A DNA stretch of 60,475 nt, the filler included, from Sphingomonadaceae bacterium (GTDB taxonomy: Bacteria; Chloroflexota; UBA6077), in NCBI GenBank assembly GCA_050261575.1. It is 3 parts of 3 records of this genome, joined end to end, with 100 filler letters (N's around TTAATTAATTAA, not from the genome) between each part and the next. Parts side by side here need not be neighbours in the genome. Positions count along the whole stretch, not along the records: positions 1 to 31,327 come from JBLNDL010000073.1; 2 more parts are not named here. The stretch is one strand, 5' to 3'. Position numbers and translations under genes: made by a program. The notes under the pieces are model-generated. The model saw only the letters and a list, made by a program, of their open reading frames with translations, was not told the DNA's origin and did no database searches. How positions within the stretch are numbered: position 1 is the first letter of the stretch; each line of letters starts with the position of its first letter. Of this stretch, positions 1-60,475 are shown piece by piece.

Positions 1-38
1 GGGGGTCGGGGGCCTGGTACCCGGCCCCTGACCCCCGA

Positions 39-701
39 TCAGCCTCCGGTCTCGAGCATCCCGCGGCTCAGGGCGTAGCGCACCAGTTCGGCCCGGGTTC
101 GGACGCCCAGCTTCTCCATGATGTTTGCCCGGTGGGTCTCCACAGTCTTCACGCTGATAACCAGCCGGCCGGCGATCTCCTGGTTGGTGTAGCCCTCGGC
201 CATCAGCTTCAGCACCTGCCTCTCCCGCTCCGTCAGACGATCCGGGCTTTCCGTGCCCTGGTCGGGCCTCGTCTGCTCGGCAGGGTCCTGTGGCAGGCGT
301 CCACCTGCAACTTGGTAGAGGAAGTTCTCACCGGCGTGCACCAACCTGATTGCGGTGATCAGGTCGGTGTCGGCCGCCTTCTTGGGTACGTAGCCCGATC
401 CCCCCGCCTGCAGCGTCTGCAGGAGGTACTCCTCGCTGTCGTGCATGGTCAGCACCAGCACCCTGACGTCGGGATACAGCTTTCTGATCCGGCGCGTGGC
501 ATCCAGCCCGTTCATCTCCGGCATCGTGATGTCCATGAGCACCACGTCCGGCTGCAGGGTGGCTATCCGGTCGATGGCCTGCTTCCCGTCGGATGCCTCG
601 CCCACCACCTCCATGTCCGGCTCGGCGTTCAGCAGCGTGCGCAGGCCGGCCCGCAGCACCGCGTGGTCGTCCACCAGCAGCAACCTGATCTTGTGTGTCA
701 C
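39..701 (-). CDS. NarL/LuxR-family response regulator
   Basis: REC domain (LLVDDH...DVVLMDI..P) plus C-terminal LuxR HTH (LTERERQVLKLMAEGYTNQEIA...KTVETH); overlaps the kinase stop codon. Confidence 0.95.
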   Translation of the reverse strand: MTHKIRLLLVDDHAVLRAGLRTLLNAEPDMEVVGEASDGKQAIDRIATLQPDVVLMDITMPEMNGLDATRRIRKLYPDVRVLVLTMHDSEEYLLQTLQAGGSGYVPKKAADTDLITAIRLVHAGENFLYQVAGGRLPQDPAEQTRPDQGTESPDRLTERERQVLKLMAEGYTNQEIAGRLVISVKTVETHRANIMEKLGVRTRAELVRYALSRGMLETGG

Positions 702-1741
702 GCCACCACCTTCTCCCGAGTCCCATCGAGGGGCACCCGGGCCAGCACGGTCGTTCCTCGCCCGGGCTTAGAACAGATCTCCAGGTGGCCGGCGAGGAGG
801 GATACCCTCTCCTTCATTCCGAACAGCCCGAGTCCACCGTCCCTGGACCGCAGCACCCGCTGGACATCGAAGCCCCGACCGTTGTCCCGCACCATCGCGG
901 TCAGGGTGGAGTCCTCCAGAGCCAATTGAACCTCGACGCGGCTGGCCCCGGAGTATCTGGCGGCGTTGGTCAGCGCCTCCTGCACCACCCGATATACGGC
1001 TACCTCCACCTCCGCGGGCAGCCTTTCCGTGAGCCCCGCCACCTGGAAGCCCACCTCGATCCCGGACTGCCGGCTGTACTCCTGGGCGTAGCTCCGGAGG
1101 GCTGGGAGCAGCCCCAGCTCGTCGAGGGCGCTCGGCCGCAACTCCACTGCCATGCGATGCACCGCCTCCAGGGTACCGGCGACAGTGGAGCGGAGTTCCG
1201 CCACCCTCTCCTGGAGGTAGTCCGGCTCCCGCGCCCTCTCCAGCGCCCTCAATCCCAGCATCACCGAGGTGAGGGCCTGGCTCGTCTCGTCGTGCAGCTC
1301 GCGGGCGATCCGCTTTCGCTCCTCCTCCTGTGCACTGAGCACCCGGGCGGGGAGCCGCCGGAGTTCGGATTGGTTGGCCTGGAGCCTCTCCAGCATGCCG
1401 TTGAATGCCTCGGCTAGGCGGTTGGTGGCCGGATCGCCCAGCGGGTCGGGCGTGGCCCTGACCGTGAGGTCTCCCTTCGCGTGGACCTCCTCCACCGTTC
1501 TCTGGAGCGATTCCAGCGGCTTCATGGCGGCCTTCAGGATCCAGAAGTTGGCCACCACGTGCAGACCGACTCCTCCCAGCACGAAGCCTGCGATCAGGTG
1601 GAGGGGTAGCTGCTGGGGCAGGGCTCGAACCACCCAGGTGCCCACCACCGCGCCGATCAGGACGATGGCGGAGCTCGCGATCAGGATGCGGTAGAACAGT
1701 GGAGTGCGGGCGGCGATACCCCGGATCAGATCCAACGGCAA
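698..1741 (-). CDS. Membrane sensor histidine kinase (2 TM, HAMP, HisKA_3, HATPase)
   Basis: EEERKRIARELHDETSQ H-box, QEALTNA N-box, DNGRGF and GLGLFGM G-boxes. Confidence 0.95.
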   Translation of the reverse strand: MPLDLIRGIAARTPLFYRILIASSAIVLIGAVVGTWVVRALPQQLPLHLIAGFVLGGVGLHVVANFWILKAAMKPLESLQRTVEEVHAKGDLTVRATPDPLGDPATNRLAEAFNGMLERLQANQSELRRLPARVLSAQEEERKRIARELHDETSQALTSVMLGLRALERAREPDYLQERVAELRSTVAGTLEAVHRMAVELRPSALDELGLLPALRSYAQEYSRQSGIEVGFQVAGLTERLPAEVEVAVYRVVQEALTNAARYSGASRVEVQLALEDSTLTAMVRDNGRGFDVQRVLRSRDGGLGLFGMKERVSLLAGHLEICSKPGRGTTVLARVPLDGTREKVVA

Positions 1742-1843
1742 CCTCGGTTGTGGAGCGGGATCCGTCCCGCTTCGAAGGTTTTTCTGATAGGAGTATTCTA
1801 ATACTTAAGAGGGTTCGAGACAAACGCCGAGGGCGGGGGGAGC

Positions 1844-1915
1844 GCAGGGGCTAAGCATTGGCGGTGCGAGTCGGTGCCACGGAGCGGTGTTCAGGCGCCA
1901 ATGCTTAGCCCCTAC
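1844..1915. repeat. REP-like inverted-repeat doublet
   Basis: Perfect 18-bp inverted repeat AGGGGCTAAGCATTGGCG (1846-1863) / CGCCAATGCTTAGCCCCT (1896-1913), with a CTAC (GTAG) foot. Confidence 0.7.
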
Positions 1916-1934
1916 CTCGGTCACCTGGGGGTTG

Positions 1935-3101
1935 TCAACTGAGCATCTCCTTGATCCTCTTGGCGGCTGTCTCCAGCACCTCCGGGGCGGATGCGAAGGA
2001 GAAGCGAACGTGCCCGTCGCCGGCGTCGCCGAAGGCCGAGCCGGGGGTGCCCGCCACCCGGGCCTTCTCCAGCAGCATATCTGCCAGTTGGATGGAGTTC
2101 AACCCCAGGTCGAACTTCGGGAAGGCGTAGAAGGCGCCCTCGGGCTTGAAGCAACTGACGCCGGGGATGTCGTTCAGCATATCCACGAAGAAGTTGCGGC
2201 GCCGCTCGTACTCGGCGTTCATCTTCGCCACCGGCTCCTGCGGCCCTTCGAGCGCCGCCACGCCGCCCACCTGGACGAAGGAGGGTGCGCAGGTGGCCGT
2301 CTGCTCCTGGATCTTGCCGATCTCCTTCATCAACTCGACGGGGCCCGCCACGTAGCCCAACCGCCAGCCGGTCATGGCGTATGCCTTGGAGTGGCCGTTG
2401 AGGGTGAGCGTCCGCTCCGCCATGCCCGGCAGGCTGCCGATGCTGACGTGCTCTCGGCCATCGAAGATGATCTTCTCGTACATCTCGTCCGAGAGCACGT
2501 ACAGGTCGTGCTCTCGGGCGGCTGCTGCGATGATCTCCAACTCCTGGCGCGTCAGCACCTTGCCCGTCGGGTTGTTGGGGGTGTTCAGCAGTATCGCCTT
2601 CGTCTTGGGGGTGATCAGCGCCTTCAGCATCTCGGCGGTCAGGGCGAAACCGTTCTCCGCGGTGAGGTTGAGCGGGACGGTGACACCCCCCGCCAGTTGG
2701 ATGATGGGGCGGTAGGTTACCCAGGCCGGCTCGGGCACGATGACCTCGTCGCCCTCGTCTATCAGCGTCATCAGGGAGCAGTAGAGGGCTAGCTTCCCGC
2801 CGGAGGTCACGATGATCCCCTTGTCCGGATCTACCTCCACCCCGTTTTCCCGGGCCAGCTTGTGGGCTATCGCCTTGCGCAACTCCGGGATGCCGGCGCT
2901 GGGCACGTAGTGGGTGAAGCCCGACTGCATGGACTGGATCGCCGCCTTCTGGATGTGCTCGGGCGTGGCGAAGTCGGGGTCGCCGCCCCCCAGGTCCATG
3001 ATGTCGATCCCCTGCCGCTTGAGGGCACGGGCCTTGTTCATGACCTGAACCGTAGCCGAACCGGCCATGCTGGTGATCTTCGTGGAAAGGGGCTTTGCCA
3101 T
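1935..3101 (-). CDS. PLP-dependent class I/II aminotransferase (aspartate aminotransferase-like)
   Basis: NTPNNPTG, SDEMY and SKAYAMTGWRLGY motifs; GGAGG RBS. Confidence 0.95.
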   Translation of the reverse strand: MAKPLSTKITSMAGSATVQVMNKARALKRQGIDIMDLGGGDPDFATPEHIQKAAIQSMQSGFTHYVPSAGIPELRKAIAHKLARENGVEVDPDKGIIVTSGGKLALYCSLMTLIDEGDEVIVPEPAWVTYRPIIQLAGGVTVPLNLTAENGFALTAEMLKALITPKTKAILLNTPNNPTGKVLTRQELEIIAAAAREHDLYVLSDEMYEKIIFDGREHVSIGSLPGMAERTLTLNGHSKAYAMTGWRLGYVAGPVELMKEIGKIQEQTATCAPSFVQVGGVAALEGPQEPVAKMNAEYERRRNFFVDMLNDIPGVSCFKPEGAFYAFPKFDLGLNSIQLADMLLEKARVAGTPGSAFGDAGDGHVRFSFASAPEVLETAAKRIKEMLS

Positions 3102-3322
3102 GGGCCAAAACCTCCTAGGCTACCTTCATCGATCGGACGACTGCTCTTTCGATCCTCCGGTCTATCGAACGTTTGGCAGAGGCCGCGATCAGCACGGAAT
3201 GGACTGAGGGGACACGGGTGTGAAACTGGAGAGTATAGTACACCACGCACGCACGAGGGGCAACGCGAGGGGATGCTGAAAGCGGCGCTGACGTGCCGCA
3301 CTCCACACTGTGCCACGTGCGG

Positions 3323-3362
3323 GCGAAGCATCCGCTCACGCCGCCGTGAGCGGATGCTTCGC
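3323..3362. terminator. Perfect 18-bp hairpin (terminator-like or repeat)
   Basis: GCGAAGCATCCGCTCACG-ccgc-CGTGAGCGGATGCTTCGC; no clear U-tract. Confidence 0.5.
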
Positions 3363-3367
3363 TCTTA

Positions 3368-3552
3368 GCCCCGGAACAGGCCGCCTTCCAAGCAACCTGC
3401 ATCGCATTCCAGCGGAAGAGCCCAGCCATGTAGCGTTGGAGTCCGTCTCCGACGTGGTACCCGCCGCAGGTGAGCCGCGACGCTACAGGATGGCTGCTCG
3501 GGTGCTTTCGCTCGTGGCGATGCCCCTCAAGGGCATGATGGGCACCAGGGGA
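3368..3552. ncRNA. Candidate rod-shaped structured RNA (6S/SsrS-like)
   Basis: About 185 nt intergenic, with nested helices CCCC/GGGG, GCATCGC/GCGATGC, AGCGGAAG/CTTTCGCT, AGCCA/TGGCT and TGTAGCGT/ACGCTACA, plus a side hairpin ATGCCC/GGGCAT. Confidence 0.45.
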
Positions 3553-3554
3553 CC

Positions 3555-3887
3555 CTACTTGGACGGCCTCCCGGAGGGTCGGGGTCTCCGGGACGGTGCC
3601 GATGCCCTCCTGGGCGCGGCAACCGATGCTGTGACCTTCTCTGGGTGGATGTAGTCGTAGAAGCGCGTCACGGCCTCGCGGTGAGTGCCCCTGTGGACGG
3701 CGAGCGTCTTGACCTTCCCCTTCTCCTCGCGAACCAGAGCCCAAACGGCCTGGCCGGTGGGACCGATCTTGCCCTGGGGCTGAATGGAAAGGTGGTGGGC
3801 TTCCTGCAGGTGCTGCTCCGGATTCGGAGCGTGCGGGTGTGGCTGGGCTCTGCTGGACTGAGGTGTGGCGTTGCTGTCTTCTGCCAT
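3555..3887 (-). CDS. Hypothetical protein
   Basis: 110-aa ORF with ATG start and purine-rich upstream sequence; no recognised domain. Confidence 0.55.
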   Translation of the reverse strand: MAEDSNATPQSSRAQPHPHAPNPEQHLQEAHHLSIQPQGKIGPTGQAVWALVREEKGKVKTLAVHRGTHREAVTRFYDYIHPEKVTASVAAPRRASAPSRRPRPSGRPSK

Positions 3888-4078
3888 GATGTACCCTTCT
3901 GTGATCTCCTCTCGGGCTTACCGGGGGAAGTACCCCCTGGCCCCATGCCCAGCGAGCACAACCGGCGGCTGCCGCCATTGTATCACATCCGCTGGGGTAT
4001 GGATCTTGCCACCCTCCCTGGCTTCGCGTGCACGAGCCGCCGGCAATGCCCGCCGGCCAGAGAGGGAGGTACGGGTGG

Positions 4079-4435
4079 ATGGCTCAGCATCCCGAGGAGT
4101 ACAGAAGGGATCTGAACCCCGAGTTCCTGGCCGGACAGAACTACGGCCTGGATGGGGAGCAGCCCGAGGAGGGCGCTCTCTCCGCCTACGAGTATAAGGA
4201 TGTCGGAGAGTTGCTTCCGGACTGGAGCGCGGCCGAGTTGAGGCAGTTGCCGATCGTGCCGGAGGGGAGCCGTCTTCAGCAGGGAGCCGTCTACTTCGAC
4301 CTGAGACATCCGGAGCGGGGGGAGTTCAAAGCACGAGGGGACATGGTGGCCCCTCCGGATAGCCGATTGGTGCCGAAGGACAGGGCCGATTTCACGCTAT
4401 GGAACAAGCTGACGTCGCTGGGGGCGAGGAGATAG
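4079..4435 (+). CDS. Hypothetical protein
   Basis: GGGAGGT RBS before ATG 4079; protein-like composition (RQLPIVPEGSRLQQGAVYFDL). Confidence 0.75.
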   Translation: MAQHPEEYRRDLNPEFLAGQNYGLDGEQPEEGALSAYEYKDVGELLPDWSAAELRQLPIVPEGSRLQQGAVYFDLRHPERGEFKARGDMVAPPDSRLVPKDRADFTLWNKLTSLGARR

Positions 4436-4597
4436 AAAACCACAATGCCCTCGGATGCCTCTCGGCGCGCGAGACGGATGCGAGGGATACTGATCCGGAT
4501 ATGAGCATCCCGTGGATGCTTCTTCTCAATAGACCTGTTTGAGAGATGTGGCAGTGGGATAGGGTCGGCCGGTTAGGGCACCGGGCTCTCGCAAAGG

Positions 4598-4786
4598 CTA
4601 AACCGAGGTGGAGGAGTAGCGCCTAGCCTCGTTGACAACCCACTCGTCCAGGATCTCCTTCTTGAAGCGCCAGGAGCTGCCGACCTTGAAGCCGGGAATC
4701 TTCCCTTGAGCTGCGTACCTGTAGACTGTGATGGGGTTCAGCTTCAGGTACGCAGCGACCTCTTTGACTGTCATCATCCTCTCCAC
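4598..4786 (-). CDS. Excisionase-like HTH_17 DNA-binding protein
   Basis: MTVKEVAAYLKLNPITVYRYAAQGKIPGFKVGSSWRF; GGGAGGT RBS before GTG. Confidence 0.9.
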   Translation of the reverse strand: MERMMTVKEVAAYLKLNPITVYRYAAQGKIPGFKVGSSWRFKKEILDEWVVNEARRYSSTSV

Positions 4787-5016
4787 AGGATCTACCTCCC
4801 CTATCAAATCGTCCTCCCAGGTATAACCTGCCTAGTAGCCGCTGGCGGCCGCATCGTACACTATATTGTAGTCACATGCAAGTACAAGATCCGAGGCGCG
4901 CAACGAGGCGCCTCCGGATTCGCTCGCGCGGCGAGCGCAGCCCGAGTCGACGTGACAAGCCAGGATGAATGCAGACGTGCGCGGCTGTGTGGGACAGCGG
5001 CGAACCGAGGTTTACC

Positions 5017-5045
5017 TTGACAATGCAAAGCGGGGTAACTAAGAT
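5017..5045 (+). promoter_or_regulatory. Sigma70-type promoter of nrdR
   Basis: TTGACA-17 nt-TAAGAT, about 40 nt upstream of the start codon. Confidence 0.65.
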
Positions 5046-5084
5046 GCCGGTAGTTTAGCATTTTGTTGTCAGGCTTACAATACC

Positions 5085-5537
5085 TTGAAGTGCCCCTATT
5101 GCGCGCACGACCAAACGAAGGTTGTAGACAAGAGAGACTTGACGGCCGGGGCCACTCGCCGACGCAGGCTGTGCACCCGTTGCGGTCGCCGGTTCAGCAC
5201 CTACGAGCAGGCTGAGGTGGTCAACCTCGTCGTGGTCAAGAAGGACGGCCGCCGTGAGCCCTTCGACCGCAACAAACTGAGAATCGGCCTGCTCAAGGCG
5301 TGTGAGAAGCGCCCCATCAGCTCCGAGACCATCGAGTCGCTCGTCGACGAGGTGGAGGCCGCTTGCCGATCGAGGGACGGCATGGAGGTGTCCAGCAGCG
5401 TCGTCGGTGAACTCGTGATGGACAAGCTGAGGGCGCTGGACAAGATCGCCTACATCCGTTTCGCCTCGGTGTACCGCGCGTTCGCGGACCTCCAGTCTTT
5501 CGAAGAGGAACTCCACGTGCTGCTGAAGGGCCGCTGA
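5085..5537 (+). CDS. nrdR: Transcriptional repressor NrdR
   Basis: MKCPYC...RRRRLCTRCGRRFSTYE Zn ribbon; ATP-cone VVKKDGRREPFDRNK; AYIRFASVYR. Confidence 0.97.
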   Translation: MKCPYCAHDQTKVVDKRDLTAGATRRRRLCTRCGRRFSTYEQAEVVNLVVVKKDGRREPFDRNKLRIGLLKACEKRPISSETIESLVDEVEAACRSRDGMEVSSSVVGELVMDKLRALDKIAYIRFASVYRAFADLQSFEEELHVLLKGR

Positions 5538-6514
5538 TGGCGGGCCAGACCGCTATGCGGGCGGCCGGCTGGATGATCGCCGTCGGCTCCGTCGCCACCC
5601 TTCTCGGCACGATCCTCGTGCTCTCCGTGGCTTCCAGGGCCGACTTGGGCTCGCGCTGGCCGGTGCGCTCGGCTCCAATCGACTTCCTGATGATGGCCGG
5701 TGGCGGCGGGCTGCTGGCGTTGGGAGGGCTGACCGCTCTCCTGGGGCTGGCTCTCTACGTCCTGCTTCCTGCCTTCTCCCGAGGAGGGCAGGCGCTGAAG
5801 AGCTACGGATCCCACCGCGTCGTGCTGGCCTGCACTGCCCTGGCCACGGTGTTGGGGAACCTGCTCGCCGCCTCCTACTTCCTGGTGATCGGCCCCTTCG
5901 TGGCCGGGGACGGTGCCCGCGTCGGTCCCACCACCGGCCGGATCCTCTCGCCCGAGGGTATAGCCGTCGCGGCGATCTCCCTGGACATCGCGCTGATGGC
6001 CATCGTCTACCTACGGATCGTCCGGCCGGGAGCGATCTCCTGGCAGCGGATGGGGCTAAACAGCAGGGGGCTCCTCGGCCGGCTGCTGCTGGGGCTGCTG
6101 TTCGGGGCGGTGCTGTTCGCCGTGAGCAGCGTCCTGGAGTACCTGCTGGCCCAACTGGGGGTTCGGCAGACTCAGGCGGCTACCTTCCAGTCGGTGACTC
6201 GGGCCAGCCCTCAGCAGTTCGGCCTGGTGCTGCTAGCTGGTGCTGTCGTCGCGCCCTTCGTCGAGGAGATCTACTTCAGAGGCTACGTCTTCCGGGCCTA
6301 TCTGGATCAGAAGGGGCTCCCGCAGGCATTCCTTTTCAGCGCGGGTCTCTTCGCCTTGGTGCACCTGGATCTCGCGGCGATGCTGCCCATCCTGGCTGTC
6401 GGCCTTCTCCTCTCCTTCCTCTACTATCGGACCGGCAGCGTCCTGCCGGGGATCGTTGCCCACATGGCCAACAACGCCGTGGCCTTCACCCTGCTCTACC
6501 TGGGCGTCTCCTAA
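5537..6514 (+). CDS. CPBP/CAAX-family intramembrane glutamic endopeptidase
   Basis: Multiple TM helices; PFVEEIYFRG, FALVH and HMANN motifs. Confidence 0.92.
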   Translation: MAGQTAMRAAGWMIAVGSVATLLGTILVLSVASRADLGSRWPVRSAPIDFLMMAGGGGLLALGGLTALLGLALYVLLPAFSRGGQALKSYGSHRVVLACTALATVLGNLLAASYFLVIGPFVAGDGARVGPTTGRILSPEGIAVAAISLDIALMAIVYLRIVRPGAISWQRMGLNSRGLLGRLLLGLLFGAVLFAVSSVLEYLLAQLGVRQTQAATFQSVTRASPQQFGLVLLAGAVVAPFVEEIYFRGYVFRAYLDQKGLPQAFLFSAGLFALVHLDLAAMLPILAVGLLLSFLYYRTGSVLPGIVAHMANNAVAFTLLYLGVS

Positions 6515-6584
6515 GCGGGCATCTCTAGTTCGTGTCAACTCCTCTGGCGGGAGACGTGTACTCTATCTGGAGATGCCTGCTTAG
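6511..6584 (+). repeat. ~74-bp dispersed inverted-repeat element, copy 1
   Basis: Termini CTAAGCGGGCATCTCTAG / CTGGAGATGCCTGCTTAG; core shared with copies at 9741-9870, 14852-14924 and 53175-53304. Confidence 0.85.
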
Positions 6585-6661
6585 CACCGCCGTCCCCTGG
6601 CACCGACCGTGCAACTCGGATGGTAGGCGGAAAGTACCCAATTAACCGATTCGAGCGGAGG

Positions 6662-9172
6662 ATGAAGGCGTCCGCTAAAAGCTCGGCTTCACGATGGAGC
6701 CAACTGGTTGCCCTCTGCGCTGCCCTTCCAGGCATCCAGAACGAGCAGCAGATACTGGAAGTTGCCGTGCGCGAAGCGGCAGCCTTCTTTGGTGCCGATG
6801 TCGCCGTGGCCCTGCTCTGCAGGGATAGTCAACTCACCCCTGCTGCCTGGGTCGGGCTTCCCACCGACTCACCCCCAGGAATGTCGGGCTGCGCCGGTGA
6901 GGGCATCCGCCGGTACGTGGAGCAGCTTCTTGCCCCGAAACGGTGCCGGAGCTTCATCCGGGCCCCCATGACCGCGAGCGGATCGAAGGTCGGCGAGTTC
7001 GTGCTGTGCCGTGTCGCTGACGGTAGACCGGCTTATGGACCCGAAGACCGAGAGATGCTGCGCCTCGTGGCTCACCGAATCGCGGTTGCAGTGGTGGATG
7101 CGGGGCTGCTGGAGCGGGCCCACGGACAGCAACGGGTGGTGGCCCGGATAGCCGATGCCCTCGCCGGAGAGGTGGAGGTGCGGCGGATCGCCCAGACGGC
7201 GGTCGATCTGGCACTGGCGGAGTTGAGTGCTGACGTCGTTGTGTTGTGGAAGGCGCGGACGGAGGCACGGGAACTGGAGCTGCTGGCCAGCAGCGGCCTA
7301 GATCCCTCTGAAGCAGCCAAGGTGGCGCGCCTCTCCTTCGATGCCCCTTCCCTGGCTGCTCTGACGGCGCGTACGCGTCGCACTCACGTGATCGAGAGTC
7401 TGGACAAGTTGCCCCATGGGTTGGAGATCACGAAGGGGATCTTCACGAAGCTGGGGGTGCAATCTGTCGTGAACATTCCGCTGCTGGCCCGGGGCGAGTT
7501 GGTGGGCGTCTTCGCCTACGCGAGGAAGGTACCCCGTCTTTGGGAGCGGGAGCAGCAAGCGATCGCAGGGACCCTGGCCGATCTCCTGGCCGCGGCACTG
7601 CTGAACGCCGGACTCTACGAGGAGAGCGAGCGGAGGCGGCTGCTGGCGGAGACCGTCATCGACAACTCCCCGGCGGCTATCTCTGTGATCTCCGGGCCTG
7701 AGCATCGCTACGTTCTGGTGAACCCGGCCCGAGAGCGGATCAGCGGTTTGCCTCGGGAGAGGCTGCTTGGCCACACCCTGCGCGAGACATTTCCGGATCT
7801 GGCAGGCGAGATCGTCGAGAAGGCGATAGAGCGGGTGTACCGGACGGGCAAGACCGAGGTCATACCGGAGTTCCACTACGACTTCGGCCCACCGAAAGGG
7901 CCGAGGGATCTCTCTCTCCTGTATGCTCCCCTCCGAGGTCCGAACGGCAAGATCGAAGGGGTCATCAGCCTGATGCTGGACATCACGGAGCAGGTGGCAT
8001 CCCGCCGCCAGTTGGAGGAGATCGCCGCCAAGCTGAAGGCGGCGAACGAGCAGCTCGTCGAGGCCAACCTTCGCAGCAGCCGGATGGCAGACCTCGCTCA
8101 GCAGCGGGCGGCGGAGCTCGCCGCCACCATCAACAATATTGCCGACGCCGTCTTCGTTTGCGATCCCGAGGGCAAGATCATCTTCATCAACGGCGCCGCC
8201 CTCGATCTGATCGGTGCGGAGCGGAGTGGCGCGCTGCGTACCCTGGTGGAGTACATTGCCGCCTTGCGGCCGCGCTATCTCGACGGGCGCCCCATACCCA
8301 GGGAGGAGCTTTCCATCTCCAAGGCACTGCGGGGCGAGGTCGTGCGGGGCGTGGAGGAGATCGTTCGCGACTCCCGAATGCAGCGAGATCGGTTCATCCA
8401 GGTGAGCGCCGCGCCCGTGCGAGACGCCGAGGGACGCTTGCTGGGTGCCGTGGAGGTCATGAGCGACATCACTCGCCTGAAGGAGCTAGATCGGCTGAAG
8501 GACGAGTTCATCACCGTGGCGGCCCACGAGATCAAGACGCCGGTGACCGCCATTAAGGGCTTCGCTCAGACCCTACTGCGGACTCCCAATGCCTGCCTGC
8601 CCAGGTTCCGGGTGGCCTTGGAGACCATCGTGCAGCAGTCGGATCGGATCGACACCCTGGTGCGGGACTTCCTGGAGGCATCACGGATGCGATGGGGTAG
8701 GGTGCAGCTCTCGCCGGAGAGGGTCAACCTCTCCGCCATCGTGTCCGAGGCCGTGGCTCGAAAGGCGGCGGAAGCCCCGAGACACCAGTTGGAGCTGTCT
8801 GCAGAGGATCCAGTTTGGGTCGTCGGCGATCGAATGCGGCTGTATCAAGTGATGGACGCCCTGCTGGATAACGCGGTGCAGTACTCTCCCGGCGGCGGGA
8901 AGGTGGAGGTCCAGGTTCGGAAGGAGGGTTCGCGGGCGGTGGTATCGGTCATCGATCACGGGGTGGGGATCCCCAAGGAGAGGCAGTCGCACCTGTTCGA
9001 ACGCTTCTACCGGGCCCACATTGGGACCAGCTACGACTACGGTGGCCTGGGCATCGAGCTGTACATCGCGCGAGAGATCGTGCGCCGCCACGGCGGAGAC
9101 ATCTGGTTCGAGAGCGAGGAGGGGAAGGGCTCCACCTTCCACTTCAGCGTCCCCCTCGCGAGTGATGAGTGA
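6662..9172 (+). CDS. Cytoplasmic GAF-GAF-PAS-PAS sensor histidine kinase
   Basis: GAF and PAS segments; KDEFITVAAHEIKTP H-box; HATPase DHGVGI...FERFYR...GKGSTF; start could be 6620. Confidence 0.92.
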   Translation: MKASAKSSASRWSQLVALCAALPGIQNEQQILEVAVREAAAFFGADVAVALLCRDSQLTPAAWVGLPTDSPPGMSGCAGEGIRRYVEQLLAPKRCRSFIRAPMTASGSKVGEFVLCRVADGRPAYGPEDREMLRLVAHRIAVAVVDAGLLERAHGQQRVVARIADALAGEVEVRRIAQTAVDLALAELSADVVVLWKARTEARELELLASSGLDPSEAAKVARLSFDAPSLAALTARTRRTHVIESLDKLPHGLEITKGIFTKLGVQSVVNIPLLARGELVGVFAYARKVPRLWEREQQAIAGTLADLLAAALLNAGLYEESERRRLLAETVIDNSPAAISVISGPEHRYVLVNPARERISGLPRERLLGHTLRETFPDLAGEIVEKAIERVYRTGKTEVIPEFHYDFGPPKGPRDLSLLYAPLRGPNGKIEGVISLMLDITEQVASRRQLEEIAAKLKAANEQLVEANLRSSRMADLAQQRAAELAATINNIADAVFVCDPEGKIIFINGAALDLIGAERSGALRTLVEYIAALRPRYLDGRPIPREELSISKALRGEVVRGVEEIVRDSRMQRDRFIQVSAAPVRDAEGRLLGAVEVMSDITRLKELDRLKDEFITVAAHEIKTPVTAIKGFAQTLLRTPNACLPRFRVALETIVQQSDRIDTLVRDFLEASRMRWGRVQLSPERVNLSAIVSEAVARKAAEAPRHQLELSAEDPVWVVGDRMRLYQVMDALLDNAVQYSPGGGKVEVQVRKEGSRAVVSVIDHGVGIPKERQSHLFERFYRAHIGTSYDYGGLGIELYIAREIVRRHGGDIWFESEEGKGSTFHFSVPLASDE

Positions 9173-9295
9173 TGTGTGACGAGTGGCGATGGGCGCCGCC
9201 CTCCGGCACGTTTCCTGCAGCCTTCTTTAGCTAAGCACCGGCTGCGCGCAGGTTCATCGATTTCACAATGGCAAGCGCGAAAGGGGAGACTGGGC

Positions 9296-9499
9296 ATGGC
9301 GACCATCAGGTGTACCGTGAGCAACTGCGAGTACTGGGGAGATCAGAACTACTGTACCGCCGATCAGATACTGGTCATGGCCCCCTCCTCGCCGATCCAA
9401 CAGGCTGACGAGCATGGGGTGAACGCCGAGCTACTGAAGCAGACCCCGGCCACCACCGACGAGGATACCCTGTGCTACACCTTCGAGCGGAGGGTCTGA
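9296..9499 (+). CDS. DUF1540-like small Cys-rich protein
   Basis: IRCTVSNCEYW...NYCTADQI...TLCYTF pattern; GGGGAG RBS. Confidence 0.85.
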   Translation: MATIRCTVSNCEYWGDQNYCTADQILVMAPSSPIQQADEHGVNAELLKQTPATTDEDTLCYTFERRV

Positions 9500-9740
9500 G
9501 AGCGCACACCCGGCGATTCGATCGGCACTGCGGGGCACGATTCCCTCATCCTTGAGCCGGGAGGGTCGGGGACGTGCCCCTCCGTGCCGATTCCACCATC
9601 TACCACTGCCCCGCCCCTCCGGTTGACACGCCGTCCTGTCCTTGCTACCTTCGGCATGATGGCTGAGGCTATCCTTCCACGCGGCGAAGCGCGAGCAAGT
9701 CCAACCCTCGGCACCGTCTTGCCGGCTTCCCTTAGGGGAT

Positions 9741-9870
9741 CTGTGCAGGCGTTTCCAAATCGGGTCGATTCTTCTGGCTGGGAGTGCGTACTCCATCCGA
9801 GCAGGCATCTCTAGATGGAGTACACGTTTCCCGCGAGAGCAGTTGGCATGGACTGGAGATACCAGCTTAG
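9741..9870. repeat. ~74-bp element: degenerate forward copy (9741-9797) fused to a reverse copy (9797-9870)
   Basis: 9797-9870 resembles the reverse complement of 6511-6584 (GCAGGCATCTCTAGATGGAGTACACGTTTCCCGC...CTGGAGATACCAGCTTAG). Confidence 0.8.
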
Positions 9871-10165
9871 AGGGAGCTACTCAGCGGTTCGGCTTCTTGG
9901 GGGTGCACGGCCGATGATCCTCACGGGGGCGATGCACGGATCAGCGATCGTATGCTGACCGGAACTGCCTGGGGGTGCCGCCGCTCTTCGATGTCGAGGA
10001 GACCCCAGCAGGACCGGTGGAGAGTCTGGACCGCAGAGGGCGTCGTTACTGATGTAGGGCGGGCGTGACGCGAGCGAGCACGCGGGGCTGTGCACGCTCG
10101 CCTCGCGGTGACGCTAGCCCGGCGCAATCGAACTCGAGGAACGACGGACTAAGAGAGGAGATGTC

Positions 10166-10567
10166 ATGAAGGTCAAGCGGGTGGAGCACGTCGGGATCGT
10201 CGTCAAGAGCATCGAGGAGGCCCTGCCCTTCTACGGCCTTCTCGGATTGAAGGCGGATGCAACCGAGAACCTTCCTCAAGCTGGACTGAAGATCGCGTTC
10301 CTGCCTGTGGGGGAGTCCCGGCTCGAACTGCTGGAGCCCACCAGCGAGGAGAGCTCCCAGGGAAGGTTCCTGCGAGACAATGGGGAGGGCATCCACCACC
10401 TGTGCGTCGCGGTGGACGACATTGAGGGGGCCATCAAGGAGCTGCTGGAGGCGGGCTGCAAGATGGTGGACCAGACCCCACGGTCCGTGTTCGGGGGGAA
10501 GAAGCGGGTCGCCTTCGTTCACCCGAGTTCGACCCATGGCGTTCGCCTGGAGCTGTGGGAGGACTGA
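10166..10567 (+). CDS. mce: Methylmalonyl-CoA epimerase / VOC-family protein
   Basis: EHVGIVV, LELLEP, GEGIHHLC, VAFVHP..THGVRLEL. Confidence 0.85.
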   Translation: MKVKRVEHVGIVVKSIEEALPFYGLLGLKADATENLPQAGLKIAFLPVGESRLELLEPTSEESSQGRFLRDNGEGIHHLCVAVDDIEGAIKELLEAGCKMVDQTPRSVFGGKKRVAFVHPSSTHGVRLELWED

Positions 10568-10714
10568 CGGGAACCCCCTTGCTTGATTTGTTCGCCTGAG
10601 TTGGCGAAGATGCAACCCGACTCGGAACTACCGGGACACGGAGCGCACGGAGGGGCCCGATCCCGACCCCCGTGAGTTCCGTGTCTTGGCGGCAAGTATC
10701 GTTAGGAGTTCAGA

Positions 10715-11965
10715 ATGAGCAACTTTCCCAGGTACCCGATCCCTGACGTCGCGCTGGTGCGACGTCACTTCACGAAGGAGCACATCGAGGACGTGGCCGG
10801 CGCGGTGCGGAAGGAGCTGGCCCGCGTCGGACTCGCGCAGCGGGTCAAGCCGGGCCAGCGGATCGCCCTCACGGCGGGCAGCCGCGGCGTGGCCAACATC
10901 GCGCTGATCCTGGGCACCATAGGCGAGGAGCTGAAGAAGCTGGATGCCAAGCCCTTCATCGTGCCCGCCATGGGGAGCCACGGTGGGGCGACGGCCGAGG
11001 GCCAGGTGGAGCTGATAGCCGAGTACGGCATCACCGAGGAGGCGCTGGGCATGCCCATCCTCTCCTCCATGGAGACGGTGATTCTGGGCGAGACGCCCTT
11101 CGGTGCCAAGGTCCACATGGACAAGAACGCCTACAACGCGGACGGCGTGATCGTGGTGGGCCGTATCAAGAACCACACCTCCTTCCGGGCGCCCATCGAG
11201 AGCGGCCTCTCCAAGATGATGGCGATCGGCCTGGGCAAGCAGAAGGGGGCGGAGTCGATCCACGACCACGGTCTGGCCCGCAACATCCCAGAGGCGGCGA
11301 AGATCTTCCTGGCCACGGGCAAGATCGTGCTCGGTGTGGGCACGGTGGAGAACGCCTACCACCAGACGCACACCATCGTCGCCACCCCGCCCGAGACGCT
11401 CATGGAAACCGACATCGAGTACCTGAAGCTCGCCAACAAGATGCTTCCCAGGATCCCCTTCGACTTCGCCGACGTGGCCGTGGTCGACTGGATCGGCAAG
11501 AACATCTCCGGCACCGGCATGGACATGAACGTGATGGGGATGTGGCGCCGCACCGGCGAGGCCCCCTACCCTCCCATATACAAGCGGATCGTGGTGCTGA
11601 ACGTGCGCCCCGAGTCCCACGGCAACTGCGCCGGGCTGGGTGCGGCCGATTTCACCACCCGCAAGCTCGTGAACCAGTGGGACGCCGAGAAGACCTACTG
11701 GAACATGATCACGGGCAACTTCCCGGAGGGGGCCAAGATCCCCTTCACCCTGGACAACGACGTCGAGGCCGTGGAGGTGGCTCTCCGCTCCGCCAAGCCC
11801 GAGGGCGGGGTAATGGAGTTGGTGCGGATCAAGGACACCATGAACCTGGACGAGTTCTACTGCACGGCGGGTCTGCTCGAGCAGCTAAAGGGCGACCCCG
11901 AATACGAGGTGGTGAAGCCCCTCGGCCCCATGCCTCGCGATGCCGAGGGCAACCTGCTCTGGTAG
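10715..11965 (+). CDS. Lactate racemase (LarA)-domain / DUF362-like protein
   Basis: TAGSRGVANI, PAMGSHGGATAEGQ, RIKNHTSF, ESGLSKMMAIGLGKQKGA, GKNISGTGMD. Confidence 0.85.
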   Translation: MSNFPRYPIPDVALVRRHFTKEHIEDVAGAVRKELARVGLAQRVKPGQRIALTAGSRGVANIALILGTIGEELKKLDAKPFIVPAMGSHGGATAEGQVELIAEYGITEEALGMPILSSMETVILGETPFGAKVHMDKNAYNADGVIVVGRIKNHTSFRAPIESGLSKMMAIGLGKQKGAESIHDHGLARNIPEAAKIFLATGKIVLGVGTVENAYHQTHTIVATPPETLMETDIEYLKLANKMLPRIPFDFADVAVVDWIGKNISGTGMDMNVMGMWRRTGEAPYPPIYKRIVVLNVRPESHGNCAGLGAADFTTRKLVNQWDAEKTYWNMITGNFPEGAKIPFTLDNDVEAVEVALRSAKPEGGVMELVRIKDTMNLDEFYCTAGLLEQLKGDPEYEVVKPLGPMPRDAEGNLLW

Positions 11966-11974
11966 TCGGCCTTC

Positions 11975-12017
11975 GGGTTCTGCGTTCTGAGCGTCCGACG
12001 CTCAGAACGCAGAACCC
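11975..12017. repeat. Palindromic heptamer-based repeat
   Basis: GGGTTCTGCGTTCTGAGCGT-ccg-ACGCTCAGAACGCAGAACCC; GTTCTGCGTTCTG recurs at about 29040. Confidence 0.7.
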
Positions 12018-12067
12018 AGTATCGAGTGGTGGATCTGCCGCCAGGTAGTTGCCGACTGGGAGGTCGC

Positions 12068-13273
12068 ATGGTGAAGTTCTGGGGTTATCCCCGCCCGGAT
12101 GGAAGGGTGGGGGTTCGGAACCTGGTGGCGGTGATCCCGTCCACCTACTGCGCCAACACGGTGGCCAGAAGGATCGCCGCCCAGGTGGAGGGCGCCGTGG
12201 CGCTCCCACACGACGTGGGGTGCAGCCAGGTGGGGCTGGACCTCGAGATCACCGCTAGGACCCTCAAGAACCTCGGCCGGCACCCCAACGTGGCTGCGGT
12301 GCTGGTGGTGGGGCTCGGCTGCGAGCGGCTCGCGGCGACGGAGCTTGCCGAGGGCGTCGCTGTCTCCGGCAAGCCGGTGGAGGTGATCACCATCCAAGAG
12401 AGCGGCGGAAGCCTGAGGGCGCTGGAGAGGGGCTCATCGGTGGTCCGGAGACTGGTCCAGGAGGCTTCCTCCCTCCGTCGGGAGGAGGTGGGGCTGGAGC
12501 ACCTGGCCGTGGCCACCGAGTGCGGCGGAACAGATGCCTTCTCCGGCATCGTGGCCAATCCGGCCGTCGGCATCGCGGCGGACCTGGTGGTGGCAGGCGG
12601 CGGTACCGTGATGTTCTCCGAGATCAACGAGCTGCTGGGGACGGAGCACCTGCTGGCCGGGAGGGCGGCAAACCAGGAGGTGGCGGAGCTCATCTACAAG
12701 GTGATCGGACTGAGCGAGTCCAGGCTGGCCTGGCAGAGCCGGAACGATCGCTCCGGAAAGCGGCTGGCGCTGATCTCCACCGGCAACTTCGACGGCGGCG
12801 TCTCCACGCTGGTGGAGAAGGGGCTCGGCGGCATGAAGAAGTCGGGGAGTTCGCCCATCGTGGGCGTGCTGAAGTACGCCGAGTGCTACAGCGAGCCGGG
12901 CCTCTACCTGATGGACACGCCGGGCCACGATGCCCAGTCCACTAGCGGGATGGTGGCGGGTGGCTGCCAGATCGTCCTCTTCACCACCGGCCGCGGAACG
13001 CCCACAGGGCATCCCATCGCGCCGGTAATCAAGATCACCGGCAACTCCCACAGCTTCCAGAAGATGCTCGACAACATCGACGTCAATGTCGGGACGGTGT
13101 TGGATGGGGAGATGACCCTTCGCGAGGCCGGCGAGCGGATCTTCCAGCAGGTGTTGGAGGTGGCCAACGGCCGGCAGACCAAGGCGGAGGTGCTGGGCCA
13201 CGACGAGCTGATGTCGGTGTGGCGCCCCTGGCCCGAGCACGAGAACGCCTACGGCTGCGGGGAGTGGGGATAG
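12068..13273 (+). CDS. UxaA/SuyB-family dehydratase/lyase large subunit, paralog 1
   Basis: FWGYPRPDGRVGVRN, GLGCE, TECGGTDAFSG, LFTTGRGTP; GGGAGG RBS. Confidence 0.92.
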   Translation: MVKFWGYPRPDGRVGVRNLVAVIPSTYCANTVARRIAAQVEGAVALPHDVGCSQVGLDLEITARTLKNLGRHPNVAAVLVVGLGCERLAATELAEGVAVSGKPVEVITIQESGGSLRALERGSSVVRRLVQEASSLRREEVGLEHLAVATECGGTDAFSGIVANPAVGIAADLVVAGGGTVMFSEINELLGTEHLLAGRAANQEVAELIYKVIGLSESRLAWQSRNDRSGKRLALISTGNFDGGVSTLVEKGLGGMKKSGSSPIVGVLKYAECYSEPGLYLMDTPGHDAQSTSGMVAGGCQIVLFTTGRGTPTGHPIAPVIKITGNSHSFQKMLDNIDVNVGTVLDGEMTLREAGERIFQQVLEVANGRQTKAEVLGHDELMSVWRPWPEHENAYGCGEWG

Positions 13274-13350
13274 TCCCTCGCGGACGATTTGACTGCTTCA
13301 TCCAAATGAGCGATGATGGAAGGTCTACGTTCGTCCGCAGAGGTGAATCC

Positions 13351-13656
13351 ATGGCAGAGCAAGCACTGGTTATCGACCCCAAAGACAGCGTCGCCGTAGC
13401 GCTAGCCGATCTACCCGCCGGGCAGCAATGCGCTGTGCGGGTCGGTGACGACACGCTGAAGGTGGAGTTGCGGGAGAAGATCCCCTTTGGCCACAAGTTC
13501 GCCCTCTTCAAGATCCGCAAGGGGGAGAGGGTTCTGAAATACGGCGAGGTAATCGGTGAGGCAACTCACGACATCGAGCCCGGAGCGTGGGTCCACGTCC
13601 ACAATCTGGTCAGCCGCCGAGGCAGGGGGCACTCCGAGGCGGGGGTGCAGAAATGA
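13351..13656 (+). CDS. UxaA/SuyA-family SAF-domain small subunit
   Basis: DSVAVAL, IPFGHKFAL, KYGEVIG, GAWVHVHN. Confidence 0.92.
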   Translation: MAEQALVIDPKDSVAVALADLPAGQQCAVRVGDDTLKVELREKIPFGHKFALFKIRKGERVLKYGEVIGEATHDIEPGAWVHVHNLVSRRGRGHSEAGVQK

Positions 13657-14855
13657 AGTTCTGGGGGTATGAGCGTCCGAACGGGCAGGTGGGTGTACGC
13701 AATCACGTGGCTGTGATCCCCTCGGTCTTCTGCGCCGCCGGGGTTGCCCGCAGAATCGCTGCCCAGGTTGAAGGGGTAGTGGCTCTGGACCACGCCGTCG
13801 GGTGCAGCCAGGTGGGCTTCGACCTCGAGATCACGGCCCGGACGCTGAAGAACCTGGGCCGCCACCCGAACGTGGCGGCGGTCCTGGTGGTGGGACTCGG
13901 CTGCGAGCGGCTGAAGGCCTTGGAGATTGCCGAGGACATCGCCCAGACTGGCAAGCCGGTCGAGGTCAGCACCATCCAGGACAGCGGTGGAAGCCTCAAG
14001 GCCGTGGAAACGGGCAGCTCCATCGTCCGGAAGCTGGTCCAGGACGTCTCGACGCAGCGCCGCCAGCAGTTCGGGGTCGAGCATCTGGCCGTCGCCACGG
14101 AGTGCGGCGGGACCGATGCCCTCTCCGGTATCGTGGCGAACCCCGCCGTGGGGATAGCCTCGGACCTGATCGTGGCTCAGGGCGGCACGGTGATGATCTC
14201 CGAGATCACCGAGCTGCTTGGCACGGAGCATCTGCTGGCCGCCAGGGCAATAGACCAGGAGGTGGCCGCACAGATCTACAAGGTTATCGGCCTCACCGAG
14301 AGGGTGCTCAGCCGGGAGACCGGTACCGATCGGTCGGGGAAGCGGCAGGCGCTGATCTCCCCCGGCAACATGGACGGTGGCGTCACCACGGTGGTGGAGA
14401 AGTCGCTGGGGGGTGCCAAGAAGGCCGGCAAGTCACCCATCGTGGGTGTGCTGAAGTACGGCGAGCGATACACCCGGCCTGGTCTGCACCTGATGGACAC
14501 CCCCGGCCAGGACGGCGAGTCGACCACCGGCATGGTGGCGGGCGGCTGCCAGATCGTCCTCTTCACCACTGGGCGTGGGACCCCCACCGGACATCCCATC
14601 GCACCGGTAATCAAGATCACCGGCAACTCCAACAGCTACCGCCGTTTGATGGACAACATCGACGTGAACGCGGGGGTGGTTGTGGAGGGCAGTAAGACCT
14701 TGCAGGAGATGGGCGAGGAGATCTTCCGTGAGGTGCTCGCGGTGGCCAGCGGGAAGCGTACCAAAGCGGAGGTGCTGGGCCACGACGAGCTGATGAACGT
14801 GTGGCGCCCCTCCTCGGAGCATGGCACCGCCTACGGCTGCGGCGACTGGGCCTAA
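13653..14855 (+). CDS. UxaA/SuyB-family dehydratase/lyase large subunit, paralog 2
   Basis: Same motifs as paralog 1; ATGA overlap with the SAF gene. Confidence 0.93.
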   Translation: MKFWGYERPNGQVGVRNHVAVIPSVFCAAGVARRIAAQVEGVVALDHAVGCSQVGFDLEITARTLKNLGRHPNVAAVLVVGLGCERLKALEIAEDIAQTGKPVEVSTIQDSGGSLKAVETGSSIVRKLVQDVSTQRRQQFGVEHLAVATECGGTDALSGIVANPAVGIASDLIVAQGGTVMISEITELLGTEHLLAARAIDQEVAAQIYKVIGLTERVLSRETGTDRSGKRQALISPGNMDGGVTTVVEKSLGGAKKAGKSPIVGVLKYGERYTRPGLHLMDTPGQDGESTTGMVAGGCQIVLFTTGRGTPTGHPIAPVIKITGNSNSYRRLMDNIDVNAGVVVEGSKTLQEMGEEIFREVLAVASGKRTKAEVLGHDELMNVWRPSSEHGTAYGCGDWA

Positions 14856-14924
14856 GCGGGAATCTCTAGTTCATGTCGACTTCTCTAGCGGGAAACGCGT
14901 ACTCTACTAGAGACACCCGCTAAA
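14852..14924 (+). repeat. ~74-bp dispersed inverted-repeat element
   Basis: CTAAGCGGGAATCTCTAGTTCATGTCGACTTCTCTAGCGGGAAACGCGTACTCTACTAGAGACACCCGCTAA; its TAA is the stop codon of the upstream gene. Confidence 0.85.
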
Positions 14925-14929
14925 GGCTG

Positions 14930-15011
14930 AGACGGAGACACGGGGAAGGGGTGAGGCGGGGACGCGGAGGACCGTTCTGTGCGTTTCCGTGTCCCCGCGC
15001 CCCCGTGTCTC
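14930..15011. repeat. GGAGACACGGGG-type imperfect inverted repeat between convergent operons
   Basis: GAGACACGGGG...GGGACGCGGAG / TTCCGTGTCCCC...CCCCGTGTCTC. Confidence 0.6.
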
Positions 15012-15013
15012 TG

Positions 15014-16123
15014 CTACGGTTTCACCAGCACCTTGATGGCGTTGTCGCGCCGCTCCCGGAAGGTGGCGAACGCCTCCATGATCCTCTCCAGCGGGAACTC
15101 GTGGGTGATCATCCGGCTCATGGGGAGCCGCCCCTGCTTCATCATGGAGAGGCCGCGACGGCAGGCCGAGCGGCCCTCGCCCCGAGTGGTGTAGATGGTG
15201 ATGTCGTTCCGGATTGCGGTGCTGATGTCGGCTGTGATTGGCTCCTTGTAGAAGGCCAGCAGCAGAACCTTGCCTCCCAGCTTGGTCATCCTGATTGCGT
15301 CTTCCAGCGTGCCCTGTCCTCCGGCGCAGTCGATGGCCATGTCCACACCCAGACCACCGGTCAGCGCCCTCACCTGCTCCACCGCCTCGGCGCCTCGAGC
15401 CCTCACCAGATGGTCCGCTCCGAATTCCTTGCCCAGCTTCATCCGAGGCTCGTTGGTGCCAATCAGGATCACCGGATCGGCGCTTAAGGACTTGCAGATC
15501 GCGGCGGTGGTGAGCCCGATCGGCCCCGGGCCGATCACCGCGATGCTATCCCCGGCGATGAAACCGCCCGCCACGTCCAAGCCGTAGAGAGGCGTCCCGG
15601 TGGTGGTCACCATGGTCGCCTCCTCGAACGAGATGTTGTCGGGGATGTGGTACACGGCGTTGATGTGGTGCACCACGTACTCGGCAAAGCCCCCTGGGAC
15701 CGTGAAGCCGGATGTGTGGTGCCCCTTGTGCACCTTGCCGTAGTTGAGGCAGGCGGTGTAGTCTCCGCGGATGCAGTTCTCGCAGCGCATGCACCCTTTG
15801 TGGGCCTCTACCGCTACCCTGTCCCCTGGCTTGAACTCGTCTACCGTCTCCCCTACCGCCACCACGGTGCCCACGTACTCGTGGCCCGGTATGAACTCGC
15901 CGTAGGGTGGCTGGCCGGGGAATGGGTGGTGGGTGATCTTCAGATCGGTGCCGCAGATGGCGGTGGCTGCCACCTTGATCAGCACCTGCTGCGGGCCAGG
16001 CTTGGGAACCGGCCTCTCCACCACCTTAAGATCGTCGGGACCGAAGAGCACCGCGGCCCGCATCTTCTCCGGAATGGAGAAGCCTTCGGCCCCTGGGGTT
16101 TTCGCGTTGTCTAGGGTCTGCAT
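15014..16123 (-). CDS. Zinc-dependent (MDR) alcohol/sugar dehydrogenase
   Basis: ICGTD, GHEYVG, CMRCENC..GDYTAC structural Zn site, GPGPIG. Confidence 0.95.
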   Translation of the reverse strand: MQTLDNAKTPGAEGFSIPEKMRAAVLFGPDDLKVVERPVPKPGPQQVLIKVAATAICGTDLKITHHPFPGQPPYGEFIPGHEYVGTVVAVGETVDEFKPGDRVAVEAHKGCMRCENCIRGDYTACLNYGKVHKGHHTSGFTVPGGFAEYVVHHINAVYHIPDNISFEEATMVTTTGTPLYGLDVAGGFIAGDSIAVIGPGPIGLTTAAICKSLSADPVILIGTNEPRMKLGKEFGADHLVRARGAEAVEQVRALTGGLGVDMAIDCAGGQGTLEDAIRMTKLGGKVLLLAFYKEPITADISTAIRNDITIYTTRGEGRSACRRGLSMMKQGRLPMSRMITHEFPLERIMEAFATFRERRDNAIKVLVKP

Positions 16124-16175
16124 CTGGCTACCTCCTGGTACTCGAGAGCAGGGGACAGCGCCTCACGGCCGGCAC

Positions 16176-17324
16176 CTACTTCTTGGGTTGCTCAGCCTTC
16201 AACTGAGAGGAGAACTTGGCTATCTGCTCGTGCTGCTGTGCCATGAACTTGGTCACTTCGGCACTGGTCATCGTCTGCGGCTCGGATCCAACGCTCACGG
16301 AGTAGTCGATCCACTCCTGGCTCTTCGCGGCCTTGAGGAACGCCTCCTCCAGCCTGGCGATGATCGGCTGGGGAGTGCCCTTCGGAGCGGACACAGCCCT
16401 GAACTGCACCAGCTCGAGGTCGATCCCTTGCTCTTTCAGAGTGGGGACGTCCTTGAAAGCGTCGATCCGCCGGTTGCTGCTGACGGTCAGCATCCGCACC
16501 TGGCCGTTCTTCAGGGCCGGCAGGATCTCGGCCGGATGCTGCACGCTGGCGTCGATGTGCCCGCCGATGAGGTTGGTCACCGCCAGCCCGGTTCCGAAGG
16601 CGATGTGAGTGAAGGGAACGCCAGCCTTGTCCGCGATGGCCACCGCGGAGAGGTGGGTGAAGCTACCCACACCCGAGTTGCCCACGGTCATCGGCTTGGA
16701 GGAGCCCCGCTTCTTGGCGTCGTCCAGGAACTCCTGCAGGGTCTTCCACGGGGCGTTGGCCGCGACCGCAAGGGTGACGGTCTCGGTGGCGACCATGCCG
16801 ATGTGCTCGAGAGCCGTGTAGTCGTAGTCGATGTTGCCCTGAGCCGGCAGGGTCGCCATGGCGGCCGAGCTCCACAGCAGTTGGTAGCCGTCGGGCTTGG
16901 CGTTCTTCACTCGGGTGTAGGCCACGGCCCCTCCGGCCCCCGTGACGTTGGCGATGGTAATCGCCTGCCCGAGGTCCTTCTCCACGATGGCTGCGATCTT
17001 CCTCGCTGCGACGTCTGCGGCGCCGCCCGCGCCGAAGGGCACCACCAACTCGATCCCTCGGGTGGGGTAATCGGTCTTGGCTGCCGCCGCGGCCTGCGTC
17101 GGTGTCGCCTGGGTGGGTGCAGCAGCCGGAGCCTTGGTTGCCGCCGGTGCGGCCGGCTGGGTTGCCGCCGGTGCGGCCGGCTGAGTCGCCGCAGGTGCCG
17201 CGGCCTTGGTCGGAGTCGGCGCGGCCGCAGGCGCCTGGCAGCCCGCAGCGATCACCAACGCTGCAACGATAGTAAGCCCAAGGGTCAGCGAAGGTTTGCG
17301 AAGAAACAGCTTCCTCATCTCCAT
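16176..17324 (-). CDS. Bug/TctC tripartite tricarboxylate transporter substrate-binding lipoprotein
   Basis: Lipobox IAAGC; Pro/Ala/Thr linker with 24-nt tandem units; YPTRGIELVVPFGAGGAAD; PDGYQLL; VPTLKEQG. Confidence 0.93.
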   Translation of the reverse strand: MEMRKLFLRKPSLTLGLTIVAALVIAAGCQAPAAAPTPTKAAAPAATQPAAPAATQPAAPAATKAPAAAPTQATPTQAAAAAKTDYPTRGIELVVPFGAGGAADVAARKIAAIVEKDLGQAITIANVTGAGGAVAYTRVKNAKPDGYQLLWSSAAMATLPAQGNIDYDYTALEHIGMVATETVTLAVAANAPWKTLQEFLDDAKKRGSSKPMTVGNSGVGSFTHLSAVAIADKAGVPFTHIAFGTGLAVTNLIGGHIDASVQHPAEILPALKNGQVRMLTVSSNRRIDAFKDVPTLKEQGIDLELVQFRAVSAPKGTPQPIIARLEEAFLKAAKSQEWIDYSVSVGSEPQTMTSAEVTKFMAQQHEQIAKFSSQLKAEQPKK

Positions 17325-17438
17325 CCCTTTCTCCGCCTCACGTATTTGGCCTTTGGCGTCGTCGCCCCCGATGGGGAGACTCCCCTGATATGGGATTGTC
17401 ATGACAGATCGCTAAGAGGGGCATTCCCCAATTCGATC

Positions 17439-18404
17439 TCAGGCCGACCGCTGTCGCTGGAGTATTGCCCAAGCCTCTCTGAAAACCCGCTTGGCGTTGG
17501 CTAGGATCACCTCCTCCCTCTCGCCCGCCAGCAACGGTCTCACCTCGGCGCTGATCACTGGCATTTCCTTCTGATGGAAGAAGCCGTTGTCCCACAGGAC
17601 GCCGAAGTAATGGGCCACCTCTTCGGTGTCTATCTCCCCGCCCGGAATCCCGAAACGAGGCTGCAGGTCGCCATAGGCCGGGTGGCGCCGGTCCCGCATG
17701 ATGCAGTTGCCGATGTGGGCGTGTCTGAGGTACTGCTTCACCAGGGGAACTGCCTCCTCGGGCTTCTCGCGCAGCAGGGGGAAGTGAGACAGGTCCGCAA
17801 GCAGCCCGAAGTTCGAGTGCTCCTTGGCCACTTCCTGGGCAAGGGCCTGGGCGTCGGCGAAGGGTCCGATCAGGTTCTCTTTGTCGATGTCTCGATCGAA
17901 GATCTTCAGGACGATGCCGATCTCGCCCTCACCCTTGGCGTAGTCGCAGACCTGGTGAATCGAGTCCACCAGCAGCTTCATCGCCTCAGGGCGCTTCTCA
18001 GGCCCCGGATCCTTGCCCGCTATCAGCCTCACGGCCCGAGCATTCAGGTCGTAGGCTTCGTCGATGCAGTTCTTCACCTGGTTGATTGCCTTGCGTCGCT
18101 CCGCAGGGTCGAGGGCGTTGAGGCTGAGCTTCTGGGAGAGTATGGCGGGTTGCGTGGCGTAGTAGACGGCCAGGTGGGCCTCTTCTAACAGGTTGCGCGC
18201 CTGGTTCCGCACCCGAACGTCCTTGATCCAACCCACCTCCACCGCCGTGAAGAAGTCGTCTTCGGCGATCTTGGCAAGCGTCTCCACGATGGGCCCCTCG
18301 CCCCTGACTGTCTCCGGGAATGCCTTGAAGTGGACTATCCCGACCTTGGTGTAACCGTAGATGGAACCGATTCTCTCGGGGAAGTTCTCTGCGCGTCCGA
18401 TCAT
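17439..18404 (-). CDS. Sugar phosphate isomerase/epimerase (xylose isomerase-like TIM barrel)
   Basis: GLLADLSHFPL, HAHIGNC, YGDLQPRFG, ISAEVRP. Confidence 0.8.
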   Translation of the reverse strand: MIGRAENFPERIGSIYGYTKVGIVHFKAFPETVRGEGPIVETLAKIAEDDFFTAVEVGWIKDVRVRNQARNLLEEAHLAVYYATQPAILSQKLSLNALDPAERRKAINQVKNCIDEAYDLNARAVRLIAGKDPGPEKRPEAMKLLVDSIHQVCDYAKGEGEIGIVLKIFDRDIDKENLIGPFADAQALAQEVAKEHSNFGLLADLSHFPLLREKPEEAVPLVKQYLRHAHIGNCIMRDRRHPAYGDLQPRFGIPGGEIDTEEVAHYFGVLWDNGFFHQKEMPVISAEVRPLLAGEREEVILANAKRVFREAWAILQRQRSA

Positions 18405-18408
18405 AAAC

Positions 18409-19626
18409 CTAACTCCTCATCCCCTCGTGCAAGATCGCCACGGCACGATCTGCCACCGCCGGATCGTTGATCACTGTGTCCATCTCGATCAACCGGACTC
18501 GAGGATCGATGCGAGACTTGAGGGCGTCGATGAAGCCCCTGTTCGCCTCCGGATCGTGCAGCACGCCGCCGGGGGCGGCGATGATACTCCACCCACGCAG
18601 CGGCAGCAAGAAGGTCACCGGTCCCCTGGACCGGTTCAGCTTGTCGGCCACTGCCAGCCCGAGCCTCTCCATCTCCTCTCGGGTGGCGCGCACGTTCATG
18701 TTGTAGGGATTGTGATGGTGGATCGGTCGCCCCAGATACTTGGATGGAACCGACTCCAGGGGGCCGAAACAGAAGTACTCAAGCCCACCTGGCGCCACCA
18801 CCTGGGGGATGCCCCTCCGGCCGGCGGCCTCGAGCCGACCGGGTTTGGTGGGGGTGTAGATGTCGTCGCCCAGCACCTCCCCCACCAGCTCGTGGGTGGT
18901 CAGGTCCAGTACGCCGTCGATCAGCCCGTCGTCGATCAGCTCCTCCATGGCCGATCCGCAGGCACCAGAGGCGTGGAAGGCGACCACCTCGTAGCCCAGC
19001 CCCTCCAGCAACTGTACGGCTCGGGTGACCACCGGGTTGGTGTTTCCCAGTGCGGTGATCGCCACCACCTTCTTGTTGGGCTGCCTGCGCATGGGGACCG
19101 ATGCCTCGGCCATGCCCATCACGGCCCCCGCCGCGTTGGAGAGGATGGTTCGGGTGATGGTGTTCGGTCCGCCGAGAAGGTCCGCCACGGAGAAGATCAT
19201 GGCCACGTCCCGATGTCCGACGTAGGGGCGAATGTTGCCGGAGGCCACGGTGGAGACCACTACCTTTGGCAGGCCGATGGGGAGGCTTTCCAGCGCGATG
19301 CCGGCGATCGCGGTGCCCTGATTCCCACCAAGCGCCAGGACGCCGTCCAACTCCCCCTTCTCCCACATCCGCCTGAGGATCCGGCCGGCACCGCGGCCCA
19401 TGGTCTCCATGATCTGGTCGCGCCGCAGTTGCAGGAGCGCGGAGGGTGCGGTCCCTGCCTCCTCCATCACCTGCTCCTTGGTGACCTCCGGGGTGATGGA
19501 AGCCCCCTCCATGACTCCCACGTCGACGATAACGACCCGATGGCCGCGCGAGCGGATCAGATCCGCCACGAACGCGGCCTCCAGGGATTTGGTATCCAGG
19601 GTCGCCAGCACAGCGAACTGGGCCAA
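18409..19626 (-). CDS. Tm-1-like ATP-binding (UPF0261) protein
   Basis: LATLDTK, LGGNQGT, LPIGLPKVVVST, FHASGACG, DLTTHE, HNP; GGAGG RBS before TTG 19626. Confidence 0.9.
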   Translation of the reverse strand: MAQFAVLATLDTKSLEAAFVADLIRSRGHRVVIVDVGVMEGASITPEVTKEQVMEEAGTAPSALLQLRRDQIMETMGRGAGRILRRMWEKGELDGVLALGGNQGTAIAGIALESLPIGLPKVVVSTVASGNIRPYVGHRDVAMIFSVADLLGGPNTITRTILSNAAGAVMGMAEASVPMRRQPNKKVVAITALGNTNPVVTRAVQLLEGLGYEVVAFHASGACGSAMEELIDDGLIDGVLDLTTHELVGEVLGDDIYTPTKPGRLEAAGRRGIPQVVAPGGLEYFCFGPLESVPSKYLGRPIHHHNPYNMNVRATREEMERLGLAVADKLNRSRGPVTFLLPLRGWSIIAAPGGVLHDPEANRGFIDALKSRIDPRVRLIEMDTVINDPAVADRAVAILHEGMRS

Positions 19627-19805
19627 AGAACCCTCCAACTGCCTCGACCTGAGTCCCGAGTGCCGAGCCCTGGGTGATCGGTGTAGTGCGGGGTCTCGTG
19701 CCCCGCCAGCCACAGAGCCGAGGGACCCGGCGTCAGGGGGCAAGCCCTTGACCTACGAAGAACTCGGCACCCAGCACTCGGTACTCAGTCCTCAGTCCTC
19801 GGTCC

Positions 19806-20699
19806 CTATCCCCTCCAGAACCTGCCCGGCCAGTCGCGCTTGTCGTCGGGGACGTGGATGTCGAACTTCTTGACCTCCTCGAGGAAGGCGGCCAGGTGGT
19901 CACTGATCCGCTCAAAGACCGCGAAGCCCTGCTCCTCGCTGGAGCGCAGGGGGTTGCCGATGGTGGCGGTGTCGGAGTACTCGTGGTGCAGCATCGGGAC
20001 GAAGATGTTCTCGGAGCCCTGGAAGATGACGGTGTCGGTGCCGTCCTTCTTCGCGAAGGCCGGACCCATCCACTTGGGGGCGTGTGCCCTGTCCGGCTTG
20101 GCCCTCTCCATCTTGACGGAGCCCTCGTACAGCCCCTTCTCGCGCAGGTAGGCCATGGTGGTGGAGGTCTCGAGCTCGCCCGCGTGCCAGCCTGGGGTCT
20201 CCTCGGGAGGACCCTGCAGCAGGTCGGCCACGACCACGCATTCCCGCTCCGTCGGGGTCTTGTAGTAGGCGCAGAAGCAGCCCGTCTCGGCGCGCAGGGT
20301 GCGGAGGGCTTCCTTCTGGGGACCCATGTTGGTGCCGTGGTGGGAGACGAAGACCAGCTTGTTGAAGCCGGCGAAGATGAGGCTCCGGCCGATGGAGTAG
20401 AGCACCTGCCGGTAGACCTCGGCGGGGAGGGAGATGCTGCCGGTGCCCCAGCCGGGCTCGCCCATGTGGTGGGGAGAGTGGCCGAAGGGGAGCAGCGGGG
20501 CGTAGGGGACCTTGGCCTTCACGGCCGCCCTCTCGACGCTTCCCATAGTGGTGAAGGAGTCGACGCCCAGGGGCACGTGGTGGCCGTGCTTCTCCATGCT
20601 CCCAACGGGGATCATCACCACGTCGTTGCCGGCCTTGATCCAGTCGGCCACGTCGGTCCAGGGCAACTCCAACAGGTTGTACTTCTCCAGCTCTGCCAC
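19806..20699 (-). CDS. Creatininase-family amidohydrolase
   Basis: PVGSMEKHGHHVPLGVD, SHHGTN, WHAGELETS; AGGAGG RBS before GTG 20699. Confidence 0.92.
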   Translation of the reverse strand: MAELEKYNLLELPWTDVADWIKAGNDVVMIPVGSMEKHGHHVPLGVDSFTTMGSVERAAVKAKVPYAPLLPFGHSPHHMGEPGWGTGSISLPAEVYRQVLYSIGRSLIFAGFNKLVFVSHHGTNMGPQKEALRTLRAETGCFCAYYKTPTERECVVVADLLQGPPEETPGWHAGELETSTTMAYLREKGLYEGSVKMERAKPDRAHAPKWMGPAFAKKDGTDTVIFQGSENIFVPMLHHEYSDTATIGNPLRSSEEQGFAVFERISDHLAAFLEEVKKFDIHVPDDKRDWPGRFWRG

Positions 20700-20728
20700 G
20701 GTTTTCCTCCTTTTGATTGGGTCGCGGT

Positions 20729-21751
20729 TCACCGCAACGGTTCGCCCGATGACTGTCTCACCACCAACTGGGTGGGAAGCAAGATGGTTTGCTCGGTGGT
20801 ATCGCCCGCCAGCAACTGCAGCAGCAGCCGGGCAGCCGAGGCACCCATCTCGTAGGTCGGGAGCGCCACGGTCGTGAGGCTGGGCCTCACGTAGCGCCCC
20901 GCGGGGATGTCGTCGAACCCCACCACGGCCAGCTCCTCCGGAACCGCGGTGCCCAGATCGCGAGCAGCCGCCAGCACACCTAGGGCCATCTGATCGTTGG
21001 CGGCGAAGATGGCGGTCGGCCGCTGCCCGACTGCCTGGGACAGCAGGGAGAGGATGGCTTGGTAGCCGCTCTCGAACCCGAAGTCCCCCTCTCGGATCAG
21101 CGTCTCCCAGGGGCCGGCGCCCACCAACTCCAGCATCGCCTGCCGGTATCCCTTCATTCGGTCTCGGGCGCTCGTCAGCGCCGTCGGGCCTCCCAAGTAG
21201 GCGATCCGCCGGTGGCCCAGGGCGATCAGGTGGGAGGTGGCCTCGTAGGCGGCGCGGGTGTTGTCGATCTGGACGGAGGGGAGAGGCCACCGATGTCTAC
21301 CGATCAGGACGACCCGGTCGCCGATCTCATCGGGGGTGAGATGCTCCCCGTCGGTTTCGATGCCCCCGCCGGCAAAGATGATGCCGTCGGCCTGCTTCTC
21401 TCGCAGCACCTCCAGGTAGCTGCGGAGTTTCGCCAGGTTGCGGTCGGTGTTGCAGAAGATGACGGTGTAGCCGTGCTCGCTGGCGACATCCTCGACACCT
21501 CGGGACAGGAGCGGGTAGTAGGGGTTGGAGATGTCGGGGATGATCAGGCCGATGGTGGAGGTGGACTTTCCCAGGAGGCCGCGAGCCAGGGGGCTTGGCC
21601 TGAAATCCAGCGCCTCGATCGCCTCGATGACCCTCCGGCGGGTTTCGGGTCGCATGGGGTAGCCGGTGTCGTTGAGGACCCGGGAGACGGTGGTGATCGA
21701 GACGCCGGCCCTTGCGGCGACGTCCTGGATGGTCGCGGCCCTTCTCTCCAC
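20729..21751 (-). CDS. LacI-family transcriptional regulator
   Basis: TIQDVAARAGVSITTVSRVLN HTH plus sugar-binding domain (VVGFDD, PSLTTV). Confidence 0.96.
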   Translation of the reverse strand: MERRAATIQDVAARAGVSITTVSRVLNDTGYPMRPETRRRVIEAIEALDFRPSPLARGLLGKSTSTIGLIIPDISNPYYPLLSRGVEDVASEHGYTVIFCNTDRNLAKLRSYLEVLREKQADGIIFAGGGIETDGEHLTPDEIGDRVVLIGRHRWPLPSVQIDNTRAAYEATSHLIALGHRRIAYLGGPTALTSARDRMKGYRQAMLELVGAGPWETLIREGDFGFESGYQAILSLLSQAVGQRPTAIFAANDQMALGVLAAARDLGTAVPEELAVVGFDDIPAGRYVRPSLTTVALPTYEMGASAARLLLQLLAGDTTEQTILLPTQLVVRQSSGEPLR

Positions 21752-21766
21752 TCAGAAAGCCCTTTC

Positions 21767-21819
21767 AGAAAAGGTTTTCTACGGCCGGGATTGTAAGCCC
21801 ACGCGCGCGGCGTTGTCAA
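21767..21819 (-). promoter_or_regulatory. Promoter plus putative LacI-type operator
   Basis: Minus-strand TTGACA (21819-21814)-18 nt-TACAAT (21795-21790); palindrome AGAAAA-gg-TTTTCT at 21767-21780, just downstream of the predicted +1. Confidence 0.7.
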
Positions 21820-21904
21820 GGGGTTTTCCGAGAGGAATCCGCGGCATCTCCCTCCGAGGCCGTCTACCCCCATCTCGGATGGGGTCTCCCGGGCGCTCCT
21901 GGTC

Positions 21905-22282
21905 TCAGGCCGCCTTCAGCCTCGCCTCGGGCTGGCTCCCCTCCAGGGGGTAGCCCCTCGCCTGCCAGCCATGGATGCCACCCGTCAGTGCCCTCACGTT
22001 GTCGTAGCCCCGCCGCATCAACAGCAGCGCCGCACGGGCGCTGGTCTCCTCGTGGGGTCAAGCTCAATAGAGGATGATCGTGCGGTCGTGGGGAAGCTCT
22101 TCGGCACGCAGGGGGATCTGCATCAGTGGCATGCAGACGGCCCTCGGCACGTGGCTGCGGTTGAATGCCTCGGGGTTCCGCACGTCGACGAAGAGAGCCG
22201 TGCCCCGATCGAACTCGGCCTTCGCCTCCTCCAGATCGATCTTGGGCGCCTTGCCCAGGTCCAGTGGCTGCGGCTTCATCAT
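21905..22282 (-). CDS. Rhodanese-like protein with two in-frame UGA codons (putative UxU selenoprotein)
   Basis: FVDVRN..AFNRSHVPRA...IILY-TGA-A-TGA-PHEETSARAALLLMRRGYDNVRALTGGIHGWQARGYPLE; the rhodanese C-terminal half continues in frame to a stop at 21907-21905. Confidence 0.85.
22025..22043 (-). promoter_or_regulatory. Putative bacterial SECIS hairpin
   Basis: CAGCGCC-cgugc-GGCGCUG begins 14 nt after the second UGA; G at loop position 2. Confidence 0.6.
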
Positions 22283-22361
22283 TTCTCGCTCCTGACCTCT
22301 CTGAATCGGCCGGCCCCCAGCGCCCGCCGGCTCGAACAGATCGAGAGCGCAAAGGGCGTGC

Positions 22362-22739
22362 CTATCGTGGGGAGGTCGAGGGGGTGCTGCTCAGCAGCTC
22401 CGCCAGCCGAGCCGCGACATCCTGGCTCGTGGATCCTTCGGGCACGGGCAGCGCCTCGACGAGGTCCCTCGCGATCTCGACCACGGTGGCTCGGGTGGCC
22501 GCCTCTACCGGCAGCGTCACGTCCACCGACTCGCTCTCCACTATCACTTGCCGGTGATGGGCGTCCACGTGGTGGACCTGCAGGGTTACCACCTGCGCGT
22601 CCCTCTGAAACTCGGTCACGTCGGGCTCGGGGATGTGGAGGGTTTCTCGGAACCCCGCCTCCTTCAGCACCTGCGAGAGCTTCTCCACGAAGATCCCAGC
22701 TAGGTAGGTCTTCAGAGAAGCATCAAGTCTCTTTGCCAT
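22362..22739 (-). CDS. Hypothetical protein overlapping the antiporter 3' end
   Basis: 125-aa ORF, GAGGTG RBS, good codon usage. Confidence 0.75.
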   Translation of the reverse strand: MAKRLDASLKTYLAGIFVEKLSQVLKEAGFRETLHIPEPDVTEFQRDAQVVTLQVHHVDAHHRQVIVESESVDVTLPVEAATRATVVEIARDLVEALPVPEGSTSQDVAARLAELLSSTPSTSPR

Positions 22740-24036
22740 GCTCGCTATCCACCTCACTTTCGGCTTGGGCCTCGGACCAGGCTCCGCGCGTGCCTGGTCC
22801 ACCCTTCTTGAACATCGGCACCAGGAGGATCGGCGCCAGCACCGTGGTGATGAAGGTCATCATGACGGAGACCCCGAAAACGTCTGCCTGGATGACTCCT
22901 CGGCTGAGCCCGACTCCGGCGACGATCAGCGCAACTTCCCCTCGTGGCATCATCCCTACGCCGATCCTGCCTGCGCCGGTCAGGTTGAACCCCAGCCCCA
23001 GGGATGGGAGCCCACAGCCCAAGACCTTCCCGAGGATGGCCAGGATGCTGATCACCAATCCGAACAGCAGAACAGACCCCATCGCGCTGAAGTCCACCAG
23101 CATTCCCATCACCACGAAGAAGATGGGGACGAAGGCGTGGAAGATCGACTCCATCGGCTCACGCAGGGTGTCCGCGATGTCGGTCTTGGAGAGTGCGAGC
23201 CCGATGGTGTAGGCACCGATGATCATTGCGAGGCCGAACATCTCGGCTAGTGCTGCCGCCAGGAAGGCGATGGCCAGTGCTAGGGTTACCGGTGCCCCCG
23301 AGGAGCGGAACGAGGACAGGAAGTTCGAGATCCGCTGGGACAGCAGGATGCCGATTGCCATCAACCCCAGCCAGAAGCCCATGGCCTTTCCGGCCACCAG
23401 CGCCAGATTCCACAGGGAGACGTCCCCGCTTGCACCCAGGCTCACCACTATTGCCAGGACTATGATGCCCAGCACATCATCGATCACTGCCCCGGCCAGG
23501 ATGGTGACCCCTTCGGGTGTGTCCAGCTTCCCGATGTCTCCCAGCACCCTGGCTGTGATGCCCACGGAGGTGGCAGTCATTATGGCGCCCATGAATAGGG
23601 CGATCGGGTCCATCGGGTCCCTGGCCTGGCCGAAGGCCACGGTTGCCAGGTTCCCCAGGGCGAATGGCAGGATGACACCCCCCATCGCCACCACGAAGGC
23701 GGGCCCTCCGTATCGGAAAAACAGGTCGAAGTCGGTTTCGAGTCCGGCGTAGAAGAGCAGGATCACCGCGCCTATTTGGGCGACGGACCACAGCTCCGGC
23801 GACACGGGGACTACCGAGCCCGGTTCGGTACGGCCGAACAAAGTGCCGATCAGCGGCAGGCTCACTCCCCCCAGGGCGTAGGGTCCGATTGCCACGCCGG
23901 CCAGCAGCTCACCCAGCACGCTGGGTTGCTTCAGCCACCGCTCGAAGATCTCTCCTCCCAGCTTGGCGGCGATCAGGATCACCGACAACTGGAGCACCAG
24001 GTGGGCAACCAGCTCCGTGATGTTGGTCGATTCCAA
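22723..24036 (-). CDS. Cation:proton antiporter (CPA2 / Na_H_Exchanger)
   Basis: QPSVLGELLAGVAIGP, TATSVGITA, AVIDDVLG, MMPRGEVAL; start at TTG 24036 or ATG 24063. Confidence 0.94.
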   Translation of the reverse strand: MESTNITELVAHLVLQLSVILIAAKLGGEIFERWLKQPSVLGELLAGVAIGPYALGGVSLPLIGTLFGRTEPGSVVPVSPELWSVAQIGAVILLFYAGLETDFDLFFRYGGPAFVVAMGGVILPFALGNLATVAFGQARDPMDPIALFMGAIMTATSVGITARVLGDIGKLDTPEGVTILAGAVIDDVLGIIVLAIVVSLGASGDVSLWNLALVAGKAMGFWLGLMAIGILLSQRISNFLSSFRSSGAPVTLALAIAFLAAALAEMFGLAMIIGAYTIGLALSKTDIADTLREPMESIFHAFVPIFFVVMGMLVDFSAMGSVLLFGLVISILAILGKVLGCGLPSLGLGFNLTGAGRIGVGMMPRGEVALIVAGVGLSRGVIQADVFGVSVMMTFITTVLAPILLVPMFKKGGPGTRGAWSEAQAESEVDSEHGKET

Positions 24037-24186
24037 GTCTGTCTCCCCTCTTCCTTGATTCATCCCCGACTGGACCGCGTCTGGGGCTGGCCGATCGCAC
24101 GTGGAGCAGAATCCACTCCTGCCAGAGGCCGCGTCTGTTGGTAGGCGATGGTGCCTGCAACCTCGGGAGTGTGAGCCGACGGACAC

Positions 24187-24216
24187 AAAAAGGGAGACCG
24201 CCTGGCAGTCTCCCCC
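24187..24216 (-). terminator. Intrinsic terminator within the antiporter 5' leader
   Basis: Minus-strand GGGAGACUGC-cag-GCGGUCUCCC-UUUUU; the U-G pair supports this orientation. Confidence 0.8.
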
Positions 24217-24290
24217 TAGCCGCGCATGGTAACGGGTGCGGGCGCCCCGAGCCGGAATGCTGACGTGTTGTTGGCTACCTGTGTACCAGA

Positions 24291-24319
24291 ACTCTACCTG
24301 GGGCATAAGTGCTTGTCAA
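24291..24319 (-). promoter_or_regulatory. Sigma70-type promoter
   Basis: Minus-strand TTGACA-17 nt-TAGAGT. Confidence 0.7.
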
Positions 24320-24370
24320 GATCCCCCGGCAGGGCACAACCCTTGCTGCGACACGGGGAATCTCGATCGG

Positions 24371-25042
24371 ATGGGACGAGAATGGAAGATCGGGCAGAAG
24401 GCCCTCGCTACCATTCTCCTCGGGGAATTCGTCGATACCGGAGTCATCATGGCAGTGGTCGTGCTCAACACCGTCGTGGGCTTCGTCCAGGAGTTCGAGG
24501 CCGAGCAGGCCCTCCGGGCACTCGCCCAGATGATCGTCGCCCGGGCCGCGGTGGTACGAGACGGCGAGGGGCGGGAGATCGACTCCCGGAGGCTGGTGTC
24601 CGGCGACGCGGTGCTATGCGAATCTGGAGTTGGGGCTCCGGCCGACCTCCGCCTCTTTCGTGCCATCGACCTCCAGGCGGTCGAATCCACCCTCACGGGC
24701 GAGTCGGGTCCAGTCACCAAGGCCACGGAACCCCTTCCCGACCCGAACCTTCCCATCGGGGATCGCATCAACATGGACTTCATGGGGGCAAGCGTCGTTC
24801 GGGGGCGCGGATCGGGGTTGGGAGTGGAGACCGGTACGCACACCGTCGCTTCCATCGCGGTGGCCCTGGGTCTGCACGTGCTCGCCCTCTACTGTGCCCC
24901 GCTGAAATACGCATTGCGACTGGAGCCGCGGGTTGCCGACGACAGGGCGGTGATGGCGGACGTAGCGGCCTCGGTGCTGGTGTTGGTGGAGCTGGAGAAG
25001 GCAACCAGACGGAGGAGCGCTGCGAGGATGGGGCGAAGGTGA
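24371..25042 (+). pseudogene. Internally deleted P-type cation-transporting ATPase remnant
   Basis: GFVQE..AEQAL, PADLRL and ESTLTGES actuator region joined directly to C-terminal helices (VELEK); no DKTGT phosphorylation domain. Confidence 0.8.
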
Positions 25043-26133
25043 TCACCAACTTCTTTGCGGGACGTTTCGGGCGTGCGTCTGCCCTGGCGATCGCCCTGCT
25101 GACGGTCGCTGTCATCCTGGTCGTGGATCTGTGTTTCTCTCCTCGGCGGGTCCCAATCAGGATCCTGTATGCCATTCCCATCATGCTGGCGGCACGATTC
25201 GTTGGCCTTAGGGAGGCGACTCTGGTGACGCTGGTCGCCATCGCCTTCAGTCTGCTGGATGGCTGGCTAACGGGTATCGACATCCAGACCGAGATCCTTG
25301 CCACGGTGGCGCTCGGCGTCGTCGGCGTCTTGAGCCTGCTGTGGGCTCGGGCGGAGCGGCGGGCGGCGGCCCTGGCGGAGGAGCGTGCTGGCCTGCATCA
25401 GCAGGCGCGGCAACGGGCAGCGGAGTCGGAGGACGCGCGGGAGCGGCTGCTCCACTTCTTCGCCCTGGTGGCTCACGATCTCCGAAACCCCTTGACGGCC
25501 ATCAGCGGTTACACCCAGATGCTCTCGCGATGGGACTCCCTGCCGCCGGAGACCCGCGAGCGGGTGGTGAAGGGCATCCAGTTATCCCTCCGCCAGTTGA
25601 CGCGGCTCTCCAACGATCTGCTCGACGCGTCTCGGATCGGCGCCAGCCGCTTCGAGATCCAGCGGTATCGCTGTGACTTGGTGGCCCTGTGCCGCGAGAT
25701 CGTGGGGCAAAGAAGGACGACCACTTCAGTACACAGACTCGTGATGGAGACGCAACTCGATCGACTCGAAGGGTGTTTCGATTGCGATCGCATAGCTCAA
25801 GCGGTCGGGAATCTGATCGACAACGCCATCAAGTACTCGCCAGCGGGTGGGGAGGTGAAGGTGAGGCTGGAGCGCGTGGGTGACCGAGCCAGGATAGAGG
25901 TGAGCGACCAGGGGATCGGCATCGCACCGGAGGATATCGATAAGCTGTTTCAGCCCTACAGCCGGCTGCACCGGGGCCCTGAGATCCGGGGGATGGGGCT
26001 GGGGCTCTACATCGTGAGGGCTATCGTGGAGGCTCACGAGGGAACGATCACCGTGCAGAGCCAACTTGGAAAGGGGAGCACCTTCACCATCGACCTGCCT
26101 GTGCGCACCCAGCCAGCGGCTCCGGAAGCGTGA
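25039..26133 (+). CDS. Membrane sensor histidine kinase (HisKA-HATPase)
   Basis: N-terminal TMs; AHDLRNPLT, NLIDNAIKYS, DQGIGI, GMGLGLYI. Confidence 0.92.
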   Translation: MITNFFAGRFGRASALAIALLTVAVILVVDLCFSPRRVPIRILYAIPIMLAARFVGLREATLVTLVAIAFSLLDGWLTGIDIQTEILATVALGVVGVLSLLWARAERRAAALAEERAGLHQQARQRAAESEDARERLLHFFALVAHDLRNPLTAISGYTQMLSRWDSLPPETRERVVKGIQLSLRQLTRLSNDLLDASRIGASRFEIQRYRCDLVALCREIVGQRRTTTSVHRLVMETQLDRLEGCFDCDRIAQAVGNLIDNAIKYSPAGGEVKVRLERVGDRARIEVSDQGIGIAPEDIDKLFQPYSRLHRGPEIRGMGLGLYIVRAIVEAHEGTITVQSQLGKGSTFTIDLPVRTQPAAPEA

Positions 26134-26197
26134 GACGAACCGAAGGAGCCAATGGAGTTCGAAACACCGACCGCCATCTTCCCACGACCTAGTCCGG

Positions 26198-26473
26198 CTA
26201 CTCCGGCTTGCCCCGGCCTCTGTCGACGCCCTCTCTAGAGAGCGAGTCCCGCAGCCGTTCGACCTCGACCCGCAACCCCTGGATCTCCTGTGTCATGCGG
26301 CGTATGATTCCTCGTTCGGCGATCCGCTCGCTTTGCCTCACCTCCTCGGTCCGCTGAGCCACCCGCTCGTCTGCCAGAAAGGAGGCAATGGACGCGGTGA
26401 CGTAGCCGAACACCGCCAGGCCGACGAGTCGCTGGGGGGCGCGCCTTCTCCGCTCTGTCGTCTGCCTGCTCAT
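26198..26473 (-). pseudogene. C-terminal fragment of an ion (K+) channel-like protein
   Basis: VGLAVFGYVTASIASFL (inner-helix-like) plus coiled coil EIQGLRVEVERL; pore loop missing. Confidence 0.55.
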
Positions 26474-26708
26474 CTTGTCCCAACAACTCTGACGCACGGA
26501 ACCTGCCCGGCACTCGTCGTCTGCTGGGGACAGGGCCAGACTGGCTGCGGCGCAAGCCCCATGCCGGTGAGAGCCGTCCTTGACATATCCGAGGCCGCGC
26601 ATAGACAATGACGGCGGCTGGCGGGGCGCCGAACCTGCAGCGGGTGCTGCCCGCCGGCCCCGAGGCAACATCTCCCGAGAGCAGCGACTTTTCGTTGGAG
26701 GATTGCAG

Positions 26709-27743
26709 GTGAGCGGATCCATGGGCTTTGCCGCGGCGGTCGGCCGGCCGCTTCCCAGGGTGGCGTTGGGTATGGGCGACCCCGCGGGCATCGGACCCGA
26801 GATCGTGGTGAAGGCGTTATCGGATCCGGATGTCTACCAGCTATGCGTCCCGGTGGTGATTGGGGATGCGCGGGTGCTGGCTGAGGCGCCGGGCTGGCGC
26901 GGCGGCGAGCCTCGCATCGTGCGGATATCCGAGGTGGAGGAGGCCAAGCCGGAGCCCGGGGTGTTGCCTGTGCTGGATCTGGCCAACGTCCCCTCCTCCG
27001 TGAAGCCCGCCGTGGCCAGCGCCGAGGGCGGTCGCGCGTCGGTGGAGTATCTGACCCGAGGTGTGGAGCTGGCCCTGGCCGGCCGGGTGGAGGCCGTGGT
27101 GTCGGCCCCCTTCAACAAGGAGGCCATGAAGAAGGGTGGATTCCACTACCTGGACGAGTACGGCTATCTCTCGGAACTGTGCGGCGTCCAGGAGTGCACG
27201 GTGCTGATGGTGAGCCCTCGAGTGACCCTGGCCTCGGTGACCCTCCACGTGCCTATGCGGGAGATGGCCCGGTTGATCACTCGGGATCGTGTCCTCGCGA
27301 CCATCCGCTACAGCGATGGGGCGGCGAAGGCTGCCGGTATCGCTCGTCCGCGGATCGGCGTGGCTGCCCTGAACCCCCACGCAGGCGAGGGGGGAACGCT
27401 CGGCTCAGAGGAATCGGAGGCGATCCGCCCGGCCGTGGAGGCGGCGAGGGCGGAGGGGATCGACGCGCACGGCCCCTTCCCGGCCGATACCTTCTTCATG
27501 ACGGTGAAGGATCCGATCTACGACGTGTACGTGGGGATGTACCACGACCAGGGAAGAATAGCGCTCAAGCTGGTTGATTTCGGGCGCGCAACCACTATGG
27601 CGGAGGGGCTGCCGGTGCTCTTCTGCACCGTGGGACACGGCACGGCCTACGATATAGTGGGCAAAGGGGTGGCCAACCACGAGAATCTGAAGGATACCCT
27701 GATGCTGGCCGCCAGGCGGGCCGTGGGCCGGCGGAAGCGGTAG
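26709..27743 (+). CDS. pdxA: PdxA-family 4-hydroxythreonine-4-phosphate / threonate-4-phosphate dehydrogenase
   Basis: MGDPAGIGPE, ALNPHAGE, GPFPADT, MYHDQG, HGTAYDI. Confidence 0.92.
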   Translation: MSGSMGFAAAVGRPLPRVALGMGDPAGIGPEIVVKALSDPDVYQLCVPVVIGDARVLAEAPGWRGGEPRIVRISEVEEAKPEPGVLPVLDLANVPSSVKPAVASAEGGRASVEYLTRGVELALAGRVEAVVSAPFNKEAMKKGGFHYLDEYGYLSELCGVQECTVLMVSPRVTLASVTLHVPMREMARLITRDRVLATIRYSDGAAKAAGIARPRIGVAALNPHAGEGGTLGSEESEAIRPAVEAARAEGIDAHGPFPADTFFMTVKDPIYDVYVGMYHDQGRIALKLVDFGRATTMAEGLPVLFCTVGHGTAYDIVGKGVANHENLKDTLMLAARRAVGRRKR

Positions 27744-27821
27744 TAGAGGGTGCAGGGCGGGGGGGGTATCCCCTGCCTCCCCACCCGCCATCGGATCGAC
27801 GGCGGGGGAGAAGACTCCGCC

Positions 27822-28076
27822 CTACGCCTGTGCCTCTTCGGTCACGGGCTCCAGGTAGAGAACGTACTCCTGCCCGTGCCAGTAGACGTCCACCATGCTC
27901 TCGCCCCCGTGGTAGAGGCGGAAGGTCTTCAGGTCCACACCCAGGTCTTGCAGATCCTCGGCGGTGATGATCTTTCCCTCGACCCTATCCCTCAAGTCCT
28001 GGGGTACCTCCGAGGTATGGAGGTGCTGTTCAGGGCGGATAGAGGCAACTCGGAACTTATCGGTGCTGACAGCCAT
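27822..28076 (-). CDS. Hypothetical protein (84 aa)
   Basis: GGAGG RBS, ATG start, protein-like composition. Confidence 0.7.
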   Translation of the reverse strand: MAVSTDKFRVASIRPEQHLHTSEVPQDLRDRVEGKIITAEDLQDLGVDLKTFRLYHGGESMVDVYWHGQEYVLYLEPVTEEAQA

Positions 28077-28197
28077 GCGTCGTTTCCTCCGTGGCTCGGA
28101 TGGCCTCGCCACCGCTCCGCAAGAGGCGCGCCATGGGCGGCATGCAGAATGCTGAGGGATAGTGGACCCAGCCGAAGGGGAGGTCAGCGACGGGGAA

Positions 28198-29040
28198 ATG
28201 GAGATGGTGGAGCGGCTCTCTCTCATGGCGATCCTCGCCCATCCGGACGACGAGTCGTTCGGCAACGGCGGAACCTTGGCCAAATACGCCGAGGAAGGGG
28301 TGTTCACATCCCTGGTGATGGCGACCCGTGGCGAGGCAGGTGAGATCAGCGACCCGGCTTTGGCGGAACGGGACAACCTGGGGCAGGTGAGGGAGCAGGA
28401 GCTGAAGCTGGCCTGCTCCATCCTGGCGGTGGGCCACCTCCGCTTCCTCGACTACGTGGACGGCACGCTGCAATCCATCGACCAACGGGAATGCGTTGGC
28501 AAGATGGTGAGGTCCATCCGGGAGATGAGGCCGCAGGTGATCCTCACCTTCGGGCCGGATGGGGTGTACGGCCATCCGGATCACGTGGCGGTGAGCCAGA
28601 TGGCTACCGACGCGTTCAGACTCGCTGGAGACAACGCCGCCTACCCCGAGCAGTTTGGAGACGGCCTGAGGCCCTGGACCCCCCTGAAGCTCTACTACGT
28701 GGCCCCCCCCCGCGAACGATTCCGGAGGATGGGCGAACTCGTCGCCCAGATGCTACCGCATGCCACCTGGCAGGGCCCCGATTGGGCCAGCTTCGGGGTT
28801 CCCGAGGAGGGCATCACCACCTGCGTGGATGTGGGCAGGTACGTGGACACCAAGCTAGCGGCCATCGCCGCCCACCAGACCCAACTGCCGGCGGACCACC
28901 CGTTCGCCATGCTGCCTAGGGACCTACAGAGGGAGTTCTTCCGGGAGGAGTGCTACGTCCTGGCCGAGAGCAGGGTCTCACCGCCCGAGGGACGGGAGAC
29001 CGATCTCTTCGCCCGCATCGGCCAGGCCACGAGGGGCTAG
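28198..29040 (+). CDS. PIG-L/LmbE-family deacetylase (MshB/BshB-like)
   Basis: AHPDDE, TRGEAGE, GVYGHPDH, AHQTQ. Confidence 0.93.
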   Translation: MEMVERLSLMAILAHPDDESFGNGGTLAKYAEEGVFTSLVMATRGEAGEISDPALAERDNLGQVREQELKLACSILAVGHLRFLDYVDGTLQSIDQRECVGKMVRSIREMRPQVILTFGPDGVYGHPDHVAVSQMATDAFRLAGDNAAYPEQFGDGLRPWTPLKLYYVAPPRERFRRMGELVAQMLPHATWQGPDWASFGVPEEGITTCVDVGRYVDTKLAAIAAHQTQLPADHPFAMLPRDLQREFFREECYVLAESRVSPPEGRETDLFARIGQATRG

Positions 29041-29423
29041 TTCTGCGTTCTGCGGGGCTCTGCGCACTCCGCCTTGGAGCCTGGATTGGAGACAACCCAG
29101 CCGCTCCCCTCGCTCCAGCCGTCGCCGCACCGGCAGCCAGCAGGGATCCGGCAGGGGCATGCCGGTGGAGGCTACCTCCTCTCGGATCGACCGCATCTCC
29201 AACGTGCAGCAGGTGGCGGTGGTGTGCCTCCCCCACGAGGAGATGCTTCGCTACGCTCGGCATGGCAGGGGTAGCGCGGCCGTGACGAGGGGTACGCCAT
29301 GCTTGGCACGCCGATCTGGGCGGCTTCGAGAAAGACCTGGCGCCGGTTTGGGCCACGTTGACAGCCGGTGCCATCTGGAATATCGTTTGCTCGGCCCTCA
29401 GAGATGGCGTTCCGGAGGTTTCC

Positions 29424-30776
29424 GTGCTCTCTTCTTTCCTCGTGGCCCTGGCCATGATCCTGTTCTCCCCCTGGTGGCCTGACGAGGTACCGCCGCAGCT
29501 CTCGCCCGAGGCGCGACTGCCCGTCGTGGTGGCTGCGAGAGGCCACGGCGAGGCCCTCTCGCGCGGCCTCGCCGCCGATCCAGCCCTTCAGCAGGTGCTG
29601 GACGGGCTGGCCGCTCGGCTCCGCGCCAGAGGGGTGGAGGTCCGGTCTGATTGGCCGGGGCTGCTCTTGGTGATGTCTCCGGCCTCGGGTAGCAGCGTCA
29701 CGAAAGGGCTTCGAGCCGTGGACGAGGACCCACAGTTGCCCGACACCTACGTGCTCCTCGAAGTGGGCTTCAACGAGGGGACGTCGCCCTCGGCCTCCGG
29801 CACCGAGACCCGGTTCGGGGGCAGCGGGGACGCCTCGTGGCGGCTGGCCCAGCAGGTCCAGCGGCACCTGGTTAGGGGTCTCTGGGATGTGATCCGGTAC
29901 GACAGCTACGATCGGGGGGTAGTGGAAGAAGAGGACGGAGACTCACCGAGCAGGCCCGCGGGGTTGAAGACAGGGACGCCTTGGGTATCCACCTATCCCC
30001 TGTTCGCCACCAATCCCCGCGAACGGGCGCTGCTGGACTCGCCGGAAAACCTGGACCTTCTCTCCAGCGCCCTGGCCAATGCCCTTTTCGACTATCTGGA
30101 CCCATCGCTGCCCACCCCGGAGCGCAGCGCCAGGGTGGGGTGGCGAACCAGAGAGCGATGGCAGCCGGTTCCGCCCCGCGTGTTGTGGGGGGCCGAGCAG
30201 GGCACGAGGCTCGCGCTGACCTTCGATGGAGGGGCCTCTTCTGCCCCCACCCCCGCGATCCTGGCGGCGCTGCGTGAGGCGGGGGTTCGGGCCACCATGT
30301 TCATGACGGCTGAGTTCGTGGAAAAGAACCCGGAGTTCGTGGTGCAGATGGCCAAGGACGGGCACGAGTTCGGCAACCACAGCGCTACCCACCCGGACAT
30401 GACGAAGCTTTCGGACGAGGAGATAGTCTCGGAGCTCGACCGGCTGGAGGCAGCCGTCGTGGCCCTCACCGGCAGGAGCACCCGACCGTGGTTCCGGCCC
30501 CCCTACGGTGCCCACGACGACCGCGTGGCGAGGGTGGTGGCGGAGCAGGGCTACAACACAGTGATGTGGACCGCCGACAGCGCCGATTGGCGGGAGGACG
30601 TGGCGCCATCCACGGTCGCGGAACGGCTGCTGGATTACGCCGCGGCGGGCGCCATCCTGATAGAGCACCTCGGGAGCCCCCAGTCGGCCAAGGTGTTGCC
30701 GGAGGTGCTGGCGCAACTGAAGGAACGGGGCTTCAGCTTCGGCACCCTCTCGGAGGTCTTCGGGCCTACCCGGTAA
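29424..30776 (+). CDS. Secreted polysaccharide deacetylase (CE4/NodB) with a degenerate amidase-like N-terminal domain
   Basis: N-terminal hydrophobic segment; ALTFDGG, GNHSATHPDM, WFRPPYG, WTADSADW; start uncertain. Confidence 0.85.
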   Translation: MLSSFLVALAMILFSPWWPDEVPPQLSPEARLPVVVAARGHGEALSRGLAADPALQQVLDGLAARLRARGVEVRSDWPGLLLVMSPASGSSVTKGLRAVDEDPQLPDTYVLLEVGFNEGTSPSASGTETRFGGSGDASWRLAQQVQRHLVRGLWDVIRYDSYDRGVVEEEDGDSPSRPAGLKTGTPWVSTYPLFATNPRERALLDSPENLDLLSSALANALFDYLDPSLPTPERSARVGWRTRERWQPVPPRVLWGAEQGTRLALTFDGGASSAPTPAILAALREAGVRATMFMTAEFVEKNPEFVVQMAKDGHEFGNHSATHPDMTKLSDEEIVSELDRLEAAVVALTGRSTRPWFRPPYGAHDDRVARVVAEQGYNTVMWTADSADWREDVAPSTVAERLLDYAAAGAILIEHLGSPQSAKVLPEVLAQLKERGFSFGTLSEVFGPTR

Positions 30777-30965
30777 GCGCGTCGCCCCTCGATTCGATAG
30801 TGTACGGCGGGTGACGACCTGAAGTAACGATCTCAGTGCGATGCGGCGCGACAGAACCGATCCGCAGATGCACGCAGATGGGCGCAGATGCCGAGCCGGG
30901 GGATACGCTTCTGCGTCGATCTGCGACATCGTGGATTCAGCATCGTTATCCGATCGGCAGATGAG

Positions 30966-31327
30966 ATGGAAAGACTCCTCGTCGTGCGCGGCGGTGCGCT
31001 CGGCGACTTCGTCCTCGGCCTCCCCGCCCTGCGTGCCCTCCGCGACGCTTTCCCCGATTCCACCCTGGAGTTGGTCGCGCCCGGCGCGGTGCTGCCCCTG
31101 GCTGCGTCGCTGGTGGACGTCGCCACGCCCATCGAGCGGTCCGAGGTCGCGGCCCTCTTCGGCGATTCCGACAGACTACCCCAGGAGATCGACGTCCGCT
31201 ATAGGGACTTGGACCTGGTGGTGCTGTGGCTGGCCGACGCCGACGGCTCGGTGCGCCGCAGCTTCGAGAGGCTCGCCGCTAGGCGAGTCCTGTGGGCCCC
31301 TGCCATCCCTCCGGCGGGTCGCCATGC
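30966..31327 (+). CDS. Glycosyltransferase family 9, 3'-truncated by the gap
   Basis: LLVVRGGALGDFVLGLPALRALRDAFP. Confidence 0.85.
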
Positions 31328-31427
31328 NNNNNNNNNNNNNNNNNNNNNNNNNNNNNNNNNNNNNNNNNNNNTTAATTAATTAANNNNNNNNNNNNNNNNN
31401 NNNNNNNNNNNNNNNNNNNNNNNNNNN
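31328..31427. other. Artificial contig spacer
   Basis: 44 N + TTAATTAATTAA + 44 N (stops in all frames). Confidence 0.97.
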
Positions 31428-31555
31428 CCTCCCGAGGCCCACAGTCTACCCGGAAGATGGCCACTTGTCCTCTCCCGCCACCCAGGCCCATCCCTTCCCA
31501 TTCACCCATCAGGTGATGCCCCGAGCGTCAATCCACGGATTGGGGAGATGCCTGC

Positions 31556-32068
31556 TCACCTCAGCCTTTTGATAAGGTAGGTACAGGTTTCCCACCTCAC
31601 ACGTTGCCGCCCCTGATCGTCCCGGTAGTAGACGGCGTGGAGGAAGTCGCCGAGGCCGGAGTCCTGGTATCCCCGGCGCTGGTAGAGGGCGAGGGCGCGG
31701 AGGTTATCGATGCCTACCCCGAGCCCTACCTGAGAGAAGCCCCGTTGCCGGGCCAGATCCTCGGCTGTGCCCAGTAGCAGCGAGCCGATTCCCCTCGATC
31801 GAAGATCTGGCCGGACCCATAGGTCCTCGATATCCGGACAATCGGCCAGTTGAGAAGCCATCGGCTCGTCCACGGTGCCGTCCCACTTCAACAGCACGTG
31901 CCCGACTGGCTCCTCTCCCTGCCAGGCCACCAGGTAGAGCGCCTGCCCCTGCTGCTGCATTGCCAGCCGGACCCGGTGCTTCTCGGTGGGCTGGGAAGCC
32001 AGCCGCCGCTCCAGCAGCACCGTGTCTTCGGGCCGCAGTGGCCTCACCTGGATGATGCTCTGCCGCAC
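31556..32068 (-). CDS. GNAT-family acetyltransferase
   Basis: LWVRPDLRSRGIGSLL, NLRALALYQRRGY. Confidence 0.9.
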   Translation of the reverse strand: MRQSIIQVRPLRPEDTVLLERRLASQPTEKHRVRLAMQQQGQALYLVAWQGEEPVGHVLLKWDGTVDEPMASQLADCPDIEDLWVRPDLRSRGIGSLLLGTAEDLARQRGFSQVGLGVGIDNLRALALYQRRGYQDSGLGDFLHAVYYRDDQGRQRVRWETCTYLIKRLR

Positions 32069-32252
32069 CGATCGAAGCGCCTCCCGCGGGCCGTTTGCCT
32101 CCGCTATCTGCCATCTGAAGGGCAAGATCCGTTCTCCGAAGCCCGGGACTCCTGTCCCTCCCAGCGAAGGGGATGTAGAATGGGGCGGCATCCAAGCGGG
32201 TTTGGGATGCCAGAACGATACATGTGGGCATCGGGAGCTTCGGGTCGTGGTC

Positions 32253-32951
32253 ATGGAGGATCGGGGTCAGGCACGGAAGGTGGGCGCTCCTCCGCCGAGT
32301 GTTCACGAGGGTAAGCCCCTCCTGCGAGGCTGGTTTCACGCCTTTGCCGCCTTCGGGGCAGTGGCGTTGACCATCGGCTTGCTGCTTCAGACTCGCCACG
32401 ACTCTCCCCGGTTCCTCTCCATGCTGACCTTCGGAGTCAGCCTGATCGAGCTGTACACTGTGAGCGCCGTCTATCACATCGGCTCTTGGCGGGGCCGAGG
32501 TCGGACGGTCCTGCGCGCCCTCGACCACGCGAACATCTTCGCGGTCATCGCCGGAACCTACACCCCTTTCTGTGTCAACGTGCTGAGCGGGTGGCTTCGC
32601 GTCGCGGTGCTGGCGCTGATCTGGACCCTGGCGCTCGCGGGCATCGTCAGCGCCATCTTCACCCTCCGGTTGCCGCGCTGGGCGTCTACCGCGCTCTATC
32701 TTGGGATGGGCTGGGTGTCCCTGGTGGCCCTCCCGAAGCTGTGGGAGCTGCTGCCGTGGGAGGCAATCGCGCTGCTGTTCACCGGTGGGGTTCTCTACAC
32801 GGTGGGAGCCGTGATCTATGCACTGAAGAAGCCGAACCCTCTGCCCCGCTACTTCGGATTCCACGAGATCTTCCACCTCTTCGTCATCGCCGGCGGGGCG
32901 GCCTTCGCGATCGCCGTCTGGGTCTGGGTGGTGCCCTACCCCAGAGGCTGA
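32253..32951 (+). CDS. Hemolysin III / PAQR-family membrane protein
   Basis: KPLLRGWFH, SAVYH, LDHANIF..IAGTYTP, FGFHEIFH. Confidence 0.93.
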   Translation: MEDRGQARKVGAPPPSVHEGKPLLRGWFHAFAAFGAVALTIGLLLQTRHDSPRFLSMLTFGVSLIELYTVSAVYHIGSWRGRGRTVLRALDHANIFAVIAGTYTPFCVNVLSGWLRVAVLALIWTLALAGIVSAIFTLRLPRWASTALYLGMGWVSLVALPKLWELLPWEAIALLFTGGVLYTVGAVIYALKKPNPLPRYFGFHEIFHLFVIAGGAAFAIAVWVWVVPYPRG

Positions 32952-33033
32952 ACGGGTTTCCAGATCCTGCTGGCCTCAGCCTATGAAGTGGGTGCGGAGG
33001 TAGGCAGGGCACACGCCGCCGGTGTATAATCCG

Positions 33034-33146
33034 GCTAACGCATCTCCGAGCTGCCGCGCCTACAGGATCTCCCATGGCGAGGCGGCCGTTTCGGGTGGGG
33101 GAGGAAACGATCCCGCCTCCTCGTGCTTGGAAAGGAGGGCGTCGGC
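33034..33146 (+). promoter_or_regulatory. Moco/Tuco riboswitch (P3-less)
   Basis: CTCCGAG...CCTA...ATGG...GGCC...GGGTGGGG..GGAAAC..CCCGCCTCC.CGTG.TTGGAAAGGAG matches the Moco motif; TATAAT at 33025-33030; upstream of a molybdate-transporter-family gene. Confidence 0.85.
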
Positions 33147-33228
33147 TCTGGTGGCCGGCGACTTCCCTGCCTCTCGTTCTGCTGCCTCGATCGCTGGCCT
33201 CAGGGACATCCTCGTTCGGGAGTGGACC

Positions 33229-34407
33229 ATGGAACCGGCATCGGATCTTCGGTCATCGGTGCAGAAAGCCACGATCTCCGCCCCTCGGGGCAATCGCTAC
33301 GATCGCATGGAGTGGGCTGGGGCCTTTGGGGACCTCGGCACCCTGATCCCCTTCGTTGTGGGTTACATCGCCGTCCTCAAGATGGATCCGGTGGGGATGC
33401 TGCTGGCATTCGGTCTGGCCAAGGTCGCCGTGGGACTCTACTTCCGCACCCCCATGCCGGTGCAGCCGATGAAGGCGATCGGGGGTGCCGCCATCGGCCA
33501 GGCCGGAGCGATCAGCCCCGCCATGGTGTACGGGGCGGGGCTGGTCACCGCAGCCATCTGGTTGGTGCTGGGCCTGACCGGCGCGGTCGATCGGGTGGCG
33601 AGGCTGGCCTCCAAGCCGGTGATTAGGGGCATCGTCCTGGGGCTGGGCTTCTCCTTCCTGCTGGAGGCATTCCGGATGATGGGGAGCGATCCGCCGGTCG
33701 CAGTGGCCGCTCTGCTGCTGACCTACCTGCTGCTGTCCAACACCAGGCTGCCGGCCATGTTCCTCCTGCTGTTGCTCGGGGTGGGTGTGGCCATCTTCCA
33801 TCACCCCGACCTTCCCGGCCGCCTCATCCAGGCAGGCGTGCAGCCCCGCCTGCCCTCCCTCGCGCTGTTCGAGCTTTCGTGGCAGGATCTGCTCGCGGGA
33901 GGACTCCTCCTGGCGCTGCCCCAGGTGCCGCTCAGCCTCGGGAACGCGTGCATCGCCGTGGTGGCGGAGAACAACGACCTCTTCCCTGATCGACCCGTGA
34001 CCGAGCGTCGGGTCGGAACGACCATGGGGCTGATGAACCTCCTCTCCCCCCTCCTGGGCGGGGTCCCGATGTGCCACGGCGCGGGCGGGATGGCCGGCCA
34101 CGTGCGTTTCGGCGCGAGGACCGGTGGTGCACTGGTGATCCTCGGCGCCATCCTGGTGTTCCTCGCCCTCTTCCTCGGCCACTCGGTGGAGCTGATCTTT
34201 CTGATGTTCCCAGAGGCGGTCGTGGGGGTGATTCTCTTCTTCGCTGGCGTCGAGTTGGCGATGTCCGCCAGGGACGTGGGCTCTCGGAAGGACGATTTCC
34301 ACGTGATGCTGGTCACGGCTGGCTTCGCCACCTGGAACATGGGAGCCGCCTTCGTGGCCGGCGTGCTGCTCCACCGCGCCCTCCAGCGCGGCGCGGTCAA
34401 GCTTTGA
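33229..34407 (+). CDS. MOT1-family molybdate/sulfate transporter
   Basis: GAFGDLGTLIP, PMPVQPMKAI, PMCHGAGGMAGH.RFGARTG; alternative GTG start at 33151. Confidence 0.9.
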   Translation: MEPASDLRSSVQKATISAPRGNRYDRMEWAGAFGDLGTLIPFVVGYIAVLKMDPVGMLLAFGLAKVAVGLYFRTPMPVQPMKAIGGAAIGQAGAISPAMVYGAGLVTAAIWLVLGLTGAVDRVARLASKPVIRGIVLGLGFSFLLEAFRMMGSDPPVAVAALLLTYLLLSNTRLPAMFLLLLLGVGVAIFHHPDLPGRLIQAGVQPRLPSLALFELSWQDLLAGGLLLALPQVPLSLGNACIAVVAENNDLFPDRPVTERRVGTTMGLMNLLSPLLGGVPMCHGAGGMAGHVRFGARTGGALVILGAILVFLALFLGHSVELIFLMFPEAVVGVILFFAGVELAMSARDVGSRKDDFHVMLVTAGFATWNMGAAFVAGVLLHRALQRGAVKL

Positions 34408-34607
34408 CCTGGCTATACCGTCGCGTCAAGCTCGCACGAGCCAGCTATCCGGTCTCCCGCAGACCGGGCTTTCCGTTTCACTCGGGGGCCTTTGGGGTGC
34501 CCGAGTGCTGGAAACAACGATTGACATGGGTGGCAGCATCCCAGTATAAGTGGTCATGAAGGCGCGGGAGACTCGATCCGAAGGGGAGAACGCTGCTGAG
34601 CCCGGAG

Positions 34608-35507
34608 TTGATCGCTTTCCTTGGTTCCTGGTCGTGGGATCCGACGGTGCTGAGCGGCCTGGGTCTCTCGGCTCTGCTCTACGCTGCCGGCTGGCGTCGC
34701 TCACGGAGAGCGGGGCTCGGCGAAGAGGCCCTACCGACCTGGCGGGCCTGGTGCTTCGGGGGCGGGCTCTTCTTCGTCTGGCTTGCCCTGCTCTCGCCCA
34801 TCGGCAGCTTCAGCGGGCTGTTCTTCTTCATGCACATGATCCAGCATCTGCTGCTGGTGGAGGTGGCGGCGCCGCTCCTGCTGTTGGGGGCTCCCGTGCT
34901 GCCGATGCTGTGGGCGCTGCCGCGGGACGCGCGAGTGGTGCTGGGCAGCCTGTTCGGCCCGGGCAGCCCCCTGCACGGCGCCTTCGTGCTGTCGACCCAT
35001 CCGCTGATCGCCGTCACCCTCTACATCGCCGCATTGGCGGTCTGGCACCTGCCCAGCTTCTACGATGCCGCCCAGGGGCGGACGGCCATCCACGATCTGG
35101 AGCACACGATCTTCCTGGGGACGGCGCTGCTGTACTGGTGGCCCATAGTGCACCCCGCCGGCGGGCGGCGACGGCTGAGCTACGCTGCTGCTGTGCCCTA
35201 CCTGCTGCCACCGTTGCTGGCGGGGAGCCTGATCGGCGCACTTCTCACCTTCGCCCAGCATCCCCTCTACGCTACCTATCAACGGGTCCCCCGACTGTGG
35301 GGTATCTCGGTCCTGCAGGACCAGCAGTTGGCCGGTCTCATCATGTGGGTGCCTGGTGGCCTGGCCTACATCTTCCCGATCTTCGTGCTGATAGCCCTCC
35401 TGCTGCGACAGGAGGAGCGAGCGGCCGCGGCCGACGGCGGCGATGCCGGCGGAAGCGAGGCTGCCCGCGCGGGATCGGGCGTTGGAGTGTCGAATGACCG
35501 GCGCTAA
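34608..35507 (+). CDS. ctaG: Cytochrome c oxidase assembly factor (Caa3_CtaG family)
   Basis: HMIQHLLL..VAAPLLLLG, WHLP, HDLEH, DQQLAGLIMWVPG. Confidence 0.9.
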   Translation: MIAFLGSWSWDPTVLSGLGLSALLYAAGWRRSRRAGLGEEALPTWRAWCFGGGLFFVWLALLSPIGSFSGLFFFMHMIQHLLLVEVAAPLLLLGAPVLPMLWALPRDARVVLGSLFGPGSPLHGAFVLSTHPLIAVTLYIAALAVWHLPSFYDAAQGRTAIHDLEHTIFLGTALLYWWPIVHPAGGRRRLSYAAAVPYLLPPLLAGSLIGALLTFAQHPLYATYQRVPRLWGISVLQDQQLAGLIMWVPGGLAYIFPIFVLIALLLRQEERAAAADGGDAGGSEAARAGSGVGVSNDRR

Positions 35508-36024
35508 AGTGATCCTTCTGGTGGCGCTGATGGCGGCTCTGGTGGTCCCCGCCATCGCCCTGGCCAACGGTGGAACGATCCAGGTGTCGAACCGGCTCGC
35601 GGGCCCCTACCTGCTGACCGTCTTCACCAGCCCCAGTCCCGCGCGCGTGGGCATCGTCGACGTCAGCGTTCTGATACAGAGGCCGGGCTCCGACGAGGCG
35701 GTTCTGGACGGCCACGTCGTGGTGACTGCACAACCGGTGGGCGGTGCGGGCGCGGGTGCGAGCTACTCGGCAACCCACGAGCAGGCGACGAACAAGCTGT
35801 ACTACGCCACCAACGTCGATCTGCCCGTCGAGGGGCGGTGGAGGATCGAGGTGCGGGCGTTCGGCCCAGAGGGCGAGGGGTCGGTGGAATTCGAGGTCGA
35901 GGCCACTCGAGAGAGTCTGCTGGACCGTCCCCTGCTGCTGATCGGGTTGATGGCGATTCCGCTGGTGGCCGTCGCCTGGTGGCTGGCTAGGGGCAGGAGT
36001 ATCCAGGGGAGTCATCCCGCCTGA
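35494..36024 (+). CDS. Exported YtkA/FixH-like protein with C-terminal TM anchor
   Basis: Signal peptide; AGPYLLTV..SP.P.RVG; LPVEGRWRIEV; C-terminal TM; overlaps ctaG. Confidence 0.65.
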   Translation: MTGAKVILLVALMAALVVPAIALANGGTIQVSNRLAGPYLLTVFTSPSPARVGIVDVSVLIQRPGSDEAVLDGHVVVTAQPVGGAGAGASYSATHEQATNKLYYATNVDLPVEGRWRIEVRAFGPEGEGSVEFEVEATRESLLDRPLLLIGLMAIPLVAVAWWLARGRSIQGSHPA

Positions 36025-36030
36025 GCCCTC

Positions 36031-37089
36031 TCACCCCTTCATCGCCTCCACGATTGCCTCGGCCATCTCGGCCGTTCCGGCCGAGCCGCCCAGGTCGGCG
36101 GTGACTCGCCTCCCCTCACGCAGGACTGCGGCTACGGCTCGCTCGACCCTGTCGGCGGCCGAGGTCTCCCCCAGGTGGTGGAGCATCATCACCCCGCTCA
36201 GGATGGTCGCCGTGGGGTTCGCCTGATTGAGCCCGGCTATGGTGGGCGCCGTGCCGTGAACCGGCTCGAAGACCACGACCTCCGGCCCTACGTTGGCCCC
36301 CGGCGCCAGGCCGAGTCCCCCGACCAGTCCCGCGCACAGGTCCGAGAGGATGTCGCCGTACAGGTTGGGCGCCACAACCACGTCGTAGACCTCAGGAGAC
36401 TGCACCAGTTGCATGCACATTGCGTCGACGATGCGATCCTCGAAGCCGATGGTGGGGTAGTCTAGGGAGACCTCGCGGGCGGCCTCCAGGAACATGCCGT
36501 CGGTCAGCTTGAGGATGTTGGCCTTGTGGACGGCGGTCACCTTGTGGCGTCCCTGTCGGACGGCGTAGTCGAAGGCGAACCTGGCTATCCTCTCCGAAGC
36601 GCCTCTGGTGATGATCTTGATCGCCTCCGCGATGTCGGGTGTCACCAGGTGCTCGATGCCCATGTAGAGGTCCTCGGTGTTCTCGCGCACCACGACCAGA
36701 TCCACTGTGTCGAACCGCGTGTGGATGCCCGGGTACACCCTGGACGGTCGCACGTTGGCGTAGAGGTCCAACTCCTTGCGGAGGGCGACGTTCACACTCG
36801 GGTAGGTGCGGGTTGTGGCTCTCCTCTTGCCCCCTTGGGTCCAGCAGACTGGCACGCTGAATCCCTTCCCGATGGGCGTGGCGATCGGCCCCTTCAGGGC
36901 GATCTTGGTACGATCCAGGGAGTCCAGCACGACGTCGGGCAGCGGGGTTCCGTATTCCTCGATGACGTGGGCCCCGGCGGCGACCACCTCCCAGCGGATC
37001 CTGGCCCCGCTGGCGTCGATCACCCGTCTTGCCGCGGCCGTGACCTCTGGCCCTATCCCCTCGCCTGGAATCAAGGTTACCTGGTGCAT
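36031..37089 (-). CDS. Isocitrate/isopropylmalate dehydrogenase family (NAD-IDH-like)
   Basis: [47 protein letters not shown]. Confidence 0.93.
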
Positions 37090-37400
37090 CCGTCTCCTCC
37101 CCTGTGGCGGTGCGGCCGGGGGCGCCCTCACTCCGGCCCGTCAACGAAGGCTTGCGCAAGTAGCCCCAACACGATTCGGACCAGCCGTTGCCGGCTTGTC
37201 CAGACTTTGGCTCTTTGGTATCCTGTCGCCAACGTGTACCAGAAAGATCCCTCTGAGAGGGAAGGGGTCCCGCTTGCCGGGCGTGGTTTGGTCTGCGGGC
37301 GTCCGGTTCAGGCTTAGCCGCGCTGGGCCGGTCCACACGGCGGTTCTGTCCGAACCCCGGCCGATTGCACGGGGAATACGAGACTCGGAGAGGAGTCAGC

Positions 37401-38123
37401 ATGCGCATCGACGACAACCTTTGCACGGGATGCTGGGAGTGCGTGCCCTACTGCCCCGTGGGGGCAATGCTGCCCGAGGACGGGATAGTGAGGGTCGATG
37501 AGGAGCAGTGTGTAGAGTGCGGCACGTGTCTGCGCACCGCGCCTTGTCCCAGCGGCGCGATCTACGAGCCCGAGTCGGTCTACCAGTGGCCGCGCTCGGT
37601 GCGCAAGGTGTTCAGCGATCCCAAGGCCGTCCACGAGAAGACGGGCGTACCGGGCCGTGGGACCGAGGAGTGCAAGACCAACGATGTGACCGGCCGGACC
37701 AAGCGGGGCCGCATCGGGCTGGCCGTGGAGTTGGGGAGACCCGGCGTCGGCACCGACTTCCACGACGTTGAGAAGGTGTCCACCGCCCTCGCACGGCTTG
37801 GAGTGCACTTCGAACCGTGCAACCCGCTCACCGCGCTGATGGAGGACACCGCGACCGGGAAGATCCGGGATGACGTGAAGACCGAGAAGGTGCTCTCGGC
37901 GATCGTGGAGATCGACACCGGCATCGAGAATCTGAAGTCGGTTCTCGAGACGGTCCGGGGTGTCACAGCCGATCTCAAGACAGTGTGCGTGGTGGACTTG
38001 ATCTGCCGGTTCGACCCCGACGGGAGCATTCCGGTGCTGCCCATCCTGAAGGAGCTGGGGCTCGAGCCGCGGCCGAACGCCAAGATCAACATCGGCGCGG
38101 GCCGGCCGCTGTGCCAACTGTAG
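37401..38123 (+). CDS. 2x[4Fe-4S] ferredoxin-domain protein with conserved C-terminal domain
   Basis: CTGCWECVPYCP and CVECGTC....CP; GRGTEECKTNDVTGR; GAGGAG RBS. Confidence 0.88.
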   Translation: MRIDDNLCTGCWECVPYCPVGAMLPEDGIVRVDEEQCVECGTCLRTAPCPSGAIYEPESVYQWPRSVRKVFSDPKAVHEKTGVPGRGTEECKTNDVTGRTKRGRIGLAVELGRPGVGTDFHDVEKVSTALARLGVHFEPCNPLTALMEDTATGKIRDDVKTEKVLSAIVEIDTGIENLKSVLETVRGVTADLKTVCVVDLICRFDPDGSIPVLPILKELGLEPRPNAKINIGAGRPLCQL

Positions 38124-38138
38124 GGGAGGGTAGGTGAG

Positions 38139-38777
38139 ATGACACATTCGCTGCACCGCCGGGGAACCGTCGAGGATCTGCGTGGCGACTACGTCCTTCT
38201 GGTCACGCCGGCCATCGGCTTCAACCACGAGGGGAAGAAGGCTGCCCTCCAGAAGGTGGTGGACATCGTCTTCGACGTGGGGCCCAACAACATCGCCTCC
38301 ATCGAGGCCACGGGCACCATCTACACCGGCACTACCAAAGACGACATAAAGAACAACATTCACGACAAGGGTCGGGTGCGCTGCTGCTTCGATAGCCGCG
38401 AGAAGATGGCCGAGGTGATCAAGCGGCTGGGAGAGGCCGACCTGGGGCTTTCCATCACCGTGAGCGGCCTGATCGACGAGGTCGTGCCGATGGCGAAAGC
38501 CGCCGGCTTCGAGCCCCACACCATCAACCTGTCCCTTGGCATCCACGGCAACACCGGCTGCCTGCCCAGCGAAAGGGTGCTGGAGATCACCAGCATGTGC
38601 GGCCACGGGCTGGTTGCCACCAACCTGGCCAAGGCGATGATCAAGGAGGTCAAGGCCGGGCGGAAGTGTCTGGAGGATGCCGCCATCAAGCTGGCCCAGC
38701 CCTGCTTCTGCGGTATCCTCAACGTAGAGAGGGCCAAGCAGATCCTGCTGGCGGCCGACATCTCCGACGCGGAGTAG
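38139..38777 (+). CDS. Hypothetical Cys-containing protein, partner of the Fe-S gene
   Basis: MTHSLHRRG, SLGIHG, SMCGHG, PCFCGILN; GGAGG RBS. Confidence 0.85.
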   Translation: MTHSLHRRGTVEDLRGDYVLLVTPAIGFNHEGKKAALQKVVDIVFDVGPNNIASIEATGTIYTGTTKDDIKNNIHDKGRVRCCFDSREKMAEVIKRLGEADLGLSITVSGLIDEVVPMAKAAGFEPHTINLSLGIHGNTGCLPSERVLEITSMCGHGLVATNLAKAMIKEVKAGRKCLEDAAIKLAQPCFCGILNVERAKQILLAADISDAE

Positions 38778-38993
38778 CCGCTGGGTGGCGACACAGGCTG
38801 CCCCCGAGTCCGGAGGCAGTACACGACGTCTGGGGTGGGAAACGGCGCCCACCCCAGACTCCTCTTCTCCACTGATTGCCCTCGTCACAGGCGGTGGCTC
38901 AGAGCGATCCACCACTTCGGGTCGCCCCGCGTCGCGACGGTGCGCCTGCCCACATCCCTCTACCGCACCTCCACGTATTTGCCGGCCGGTCTA

Positions 38994-39022
38994 TTGACAT
39001 GGGCGGAGGCTGGTGCTAACCT
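38994..39022 (+). promoter_or_regulatory. Sigma70/SigA promoter of the dnaK operon
   Basis: TTGACA-17 nt-TAACCT with extended TG. Confidence 0.8.
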
Positions 39023-39023
39023 C

Positions 39024-39050
39024 TTAGCACTCTAACCATGAGAGTGCTAA
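39024..39050. promoter_or_regulatory. CIRCE element (HrcA operator)
   Basis: Perfect TTAGCACTC-N9-GAGTGCTAA. Confidence 0.98.
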
Positions 39051-39114
39051 TGCGGCTTGGGGTGCACGCGGGGGCCTCGGCCTGGCGGCACATGCGGGGT
39101 TAGGGAGCAGTGAA

Positions 39115-40134
39115 GTGGAACTCACGGCACGACAGCAGGCGATTCTGAAGCAGGTCGTGGAGGACTACGTTCTCTCGGCCGTTCCGATCCCCTCCGACAG
39201 GATAGCTGGGCGGGCCGGCCTCAAGGTCAGCTCTGCCACCGTGCGCAACGAGATGATGGAGTTGGAGGAGCTTGGGCTGCTCACACATCCACACACCTCG
39301 GCAGGTCGCGTGCCGTCCGATCTCGGATATCGCTACTACATCGAGCACTTGATGACCGAGAGAGGGCTGACCGAGATGGAGGAGCAGATGGTGGCGCACC
39401 AGTTCCACCAAGTGGAGGCCGAGGTGGAAGAATGGGGGCCCCTCGCGGCAGCGGTGCTGGCTCAGATGGCTCGCACTGCCGCGCTGGCCACCAAGCTTCA
39501 CTCCTTGAAGAATCGGGTCAAGCGGGTCGAGCTGGTCTCAGTCCAGGACGACCTTGTGCTGGTGGTGCTGATATTGCGGTCTGGCGGGCTTCAGCAGCGG
39601 CTGATTCGAATGGACGAACCCGTTGCGCGGGATGAGCTGACGAGGATCGCCAACAAGCTCAGCGATCTCCTGGCCGATCAAACCTCGTCCCAGGTGGCTC
39701 GGCGGGTTCCCACGTTGGTAGGCCTGGAGCAGGCGTTCGGGTCGGTCGTAGCCAAGCTGATCGAGCAGAGCGAGACGAACTGGAGCGACACCATCTACTA
39801 CGAGGGGATCAGCTTCGTTTCGGGCGAGCCCGAGTTCGATCGTGCCGAGCGGCTGATGCAGTTGATGAAGGTCCTCCATCGGGGGTCCGCCCTGGCGCCC
39901 CTCTTCGCCGACGTGCTGGACAGCGGGGGCCTTCGGGTTGTGATCGGCCGCGAGAACGAGACCGAGGAGATGCGTGGCTGCAGCATGGTGCTGACCCGCT
40001 ACGGGCTCACAGGCGAGGCCGCCGGGGTTGTCGGGGTGGTTGGTCCCACGAGGATGAGGTACTGGCGGGCCGTATCGCTGGTGCGCTTCATGGCGAGTCT
40101 GCTGGATCGGCTCGTCGAGCAATCGTTGCGGTGA
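39115..40134 (+). CDS. hrcA: Heat-inducible transcription repressor HrcA
   Basis: SSATVRNEM, PHTSAGRVP..GYRYY, GVVGPTRMRY. Confidence 0.97.
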   Translation: MELTARQQAILKQVVEDYVLSAVPIPSDRIAGRAGLKVSSATVRNEMMELEELGLLTHPHTSAGRVPSDLGYRYYIEHLMTERGLTEMEEQMVAHQFHQVEAEVEEWGPLAAAVLAQMARTAALATKLHSLKNRVKRVELVSVQDDLVLVVLILRSGGLQQRLIRMDEPVARDELTRIANKLSDLLADQTSSQVARRVPTLVGLEQAFGSVVAKLIEQSETNWSDTIYYEGISFVSGEPEFDRAERLMQLMKVLHRGSALAPLFADVLDSGGLRVVIGRENETEEMRGCSMVLTRYGLTGEAAGVVGVVGPTRMRYWRAVSLVRFMASLLDRLVEQSLR

Positions 40135-40149
40135 TAATACGGAGGTATC

Positions 40150-40740
40150 ATGGGAAACCAGAATGGGGATGTCGAGGTCCAGGGTGGTGGCGATCAGCAG
40201 CCCGAGGCCTCCGGAGAGGCTCCCAAGGCGGAGGCCGGCAGCGAGCTCGACGTCCTTAGAGGTCAGCTCGAGGAGGAGAAGGCTCGGGCAGAGAAATGCC
40301 TGAGCAATTGGCAGCGGGCCGAGGCGGACCTGGCCAACTTCAAGCGCCGCGTCGAGCAGGAGCGAAGCGAGCTGGTGAAGTCTGCCAACTCCTCTCTGAT
40401 CCTCAAGCTGCTGCCGGTACTCGACGACTTCGACCGGGCGATCGAGGCGGTGCCAGAGGATGCCAGGAGCCAGGGCTGGGTCGAGGGTATCAGGCTGATC
40501 GACCGGAAGCTCTGCCAGGTCCTGGAGCAGGAGGGTGTGACCCCCATAGATGCCCTCGGCAAGGAGTTCGACCCCCACGTGCACGAGGCCGTCCTGAGAG
40601 AGGAAGGCGAGGGAGACGTCGACGTGGTGGTGGAGGAGCTTCAGAAGGGGTACAAGCTTCACGACCGAGTCTTACGGCCGACGATGGTCAAGGTCGGTAG
40701 ACGAAAGAGTACAACTCACGAAAACGACAAGAAGGAGTGA
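40150..40740 (+). CDS. grpE: Nucleotide exchange factor GrpE
   Basis: [33 protein letters not shown]. Confidence 0.97.
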
Positions 40741-40745
40741 TGGGC

Positions 40746-42638
40746 ATGCCGAGGGTCATTGGGATTGACCTTGGTACTACGAACTCGGTAGTGGCTGTCA
40801 TGGAAGGTGGGGAGCCCGTCGTCATTCCCAATTCTGAGGGTGGGCGGCTCACTCCTTCGGTAGTAGCCATGTCGAAGAGTGGCGAGCGGCTGGTTGGGCA
40901 GGTTGCCAAGCGACAGGCGATCACCAACTCCGACAACACCATTTTCTCGATCAAGCGGTTCATGGGTCGCAAGTTCAACGACCCGACGGTGGAGAAGGAC
41001 ACGAAGCTCGTTCCCTACAAGCTGAGCCAAGCAGGGAACGGGGACGTTCAGGTGAACATGGGCGGCAGGGCCTATTCCCCGCCTGAGATCTCGGCCATGA
41101 TCCTTCAGAAGCTGAAGGCCGACGCCGAGGCATACCTGGGTGAGAAGGTTACCGAGGCGGTGATCACCGTCCCCGCCTACTTCAACGATAGCCAGCGCCA
41201 GGCGACCAAAGACGCGGGCACCATCGCCGGACTCAACGTTCTTCGCATCATCAACGAGCCCACGGCGGCTTCCCTGGCCTACGGCTTGGACAAGAAGAAG
41301 GAGGAGACCATCGCCGTCTACGACCTCGGGGGTGGAACCTTCGACATCTCGATCCTTCAGTTGGGCGAGGGTGTGTTCGAGGTGAAGTCCACCAACGGCG
41401 ACACCCATCTGGGCGGCGACGACTTCGACCAGAGGGTGATCGATTGGCTGGCCGACGAGTTCAAGCGAGAGAACGGCATCGACCTGCGGCACGATCGCAT
41501 GGCTCTCCAGCGACTGAAGGAAGCGGCGGAGAAGGCCAAGATAGAGCTCTCCTCCACCATGTCCACTGAGGTGAACCTGCCCTTCATCACCGCCGACGCT
41601 AGCGGGCCTAAGCACCTGACGATGACGCTCACTCGCTCCAAGCTGGAGCAGTTGACCGGTGACCTGATCGAGCGGAGCATCGGTCCGGTGAAGCAGGCCC
41701 TGGCCGACGCGGGCATCACGGCCGAGCAGGTGGACGAGGTGATCCTGGTCGGTGGCCAGACCCGAATGCCGGCCGTGCAGGAGGCGGTGAAGCGGCTGTT
41801 CGGGAAGGAGCCTCACAAGGGCGTGAACCCGGACGAGGTGGTGGCCGTCGGTGCGGCCATCCAGGCCGGCGTGTTGAAGGGCGAGGTTCGCGACGTCCTC
41901 CTGCTGGACGTGACGCCGCTGTCGCTGGGCATCGAGACCCTGGGTGGGGTGGCTACCAGGCTGATCGAGAGGAACACCACCATCCCCACCTCCAAGAGCC
42001 AGATCTTCTCCACCGCGGCCGACAACCAGACCAGCGTGGAGATCCACGTCCTCCAGGGCGAGCGGCCGATGGCTGCGGAGAACAAGAGCCTCGGGCGCTT
42101 CATCCTGGACGGCATTCCGCCGGCACCTCGAGGGCTGCCTCAGATCGAGGTGACCTTCGACATCGACGCCAACGGCATCCTGAACGTCTCCGCGAAGGAC
42201 AAGGCGACCGGCAAGGAGCAGCGGATCACCATCCAGGCCTCCAGCGGGTTGAGCAAGGAGGAGATCGACAGGATGGTGAAGGAGGCCGAACTCCACGCGG
42301 CAGAGGACCAGAGACGCAAGGAGGAGGTGGAGGTCCGCAACACGGCCGACACCGCCGCCTACCAGGCGGAGAAGATGGTCCGCGACCTCGGCGACAAGGT
42401 TCCCGCCGACATCAAGGGCGAGGTCGAGGGGAAGGTCGCCGCGGTGCGTTCGGCTCTGCAGGGGCAGGACGTGGACCACATACGGCGGGCGACCGATGAG
42501 CTGAACCAGTCGCTGCAGAAGATCGGGCAGTACATGTACGGGCAGCAGCAGGCTGGCCAGACGCCTCCCGGCGGCGAGCAGCCCGGCGGCAAGGGCCCGG
42601 ACGAGGGCACCGTCGAGGGCGAGTTCCGAGAGGTGTAG
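40746..42638 (+). CDS. dnaK: Chaperone DnaK
   Basis: [31 protein letters not shown]. Confidence 0.99.
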
Positions 42639-42656
42639 AGGTAGCCTGCTAAGGGT

Positions 42657-42685
42657 GTAGGGGCGGGTCCGAGACCCGCCCCTAC
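42657..42685. repeat. GTAG-type REP palindrome
   Basis: GTAGGGGCGGGTC-cga-GACCCGCCCCTAC. Confidence 0.75.
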
Positions 42686-42806
42686 GTTCGCTTCAGATTG
42701 ATTCACGCCCTATCATGGGTTATAGTTACCCGATGCGGGGTTACCGGCCTATCGAGGCCGCACGGGTGTTTCCCCGCCAGAAGACGTAAGGCAGGTGGAC
42801 CGCCGG

Positions 42807-43949
42807 ATGGCGATCAAGAGGGACTACTACGAGGTGTTGGGCGTTGGCCGCAACGCCTCGGCGGACGAGCTTAAGAGGGCCTTTCGCAAGCTGGCCATGC
42901 AGTACCACCCGGACCGGAATCCGGAGAACGGGGCGGCGGCAGCCGAGCGCTTCAAGGAGGTGAAGGAGGCCTACGAGGTTCTGAGCGACCCGGAGAAGCG
43001 GGCGCGCTACGACCAGTTTGGCCACGCCGGTGTGGACGGCAACTTCATGGGCGGCATGGGCGGCTTCGAGGGCTTCGGTTCCGGGTTCCCCTTCGGCGAC
43101 ATCTTCGAGACTTTCTTCGGTGGGGGGGCTTCTTCGGCTGCACGTCGCCGCGCTCCCCAGCGGGGAACGGATCTTCGCTACGACATGACACTGGAGTTCG
43201 AAGAGGCCGTATTCGGGACCGAAAAGGAGCTGGAAGTCCCCCGCATGGAGGTCTGTCACGTCTGCTCCGGCTCCGGCGCCGAGCCGGGGACCCAGCCGCT
43301 GCGCTGTCCCAAGTGCAACGGCACCGGCGAGATTCGTCGAGTCCAGCAATCCATCCTTGGCCAGTTCGTCAACGTCACCGTCTGCGGCAACTGCCGGGGC
43401 GAGGGCACCGTGATTTCCTCCCCGTGCAGCCAGTGCCAGGGCCAGGGCCGGGAGCGGGTGGTCCGGCGCATCAAGGTGTCGATTCCGGCCGGCGTGGACG
43501 ACGGCTCCCAGATCCGGCTGTCGGGCGAGGGCGAGCCCGGACTGAACGGCGGACCGCGCGGCAACCTCTACGTGGTCGTTTCGGTGAAGCCTCACCGCTA
43601 CTTCCGCCGAGAGGCCAACGACATCGTCATCGATCTGCCGATCAACTTCGCGCAAGCGGCCCTGGGGGCCGAGGTCGATGTGCCCACCGTGGATGGACCC
43701 ACCACCCTGAAGATCCCTGCCGGCACCCAGTCCGGTCGGCTGCTCAGGCTTCGGGGCAAAGGGGTGCCCTTCCTGCGGGATCACGGGCGAGGCGACCAGG
43801 TGGTGCGCATCCTGGTGTCGGTGCCGACCAAGCTGAGCGACAAGCAGCGGAAGTTGCTGAAGGAACTGGGCGAGACCTTCGACAAGGATGTCAAGCCCCA
43901 GGAGAACAAGGGGTTCTTCGACAAGGTGAAGGACGCCTTCGGCGTGTAG
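42807..43949 (+). CDS. dnaJ: Chaperone DnaJ
   Basis: J domain HPD, G/F region, four CxxCxGxG repeats. Confidence 0.98.
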
Positions 43950-44219
43950 ACAGGACTGAGGGCGGCGGACTGAGGTCCGAGTATGGCACGCGTGACGCGA
44001 GCGTGCACGTGAGGCGAGCGGGCGCAGCTTCACGTGCACGGCCCCTACCAGGAGGCTAGCGTTCCCGATGCGCACCCCGGATTGAAGGGTGCGGATAAAG
44101 CGGCGACGAATGATCCGGACTGGCGGGCGGCGTCGTACGGGACCTTGCCCTACCCTGTGCCAGTGACCCAAAAGAAGCCACGGTGCTGTACCGTGGCTGT
44201 ATCTTTCTCGAGAGGACTC

Positions 44220-45140
44220 ATGATCTGGATCGAGTTGAGTGTCCAGGCCGAGGCGGAGGCTGTGGAGTCGGTGGCCGAGCTGCTTAGCCAGTTGGGCCAC
44301 GGGGGCGTGGCCATCGAGGAGCCGCTCTCCGAGACTGCTGAGCCGGGGAGGGTCGAGATCGATCCCAATCGGCTGGTGACTGTGAAGACCTACCTCCCCG
44401 AGGACGAGCAGGTGGGGCAGAAGGTGGCCAGGGCCGAGGAGGCCGTCTGGCACCTCTCGCAGCTCCGGCGGGTGGAGCCCCTGCAGGTGCGGCGGTTGGC
44501 GGAGGAGGACTGGGCCGAGGCCTGGAAGAAGTTCTTCTACGTGCAGCGAATCGGGGAGCGGGTGGTGATCAAGCCGACGTGGCGGGAGTACCAGGCGGCG
44601 CCGCACGAGGTGGTGCTGGAGTTGGACCCGGGCATGGCCTTCGGAACCGGGCTGCACCCCACCACTCGCATGTGCCTGAGGGCGTGTGAGCGGTTCGTGT
44701 CGGAGGGCATGCGGGTGCTGGACGTCGGGACCGGCTCCGGCATCCTTGCCCTTGCCGCCGCGAAGCTGGGAGCTGCCTCCGTGGTGGCGCTGGAGGTGGA
44801 CCCTGTGGCAGCGGATGTCGCTCGCAAGAACGTGGCGCTGAACGGCATGGGCGGGCTGATCAGCGTGTACCAGGGTAGCCTGGAACGGCTGAACGAGGTC
44901 GATGGGGGGAACTCCCGCTTCGACCTGGTCCTGGCCAACATCATAGCCAGCGTGATCGTGCATCTGGCCCAAGGGCTCCACGACGCCCTGGCCCCCGAGG
45001 GGAGGCTGGTCGCCTCTGGGATCATCGCCGATCGCGAACTCGAGGTGCGGGATGCGCTGGAGGCGACCGGCCTGGACGTGGAGGAGGTCGTGACCGAGGG
45101 CGACTGGCGGGCGATGGTGTGCCGGCGTGGCGCGGCATAG
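44220..45140 (+). CDS. prmA: Ribosomal protein L11 methyltransferase
   Basis: DPGMAFGTGLHPTT, LDVGTGSGILA, LANI. Confidence 0.95.
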   Translation: MIWIELSVQAEAEAVESVAELLSQLGHGGVAIEEPLSETAEPGRVEIDPNRLVTVKTYLPEDEQVGQKVARAEEAVWHLSQLRRVEPLQVRRLAEEDWAEAWKKFFYVQRIGERVVIKPTWREYQAAPHEVVLELDPGMAFGTGLHPTTRMCLRACERFVSEGMRVLDVGTGSGILALAAAKLGAASVVALEVDPVAADVARKNVALNGMGGLISVYQGSLERLNEVDGGNSRFDLVLANIIASVIVHLAQGLHDALAPEGRLVASGIIADRELEVRDALEATGLDVEEVVTEGDWRAMVCRRGAA

Positions 45141-45981
45141 CTTCTTCGTGGATCCGGCTGCCATGCAGGGGGAGCGGGTCGAGCTGACGAGCCCGATCGC
45201 CCACCAGATCAGAAGCGTGTTGCGGCTGCGGCCGGGGGACACGGTAGATCTGCTGGACGGCTCGGGGTGCGTGCACGAGGCGAGGCTGGTGGCGGTCTCC
45301 CGCGAGGGCGTGGTCGCCGAGGTGGTGAACCGGCGCCTCGCCCACACCGAGCCCGGTGCGGAGCTGGTGCTGTATCAGGCGTTGTTGAAGGGCGAGAAGA
45401 TGGAGCTAGTGCTCCAGAAGGGGACGGAGATCGGCGTCAGCCGCTTCGTTCCGGTCCTCAGCGAGCGATGCGTCTCCAGGCCCGGGGCGGCCGATCTGGA
45501 GCGCCGGATCGCTCGGTGGCAGACGATCGTGCGCGAGGCGGCCGAGCAATCCAAGCGGGGTGTCCTTCCCGGTGTGGCTCCCGTGGAGCAGTTCGGGGCG
45601 GCTTGCCGATCCGCCGCCGAGGGAGGGGTCGCCCTCATGGCCTGGGAGGAGGAGCGAGCCCTGGGGATCGGCCGGGTGCTGGCCGAGGCGGGTCTCGCAG
45701 GAGGCAGGGGCCCACTGGGGCACGGGGACGCTCGGAACGAGCGCGCGTCTCCGAGCGCCAGCGACTCCGCGTCTCCTCGTCCTGCCGTGCGTGCGCGCCC
45801 CCGCGTCGCCCTGCTGATAGGGCCGGAGGGGGGGTTCTCCGAACGGGAGGCGGAGACGGCGAGGGGTGCCGGGGTGCGGGTCGTCAGCCTGGGGCCCCGT
45901 ATCCTCAGGGCCGAGACGGCGGCTTTGGTGGCGGCGACGCTGGTGCTGTGCGCGACGGGGGATCTGGGTGGCCTGGGGTAG
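45127..45981 (+). CDS. rsmE: 16S rRNA m3U1498 methyltransferase
   Basis: VLRLRPG, QKGTEIGV, EAAEQS, IGPEGGF, LGPRILRAETA. Confidence 0.95.
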   Translation: MARHSFFVDPAAMQGERVELTSPIAHQIRSVLRLRPGDTVDLLDGSGCVHEARLVAVSREGVVAEVVNRRLAHTEPGAELVLYQALLKGEKMELVLQKGTEIGVSRFVPVLSERCVSRPGAADLERRIARWQTIVREAAEQSKRGVLPGVAPVEQFGAACRSAAEGGVALMAWEEERALGIGRVLAEAGLAGGRGPLGHGDARNERASPSASDSASPRPAVRARPRVALLIGPEGGFSEREAETARGAGVRVVSLGPRILRAETAALVAATLVLCATGDLGGLG

Positions 45982-46000
45982 GGAGACCGCGAACGATCGG

Positions 46001-46897
46001 ATGATCTCGCTGCTGACCGACTTCGGCACGGCCGATGGCTACGTGGGGGCCATGAAGGGGGTCATCCTGGGGCTGAACCGAGAGGCGGTCCTAGTGGACA
46101 TAACCCACGACGTGGCCCCTCAGGACGTGAACGGGGGCGCCTTCGTGCTCCACACGGTGCACCGCTATTTCCCCTCGGGCAGCATCCACCTGGCGGTGGT
46201 GGACCCGGAGGTGGGGACCGATCGGGCCGCCGTGATCCTGGACACGGGGCGCGCGATCTTCGTGGCGCCGGACAACGGGCTGCTGAGCTACGTGCTGGCA
46301 GAGGGATGGGGCGACGCGGAGACGCTGGGACGGGGAGAAAGGACGTCCTTCGCCGTGGCCGACGGCTCCGCCGGCTCAATGGCGGGTCTCAGACCCGTCC
46401 CTGTTCCCGAGGGCTGGCGGGCGGTCCGCATCGCCGAGAGCCGCTACTGGCTTCCCAATCCCAGCTCTACGTTCCACGGCCGGGACATCTTCGCGCCGGT
46501 GGCCGGATACCTCTCACTGGGGCAGCCGCTGGAGAGCTTCGGCCCTCCGATGGAGTCGGTCCTCGCTTTCGCGATCCCGCGACCCAGCAGGTTGCCCTGC
46601 GGCGAATTGCTGGGCGAGGTCATCCACGTGGATCGCTTCGGCAACCTAATCACCAACTTGCGGGCGGAGGATCTGCCTGCGGGGACCTTCGCCACGGAGA
46701 TCGCCGGCCGCCGCATCGAGTGGCCGAGCAGGACCTACGCCGGAGGGAGGGGGCTGGTGGCGCTGGTGGGGAGCTCAAGCTACCTGGAGATCGCGCTGCC
46801 CGGCGGCTCGGCCCGATCGGAGTTGGGAGCGGGGGTCGGCGCGCCTGTGCGGGTGATCCCTGGGGCTTCACAGACACGGGTACCACCCGTCGTATAG
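46001..46897 (+). CDS. SAM hydroxide adenosyltransferase (DUF62, chlorinase/fluorinase family)
   Basis: LLTDFG, VVDPEVG, APDNGLL, STFHGRDIFAP, DRFGNLITN. Confidence 0.93.
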   Translation: MISLLTDFGTADGYVGAMKGVILGLNREAVLVDITHDVAPQDVNGGAFVLHTVHRYFPSGSIHLAVVDPEVGTDRAAVILDTGRAIFVAPDNGLLSYVLAEGWGDAETLGRGERTSFAVADGSAGSMAGLRPVPVPEGWRAVRIAESRYWLPNPSSTFHGRDIFAPVAGYLSLGQPLESFGPPMESVLAFAIPRPSRLPCGELLGEVIHVDRFGNLITNLRAEDLPAGTFATEIAGRRIEWPSRTYAGGRGLVALVGSSSYLEIALPGGSARSELGAGVGAPVRVIPGASQTRVPPVV

Positions 46898-47214
46898 CAT
46901 CGCAGACGAGCGACTGGGCGGGGCGGCCATACCTCGTGGCAGTAAGGCGCGGGGCAACGTCACGCCCTGCCGCCCGCACGACGTAGGGGGCTGGCGGCTC
47001 GGCCGGCCCGTCCGGGCGGCAGGGGACACGTCGCGTGAGCGGGCACGGGAGGCGAGCGGGCACAGCCTCGCCGCAACGCCTGCCCTGCACCTGCCCCCTG
47101 CGGGCGGACACGTCGGTCCGCCCCACACTGGGGCCGGGCGGTGGGGCACGCGGCCCTTGCTCGTGGGTCGTGTCGAATGGACCGCTGGACATCTCCGAGG
47201 AAGATGGGACTAAC

Positions 47215-48675
47215 TTGAGGCGTATCCGCACGGCGTCTATCGCCACACTGGGCTGCAAACTGAACCAGAGCGAGAGCGACCATATGGCACGCCAGCTTGC
47301 CGAGGCGGGGGTAGTCCTGGTGCCCTTCGGCCAGCAGGCGGACCTATGCCTGGTGAATAGCTGCACCGTGACCCACATCGGCGATAGGAAGTCCCGCCAG
47401 TTGATCCGGCAGGCGCTGAGGGCCAACCCCGAGTCCTTCGTGGCCGTCGCGGGCTGCTATGCGGAGGTGGAGGCGGAGGCGGTGGCGGCGATCGAGGGAG
47501 TGGGCGCCGTCCTCGGCAACAGGGGGAAGGACCGCCTGGTGGAGGTGCTGCGGGGGTACGGTCTGGCGCTGGGCGAGGAGCCCTCACCACGCCTCTCTCG
47601 GGGTGAGGGGGGGATGGAAGCTGGTCCATCTGTGGGTAGTGGACCTTCTCCCCACGAGGCTACGTGCACTCTGGAGGGTGCGGCTACAGCGCTCGTATCC
47701 CGCGAGGAGCCCCCCTTTGCGCCCACACGCACGCGGGCGTTCGTCAAGATCCAAGAGGGCTGCGACAACCACTGCTCCTACTGCATCGTCCCCACGGCCC
47801 GCGGCCGCCAGCGTAGCCGTCCTGCCGAGGAGGTGTTGGACGAGATCGGAAGGTTGGTGCGCGAGGGCCATCAGGAGGTGGTGCTGACTGGGGTCAACAT
47901 CACCGCGTATGGCCGCGACTTCGGCTCCGACACGGCACGCGAGAGCTCGCGAGGGGCGGGATTGCTGAGGCTGCTGGAAAGGATCCTGGCCGAGACGGAT
48001 GTGCCGCGGCTGCGGCTGTCCTCCCTCCAGCCGGAGGACTGGACCCCCGCATTCTACGACCTGTGGAGCTCGGGGCGGCTCTGCCGCCACCTCCACCTTT
48101 CCCTGCAGAGCGGTTCTGGAGCCGTTCTCAAGCGGATGCGCAGGCGCTACAATGTGGACAGGTACGCCCGGATCGTCGACGACGCCCGAAGGGCGCTTCC
48201 AGGGGTCGCCATCACGACCGACGTGATCGTCGGCTTTCCGGGTGAGTCGGACGAGGAGTTCGAGGAGACGGAGCGATTCCTCCGCACCATCGGCTTCGCG
48301 GGGTTGCACGTCTTCAAGTACTCCCCTAGGAAAGGGACGCCAGCCGCCTCCATGCCCGATCAGGTGGATCCCAGGGTCAAGCAGCAGCGGAGCGATCGGC
48401 TGATCGGGCTGGCCCGGGAGATGGCGGCCGAGTTCTGCTCTCAGTTCGTCGGCTCGGTCTTGGGCGTGCTGTGGGAGGAGAGGGTGCCCCAGGAGGAGGC
48501 TCGCCGGTTGGGGCTGATCAGATGCGGGGAGGCATCGTGGTGGACGGGCCTGTCCGACAACTACGTTCGAATCTTCGCCCGCAGTTCAGGGGACCTTGGA
48601 GGGACCGTGTGCGGCGCCAGGGTCGAGCGCCCCGCGACAGAGGGGGTGATTGGCATCCCTCTGCGCTCACGGTGA
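47215..48675 (+). CDS. mtaB: tRNA t6A37 methylthiotransferase
   Basis: TLGCKLNQSES, NSCTVT, QEGCDNHCSYC, HVFKYSPRKGT; synteny with prmA-rsmE. Confidence 0.92.
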   Translation: MRRIRTASIATLGCKLNQSESDHMARQLAEAGVVLVPFGQQADLCLVNSCTVTHIGDRKSRQLIRQALRANPESFVAVAGCYAEVEAEAVAAIEGVGAVLGNRGKDRLVEVLRGYGLALGEEPSPRLSRGEGGMEAGPSVGSGPSPHEATCTLEGAATALVSREEPPFAPTRTRAFVKIQEGCDNHCSYCIVPTARGRQRSRPAEEVLDEIGRLVREGHQEVVLTGVNITAYGRDFGSDTARESSRGAGLLRLLERILAETDVPRLRLSSLQPEDWTPAFYDLWSSGRLCRHLHLSLQSGSGAVLKRMRRRYNVDRYARIVDDARRALPGVAITTDVIVGFPGESDEEFEETERFLRTIGFAGLHVFKYSPRKGTPAASMPDQVDPRVKQQRSDRLIGLAREMAAEFCSQFVGSVLGVLWEERVPQEEARRLGLIRCGEASWWTGLSDNYVRIFARSSGDLGGTVCGARVERPATEGVIGIPLRSR

Positions 48676-48723
48676 CGCGTGGGATCCGCTCACTCATCAC
48701 TCATCAGTTCGAAGGGAGTCAAG

Positions 48724-49065
48724 ATGGCCTGTATCTTCTGCAGGATCGTGGCGCGTGAGATCCCCTCCGATATCGTCTACCAGGACGATCGGATTACCGC
48801 CTTCCGCGACATCAATCCACAGGCACCGGTGCACATCGTCATCGTCCCCAACGAGCACATCCCCTCGGTGATGGAGTTGCGGGCGGACCAGGCGCCGGTG
48901 GTGGGGCACATGGTTCACGCGGCCGGCGTGCTGGCCGAGCGAGAGGGCGTCGCCAAGAGCGGGTTCCGGCTGGTGATCAACAACGGCCCGGATGCCGGCC
49001 AGTCCGTGGATCACCTCCACCTCCACCTGCTCGGCGGCCGCCCGATGCAGTGGCCTCCGGGCTAG
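48724..49065 (+). CDS. Histidine triad nucleotide-binding protein
   Basis: CIFCRI, FRDINPQAPVH, HLHLHLLGG. Confidence 0.95.
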   Translation: MACIFCRIVAREIPSDIVYQDDRITAFRDINPQAPVHIVIVPNEHIPSVMELRADQAPVVGHMVHAAGVLAEREGVAKSGFRLVINNGPDAGQSVDHLHLHLLGGRPMQWPPG

Positions 49066-49243
49066 GGCCCCGGACCGGTCCCCTAGCCCCAGCCGGCGGC
49101 GGGGACGTGGCCAAGCCTACCATCAAGGCGAAGCCGACGTAGTGCCAGCCGGAGGCTGTGGTGAACTGCTGAGACGAGCACAACCGGAGGCGGCCTCTGG
49201 CTGTGCTCGATTGCCATCCCGATTCCATTGGTAGGAGACGGCC

Positions 49244-50254
49244 ATGGATGAATTGGAACGTCGGGCCCTACCCCGCGACTTCGCACCCCCAGTCTATCGC
49301 CCGCGCCGCCTGCGGAGCTCCGAACCGATGCGGGACCTGGTGTCCGAGACCAGGCTGGACGCGCGGGCCCTGGTCTATCCCCTGTTCGTAACCGAGGGAA
49401 GGGGAATCAAGCAAGAGGTCTCCTCTATGCCGGGGGTTTACCAGTGGTCCCTCGACCTCCTGGCGGGCGAGGTGCGGGAGATTGCCTCGCTGGGGATCCC
49501 CGCGGTGCTGCTCTTCGGGCTGCCAGGCCGCAAGGACGAGCTGGCCTCGGAGGCATACCGCAGAGACGGCGTGATCCAGCGGGCCATCGTGGAGGTGAAG
49601 GAGCACGCCCCCGGGCTGCTGGTGGTGACCGACGTCTGCCTCTGCGAGTACACCATCCACGGCCACTGCGGGGTGGTGGAGGGGGGCCGGGTGCTGAACG
49701 ACCCTACCCTGGAGCTACTGGCCCGCACGGCCCTCTCCCACGCCGAGGCCGGTGCGGACATGGTCGCCCCCTCCGACATGATGGATGGTCGGGTCGGCGC
49801 GATTCGTCGGGCGCTGGACGGCGCGGGATACGAGAGCGTGCCCATCATGGCCTACAGCGCCAAGTACGCCTCCGCCTTCTACGGCCCCTTCCGCGAGGCT
49901 GCGGACTCCGCGCCGCAGTTCGGCGATCGGCGCGCCTACCAGATGGCCCCGACCAACGTTCGTGAGGCGTTGCGGGAGGTGGATCTGGACGTCCAGGAGG
50001 GAGCGGACATCGTGATGGTGAAGCCCGCTTTGGCTTACCTGGACGTCCTCGCCCGGGTCAAGGATGAGTTCCGTCTGCCGGTTGCCGCCTACAATGTGAG
50101 CGGCGAGTACTCGATGGTGAAGGCGGCGTCGAGGATGGGCTGGCTGGAGGAGAGGCGAACGGCCCTGGAGATCCTCACCGCGATCAAGCGAGCCGGGGCG
50201 GACATCATCATTACCTACTTCGCCAAGGATGTGGTGCGCTGGTTGAACGAGTGA
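49244..50254 (+). CDS. hemB: Porphobilinogen synthase (Zn-type)
   Basis: DVCLCEYTIHGHCG, APSDMMDG, FYGPFREA, MVKPA, YNVSGEY. Confidence 0.97.
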   Translation: MDELERRALPRDFAPPVYRPRRLRSSEPMRDLVSETRLDARALVYPLFVTEGRGIKQEVSSMPGVYQWSLDLLAGEVREIASLGIPAVLLFGLPGRKDELASEAYRRDGVIQRAIVEVKEHAPGLLVVTDVCLCEYTIHGHCGVVEGGRVLNDPTLELLARTALSHAEAGADMVAPSDMMDGRVGAIRRALDGAGYESVPIMAYSAKYASAFYGPFREAADSAPQFGDRRAYQMAPTNVREALREVDLDVQEGADIVMVKPALAYLDVLARVKDEFRLPVAAYNVSGEYSMVKAASRMGWLEERRTALEILTAIKRAGADIIITYFAKDVVRWLNE

Positions 50255-50284
50255 TGGGTAATGAGTGATGAGTGCCGATGGCCG

Positions 50285-50347
50285 TGTTACAGCTTCGTAA
50301 CAAGGGGGGTCGCTCTGCTTGACCCCCCTATATGGGGATGCTAGCAT
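50285..50347 (+). promoter_or_regulatory. Promoter of the OFOR operon with upstream palindrome
   Basis: TGTTAC-N6-GTAACA at 50285-50302; TTGACC-17 nt-TAGCAT with extended TG at 50319-50347. Confidence 0.55.
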
Positions 50348-50400
50348 GGCGGCGCAAGGAAGCGGCCGCTCCCGGATTGCACGGCAAGAAAGGATCGCTG

Positions 50401-50634
50401 ATGATCGAAACAGATCCTCCTTCCAACCCGACCGCTCGACAGGGAAACTGGGTGGAGATCAACCTACAGTGGTGTAAGTCGTGTTCCATCTGCGTGGCCT
50501 TCTGTCCTACCAAGGCACTCACGTCCGACGATGTTGGCACCCCCCACCTGAGTTCTCCGGAGAAGTGCACCGGCTGCGGGCTGTGCGAGTTGATGTGCCC
50601 TGACTTTGCCATCGAGGTGTTCAAGAACCGATGA
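50401..50634 (+). CDS. 2-oxoacid:ferredoxin oxidoreductase delta (ferredoxin) subunit
   Basis: CKSCSICVAFCP, CTGCGLCELMCPDFAI. Confidence 0.92.
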   Translation: MIETDPPSNPTARQGNWVEINLQWCKSCSICVAFCPTKALTSDDVGTPHLSSPEKCTGCGLCELMCPDFAIEVFKNR

Positions 50635-51785
50635 CCGACGAGAGACGAAAGCCGATCCTGCTGCAGGGTAACGAGGCCATTGCCGAGGGGGCAATTGCGG
50701 CCGGCATGCGGTTCTTCGCTGGTTATCCGATCAGCCCCTCGTCGGAAGTCGCCGAGACCCTCGCCCGCAGATTGCCCCAGGTGGGAGGCACTTTCATCCA
50801 GATGGAGGACGAGATCGCCAGCATCTCCGCGGTGATTGGCGCCTCCATCGCTGGTGTCAAGTCCATGACGGCCACGAGCGGACCCGGCTTCTCTCTGATG
50901 CAGGAGGGCATCGGGTTCGCCGCGATGGCGGAGACGCCTTGCGTCATCGCCAACGTCCAGCGTATGGGACCCAGCAGCGGGTACGCGACGGCCCCCGCAC
51001 AGGGGGACGTGATGCAGGCCCGTTACGGGACTCACGGTCCCCATTCCATCATCGCCCTCGCCCCATCCTCGGTCATGGAATGCTTTGACGTGACGGTCAA
51101 AGCATTCAGTCTTTCGGAGGCCTATCGCACGCCGGTGATTATCCTTGCCGACGCGGTGGTGGGCCACCTGCGTGAGGTAGTTACCCTGCCTCTGCCCGAG
51201 GAGATCGAGGTGGTCAACAGGCGGAAGCCTGCAGGCCCTCCCGGCTCGGTGAGACCGTTCGAGACCGACCGGCCCGATGGGGTGCCGGCGATCCCCGATT
51301 TCGGGACGGGATACCGATACCACATAACCGGTCTCTTCCACGACGAGACGGGCTTCCCCAGCACCAATCCCGCCAAGCTCCAGTGGACCTCGGAGCGGCT
51401 GGTGAGGAAGGTGGAGGATCACCTGGAGGAGATCACCCAGGTAGAGTACCTCTACATGGACGACGCGGAGATCGCGGTGGTCTCCTACGGTTGTTCCGGT
51501 CGATCGGCTCGCGCGGCAGTGAAGGCTGCTCGATCCCGGGGGATCAAGGTGGGTCTGGTCCGGCTCATCACCATCTGGCCATTCCCCAATCACGTGATCG
51601 AGGCGGTGGCGGAGAGGGCTCCTCGGATGGTGGTGGCGGAGATGAACCTGGGCGATGTGGCCGGCGAGATCCGGCGAGTCACTCAGAACGGCGTGAAGAT
51701 AGCTCAGGCCAATCGCCACGACGGGTCGCTCCTCACCGTCGGCCAGGTGCTGGCCGGGATCGAGGGGGTGATGCAGCATGCCTAA
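50631..51785 (+). CDS. 2-oxoacid:ferredoxin oxidoreductase alpha subunit (KorA-like)
   Basis: GNEAIAEGA, GYPISPSSE, QMEDEI, ATSGPGFSLMQE. Confidence 0.95.
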   Translation: MTDERRKPILLQGNEAIAEGAIAAGMRFFAGYPISPSSEVAETLARRLPQVGGTFIQMEDEIASISAVIGASIAGVKSMTATSGPGFSLMQEGIGFAAMAETPCVIANVQRMGPSSGYATAPAQGDVMQARYGTHGPHSIIALAPSSVMECFDVTVKAFSLSEAYRTPVIILADAVVGHLREVVTLPLPEEIEVVNRRKPAGPPGSVRPFETDRPDGVPAIPDFGTGYRYHITGLFHDETGFPSTNPAKLQWTSERLVRKVEDHLEEITQVEYLYMDDAEIAVVSYGCSGRSARAAVKAARSRGIKVGLVRLITIWPFPNHVIEAVAERAPRMVVAEMNLGDVAGEIRRVTQNGVKIAQANRHDGSLLTVGQVLAGIEGVMQHA

Positions 51786-52608
51786 CGCGCTGGTGAAGAA
51801 GTACTTGAGATACAACCGGCTGCCCCACATTTGGTGTCCCGGGTGCGGCATCGGCCAGATCGTGAACGGTCTTGTGCGGGCGGTCGACAAGGTGGGGCTC
51901 GACCAGGACCGGACGGTGGTGGTCTCCGGCATCGGCTGCTCCAGTCGGGCCACCGGCTACTTGAACTTCGACACCCTTCACACCACCCACGGTCGAGCGC
52001 TGGCGTTCGCCACCGGCATCAAGCTGGCGAAGCCTGAGCTTAACGTGATAGTGATCATGGGAGACGGGGACTGCGCGGCGATAGGCGGGAACCACTTCAT
52101 CCACGCCGCACGGCGCAACATAGACGTGACCGCCGTCGTGATCAACAACCAGATCTACGGCATGACGGGAGGCCAGTACTCCCCCACTACCCCAGTGGAG
52201 GCGATGGCCACGACCGCACCCTACGGAGACGCGGAGCCGGGGTTCGACCTGTGCGGGGTGGCCCAAGCGGCGGGGGCTACCTTCGTCGGCCGGGTGGCGC
52301 CTGTGAGGATGCCGGAGTTGATCAACACGCTCACCAAGGCCCTCCAGCACACCGGCTTCTCCTTCGTGGAGGCGGTGAGCCAGTGCCCCATCTACTTCGG
52401 GCGGATGAACCGCCAGGGTGGGCCTGTGCAGATGCTGATGAAGCAGAAGGAGATCACGGTGCCGACGAGGACGGCGCAGCAGAAAACCGAGGAGGCAGAG
52501 GGCAAGCTTCTGACCGGCGTTCTCTACGAGAGCGAGCGGCCGGCTTACGAGAAGCTGTACAGCCAGGTGCGGCTGAAGGCCTCCTGGAAGGCAGGTGAGC
52601 ATGTCTAG
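51778..52608 (+). CDS. 2-oxoacid:ferredoxin oxidoreductase beta subunit (KorB-like)
   Basis: WCPGCG, SGIGCS, GDGD..AIGGNH, YGMTGGQ. Confidence 0.95.
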   Translation: MPNALVKKYLRYNRLPHIWCPGCGIGQIVNGLVRAVDKVGLDQDRTVVVSGIGCSSRATGYLNFDTLHTTHGRALAFATGIKLAKPELNVIVIMGDGDCAAIGGNHFIHAARRNIDVTAVVINNQIYGMTGGQYSPTTPVEAMATTAPYGDAEPGFDLCGVAQAAGATFVGRVAPVRMPELINTLTKALQHTGFSFVEAVSQCPIYFGRMNRQGGPVQMLMKQKEITVPTRTAQQKTEEAEGKLLTGVLYESERPAYEKLYSQVRLKASWKAGEHV

Positions 52609-53158
52609 GACCCTCGAAGTCTCGATGGGGGGATCGGGCGGCCAGGGTCTCGTGCTGATGGGGCTGATCCTGGCGGAGGCGGCCGGTATCTACGAGGGGC
52701 GGAAGGTGGTAGGCAGCCAACTGTACGGCCCCGAGTCCCGCGGAGGAGCCTCCCGATCCGACGTGATAATCAGCGACGAGGAGATCGACTACCCCGAGGT
52801 GGAGCACCCCGACATCCTCTTCGCCTTCAACCAGGTCTCGGCGAACAAGTACGCGCCGCATCTGAAGCCCGGCGGGACGGTGGTGTTCGACAGCACCTTC
52901 GTGACGGAGCCGCCGAAGGTGGACGGGACGGTGTACGAGTTGCCGATCACCAAGTTGGCGCGAGAGAAGGTGGGCCGTGAGATCGTGGCGAACATAGTGG
53001 CCATCGGGGCCCTGGTGACCCTCACGGGCCTCGTCTCTCGGGAAGCCCTGACCAAGGCGGTGCTCGGCCGGGTGCCGAAGGGCACGGAGGCGATCAACCA
53101 GCAGGCGTTGCAGGTGGGTTTCGAGGCCGGGGAGGAGCTGCTGCGGGCATCCTCCTGA
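52601..53158 (+). CDS. 2-oxoacid:ferredoxin oxidoreductase gamma subunit
   Basis: GSGGQG, YGPESRGG, NIVAIGA. Confidence 0.94.
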   Translation: MSRTLEVSMGGSGGQGLVLMGLILAEAAGIYEGRKVVGSQLYGPESRGGASRSDVIISDEEIDYPEVEHPDILFAFNQVSANKYAPHLKPGGTVVFDSTFVTEPPKVDGTVYELPITKLAREKVGREIVANIVAIGALVTLTGLVSREALTKAVLGRVPKGTEAINQQALQVGFEAGEELLRASS

Positions 53159-53174
53159 TGCCGGGCAGGTATCT

Positions 53175-53304
53175 CTAACCGGGTATCTCTAGTCCATGTC
53201 GACTTCTCTCGCGGGAAACGTGCGCTCTAGCTCGGGATACCTGCTCAGATAGAGTACGCGTCTCCCGCTGCAGAAGCTGACACACAGCAGAGATACCAGC
53301 TCGG
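53175..53304. repeat. ~74-bp element: forward copy (53175-53248) fused to a reverse copy (53246-53304)
   Basis: CTAACCGGGTATCTCTAGTCCATGTCGACTTCTCTCGCGGGAAACG... followed by GATAGAGTACGCGTCTCCCGC...GAGATACCAGCT. Confidence 0.8.
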
Positions 53305-53482
53305 AACCGCCAGATCGGCCGTGCGCCGAGATACACCTGGGGTGACGGGCGAGCTTGCACCCAGCGAATCCGCGGAACCGACGCCGGCGTCGTTATCGAC
53401 GCCGGCTTTTCGCTTGGCGGTTTGGGCGTTTCTGGTAACATGGAGGTCGGTGACGATTGAGACTCTGTAAGGGGGAGTCGAG

Positions 53483-54613
53483 GTGAAGCTGTACGAGTTC
53501 CAGGCGAAGAAGGTCTTTGCCCAGGGGGGGATCCCTGTGCCCCGGGGCGAGGTGGTTCAGAGCCCAGAGGCGGCAGCCGACGTGGCCAGGCAGTTGGGCC
53601 GGGTCGTCGTCAAGGCCCAGGTCCACGTGGGTGGCCGCGGGAAGGCTGGCGGGATCAAGCTGGCCGGCAGCCCCGAGGAGGCTCGGCAGTACGCCGAGGG
53701 GATGCTGGGCAAGCCGCTGAAGGGGTTCACCGTCAATTACGCCCTGGTGGAGGAGGCGCTGGACATCGCCGCCGAGTACTACCTGGGGATCACGGTGGAC
53801 CGGAACGCGGAGAGGGCGATCATCATGCTGAGCCGGATGGGCGGGGTGGACATCGAGGAGGTGGCCGCTACGCAGCCCGGGGCGATCGCCCGGCTGCACG
53901 TGGACCCCGCCTGGGGGCTGTGGGACTTCCAGTTGAGGGATCTGGTGGAGCGGGCCAACCTGGACAAGCGGGCGTCCCGCGACATAGTGGGGGTGATCCG
54001 GAAGCTGTACGACGTTTTCCGGAGTTCGGATGCCTCCCTGGCGGAGATCAACCCCCTCGTCGTGACGGGTGAGGTGAAGGTTATCGCCGCAGACGGCAAG
54101 TTCGACGTGGACGACAACGCCCTCTTCCGGCAGAAGGAGCTGCTGAAGTACCGCGAGGTCTCCGAGGCCGACCCGATCGAGGCCGAGGCCGCGAGGCTGG
54201 GTGTGGCCTACGTGCGGCTGGATGGGGACATCGGCGTGATCGGCAACGGCGCGGGGCTGGTGATGACCACCCTGGACATCTTGAGCCGCAACGGCGGTAA
54301 GGCCGCCAACTTCTGCGACCTGGGCGGAGGCGCCAAGGCCGAGACGGTGCGCCAGGACCTGCAGTTGGTGCTGATGAACCCCAACGTGAAGGGTGTCCTC
54401 TTCAACATCTTCGGCGGCATCGTGCGGTGCGACGAGGTGGCGAAGGGGATCATCGAGGCCACCAAGAGCATGGATATCAAGGTGCCGATCGTGATCCGGA
54501 TGGCGGGCACGCGGGCCGCCGAGGGTCGTGAGATGCTGAAGGGCACCAACCTGATCCCAGCCGCCACGGCCCAGGAGGCCGCAAGGAAGATCATCGAGTT
54601 GGTGAGGAGCTGA
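53483..54613 (+). CDS. sucC: Succinyl-CoA ligase beta subunit
   Basis: KLYEFQAK, KAQVHVGGRGKAGG, EINPL, GNGAGL, NIFGGIVRCD. Confidence 0.96.
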   Translation: MKLYEFQAKKVFAQGGIPVPRGEVVQSPEAAADVARQLGRVVVKAQVHVGGRGKAGGIKLAGSPEEARQYAEGMLGKPLKGFTVNYALVEEALDIAAEYYLGITVDRNAERAIIMLSRMGGVDIEEVAATQPGAIARLHVDPAWGLWDFQLRDLVERANLDKRASRDIVGVIRKLYDVFRSSDASLAEINPLVVTGEVKVIAADGKFDVDDNALFRQKELLKYREVSEADPIEAEAARLGVAYVRLDGDIGVIGNGAGLVMTTLDILSRNGGKAANFCDLGGGAKAETVRQDLQLVLMNPNVKGVLFNIFGGIVRCDEVAKGIIEATKSMDIKVPIVIRMAGTRAAEGREMLKGTNLIPAATAQEAARKIIELVRS

Positions 54614-54707
54614 GGGAGTCCAGAGGGGCGCTAGCCCTTCTGGCGGGGTTTGGGGTATCCCCAAACTACCTCCACAACATCGAATAGCCGCCAGCGGAGG
54701 ATAGCCG

Positions 54708-55580
54708 ATGTCGATACTCGTGAACAAGGACACGCGGGTGGTGGTGCAGGGCATCACCGGTCGCGAGGGCGCCTTTCACGCCGATAAGATGCTGGAGTAC
54801 GGGACCAGGGTGGTGGCTGGGGTGACCCCCGGCAAGGGCGGGACGGAGCAAAACGGGGTGCCCGTCTTCGACAGCGTGGCCGAGGCGGTCCAGAGGGCGG
54901 GGGCCAACACCTCCATCATCTTCGTCCCTGCCCCGTTTGCGGCCGACGCCATCGCCGAGGCGGCGGACGCCGGGATCGGCCTGGTGGTGTGCATCACCGA
55001 CGGCATCCCCACCCAGGACATGATCAAGGTGGTCAACTACATCAGGCCGAAGGGGACCCGGCTGATCGGCCCCAACTGCCCCGGCCTCATCAGCCCCGGC
55101 GAGTCCAAGGTGGGGATCATGCCCGCCGAGGTGTATCGCGAGGGACCTATTGGGGTTATCTCGCGCAGCGGGACCCTGACCTACGAGACCTGCGACCACA
55201 TCACTAACATGGGGATGGGTGTATCCACCTGCATCGGGATCGGGGGCGACCCCATCATCGGGACCCGCTTCATCGACGCCCTGAAGCTGTTCAGGGAGGA
55301 CGCCGAGACGAAGGTGGTGATCCTGATCGGGGAGATCGGCGGCTCCGACGAGGAGACTGCGGCAGCCTACATCAAGGAGACCAACTACCCGAAGCCGGTT
55401 GTGGCCTTCATCTCCGGCCGGTCGGCGCCTCCCGGCAAGCGGATGGGCCACGCCGGAGCGATCATCTCCGGCGGCACCGGCACCCCCCAGGCGAAGGTGA
55501 AGGCGTTCGAGGAGGCCGGCGTGCCCGTGGGCGACACCCTTGAGGACGTGGTCCGCCTGGCCAAGGCGCGGCTGGGCTAA
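54708..55580 (+). CDS. sucD: Succinyl-CoA ligase alpha subunit
   Basis: [30 protein letters not shown]. Confidence 0.97.
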
Positions 55581-55587
55581 CCCTTCT

Positions 55588-55680
55588 CCCTCTCCCTCTC
55601 CCTCTGGGAGAGGGTTGGGGTGGGGGCTCGTACGCCAGCGCCTACCTCCCTCTCCCTCTGGGAGAGGGTCGGGGTGAGGG
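55588..55680. repeat. Tandem CCCTCTCCC/GGGAGAGGG palindromic repeats
   Basis: Two copies of CCCTCTCCCTCTGGGAGAGGGT(T/C)GGGGTG. Confidence 0.75.
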
Positions 55681-55695
55681 CGACAGAAACCCTGA

Positions 55696-55734
55696 AACGA
55701 GCGAGCCGACAGCTTTGCCGGCTCGCTCGTTTCT
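55696..55734 (+). terminator. Intrinsic terminator after sucCD
   Basis: ACGAGCGAGCCG-N-CGGCTCGCTCGT followed by TTCT. Confidence 0.6.
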
Positions 55735-55973
55735 ATAGGAGCCGGCTCCCGCCGGCGATCTGCCCGCTTCCCCGCCTCGCTCCGGCATCTTGCCCCGTGC
55801 CGTTGACGTCTGCACTACCCGTTGGCATTACGGGCAGCGGGACACTAGCCCCTGCCCTACAGCTGACGGGCTAGCCCGCGATCCTCTGCTCTACCCCACG
55901 GCGCAACTCGTTATTGACTCTTGATCAGTCTTTATGTAGATGGTACAAAGCTCATCAATAGGGGGTGGAGGTG

Positions 55974-56082
55974 GTGGGTAGAGAGATCGTGACTCAGACA
56001 GTTCCGGCCGCCGAGGCCCGACAGAGGCTCGGCCAGCTCATGAGGCAGGTGTACAACCGCCAGTCCTGCGTCATCGTGGAGA
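55974..56082 (+). CDS. Phd/YefM-type antitoxin, 3'-truncated by the gap
   Basis: VTQTVPAAEARQRLGQLMRQVYNRQSCVIVE (absent from the ORF track). Confidence 0.65.
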
Positions 56083-56182
56083 NNNNNNNNNNNNNNNNNN
56101 NNNNNNNNNNNNNNNNNNNNNNNNNNTTAATTAATTAANNNNNNNNNNNNNNNNNNNNNNNNNNNNNNNNNNNNNNNNNNNN
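56083..56182. other. Artificial contig spacer
   Basis: N run with central TTAATTAATTAA. Confidence 0.97.
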
Positions 56183-56184
56183 CA

Positions 56185-58338
56185 GACCCCGGCGACCCGA
56201 ACGTCCTGTTCGCCGGCACCAACGGCCAGGGGGTCTTCCGCTCGGTCAACGGCGGTCAGAACTGGGTGCAGGTCAACACCGGCCTGGCCAACCTCTTCGT
56301 CAACGACATTCTGATCGATCCCACCAACACTAACAACGTCCTCGCCGCGACGGGCAGGGGCTCCGCCGTCGGCGAGACCACCGCGGGCGTCTACCGCAGC
56401 ACGGACCGGGGGGTTAGCTGGACCCGCGTGCTGGACGCGGGGACCATCTGGGCCCTGGCCGTCACACCCCAAAACCCCAGCATCGTCTACGCCGCGGGAG
56501 GTCCCCCAGTCTTCAAGTCGACCGACGGCGGCGCCACCTGGAGTCCCTCCTTCGTTGCGGGCACGGACATCGTCAACGTGGAGCTGCGAGGCATCACAGT
56601 CAGCCCGGCCGACCCCAACGTCGTCCTCACGGCGGGAAACACCGAGGGCGGCGACGGCCAGGTCTTCCGCAGCACAAATGCGGGCGCATCCTGGGACCGG
56701 GTGCTGGCGGGGCAGGCGGCGATCCTCGACATCAGGTTCGTCGCGGACCTGCGGGCAGGGGTAATCGCCTTCTTCGGCAACCTCGTGGGCGTTTTCCGCA
56801 GCACGGATTCCGGCCTCAACTGGCAGCAGGTGACGGGCGGACTCGGAAACATCGAGGTGCGGCGGATCGAGCCGAACCCGCTGGACGGCAACGAGGTGGC
56901 CGCGGGGACGGGCGCGGGAGTCATCCGCAGCACGAACGCGGGGATCAGCTTCAGCCAGCTCGACACCAGCCTCGCGAACCTCAGCACCCGGGATGTGACC
57001 TACAATCGGGCGACCCCACAGACCCTCTTCGCCGGCACCGACGACGGGGCGTGGGCCTTCACCTTCGCCCAGCCCGCGCCGACGCCGACACCAACCCCGA
57101 GCCCCGCCGCCGCCACCTGGTTCTTCGCCGAGGGCTCTACCCAGCCTCCATTCGACACCTGGTTCCTGGTGCAGAACCCCACGGGCAACGCCGCGTCGGT
57201 TCGCTTCACCTTCCAGGTGGAGGGCGGCGGCATCCAGACTCGCGACTTCTCCGTGGGACCCAACACCCGCTTCAGCCTGTTCGTCAACCAGATCCTGCCC
57301 AACGTGGCCTTCTCCACCAGGGTGGAGGCCGACCAGCAGATCTTCGTCGAACGATCTATGTTCGTCGGCTTCGACGGGAGCGTGATCACCGGTATCCCCG
57401 CACCCAACCGGAGCTGGCTTTTCTCCGAGGGGGCGACGGTGGAGCCGTTCCACACCTGGGTGCTGATCCAGAACCCGAACAACGTGCCAGCAAACACCAC
57501 CGTCACCTACCTGCTGCGAGACCGGCCGCCGGTGGTCCAAGCTCTTGGGCCCCTGGCGCCCAACTCGCGCACCAGCATCTTCGTGAACCAGGTGCTGCCC
57601 AACGAGGAGTTCGGCATACGAGTGGATAGCGACCAGCCCGTGATCGCGGAGGAGTCTACCTTCCGCTTCCCGGGCAACGCCGCGACCGCCACGGAAGGGT
57701 CGACCGCTCCCAGTCGCACCTGGTTCTTCGCCGAGGGCTCCTCGCTCCAGGCGCCGCTGCCCACCGATACCTTCATGCTGCTGCAGAACCCGCAACAGGT
57801 GGCAACCACGGTCACCATGACCCTGTTCGGCACCCAGGGGCAGCAAGCCTCCCTCCAGATAGCGATGCCACCCAACAGCCGCAGGACGATCTTCCTGAAC
57901 CAGGTGCTCCCGAACGCGTCCTTCGGCGTTCGGGTGGAGTCGACCGAGCCGATCGTGGCGGAGCGGTCCCAATCCTTCGGCGTCGAGCCGCGCGGACTGA
58001 CGGCGAGCCTGGGTGCGGTAGCGCTGGCGACCCAGTGGAACCTGCCGGAGGGCTCGACCCAGATGCCCTTCTCCACCACCATCGCCATCCTCAACCCCAA
58101 CAGCACTGCGCTGAGCGCTCGGCTGGACTTCCAACTGGAGAACGGGCAGGTGGTGACTCGAGAGTTCGCGGTCAGCGCCAACGCCAAGCTCTCCGTGAAC
58201 GTGAACGACCTGCTGCCCAACAACGCCTTCTCGACGAGGGTGACGACCAGCCTGCCCAGCGCGGTGGAGCGGACGATGTTCCTGAACAAGCTGGGATCCA
58301 TCGGCGTGACGAACGCCGTGGGCATAGCGCAGCAGTAG
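56185..58338 (+). CDS. 5'-partial surface protein: Asp-box/BNR beta-propeller, PT linker and WFFAEG (DUF5719-like) repeats
   Basis: Repeated (F/Y)(R/K)STDxGxxW Asp-boxes; APTPTPTPSP linker; four ~100-aa modules starting WFFAEGST/WLFSEG/WNLPEG; frame open back to the gap. Confidence 0.88.
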   Translation, partial: DPGDPNVLFAGTNGQGVFRSVNGGQNWVQVNTGLANLFVNDILIDPTNTNNVLAATGRGSAVGETTAGVYRSTDRGVSWTRVLDAGTIWALAVTPQNPSIVYAAGGPPVFKSTDGGATWSPSFVAGTDIVNVELRGITVSPADPNVVLTAGNTEGGDGQVFRSTNAGASWDRVLAGQAAILDIRFVADLRAGVIAFFGNLVGVFRSTDSGLNWQQVTGGLGNIEVRRIEPNPLDGNEVAAGTGAGVIRSTNAGISFSQLDTSLANLSTRDVTYNRATPQTLFAGTDDGAWAFTFAQPAPTPTPTPSPAAATWFFAEGSTQPPFDTWFLVQNPTGNAASVRFTFQVEGGGIQTRDFSVGPNTRFSLFVNQILPNVAFSTRVEADQQIFVERSMFVGFDGSVITGIPAPNRSWLFSEGATVEPFHTWVLIQNPNNVPANTTVTYLLRDRPPVVQALGPLAPNSRTSIFVNQVLPNEEFGIRVDSDQPVIAEESTFRFPGNAATATEGSTAPSRTWFFAEGSSLQAPLPTDTFMLLQNPQQVATTVTMTLFGTQGQQASLQIAMPPNSRRTIFLNQVLPNASFGVRVESTEPIVAERSQSFGVEPRGLTASLGAVALATQWNLPEGSTQMPFSTTIAILNPNSTALSARLDFQLENGQVVTREFAVSANAKLSVNVNDLLPNNAFSTRVTTSLPSAVERTMFLNKLGSIGVTNAVGIAQQ

Positions 58339-58645
58339 AGACGATGAGACAGGGGGCAGGGGCACGTCCCCTGCCCCGGCCCGAGCCGATGCCGTCGGGC
58401 TGCAGCGAGTGAATTCAGGAACCACTTTGCGCAGTACGCAGAGACGGCATCCAAACCCGCAGCCGGATCGCACGTCCGGCTCTGATCGCACGGATAACAG
58501 CGAGCCGCCTCGCCGGACAGACCGGCAGGCATTGCGAGCGGCTCTTCTCATCGCTCATCACTCGTTACTCAATGCCCGTCACTTCTGCTACAATCCCACC
58601 ACCGCCCACGCTTGCCGGCCCCCATCCCATTCACCGAGAAGGACG

Positions 58646-60097
58646 ATGCACGGAGATCTGCAGGAGCTGCTGAGGCTGCCAGAGGGCCAACTCCTGGCCC
58701 GCAAGAGCGCCCGCATAAGTGCTAGAGACCTCGCCAACCTGCTGATCGGCTTCGCGAACGCCGACGGCGGCACCCTGTTGCTTGGGGTGGAGGAAGGCGC
58801 CGTGGAGGGCTTCCTGCAGTACGAGGGGAAGGCGGATACGCTGCTGCCCTCGGCCATCGCCCTCTGCAACCCGCCGATACGGGTCCGCCCCCGCTGGATC
58901 CCTTGCACCAACCGCCGAGGGCTGAAGGACCGAGTCCTGGCGGTGGAGATCCAGCCGGGGGAGAGGATCCACTCCAACACCCGGGACGAGGTGTACCTGC
59001 GCGAGGGGAATCGGACCCGCAAACTGGACTTCGAGGAGCGGCTGCAGCTACTGTACGACCGAGGGGAGGCATCCTACGAACTGACGGAGGTGCCCCAGGC
59101 CGGCCTGGAAGACCTGGATCTGGAACTGCTGCGCGAGTACGCCGGACGGCTTGGGACCAACCTGGAGCCGGAGGAGCTGCTGGTTGCCCGGGGCCTGGCG
59201 CGTCGGGTCGACGGGGAGCTGCGGCTCAACTGCGCCGGGGTGCTGCTCTTCGTCGAGAACCCCGCCGCCTTCCTGTCCAGGCCGGGATTGCGCATCCTGC
59301 GGTACGACGGCATATCCACCGAGACGGGCCCTCGCATGAACCTGGTGAAGGACACGATCCTGGAGCTGCCCCTCCCAACCCTGATCCTGGAGGCTCAGCG
59401 GATCGTCTCCGCCCAGTTGCGGGACTTCACCCGCCTGGGCCCCAAGGGGCTGTTCGAGACGGTGCCGGAGTACCCCCCATTCGCCTGGCAGGAGGCCATC
59501 GTCAACGCCGTCTGCCATCGGGCCTACTCCATCACGGGCAGCCAGATCGAGGTGCGGCTGTTCGACGATCGGATGGAGGTGGAGAGCCCGGGTCGTCTGC
59601 CCGGCCTCGTGCGGCTGGGCAACCTCCGCCAGGCCCACTTCTCCCGGAACCCCCGCGTCGCCCGGGTGCTCACCGAGTTCGGCTTCGTGCGGGAGCTGGG
59701 CGAGGGCGTGGACCGGATGATCGAGGAGATGTCGTCCTTCGGCCTGGAGGAGCCCCGTTTCGAGGAGCGCGGCTACTCGGTGGTGGTGACCCTGCGCAAC
59801 GGAGCCGCTGCTCGGGAGGCGACCCAGACCCAGCCGAGACAGCGCGCCGCCCCGCCGTCGCCGCAGCCCCAGCAGCCGCACGTGCGGCTGAACGAGCGGC
59901 AGAAGAAGGCGCTGGAGTACATGAAGATGACCGGGGAGATCACCACCCAGCAGTACGTGGAGTTGAATCCGGACATCGACGTCCGCACCGCGCGCCGCGA
60001 CCTGGCGCAACTGGTGGATACCGGTCACCTTATCAGCCTGGGCAGCACCAAGAGCCGCTGCTACCTGCTGCGAGATTTCGAGCAGCCCAAGGGCTGA
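58646..60097 (+). CDS. AlbA_2 (Schlafen) + HATPase_c_4 + wHTH protein
   Basis: GFANADGGTLLLGV, EAIVNAVCHRAY, ESPG, SRNP, ELGEGV, C-terminal TARRDL HTH. Confidence 0.9.
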   Translation: MHGDLQELLRLPEGQLLARKSARISARDLANLLIGFANADGGTLLLGVEEGAVEGFLQYEGKADTLLPSAIALCNPPIRVRPRWIPCTNRRGLKDRVLAVEIQPGERIHSNTRDEVYLREGNRTRKLDFEERLQLLYDRGEASYELTEVPQAGLEDLDLELLREYAGRLGTNLEPEELLVARGLARRVDGELRLNCAGVLLFVENPAAFLSRPGLRILRYDGISTETGPRMNLVKDTILELPLPTLILEAQRIVSAQLRDFTRLGPKGLFETVPEYPPFAWQEAIVNAVCHRAYSITGSQIEVRLFDDRMEVESPGRLPGLVRLGNLRQAHFSRNPRVARVLTEFGFVRELGEGVDRMIEEMSSFGLEEPRFEERGYSVVVTLRNGAAAREATQTQPRQRAAPPSPQPQQPHVRLNERQKKALEYMKMTGEITTQQYVELNPDIDVRTARRDLAQLVDTGHLISLGSTKSRCYLLRDFEQPKG

Positions 60098-60356
60098 GCG
60101 GTCCGTCCGGTACATCGCCGATCGGCACCCGCGGCATCGTAGGTGCCGCGTCTCGTTGTGGTTGCTCGCGGCACGCCCAGCCTGCCCCAGTCCCACCATT
60201 GGGACCAACGGCGGGGCACGAGGCCCCGCCCTACGGCAGGAGCAGGCAGGCGGACACGGCAGCCCGCCCCCGCACCTCGGTCTGCGGCAGGATGTAGCCC
60301 CCTGGCGACGACGAGGTCGACCACATCGAAGTGCAGACACAGAAGGAGGACAGACG

Positions 60357-60475
60357 ATGGACGCAAGACCGACAGGCGCGATCGTCCAAAGGGATGACAA
60401 GACCTACGCCATAGTCCCCAGGACCCCGTTGGGGATCGTGACACCGGGCATCCTGCTGAGCATCGCCCGGGTGGC
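60357..60475 (+). CDS. Nitrite/sulfite reductase ferredoxin-like half-domain protein, 3'-partial
   Basis: AGGAGG RBS; MDARPTGAIVQRDDKTYAIVPRTPLGIVTP..L..IARV. Confidence 0.75.
   Translation, partial: MDARPTGAIVQRDDKTYAIVPRTPLGIVTPGILLSIARV

Follow-up and report, generated by a model that had tools for sequence, protein, structure and literature searches.

On the minus strand of the 60,475-nt stretch of DNA analysed here (the window), we find a gene that, judging from its sequence and that of its relatives, very probably encodes a 125-aa single-domain rhodanese selenoprotein. It would be a U-x-U variant of the C-x-U family, with both in-frame TGA codons decoded as selenocysteine (Sec, U) by way of one hairpin. 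What is annotated as a 72-aa stub would then be a full, conserved, predicted double-selenocysteine enzyme. The features concerned are the following.

21905..22282, minus strand: predicted rhodanese selenoprotein gene, complete; 125 codons, closed by the stop TGA (21907-21905; translation, Pfam PF00581)
22282-22280, minus strand: start ATG (read from the sequence)
22289..22293, minus strand: Shine-Dalgarno-like AGGAG, with a 6-nt spacer to the ATG at 22282 (read from the sequence)
22064..22066, minus strand: first of the two in-frame UGAs (codon 73), where homologues carry Sec or Cys; it directly follows strand 68-72, and the catalytic position is two residues further on
22058..22060, minus strand: second in-frame UGA, codon 75; predicted Sec common to all C-x-U and U-x-U members, aligned to the position at which ordinary rhodaneses have their catalytic Cys
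22025..22043, minus strand: putative bacterial SECIS, CAGCGCC-CGUGC-GGCGCUG; 5-bp core 22041-22027, loop 22036-22032, G at loop position 2

Around the two TGAs the minus strand reads ATC CTC TAT TGA GCT TGA CCC CAC GAG GAG ACC AGC GCC CGT GCG GCG CTG, and translation of 22282..21905 gives a read-through product of 125 aa, ...TIILY-U-A-U-PHEETSARAALLLMRRGYDNVRALTGGIHGWQARGYPLE... The ordinary ORF list ends this frame at the first TGA (22064), after 72 aa. The positions that the initial annotation had given for the TGAs on this frame, 22066-22064 and 22060-22058, are exact to the base, and so is its 7-bp hairpin at 22043-22025, with a loop about 21 and 27 nt past the two UGAs. Its claim of an intact rhodanese C-terminus running to the stop at 21907-21905 holds as well, in that the read-through frame is unbroken and matches Pfam Rhodanese (PF00581) with an E-value of 4.7e-20 and 72.4 bits, against a gathering cut-off of 22.2, over profile positions 2-101 of 102. 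Downstream of the TGAs, residues G101, G102, W106 and P112 vary little or not at all across 41 aligned sequences. In public protein sets the gene and its close kin are present only as stubs of 72, 72 and 70 aa, each ending in ...Y just before the first TGA, and these sets systematically lose the family in this way, keeping nothing but fragments of 70-72 aa. When the whole protein library was searched with a profile, the best 150 matches were all multi-domain rhodanese repeats, and a search of genome contigs with the window protein gave four loci, none of them a Sec form.

The genome that carries the window is metagenome-assembled (3.72 Mb in 103 contigs, scored 100% complete with 4.76% contamination) and holds tRNA-Sec (73.5 bits against a cut-off of 47), selA (595 bits) with selB adjoining, and selD, so that all four components, tRNA-Sec, SelA, SelB and SelD, score above their curated cut-offs; the search for Sec machinery called for by the initial annotation thus came out in favour of Sec at both Cys positions. 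The selD gene itself carries one in-frame TGA and reads SCAGUAGK. About 13 nt past that UGA stands a hairpin, GGUCC-GUU-GGACC (G000:C65:2949-3887, L016), another G-first loop in this genome. As for the window, its positions 1-31327 map to contig C73, and 31328-60475 are N or lie off C73.

Given a contaminated draft of this kind, one could ask if the two TGAs are an artefact, produced by an assembly or sequencing error at TGC or TGT, or if TGA has been reassigned to a standard amino acid throughout the genome. Another study, however, yielded a contig (run X6, record 10) that covers 21995-22145, including both TGAs, with 0 differences, and orthologues as well as a paralogue carry the same TGAs. 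Genome-wide reassignment, already considered unlikely in the initial annotation, is excluded because TGA closes 1233 of the 2759 stop-to-stop frames of at least 350 codons and also the rhodanese gene itself, which makes it a normal stop here. Runs with full coverage of the locus are possibly the source of the assembly and were not taken as independent; the independent support for both TGAs comes from an assembled contig. Taken together, an artefact of either kind is scarcely credible. None of the RNA runs searched for the stretch was found to contain it.

A protein search that reads through stops, run over 60 relatives, returned many homologues with one or two internal TGAs. Among the loci read through, 13 have U-x-U (L023, L025-L027, L029, L030, L053, L055, L056, L059, L060, L063 and L073), 13 have C-x-U (L034 and L069 being from an unpublished genome) and L031 and L077 have C-x-C; the remaining loci comprise ordinary rhodaneses of the CxxGxR type and further Sec forms. 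Searching 401 genomes of the phylum with a DNA pattern made of both codons and the hairpin gave 64 matches, compared with 3 for a reversed control pattern. When these rows were read individually, 9 proved to be chance matches and 55 to be family members, namely 13 U-x-U (in 12 genomes) and 42 C-x-U, four of the C-x-U rows coming from unpublished genomes (G048, G191). All of the U-x-U rows fall in the window's own class (families f1, f8, f11, f13, f14 and f15); the C-x-U form occurs phylum-wide (401 genomes). A metagenome scan with a UxU-P pattern yielded at least 120 stretches, and the 80 loci examined comprised 41 true U-x-U rhodaneses and 39 chance matches.

The reading of the gene as a decaying pseudogene, that is, a former C-x-C rhodanese struck by two nonsense mutations, would explain why gene callers see only a 72-aa fragment. 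It is contradicted by the recurrence of the same two TGAs, in register, in the 13 loci of 12 genomes, where protein identity is 38-58%, the frames downstream are intact and the residues of the catalytic domain are conserved; the 41 metagenome loci and the presence of Sec machinery speak against it too, and in the alignment the downstream codons show no neutral evolution. We therefore agree with the earlier judgement that a double nonsense mutation is improbable, and regard a pseudogene as very unlikely. The reading of both TGAs as Sec draws further support from the annotated homologues of similar length found in a profile search (n = 77), of which 70 have C-x-C, 2 have C-x-W and 5 are of other types, with an acidic residue or Gln three positions on in 69 of the 70. 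The Y-C-x-C-P-x-E subfamily invoked in the initial annotation is accordingly real, both TGAs pair with Cys, and the homologue check that it proposed finds Cys or Sec at both positions, in these 70 proteins and in the 13 U-x-U and 13 C-x-U loci alike. The C-x-W in 2 of the 77 most likely represents a TGA that the gene caller translated as Trp. These two proteins, P0156 and P0173, read YCTWP at the motif, and the start of P0173 resembles the tail of a membrane transporter.

The genome contains a second U-x-U copy, 46% identical, which reads LYUTUPHEASSARAAL (L053, G000:C26:35009-35302, and L054, G000:C20:8-142). It shares the hairpin, in which one pair is a G-U wobble, and is split over two contig ends with overlapping sequence. 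In other relatives, Sec is found elsewhere in the loop, as in YCTGATUGSS and CIGKTUGES (L037, L057/L058, L064), CDDFQUDMS and CHDYEUDMS (L065, L070, L071) and YUNMRHRGSS (L062), which suggests that several Sec forms of the rhodanese domain coexist in the class.

Taken alone, the hairpin is no better than chance: its 7 bp give -12.1 kcal/mol (-7.9 for the core alone), but for the 71-nt stretch z is only -0.48, and 63 of 200 shuffles of this 65% G+C DNA are as stable. The signal comes from comparison with relatives. For this we used an ungapped alignment of 24 Sec-form loci (A1) that had been gathered by protein similarity and not by the hairpin. RNAalifold predicted a single element in it, whose 5-bp stem (GCGCC/GGCGC) closes a loop of 5 nt; the five core pairs are present in 21-23 of the 24 loci. 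Loop base 2 is an invariant G in all 24, followed by U or G. Two compensatory changes were seen, each at the cost of two amino acid substitutions: in L025 and L026, C-G has become U-A (Ala>Val, Ala>Thr); in L028, G-C has become A-U (Ala>Thr, Ala>Val). Such double changes occupy only 3 of the 144 cells of the alignment. Wherever a Sec-form locus has Ser at the codon opening the stem, that codon is AGY; in 12 of 17 ordinary rhodaneses it is TCN. Because the hairpin lies inside the conserved S-A-R-A-A codons, its apparent conservation is inflated by that of the protein, and covariation in the metagenome U-x-U loci was not counted since the pattern that selected them already demands most of the stem.

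An all-Cys gene with the same residues would serve as a control for the hairpin, and we sought one with the motif Y-C-x-C-P-x-[ED]..S-A-R-[AV]-A; it occurs in 0 of the 401 genomes of the phylum, so that the genomes searched show this subfamily in selenoprotein form only. Among other all-Cys DNA considered for the same control, the C-x-C gene of a Ralstonia plasmid has other residues at these positions, and a Burkholderia match is without the motif. The C-x-C member L031 (G045:C73, locus positions 1705-1776; YCTCLHQSTGARAAQ) keeps a hairpin, GCGCC-CGGGC-GGCGC, without a UGA, which means that the stem can exist without one; it may be a relic of a recent change from Sec to Cys. Rfam gave no match.

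The stem of the window hairpin starts 20 nt past the first UGA and 14 nt past the second, and its loop 27 and 21 nt past them. The criteria for a bacterial SECIS, as far as they are given in the legend to Fig. 2 of PMC13188914, are a loop of 3-9 nt, a stem of 4-16 bp, a minimum free energy of -7.5 kcal/mol or lower, a G in the first two loop positions and a distance of 16-37 nt from UGA to loop, and the hairpin, with its 5-nt loop, 7-bp stem and -12.1 kcal/mol, lies within all of them for both UGAs. It resembles the consensus element of that source in loop, stem, G followed by U or G, spacing and free energy, and differs in that one element stands behind two UGAs 6 nt apart. In a limited search, the portions of the literature that we consulted held no statement about one SECIS serving two nearby UGAs. 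The idea of a single SECIS, put forward in the initial annotation, fits these observations, the one conserved hairpin being the sole structure available and both UGAs lying within the 16-37 nt range.

We envision that SelB with Sec-tRNA(Sec) would bind the hairpin at 22043-22025 and deliver Sec at the UGA of codon 73, and that the same hairpin would then deliver Sec again two codons on, at the UGA of codon 75. From the geometry of the ribosome, a stem that begins 20 and 14 nt past the two UGAs should still be folded outside the ribosome when each is decoded, and one element could thus be used twice. The third TGA (21907-21905), which is without a hairpin, would terminate translation.

It could be argued that only the second UGA, codon 75, specifies Sec, and that the first is read by near-cognate Cys or Trp or mostly terminates, acting as a selenium-dependent attenuator. 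The spacing of the hairpin is evidently set for the second UGA, C-x-U being the widespread form (42 C-x-U rows to 13 U-x-U), the first UGA is 6 nt farther from the hairpin, and two SelB deliveries within two codons must presumably be inefficient. Yet the loop stands 27 nt past the first UGA, inside the range given in PMC13188914, and 70 of the 77 annotated homologues have at position 73 a Cys, the usual counterpart of Sec. Moreover, U-x-U has arisen or reverted at least five times, persists in several clades and is common in metagenomes, and such persistence is hard to explain if translation mostly ended at codon 73, ahead of the active site. Decoding of codon 75 alone is in our view unlikely, and insertion of Sec at both codons is the reading that we carry forward.

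The exchange between Cys and Sec at position 73 can be followed on a maximum-likelihood tree that takes in 41 members of the family (13 U-x-U, 27 C-x-U and 1 C-x-C), with 8 ordinary rhodaneses as the outgroup. The loci L033, L034 and L069 (from unpublished genomes), L090, L092, L093 and L097 (with fewer than 85 aligned residues) and L077 were left out of it. The family is set apart at 100/99 support. U-x-U members have C-x-U members as sisters, even in a single genome, as L073 and L061 of G053 show, which indicates that residue 73 alternates between Cys and Sec and residue 75 remains Sec. The U-x-U label needs 5-6 changes on the tree, and the starred branches alone force 5. On this family tree, then, as reconstructed from the sequences, the residue at position 73 has changed from Cys to Sec, or from Sec to Cys, five times or more.

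An AlphaFold2 model built from the 41 family sequences is confident, with a pLDDT of 93.2, and Foldseek places it with the single rhodanese domains of 3tp9, 6mxv and 3nhv (TM 0.75-0.79). In the model, codon 73 is the residue right after the central strand 68-72, and codon 75 lies between that strand and helix 76-90, directly before the helix. As expected of a rhodanese domain, the nucleophile position thus follows the central strand and opens the active-site loop. A HMMER alignment pairs codon 75, gaplessly, with the Cys of YCGSGFRS in domain 2 of 6mxv, which we take, from the rhodanese signature, to be the catalytic Cys. Model and alignment go part of the way to showing that Sec75 would occupy the position of the catalytic Cys at the N-terminus of the active-site helix, with Sec73 two residues upstream. 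Thiosulfate sulfurtransferases have a basic CRxGxR active-site loop; the corresponding loop of the window protein, U-P-H-E-E-T, is acidic.

The likeliest chemistry would be that of a redox-active pair at residues 73/75. Sec75 would act as the nucleophile and either take up sulfane sulfur (or selenium) or become oxidised, and residue 73 would be its resolving partner, forming a Se-Se bridge in U-x-U, S-Se in C-x-U and S-S in C-x-C members. A diselenide between Sec73 and Sec75 is a plausible proposal. The fact that Cys and Sec are interchangeable at position 73 while 75 stays Sec suggests a helper role for residue 73 and an obligatory Sec at 75 in this lineage.

Ordinary single-domain rhodaneses such as GlpE and PspE (1gmx, 6mxv, 3tp9, 3nhv) share the fold (TM 0.75-0.79) and the catalytic position with the window protein. 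They have one Cys and a basic loop signature of the CRxGxR type, whereas the motif of the window protein is U-x-U and its loop, P-H-E-E-T, is acidic. The C-x-U rhodanese selenoprotein is already catalogued, as 'COG0607 form 2' in the part of PMC9312934 consulted and as 'form 3, NF041203, CxU, 1 Sec' in that of PMC13188914. The NCBI equivalog NF041203 (rhodanese_LYCAU) is alike in being a single rhodanese domain in which a Cys-type residue precedes the catalytic Sec by two positions; it differs from the window protein, in which the first motif position is predicted to be Sec too. NF041203 is the best NCBIfam match for 41 of the 41 aligned members, but the window protein scores about 86.2 bits, below the curated cut-off of 115, and would not be named by the NCBI model. 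Being closest to the model and yet below its cut-off, it belongs to a sister group or a divergent branch and is not an NF041203 member by NCBI's rule.

A rhodanese-domain protein with two closely spaced Sec residues, UxxxxU, is listed in a table of PMC13188914 as TsoB. The model for that protein (NF045694, a rhodanese/DsbD fusion-like protein) matches the window protein weakly, at 27.9-28.1 bits against a cut-off of 805; it is a fusion model of 572 positions, with another motif and spacing. The U-x-U form of a rhodanese-related sulfurtransferase was itself reported in 2007, from the metagenome of Olavius algarvensis symbionts (Zhang and Gladyshev, PMC1976440). That protein, which we compare by its description and not its sequence, has the same arrangement and the same family name, but comes from marine deltaproteobacterial symbionts. 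With the form in print since then and with 41 true cases among the 80 metagenome loci, U-x-U is not as unusual as the initial annotation had supposed. The sections of PMC1976440 that we consulted contain nothing on the spread of U-x-U, the shared hairpin or repeated switching between Cys and Sec.

The genes around the rhodanese offer a lead as to its role. A Na+/H+ exchanger gene (22723-24306, minus strand) lies on the same strand, with the rhodanese gene 440 nt downstream of it, and a 146-aa ORF (22362-22802, minus strand) stands between them; Pfam has no match for this ORF, and 20 relatives have no homologue of it. A scan of 21600-22900 found no promoter-like site between the exchanger and rhodanese genes. 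All-Cys relatives of the domain are fused to Na+/H+ exchangers in 11 of 46 longer homologues, and also to DedA and to trypsin-like (S1-C) proteases; the C-x-C-P motif is present in 16 of the 16 fusions inspected, all of the exchanger, DedA or protease type. These fusions, together with the place of the window gene after an exchanger gene, raise the possibility that the rhodanese domain is a redox sensor for membrane transporters. The exchanger link is only a lead, since the exchangers of the fusions are not closely related to that of the window, and other U-x-U loci have other neighbours: no neighbourhood that would point to a pathway is conserved across the loci, which have peptidase M28, MerR/TipAS with Dus, a pyridine nucleotide-disulfide oxidoreductase, or an FtsH-like protein with Usp. 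In one of them (L027, G039:C25, locus 83-1860), the oxidoreductase gene (Pyr_redox_2 with a dimerisation domain) comes immediately after that of the U-x-U rhodanese and shares its strand. This enzyme is a possible redox partner, seen in this one locus only.

For selenium biology the advance is incremental, because the family and the U-x-U form are already in print. Set against the parts of the literature that we consulted, what is added is the spread of U-x-U, its repeated origin, a conserved minimal hairpin with covariation that is costly in amino acids, and the systematic truncation of the family in databases. We offer tentatively, as a proposal that could well prove wrong, the broader picture in which one minimal SECIS of 5-7 bp, written into the S-A-R-A-A codons, would be used twice, at 27 and 21 nt, to make a U-x-U enzyme that cycles through a diselenide, with position 73 as a toggle at which one class has swapped Cys for Sec, or Sec for Cys, at least five times. 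If this were true, the natural series of C-x-C, C-x-U and U-x-U proteins would provide matched proteins for the effect of each selenium and would measure the benefit of the second one. Two Sec residues two codons apart behind one hairpin would likewise be a ready-made test of how far SelB and the SECIS tolerate altered spacing and rapid reloading.

Two further observations concern neighbouring sequence and related loci. A strong match to a sigma-70-like promoter (TTGACA, 18 nt, TACAAT; 11/12) is found at 21819-21790 on the minus strand, between the rhodanese stop and the gene of a LacI-family regulator at 21751-20729. In another genome, two identical, inverted copies of a predicted rhodanese selenoprotein (L057 and L058; G046:C111:678-1013, minus strand, and 28167-28502, plus strand) lie near both ends of a 29-kb contig.
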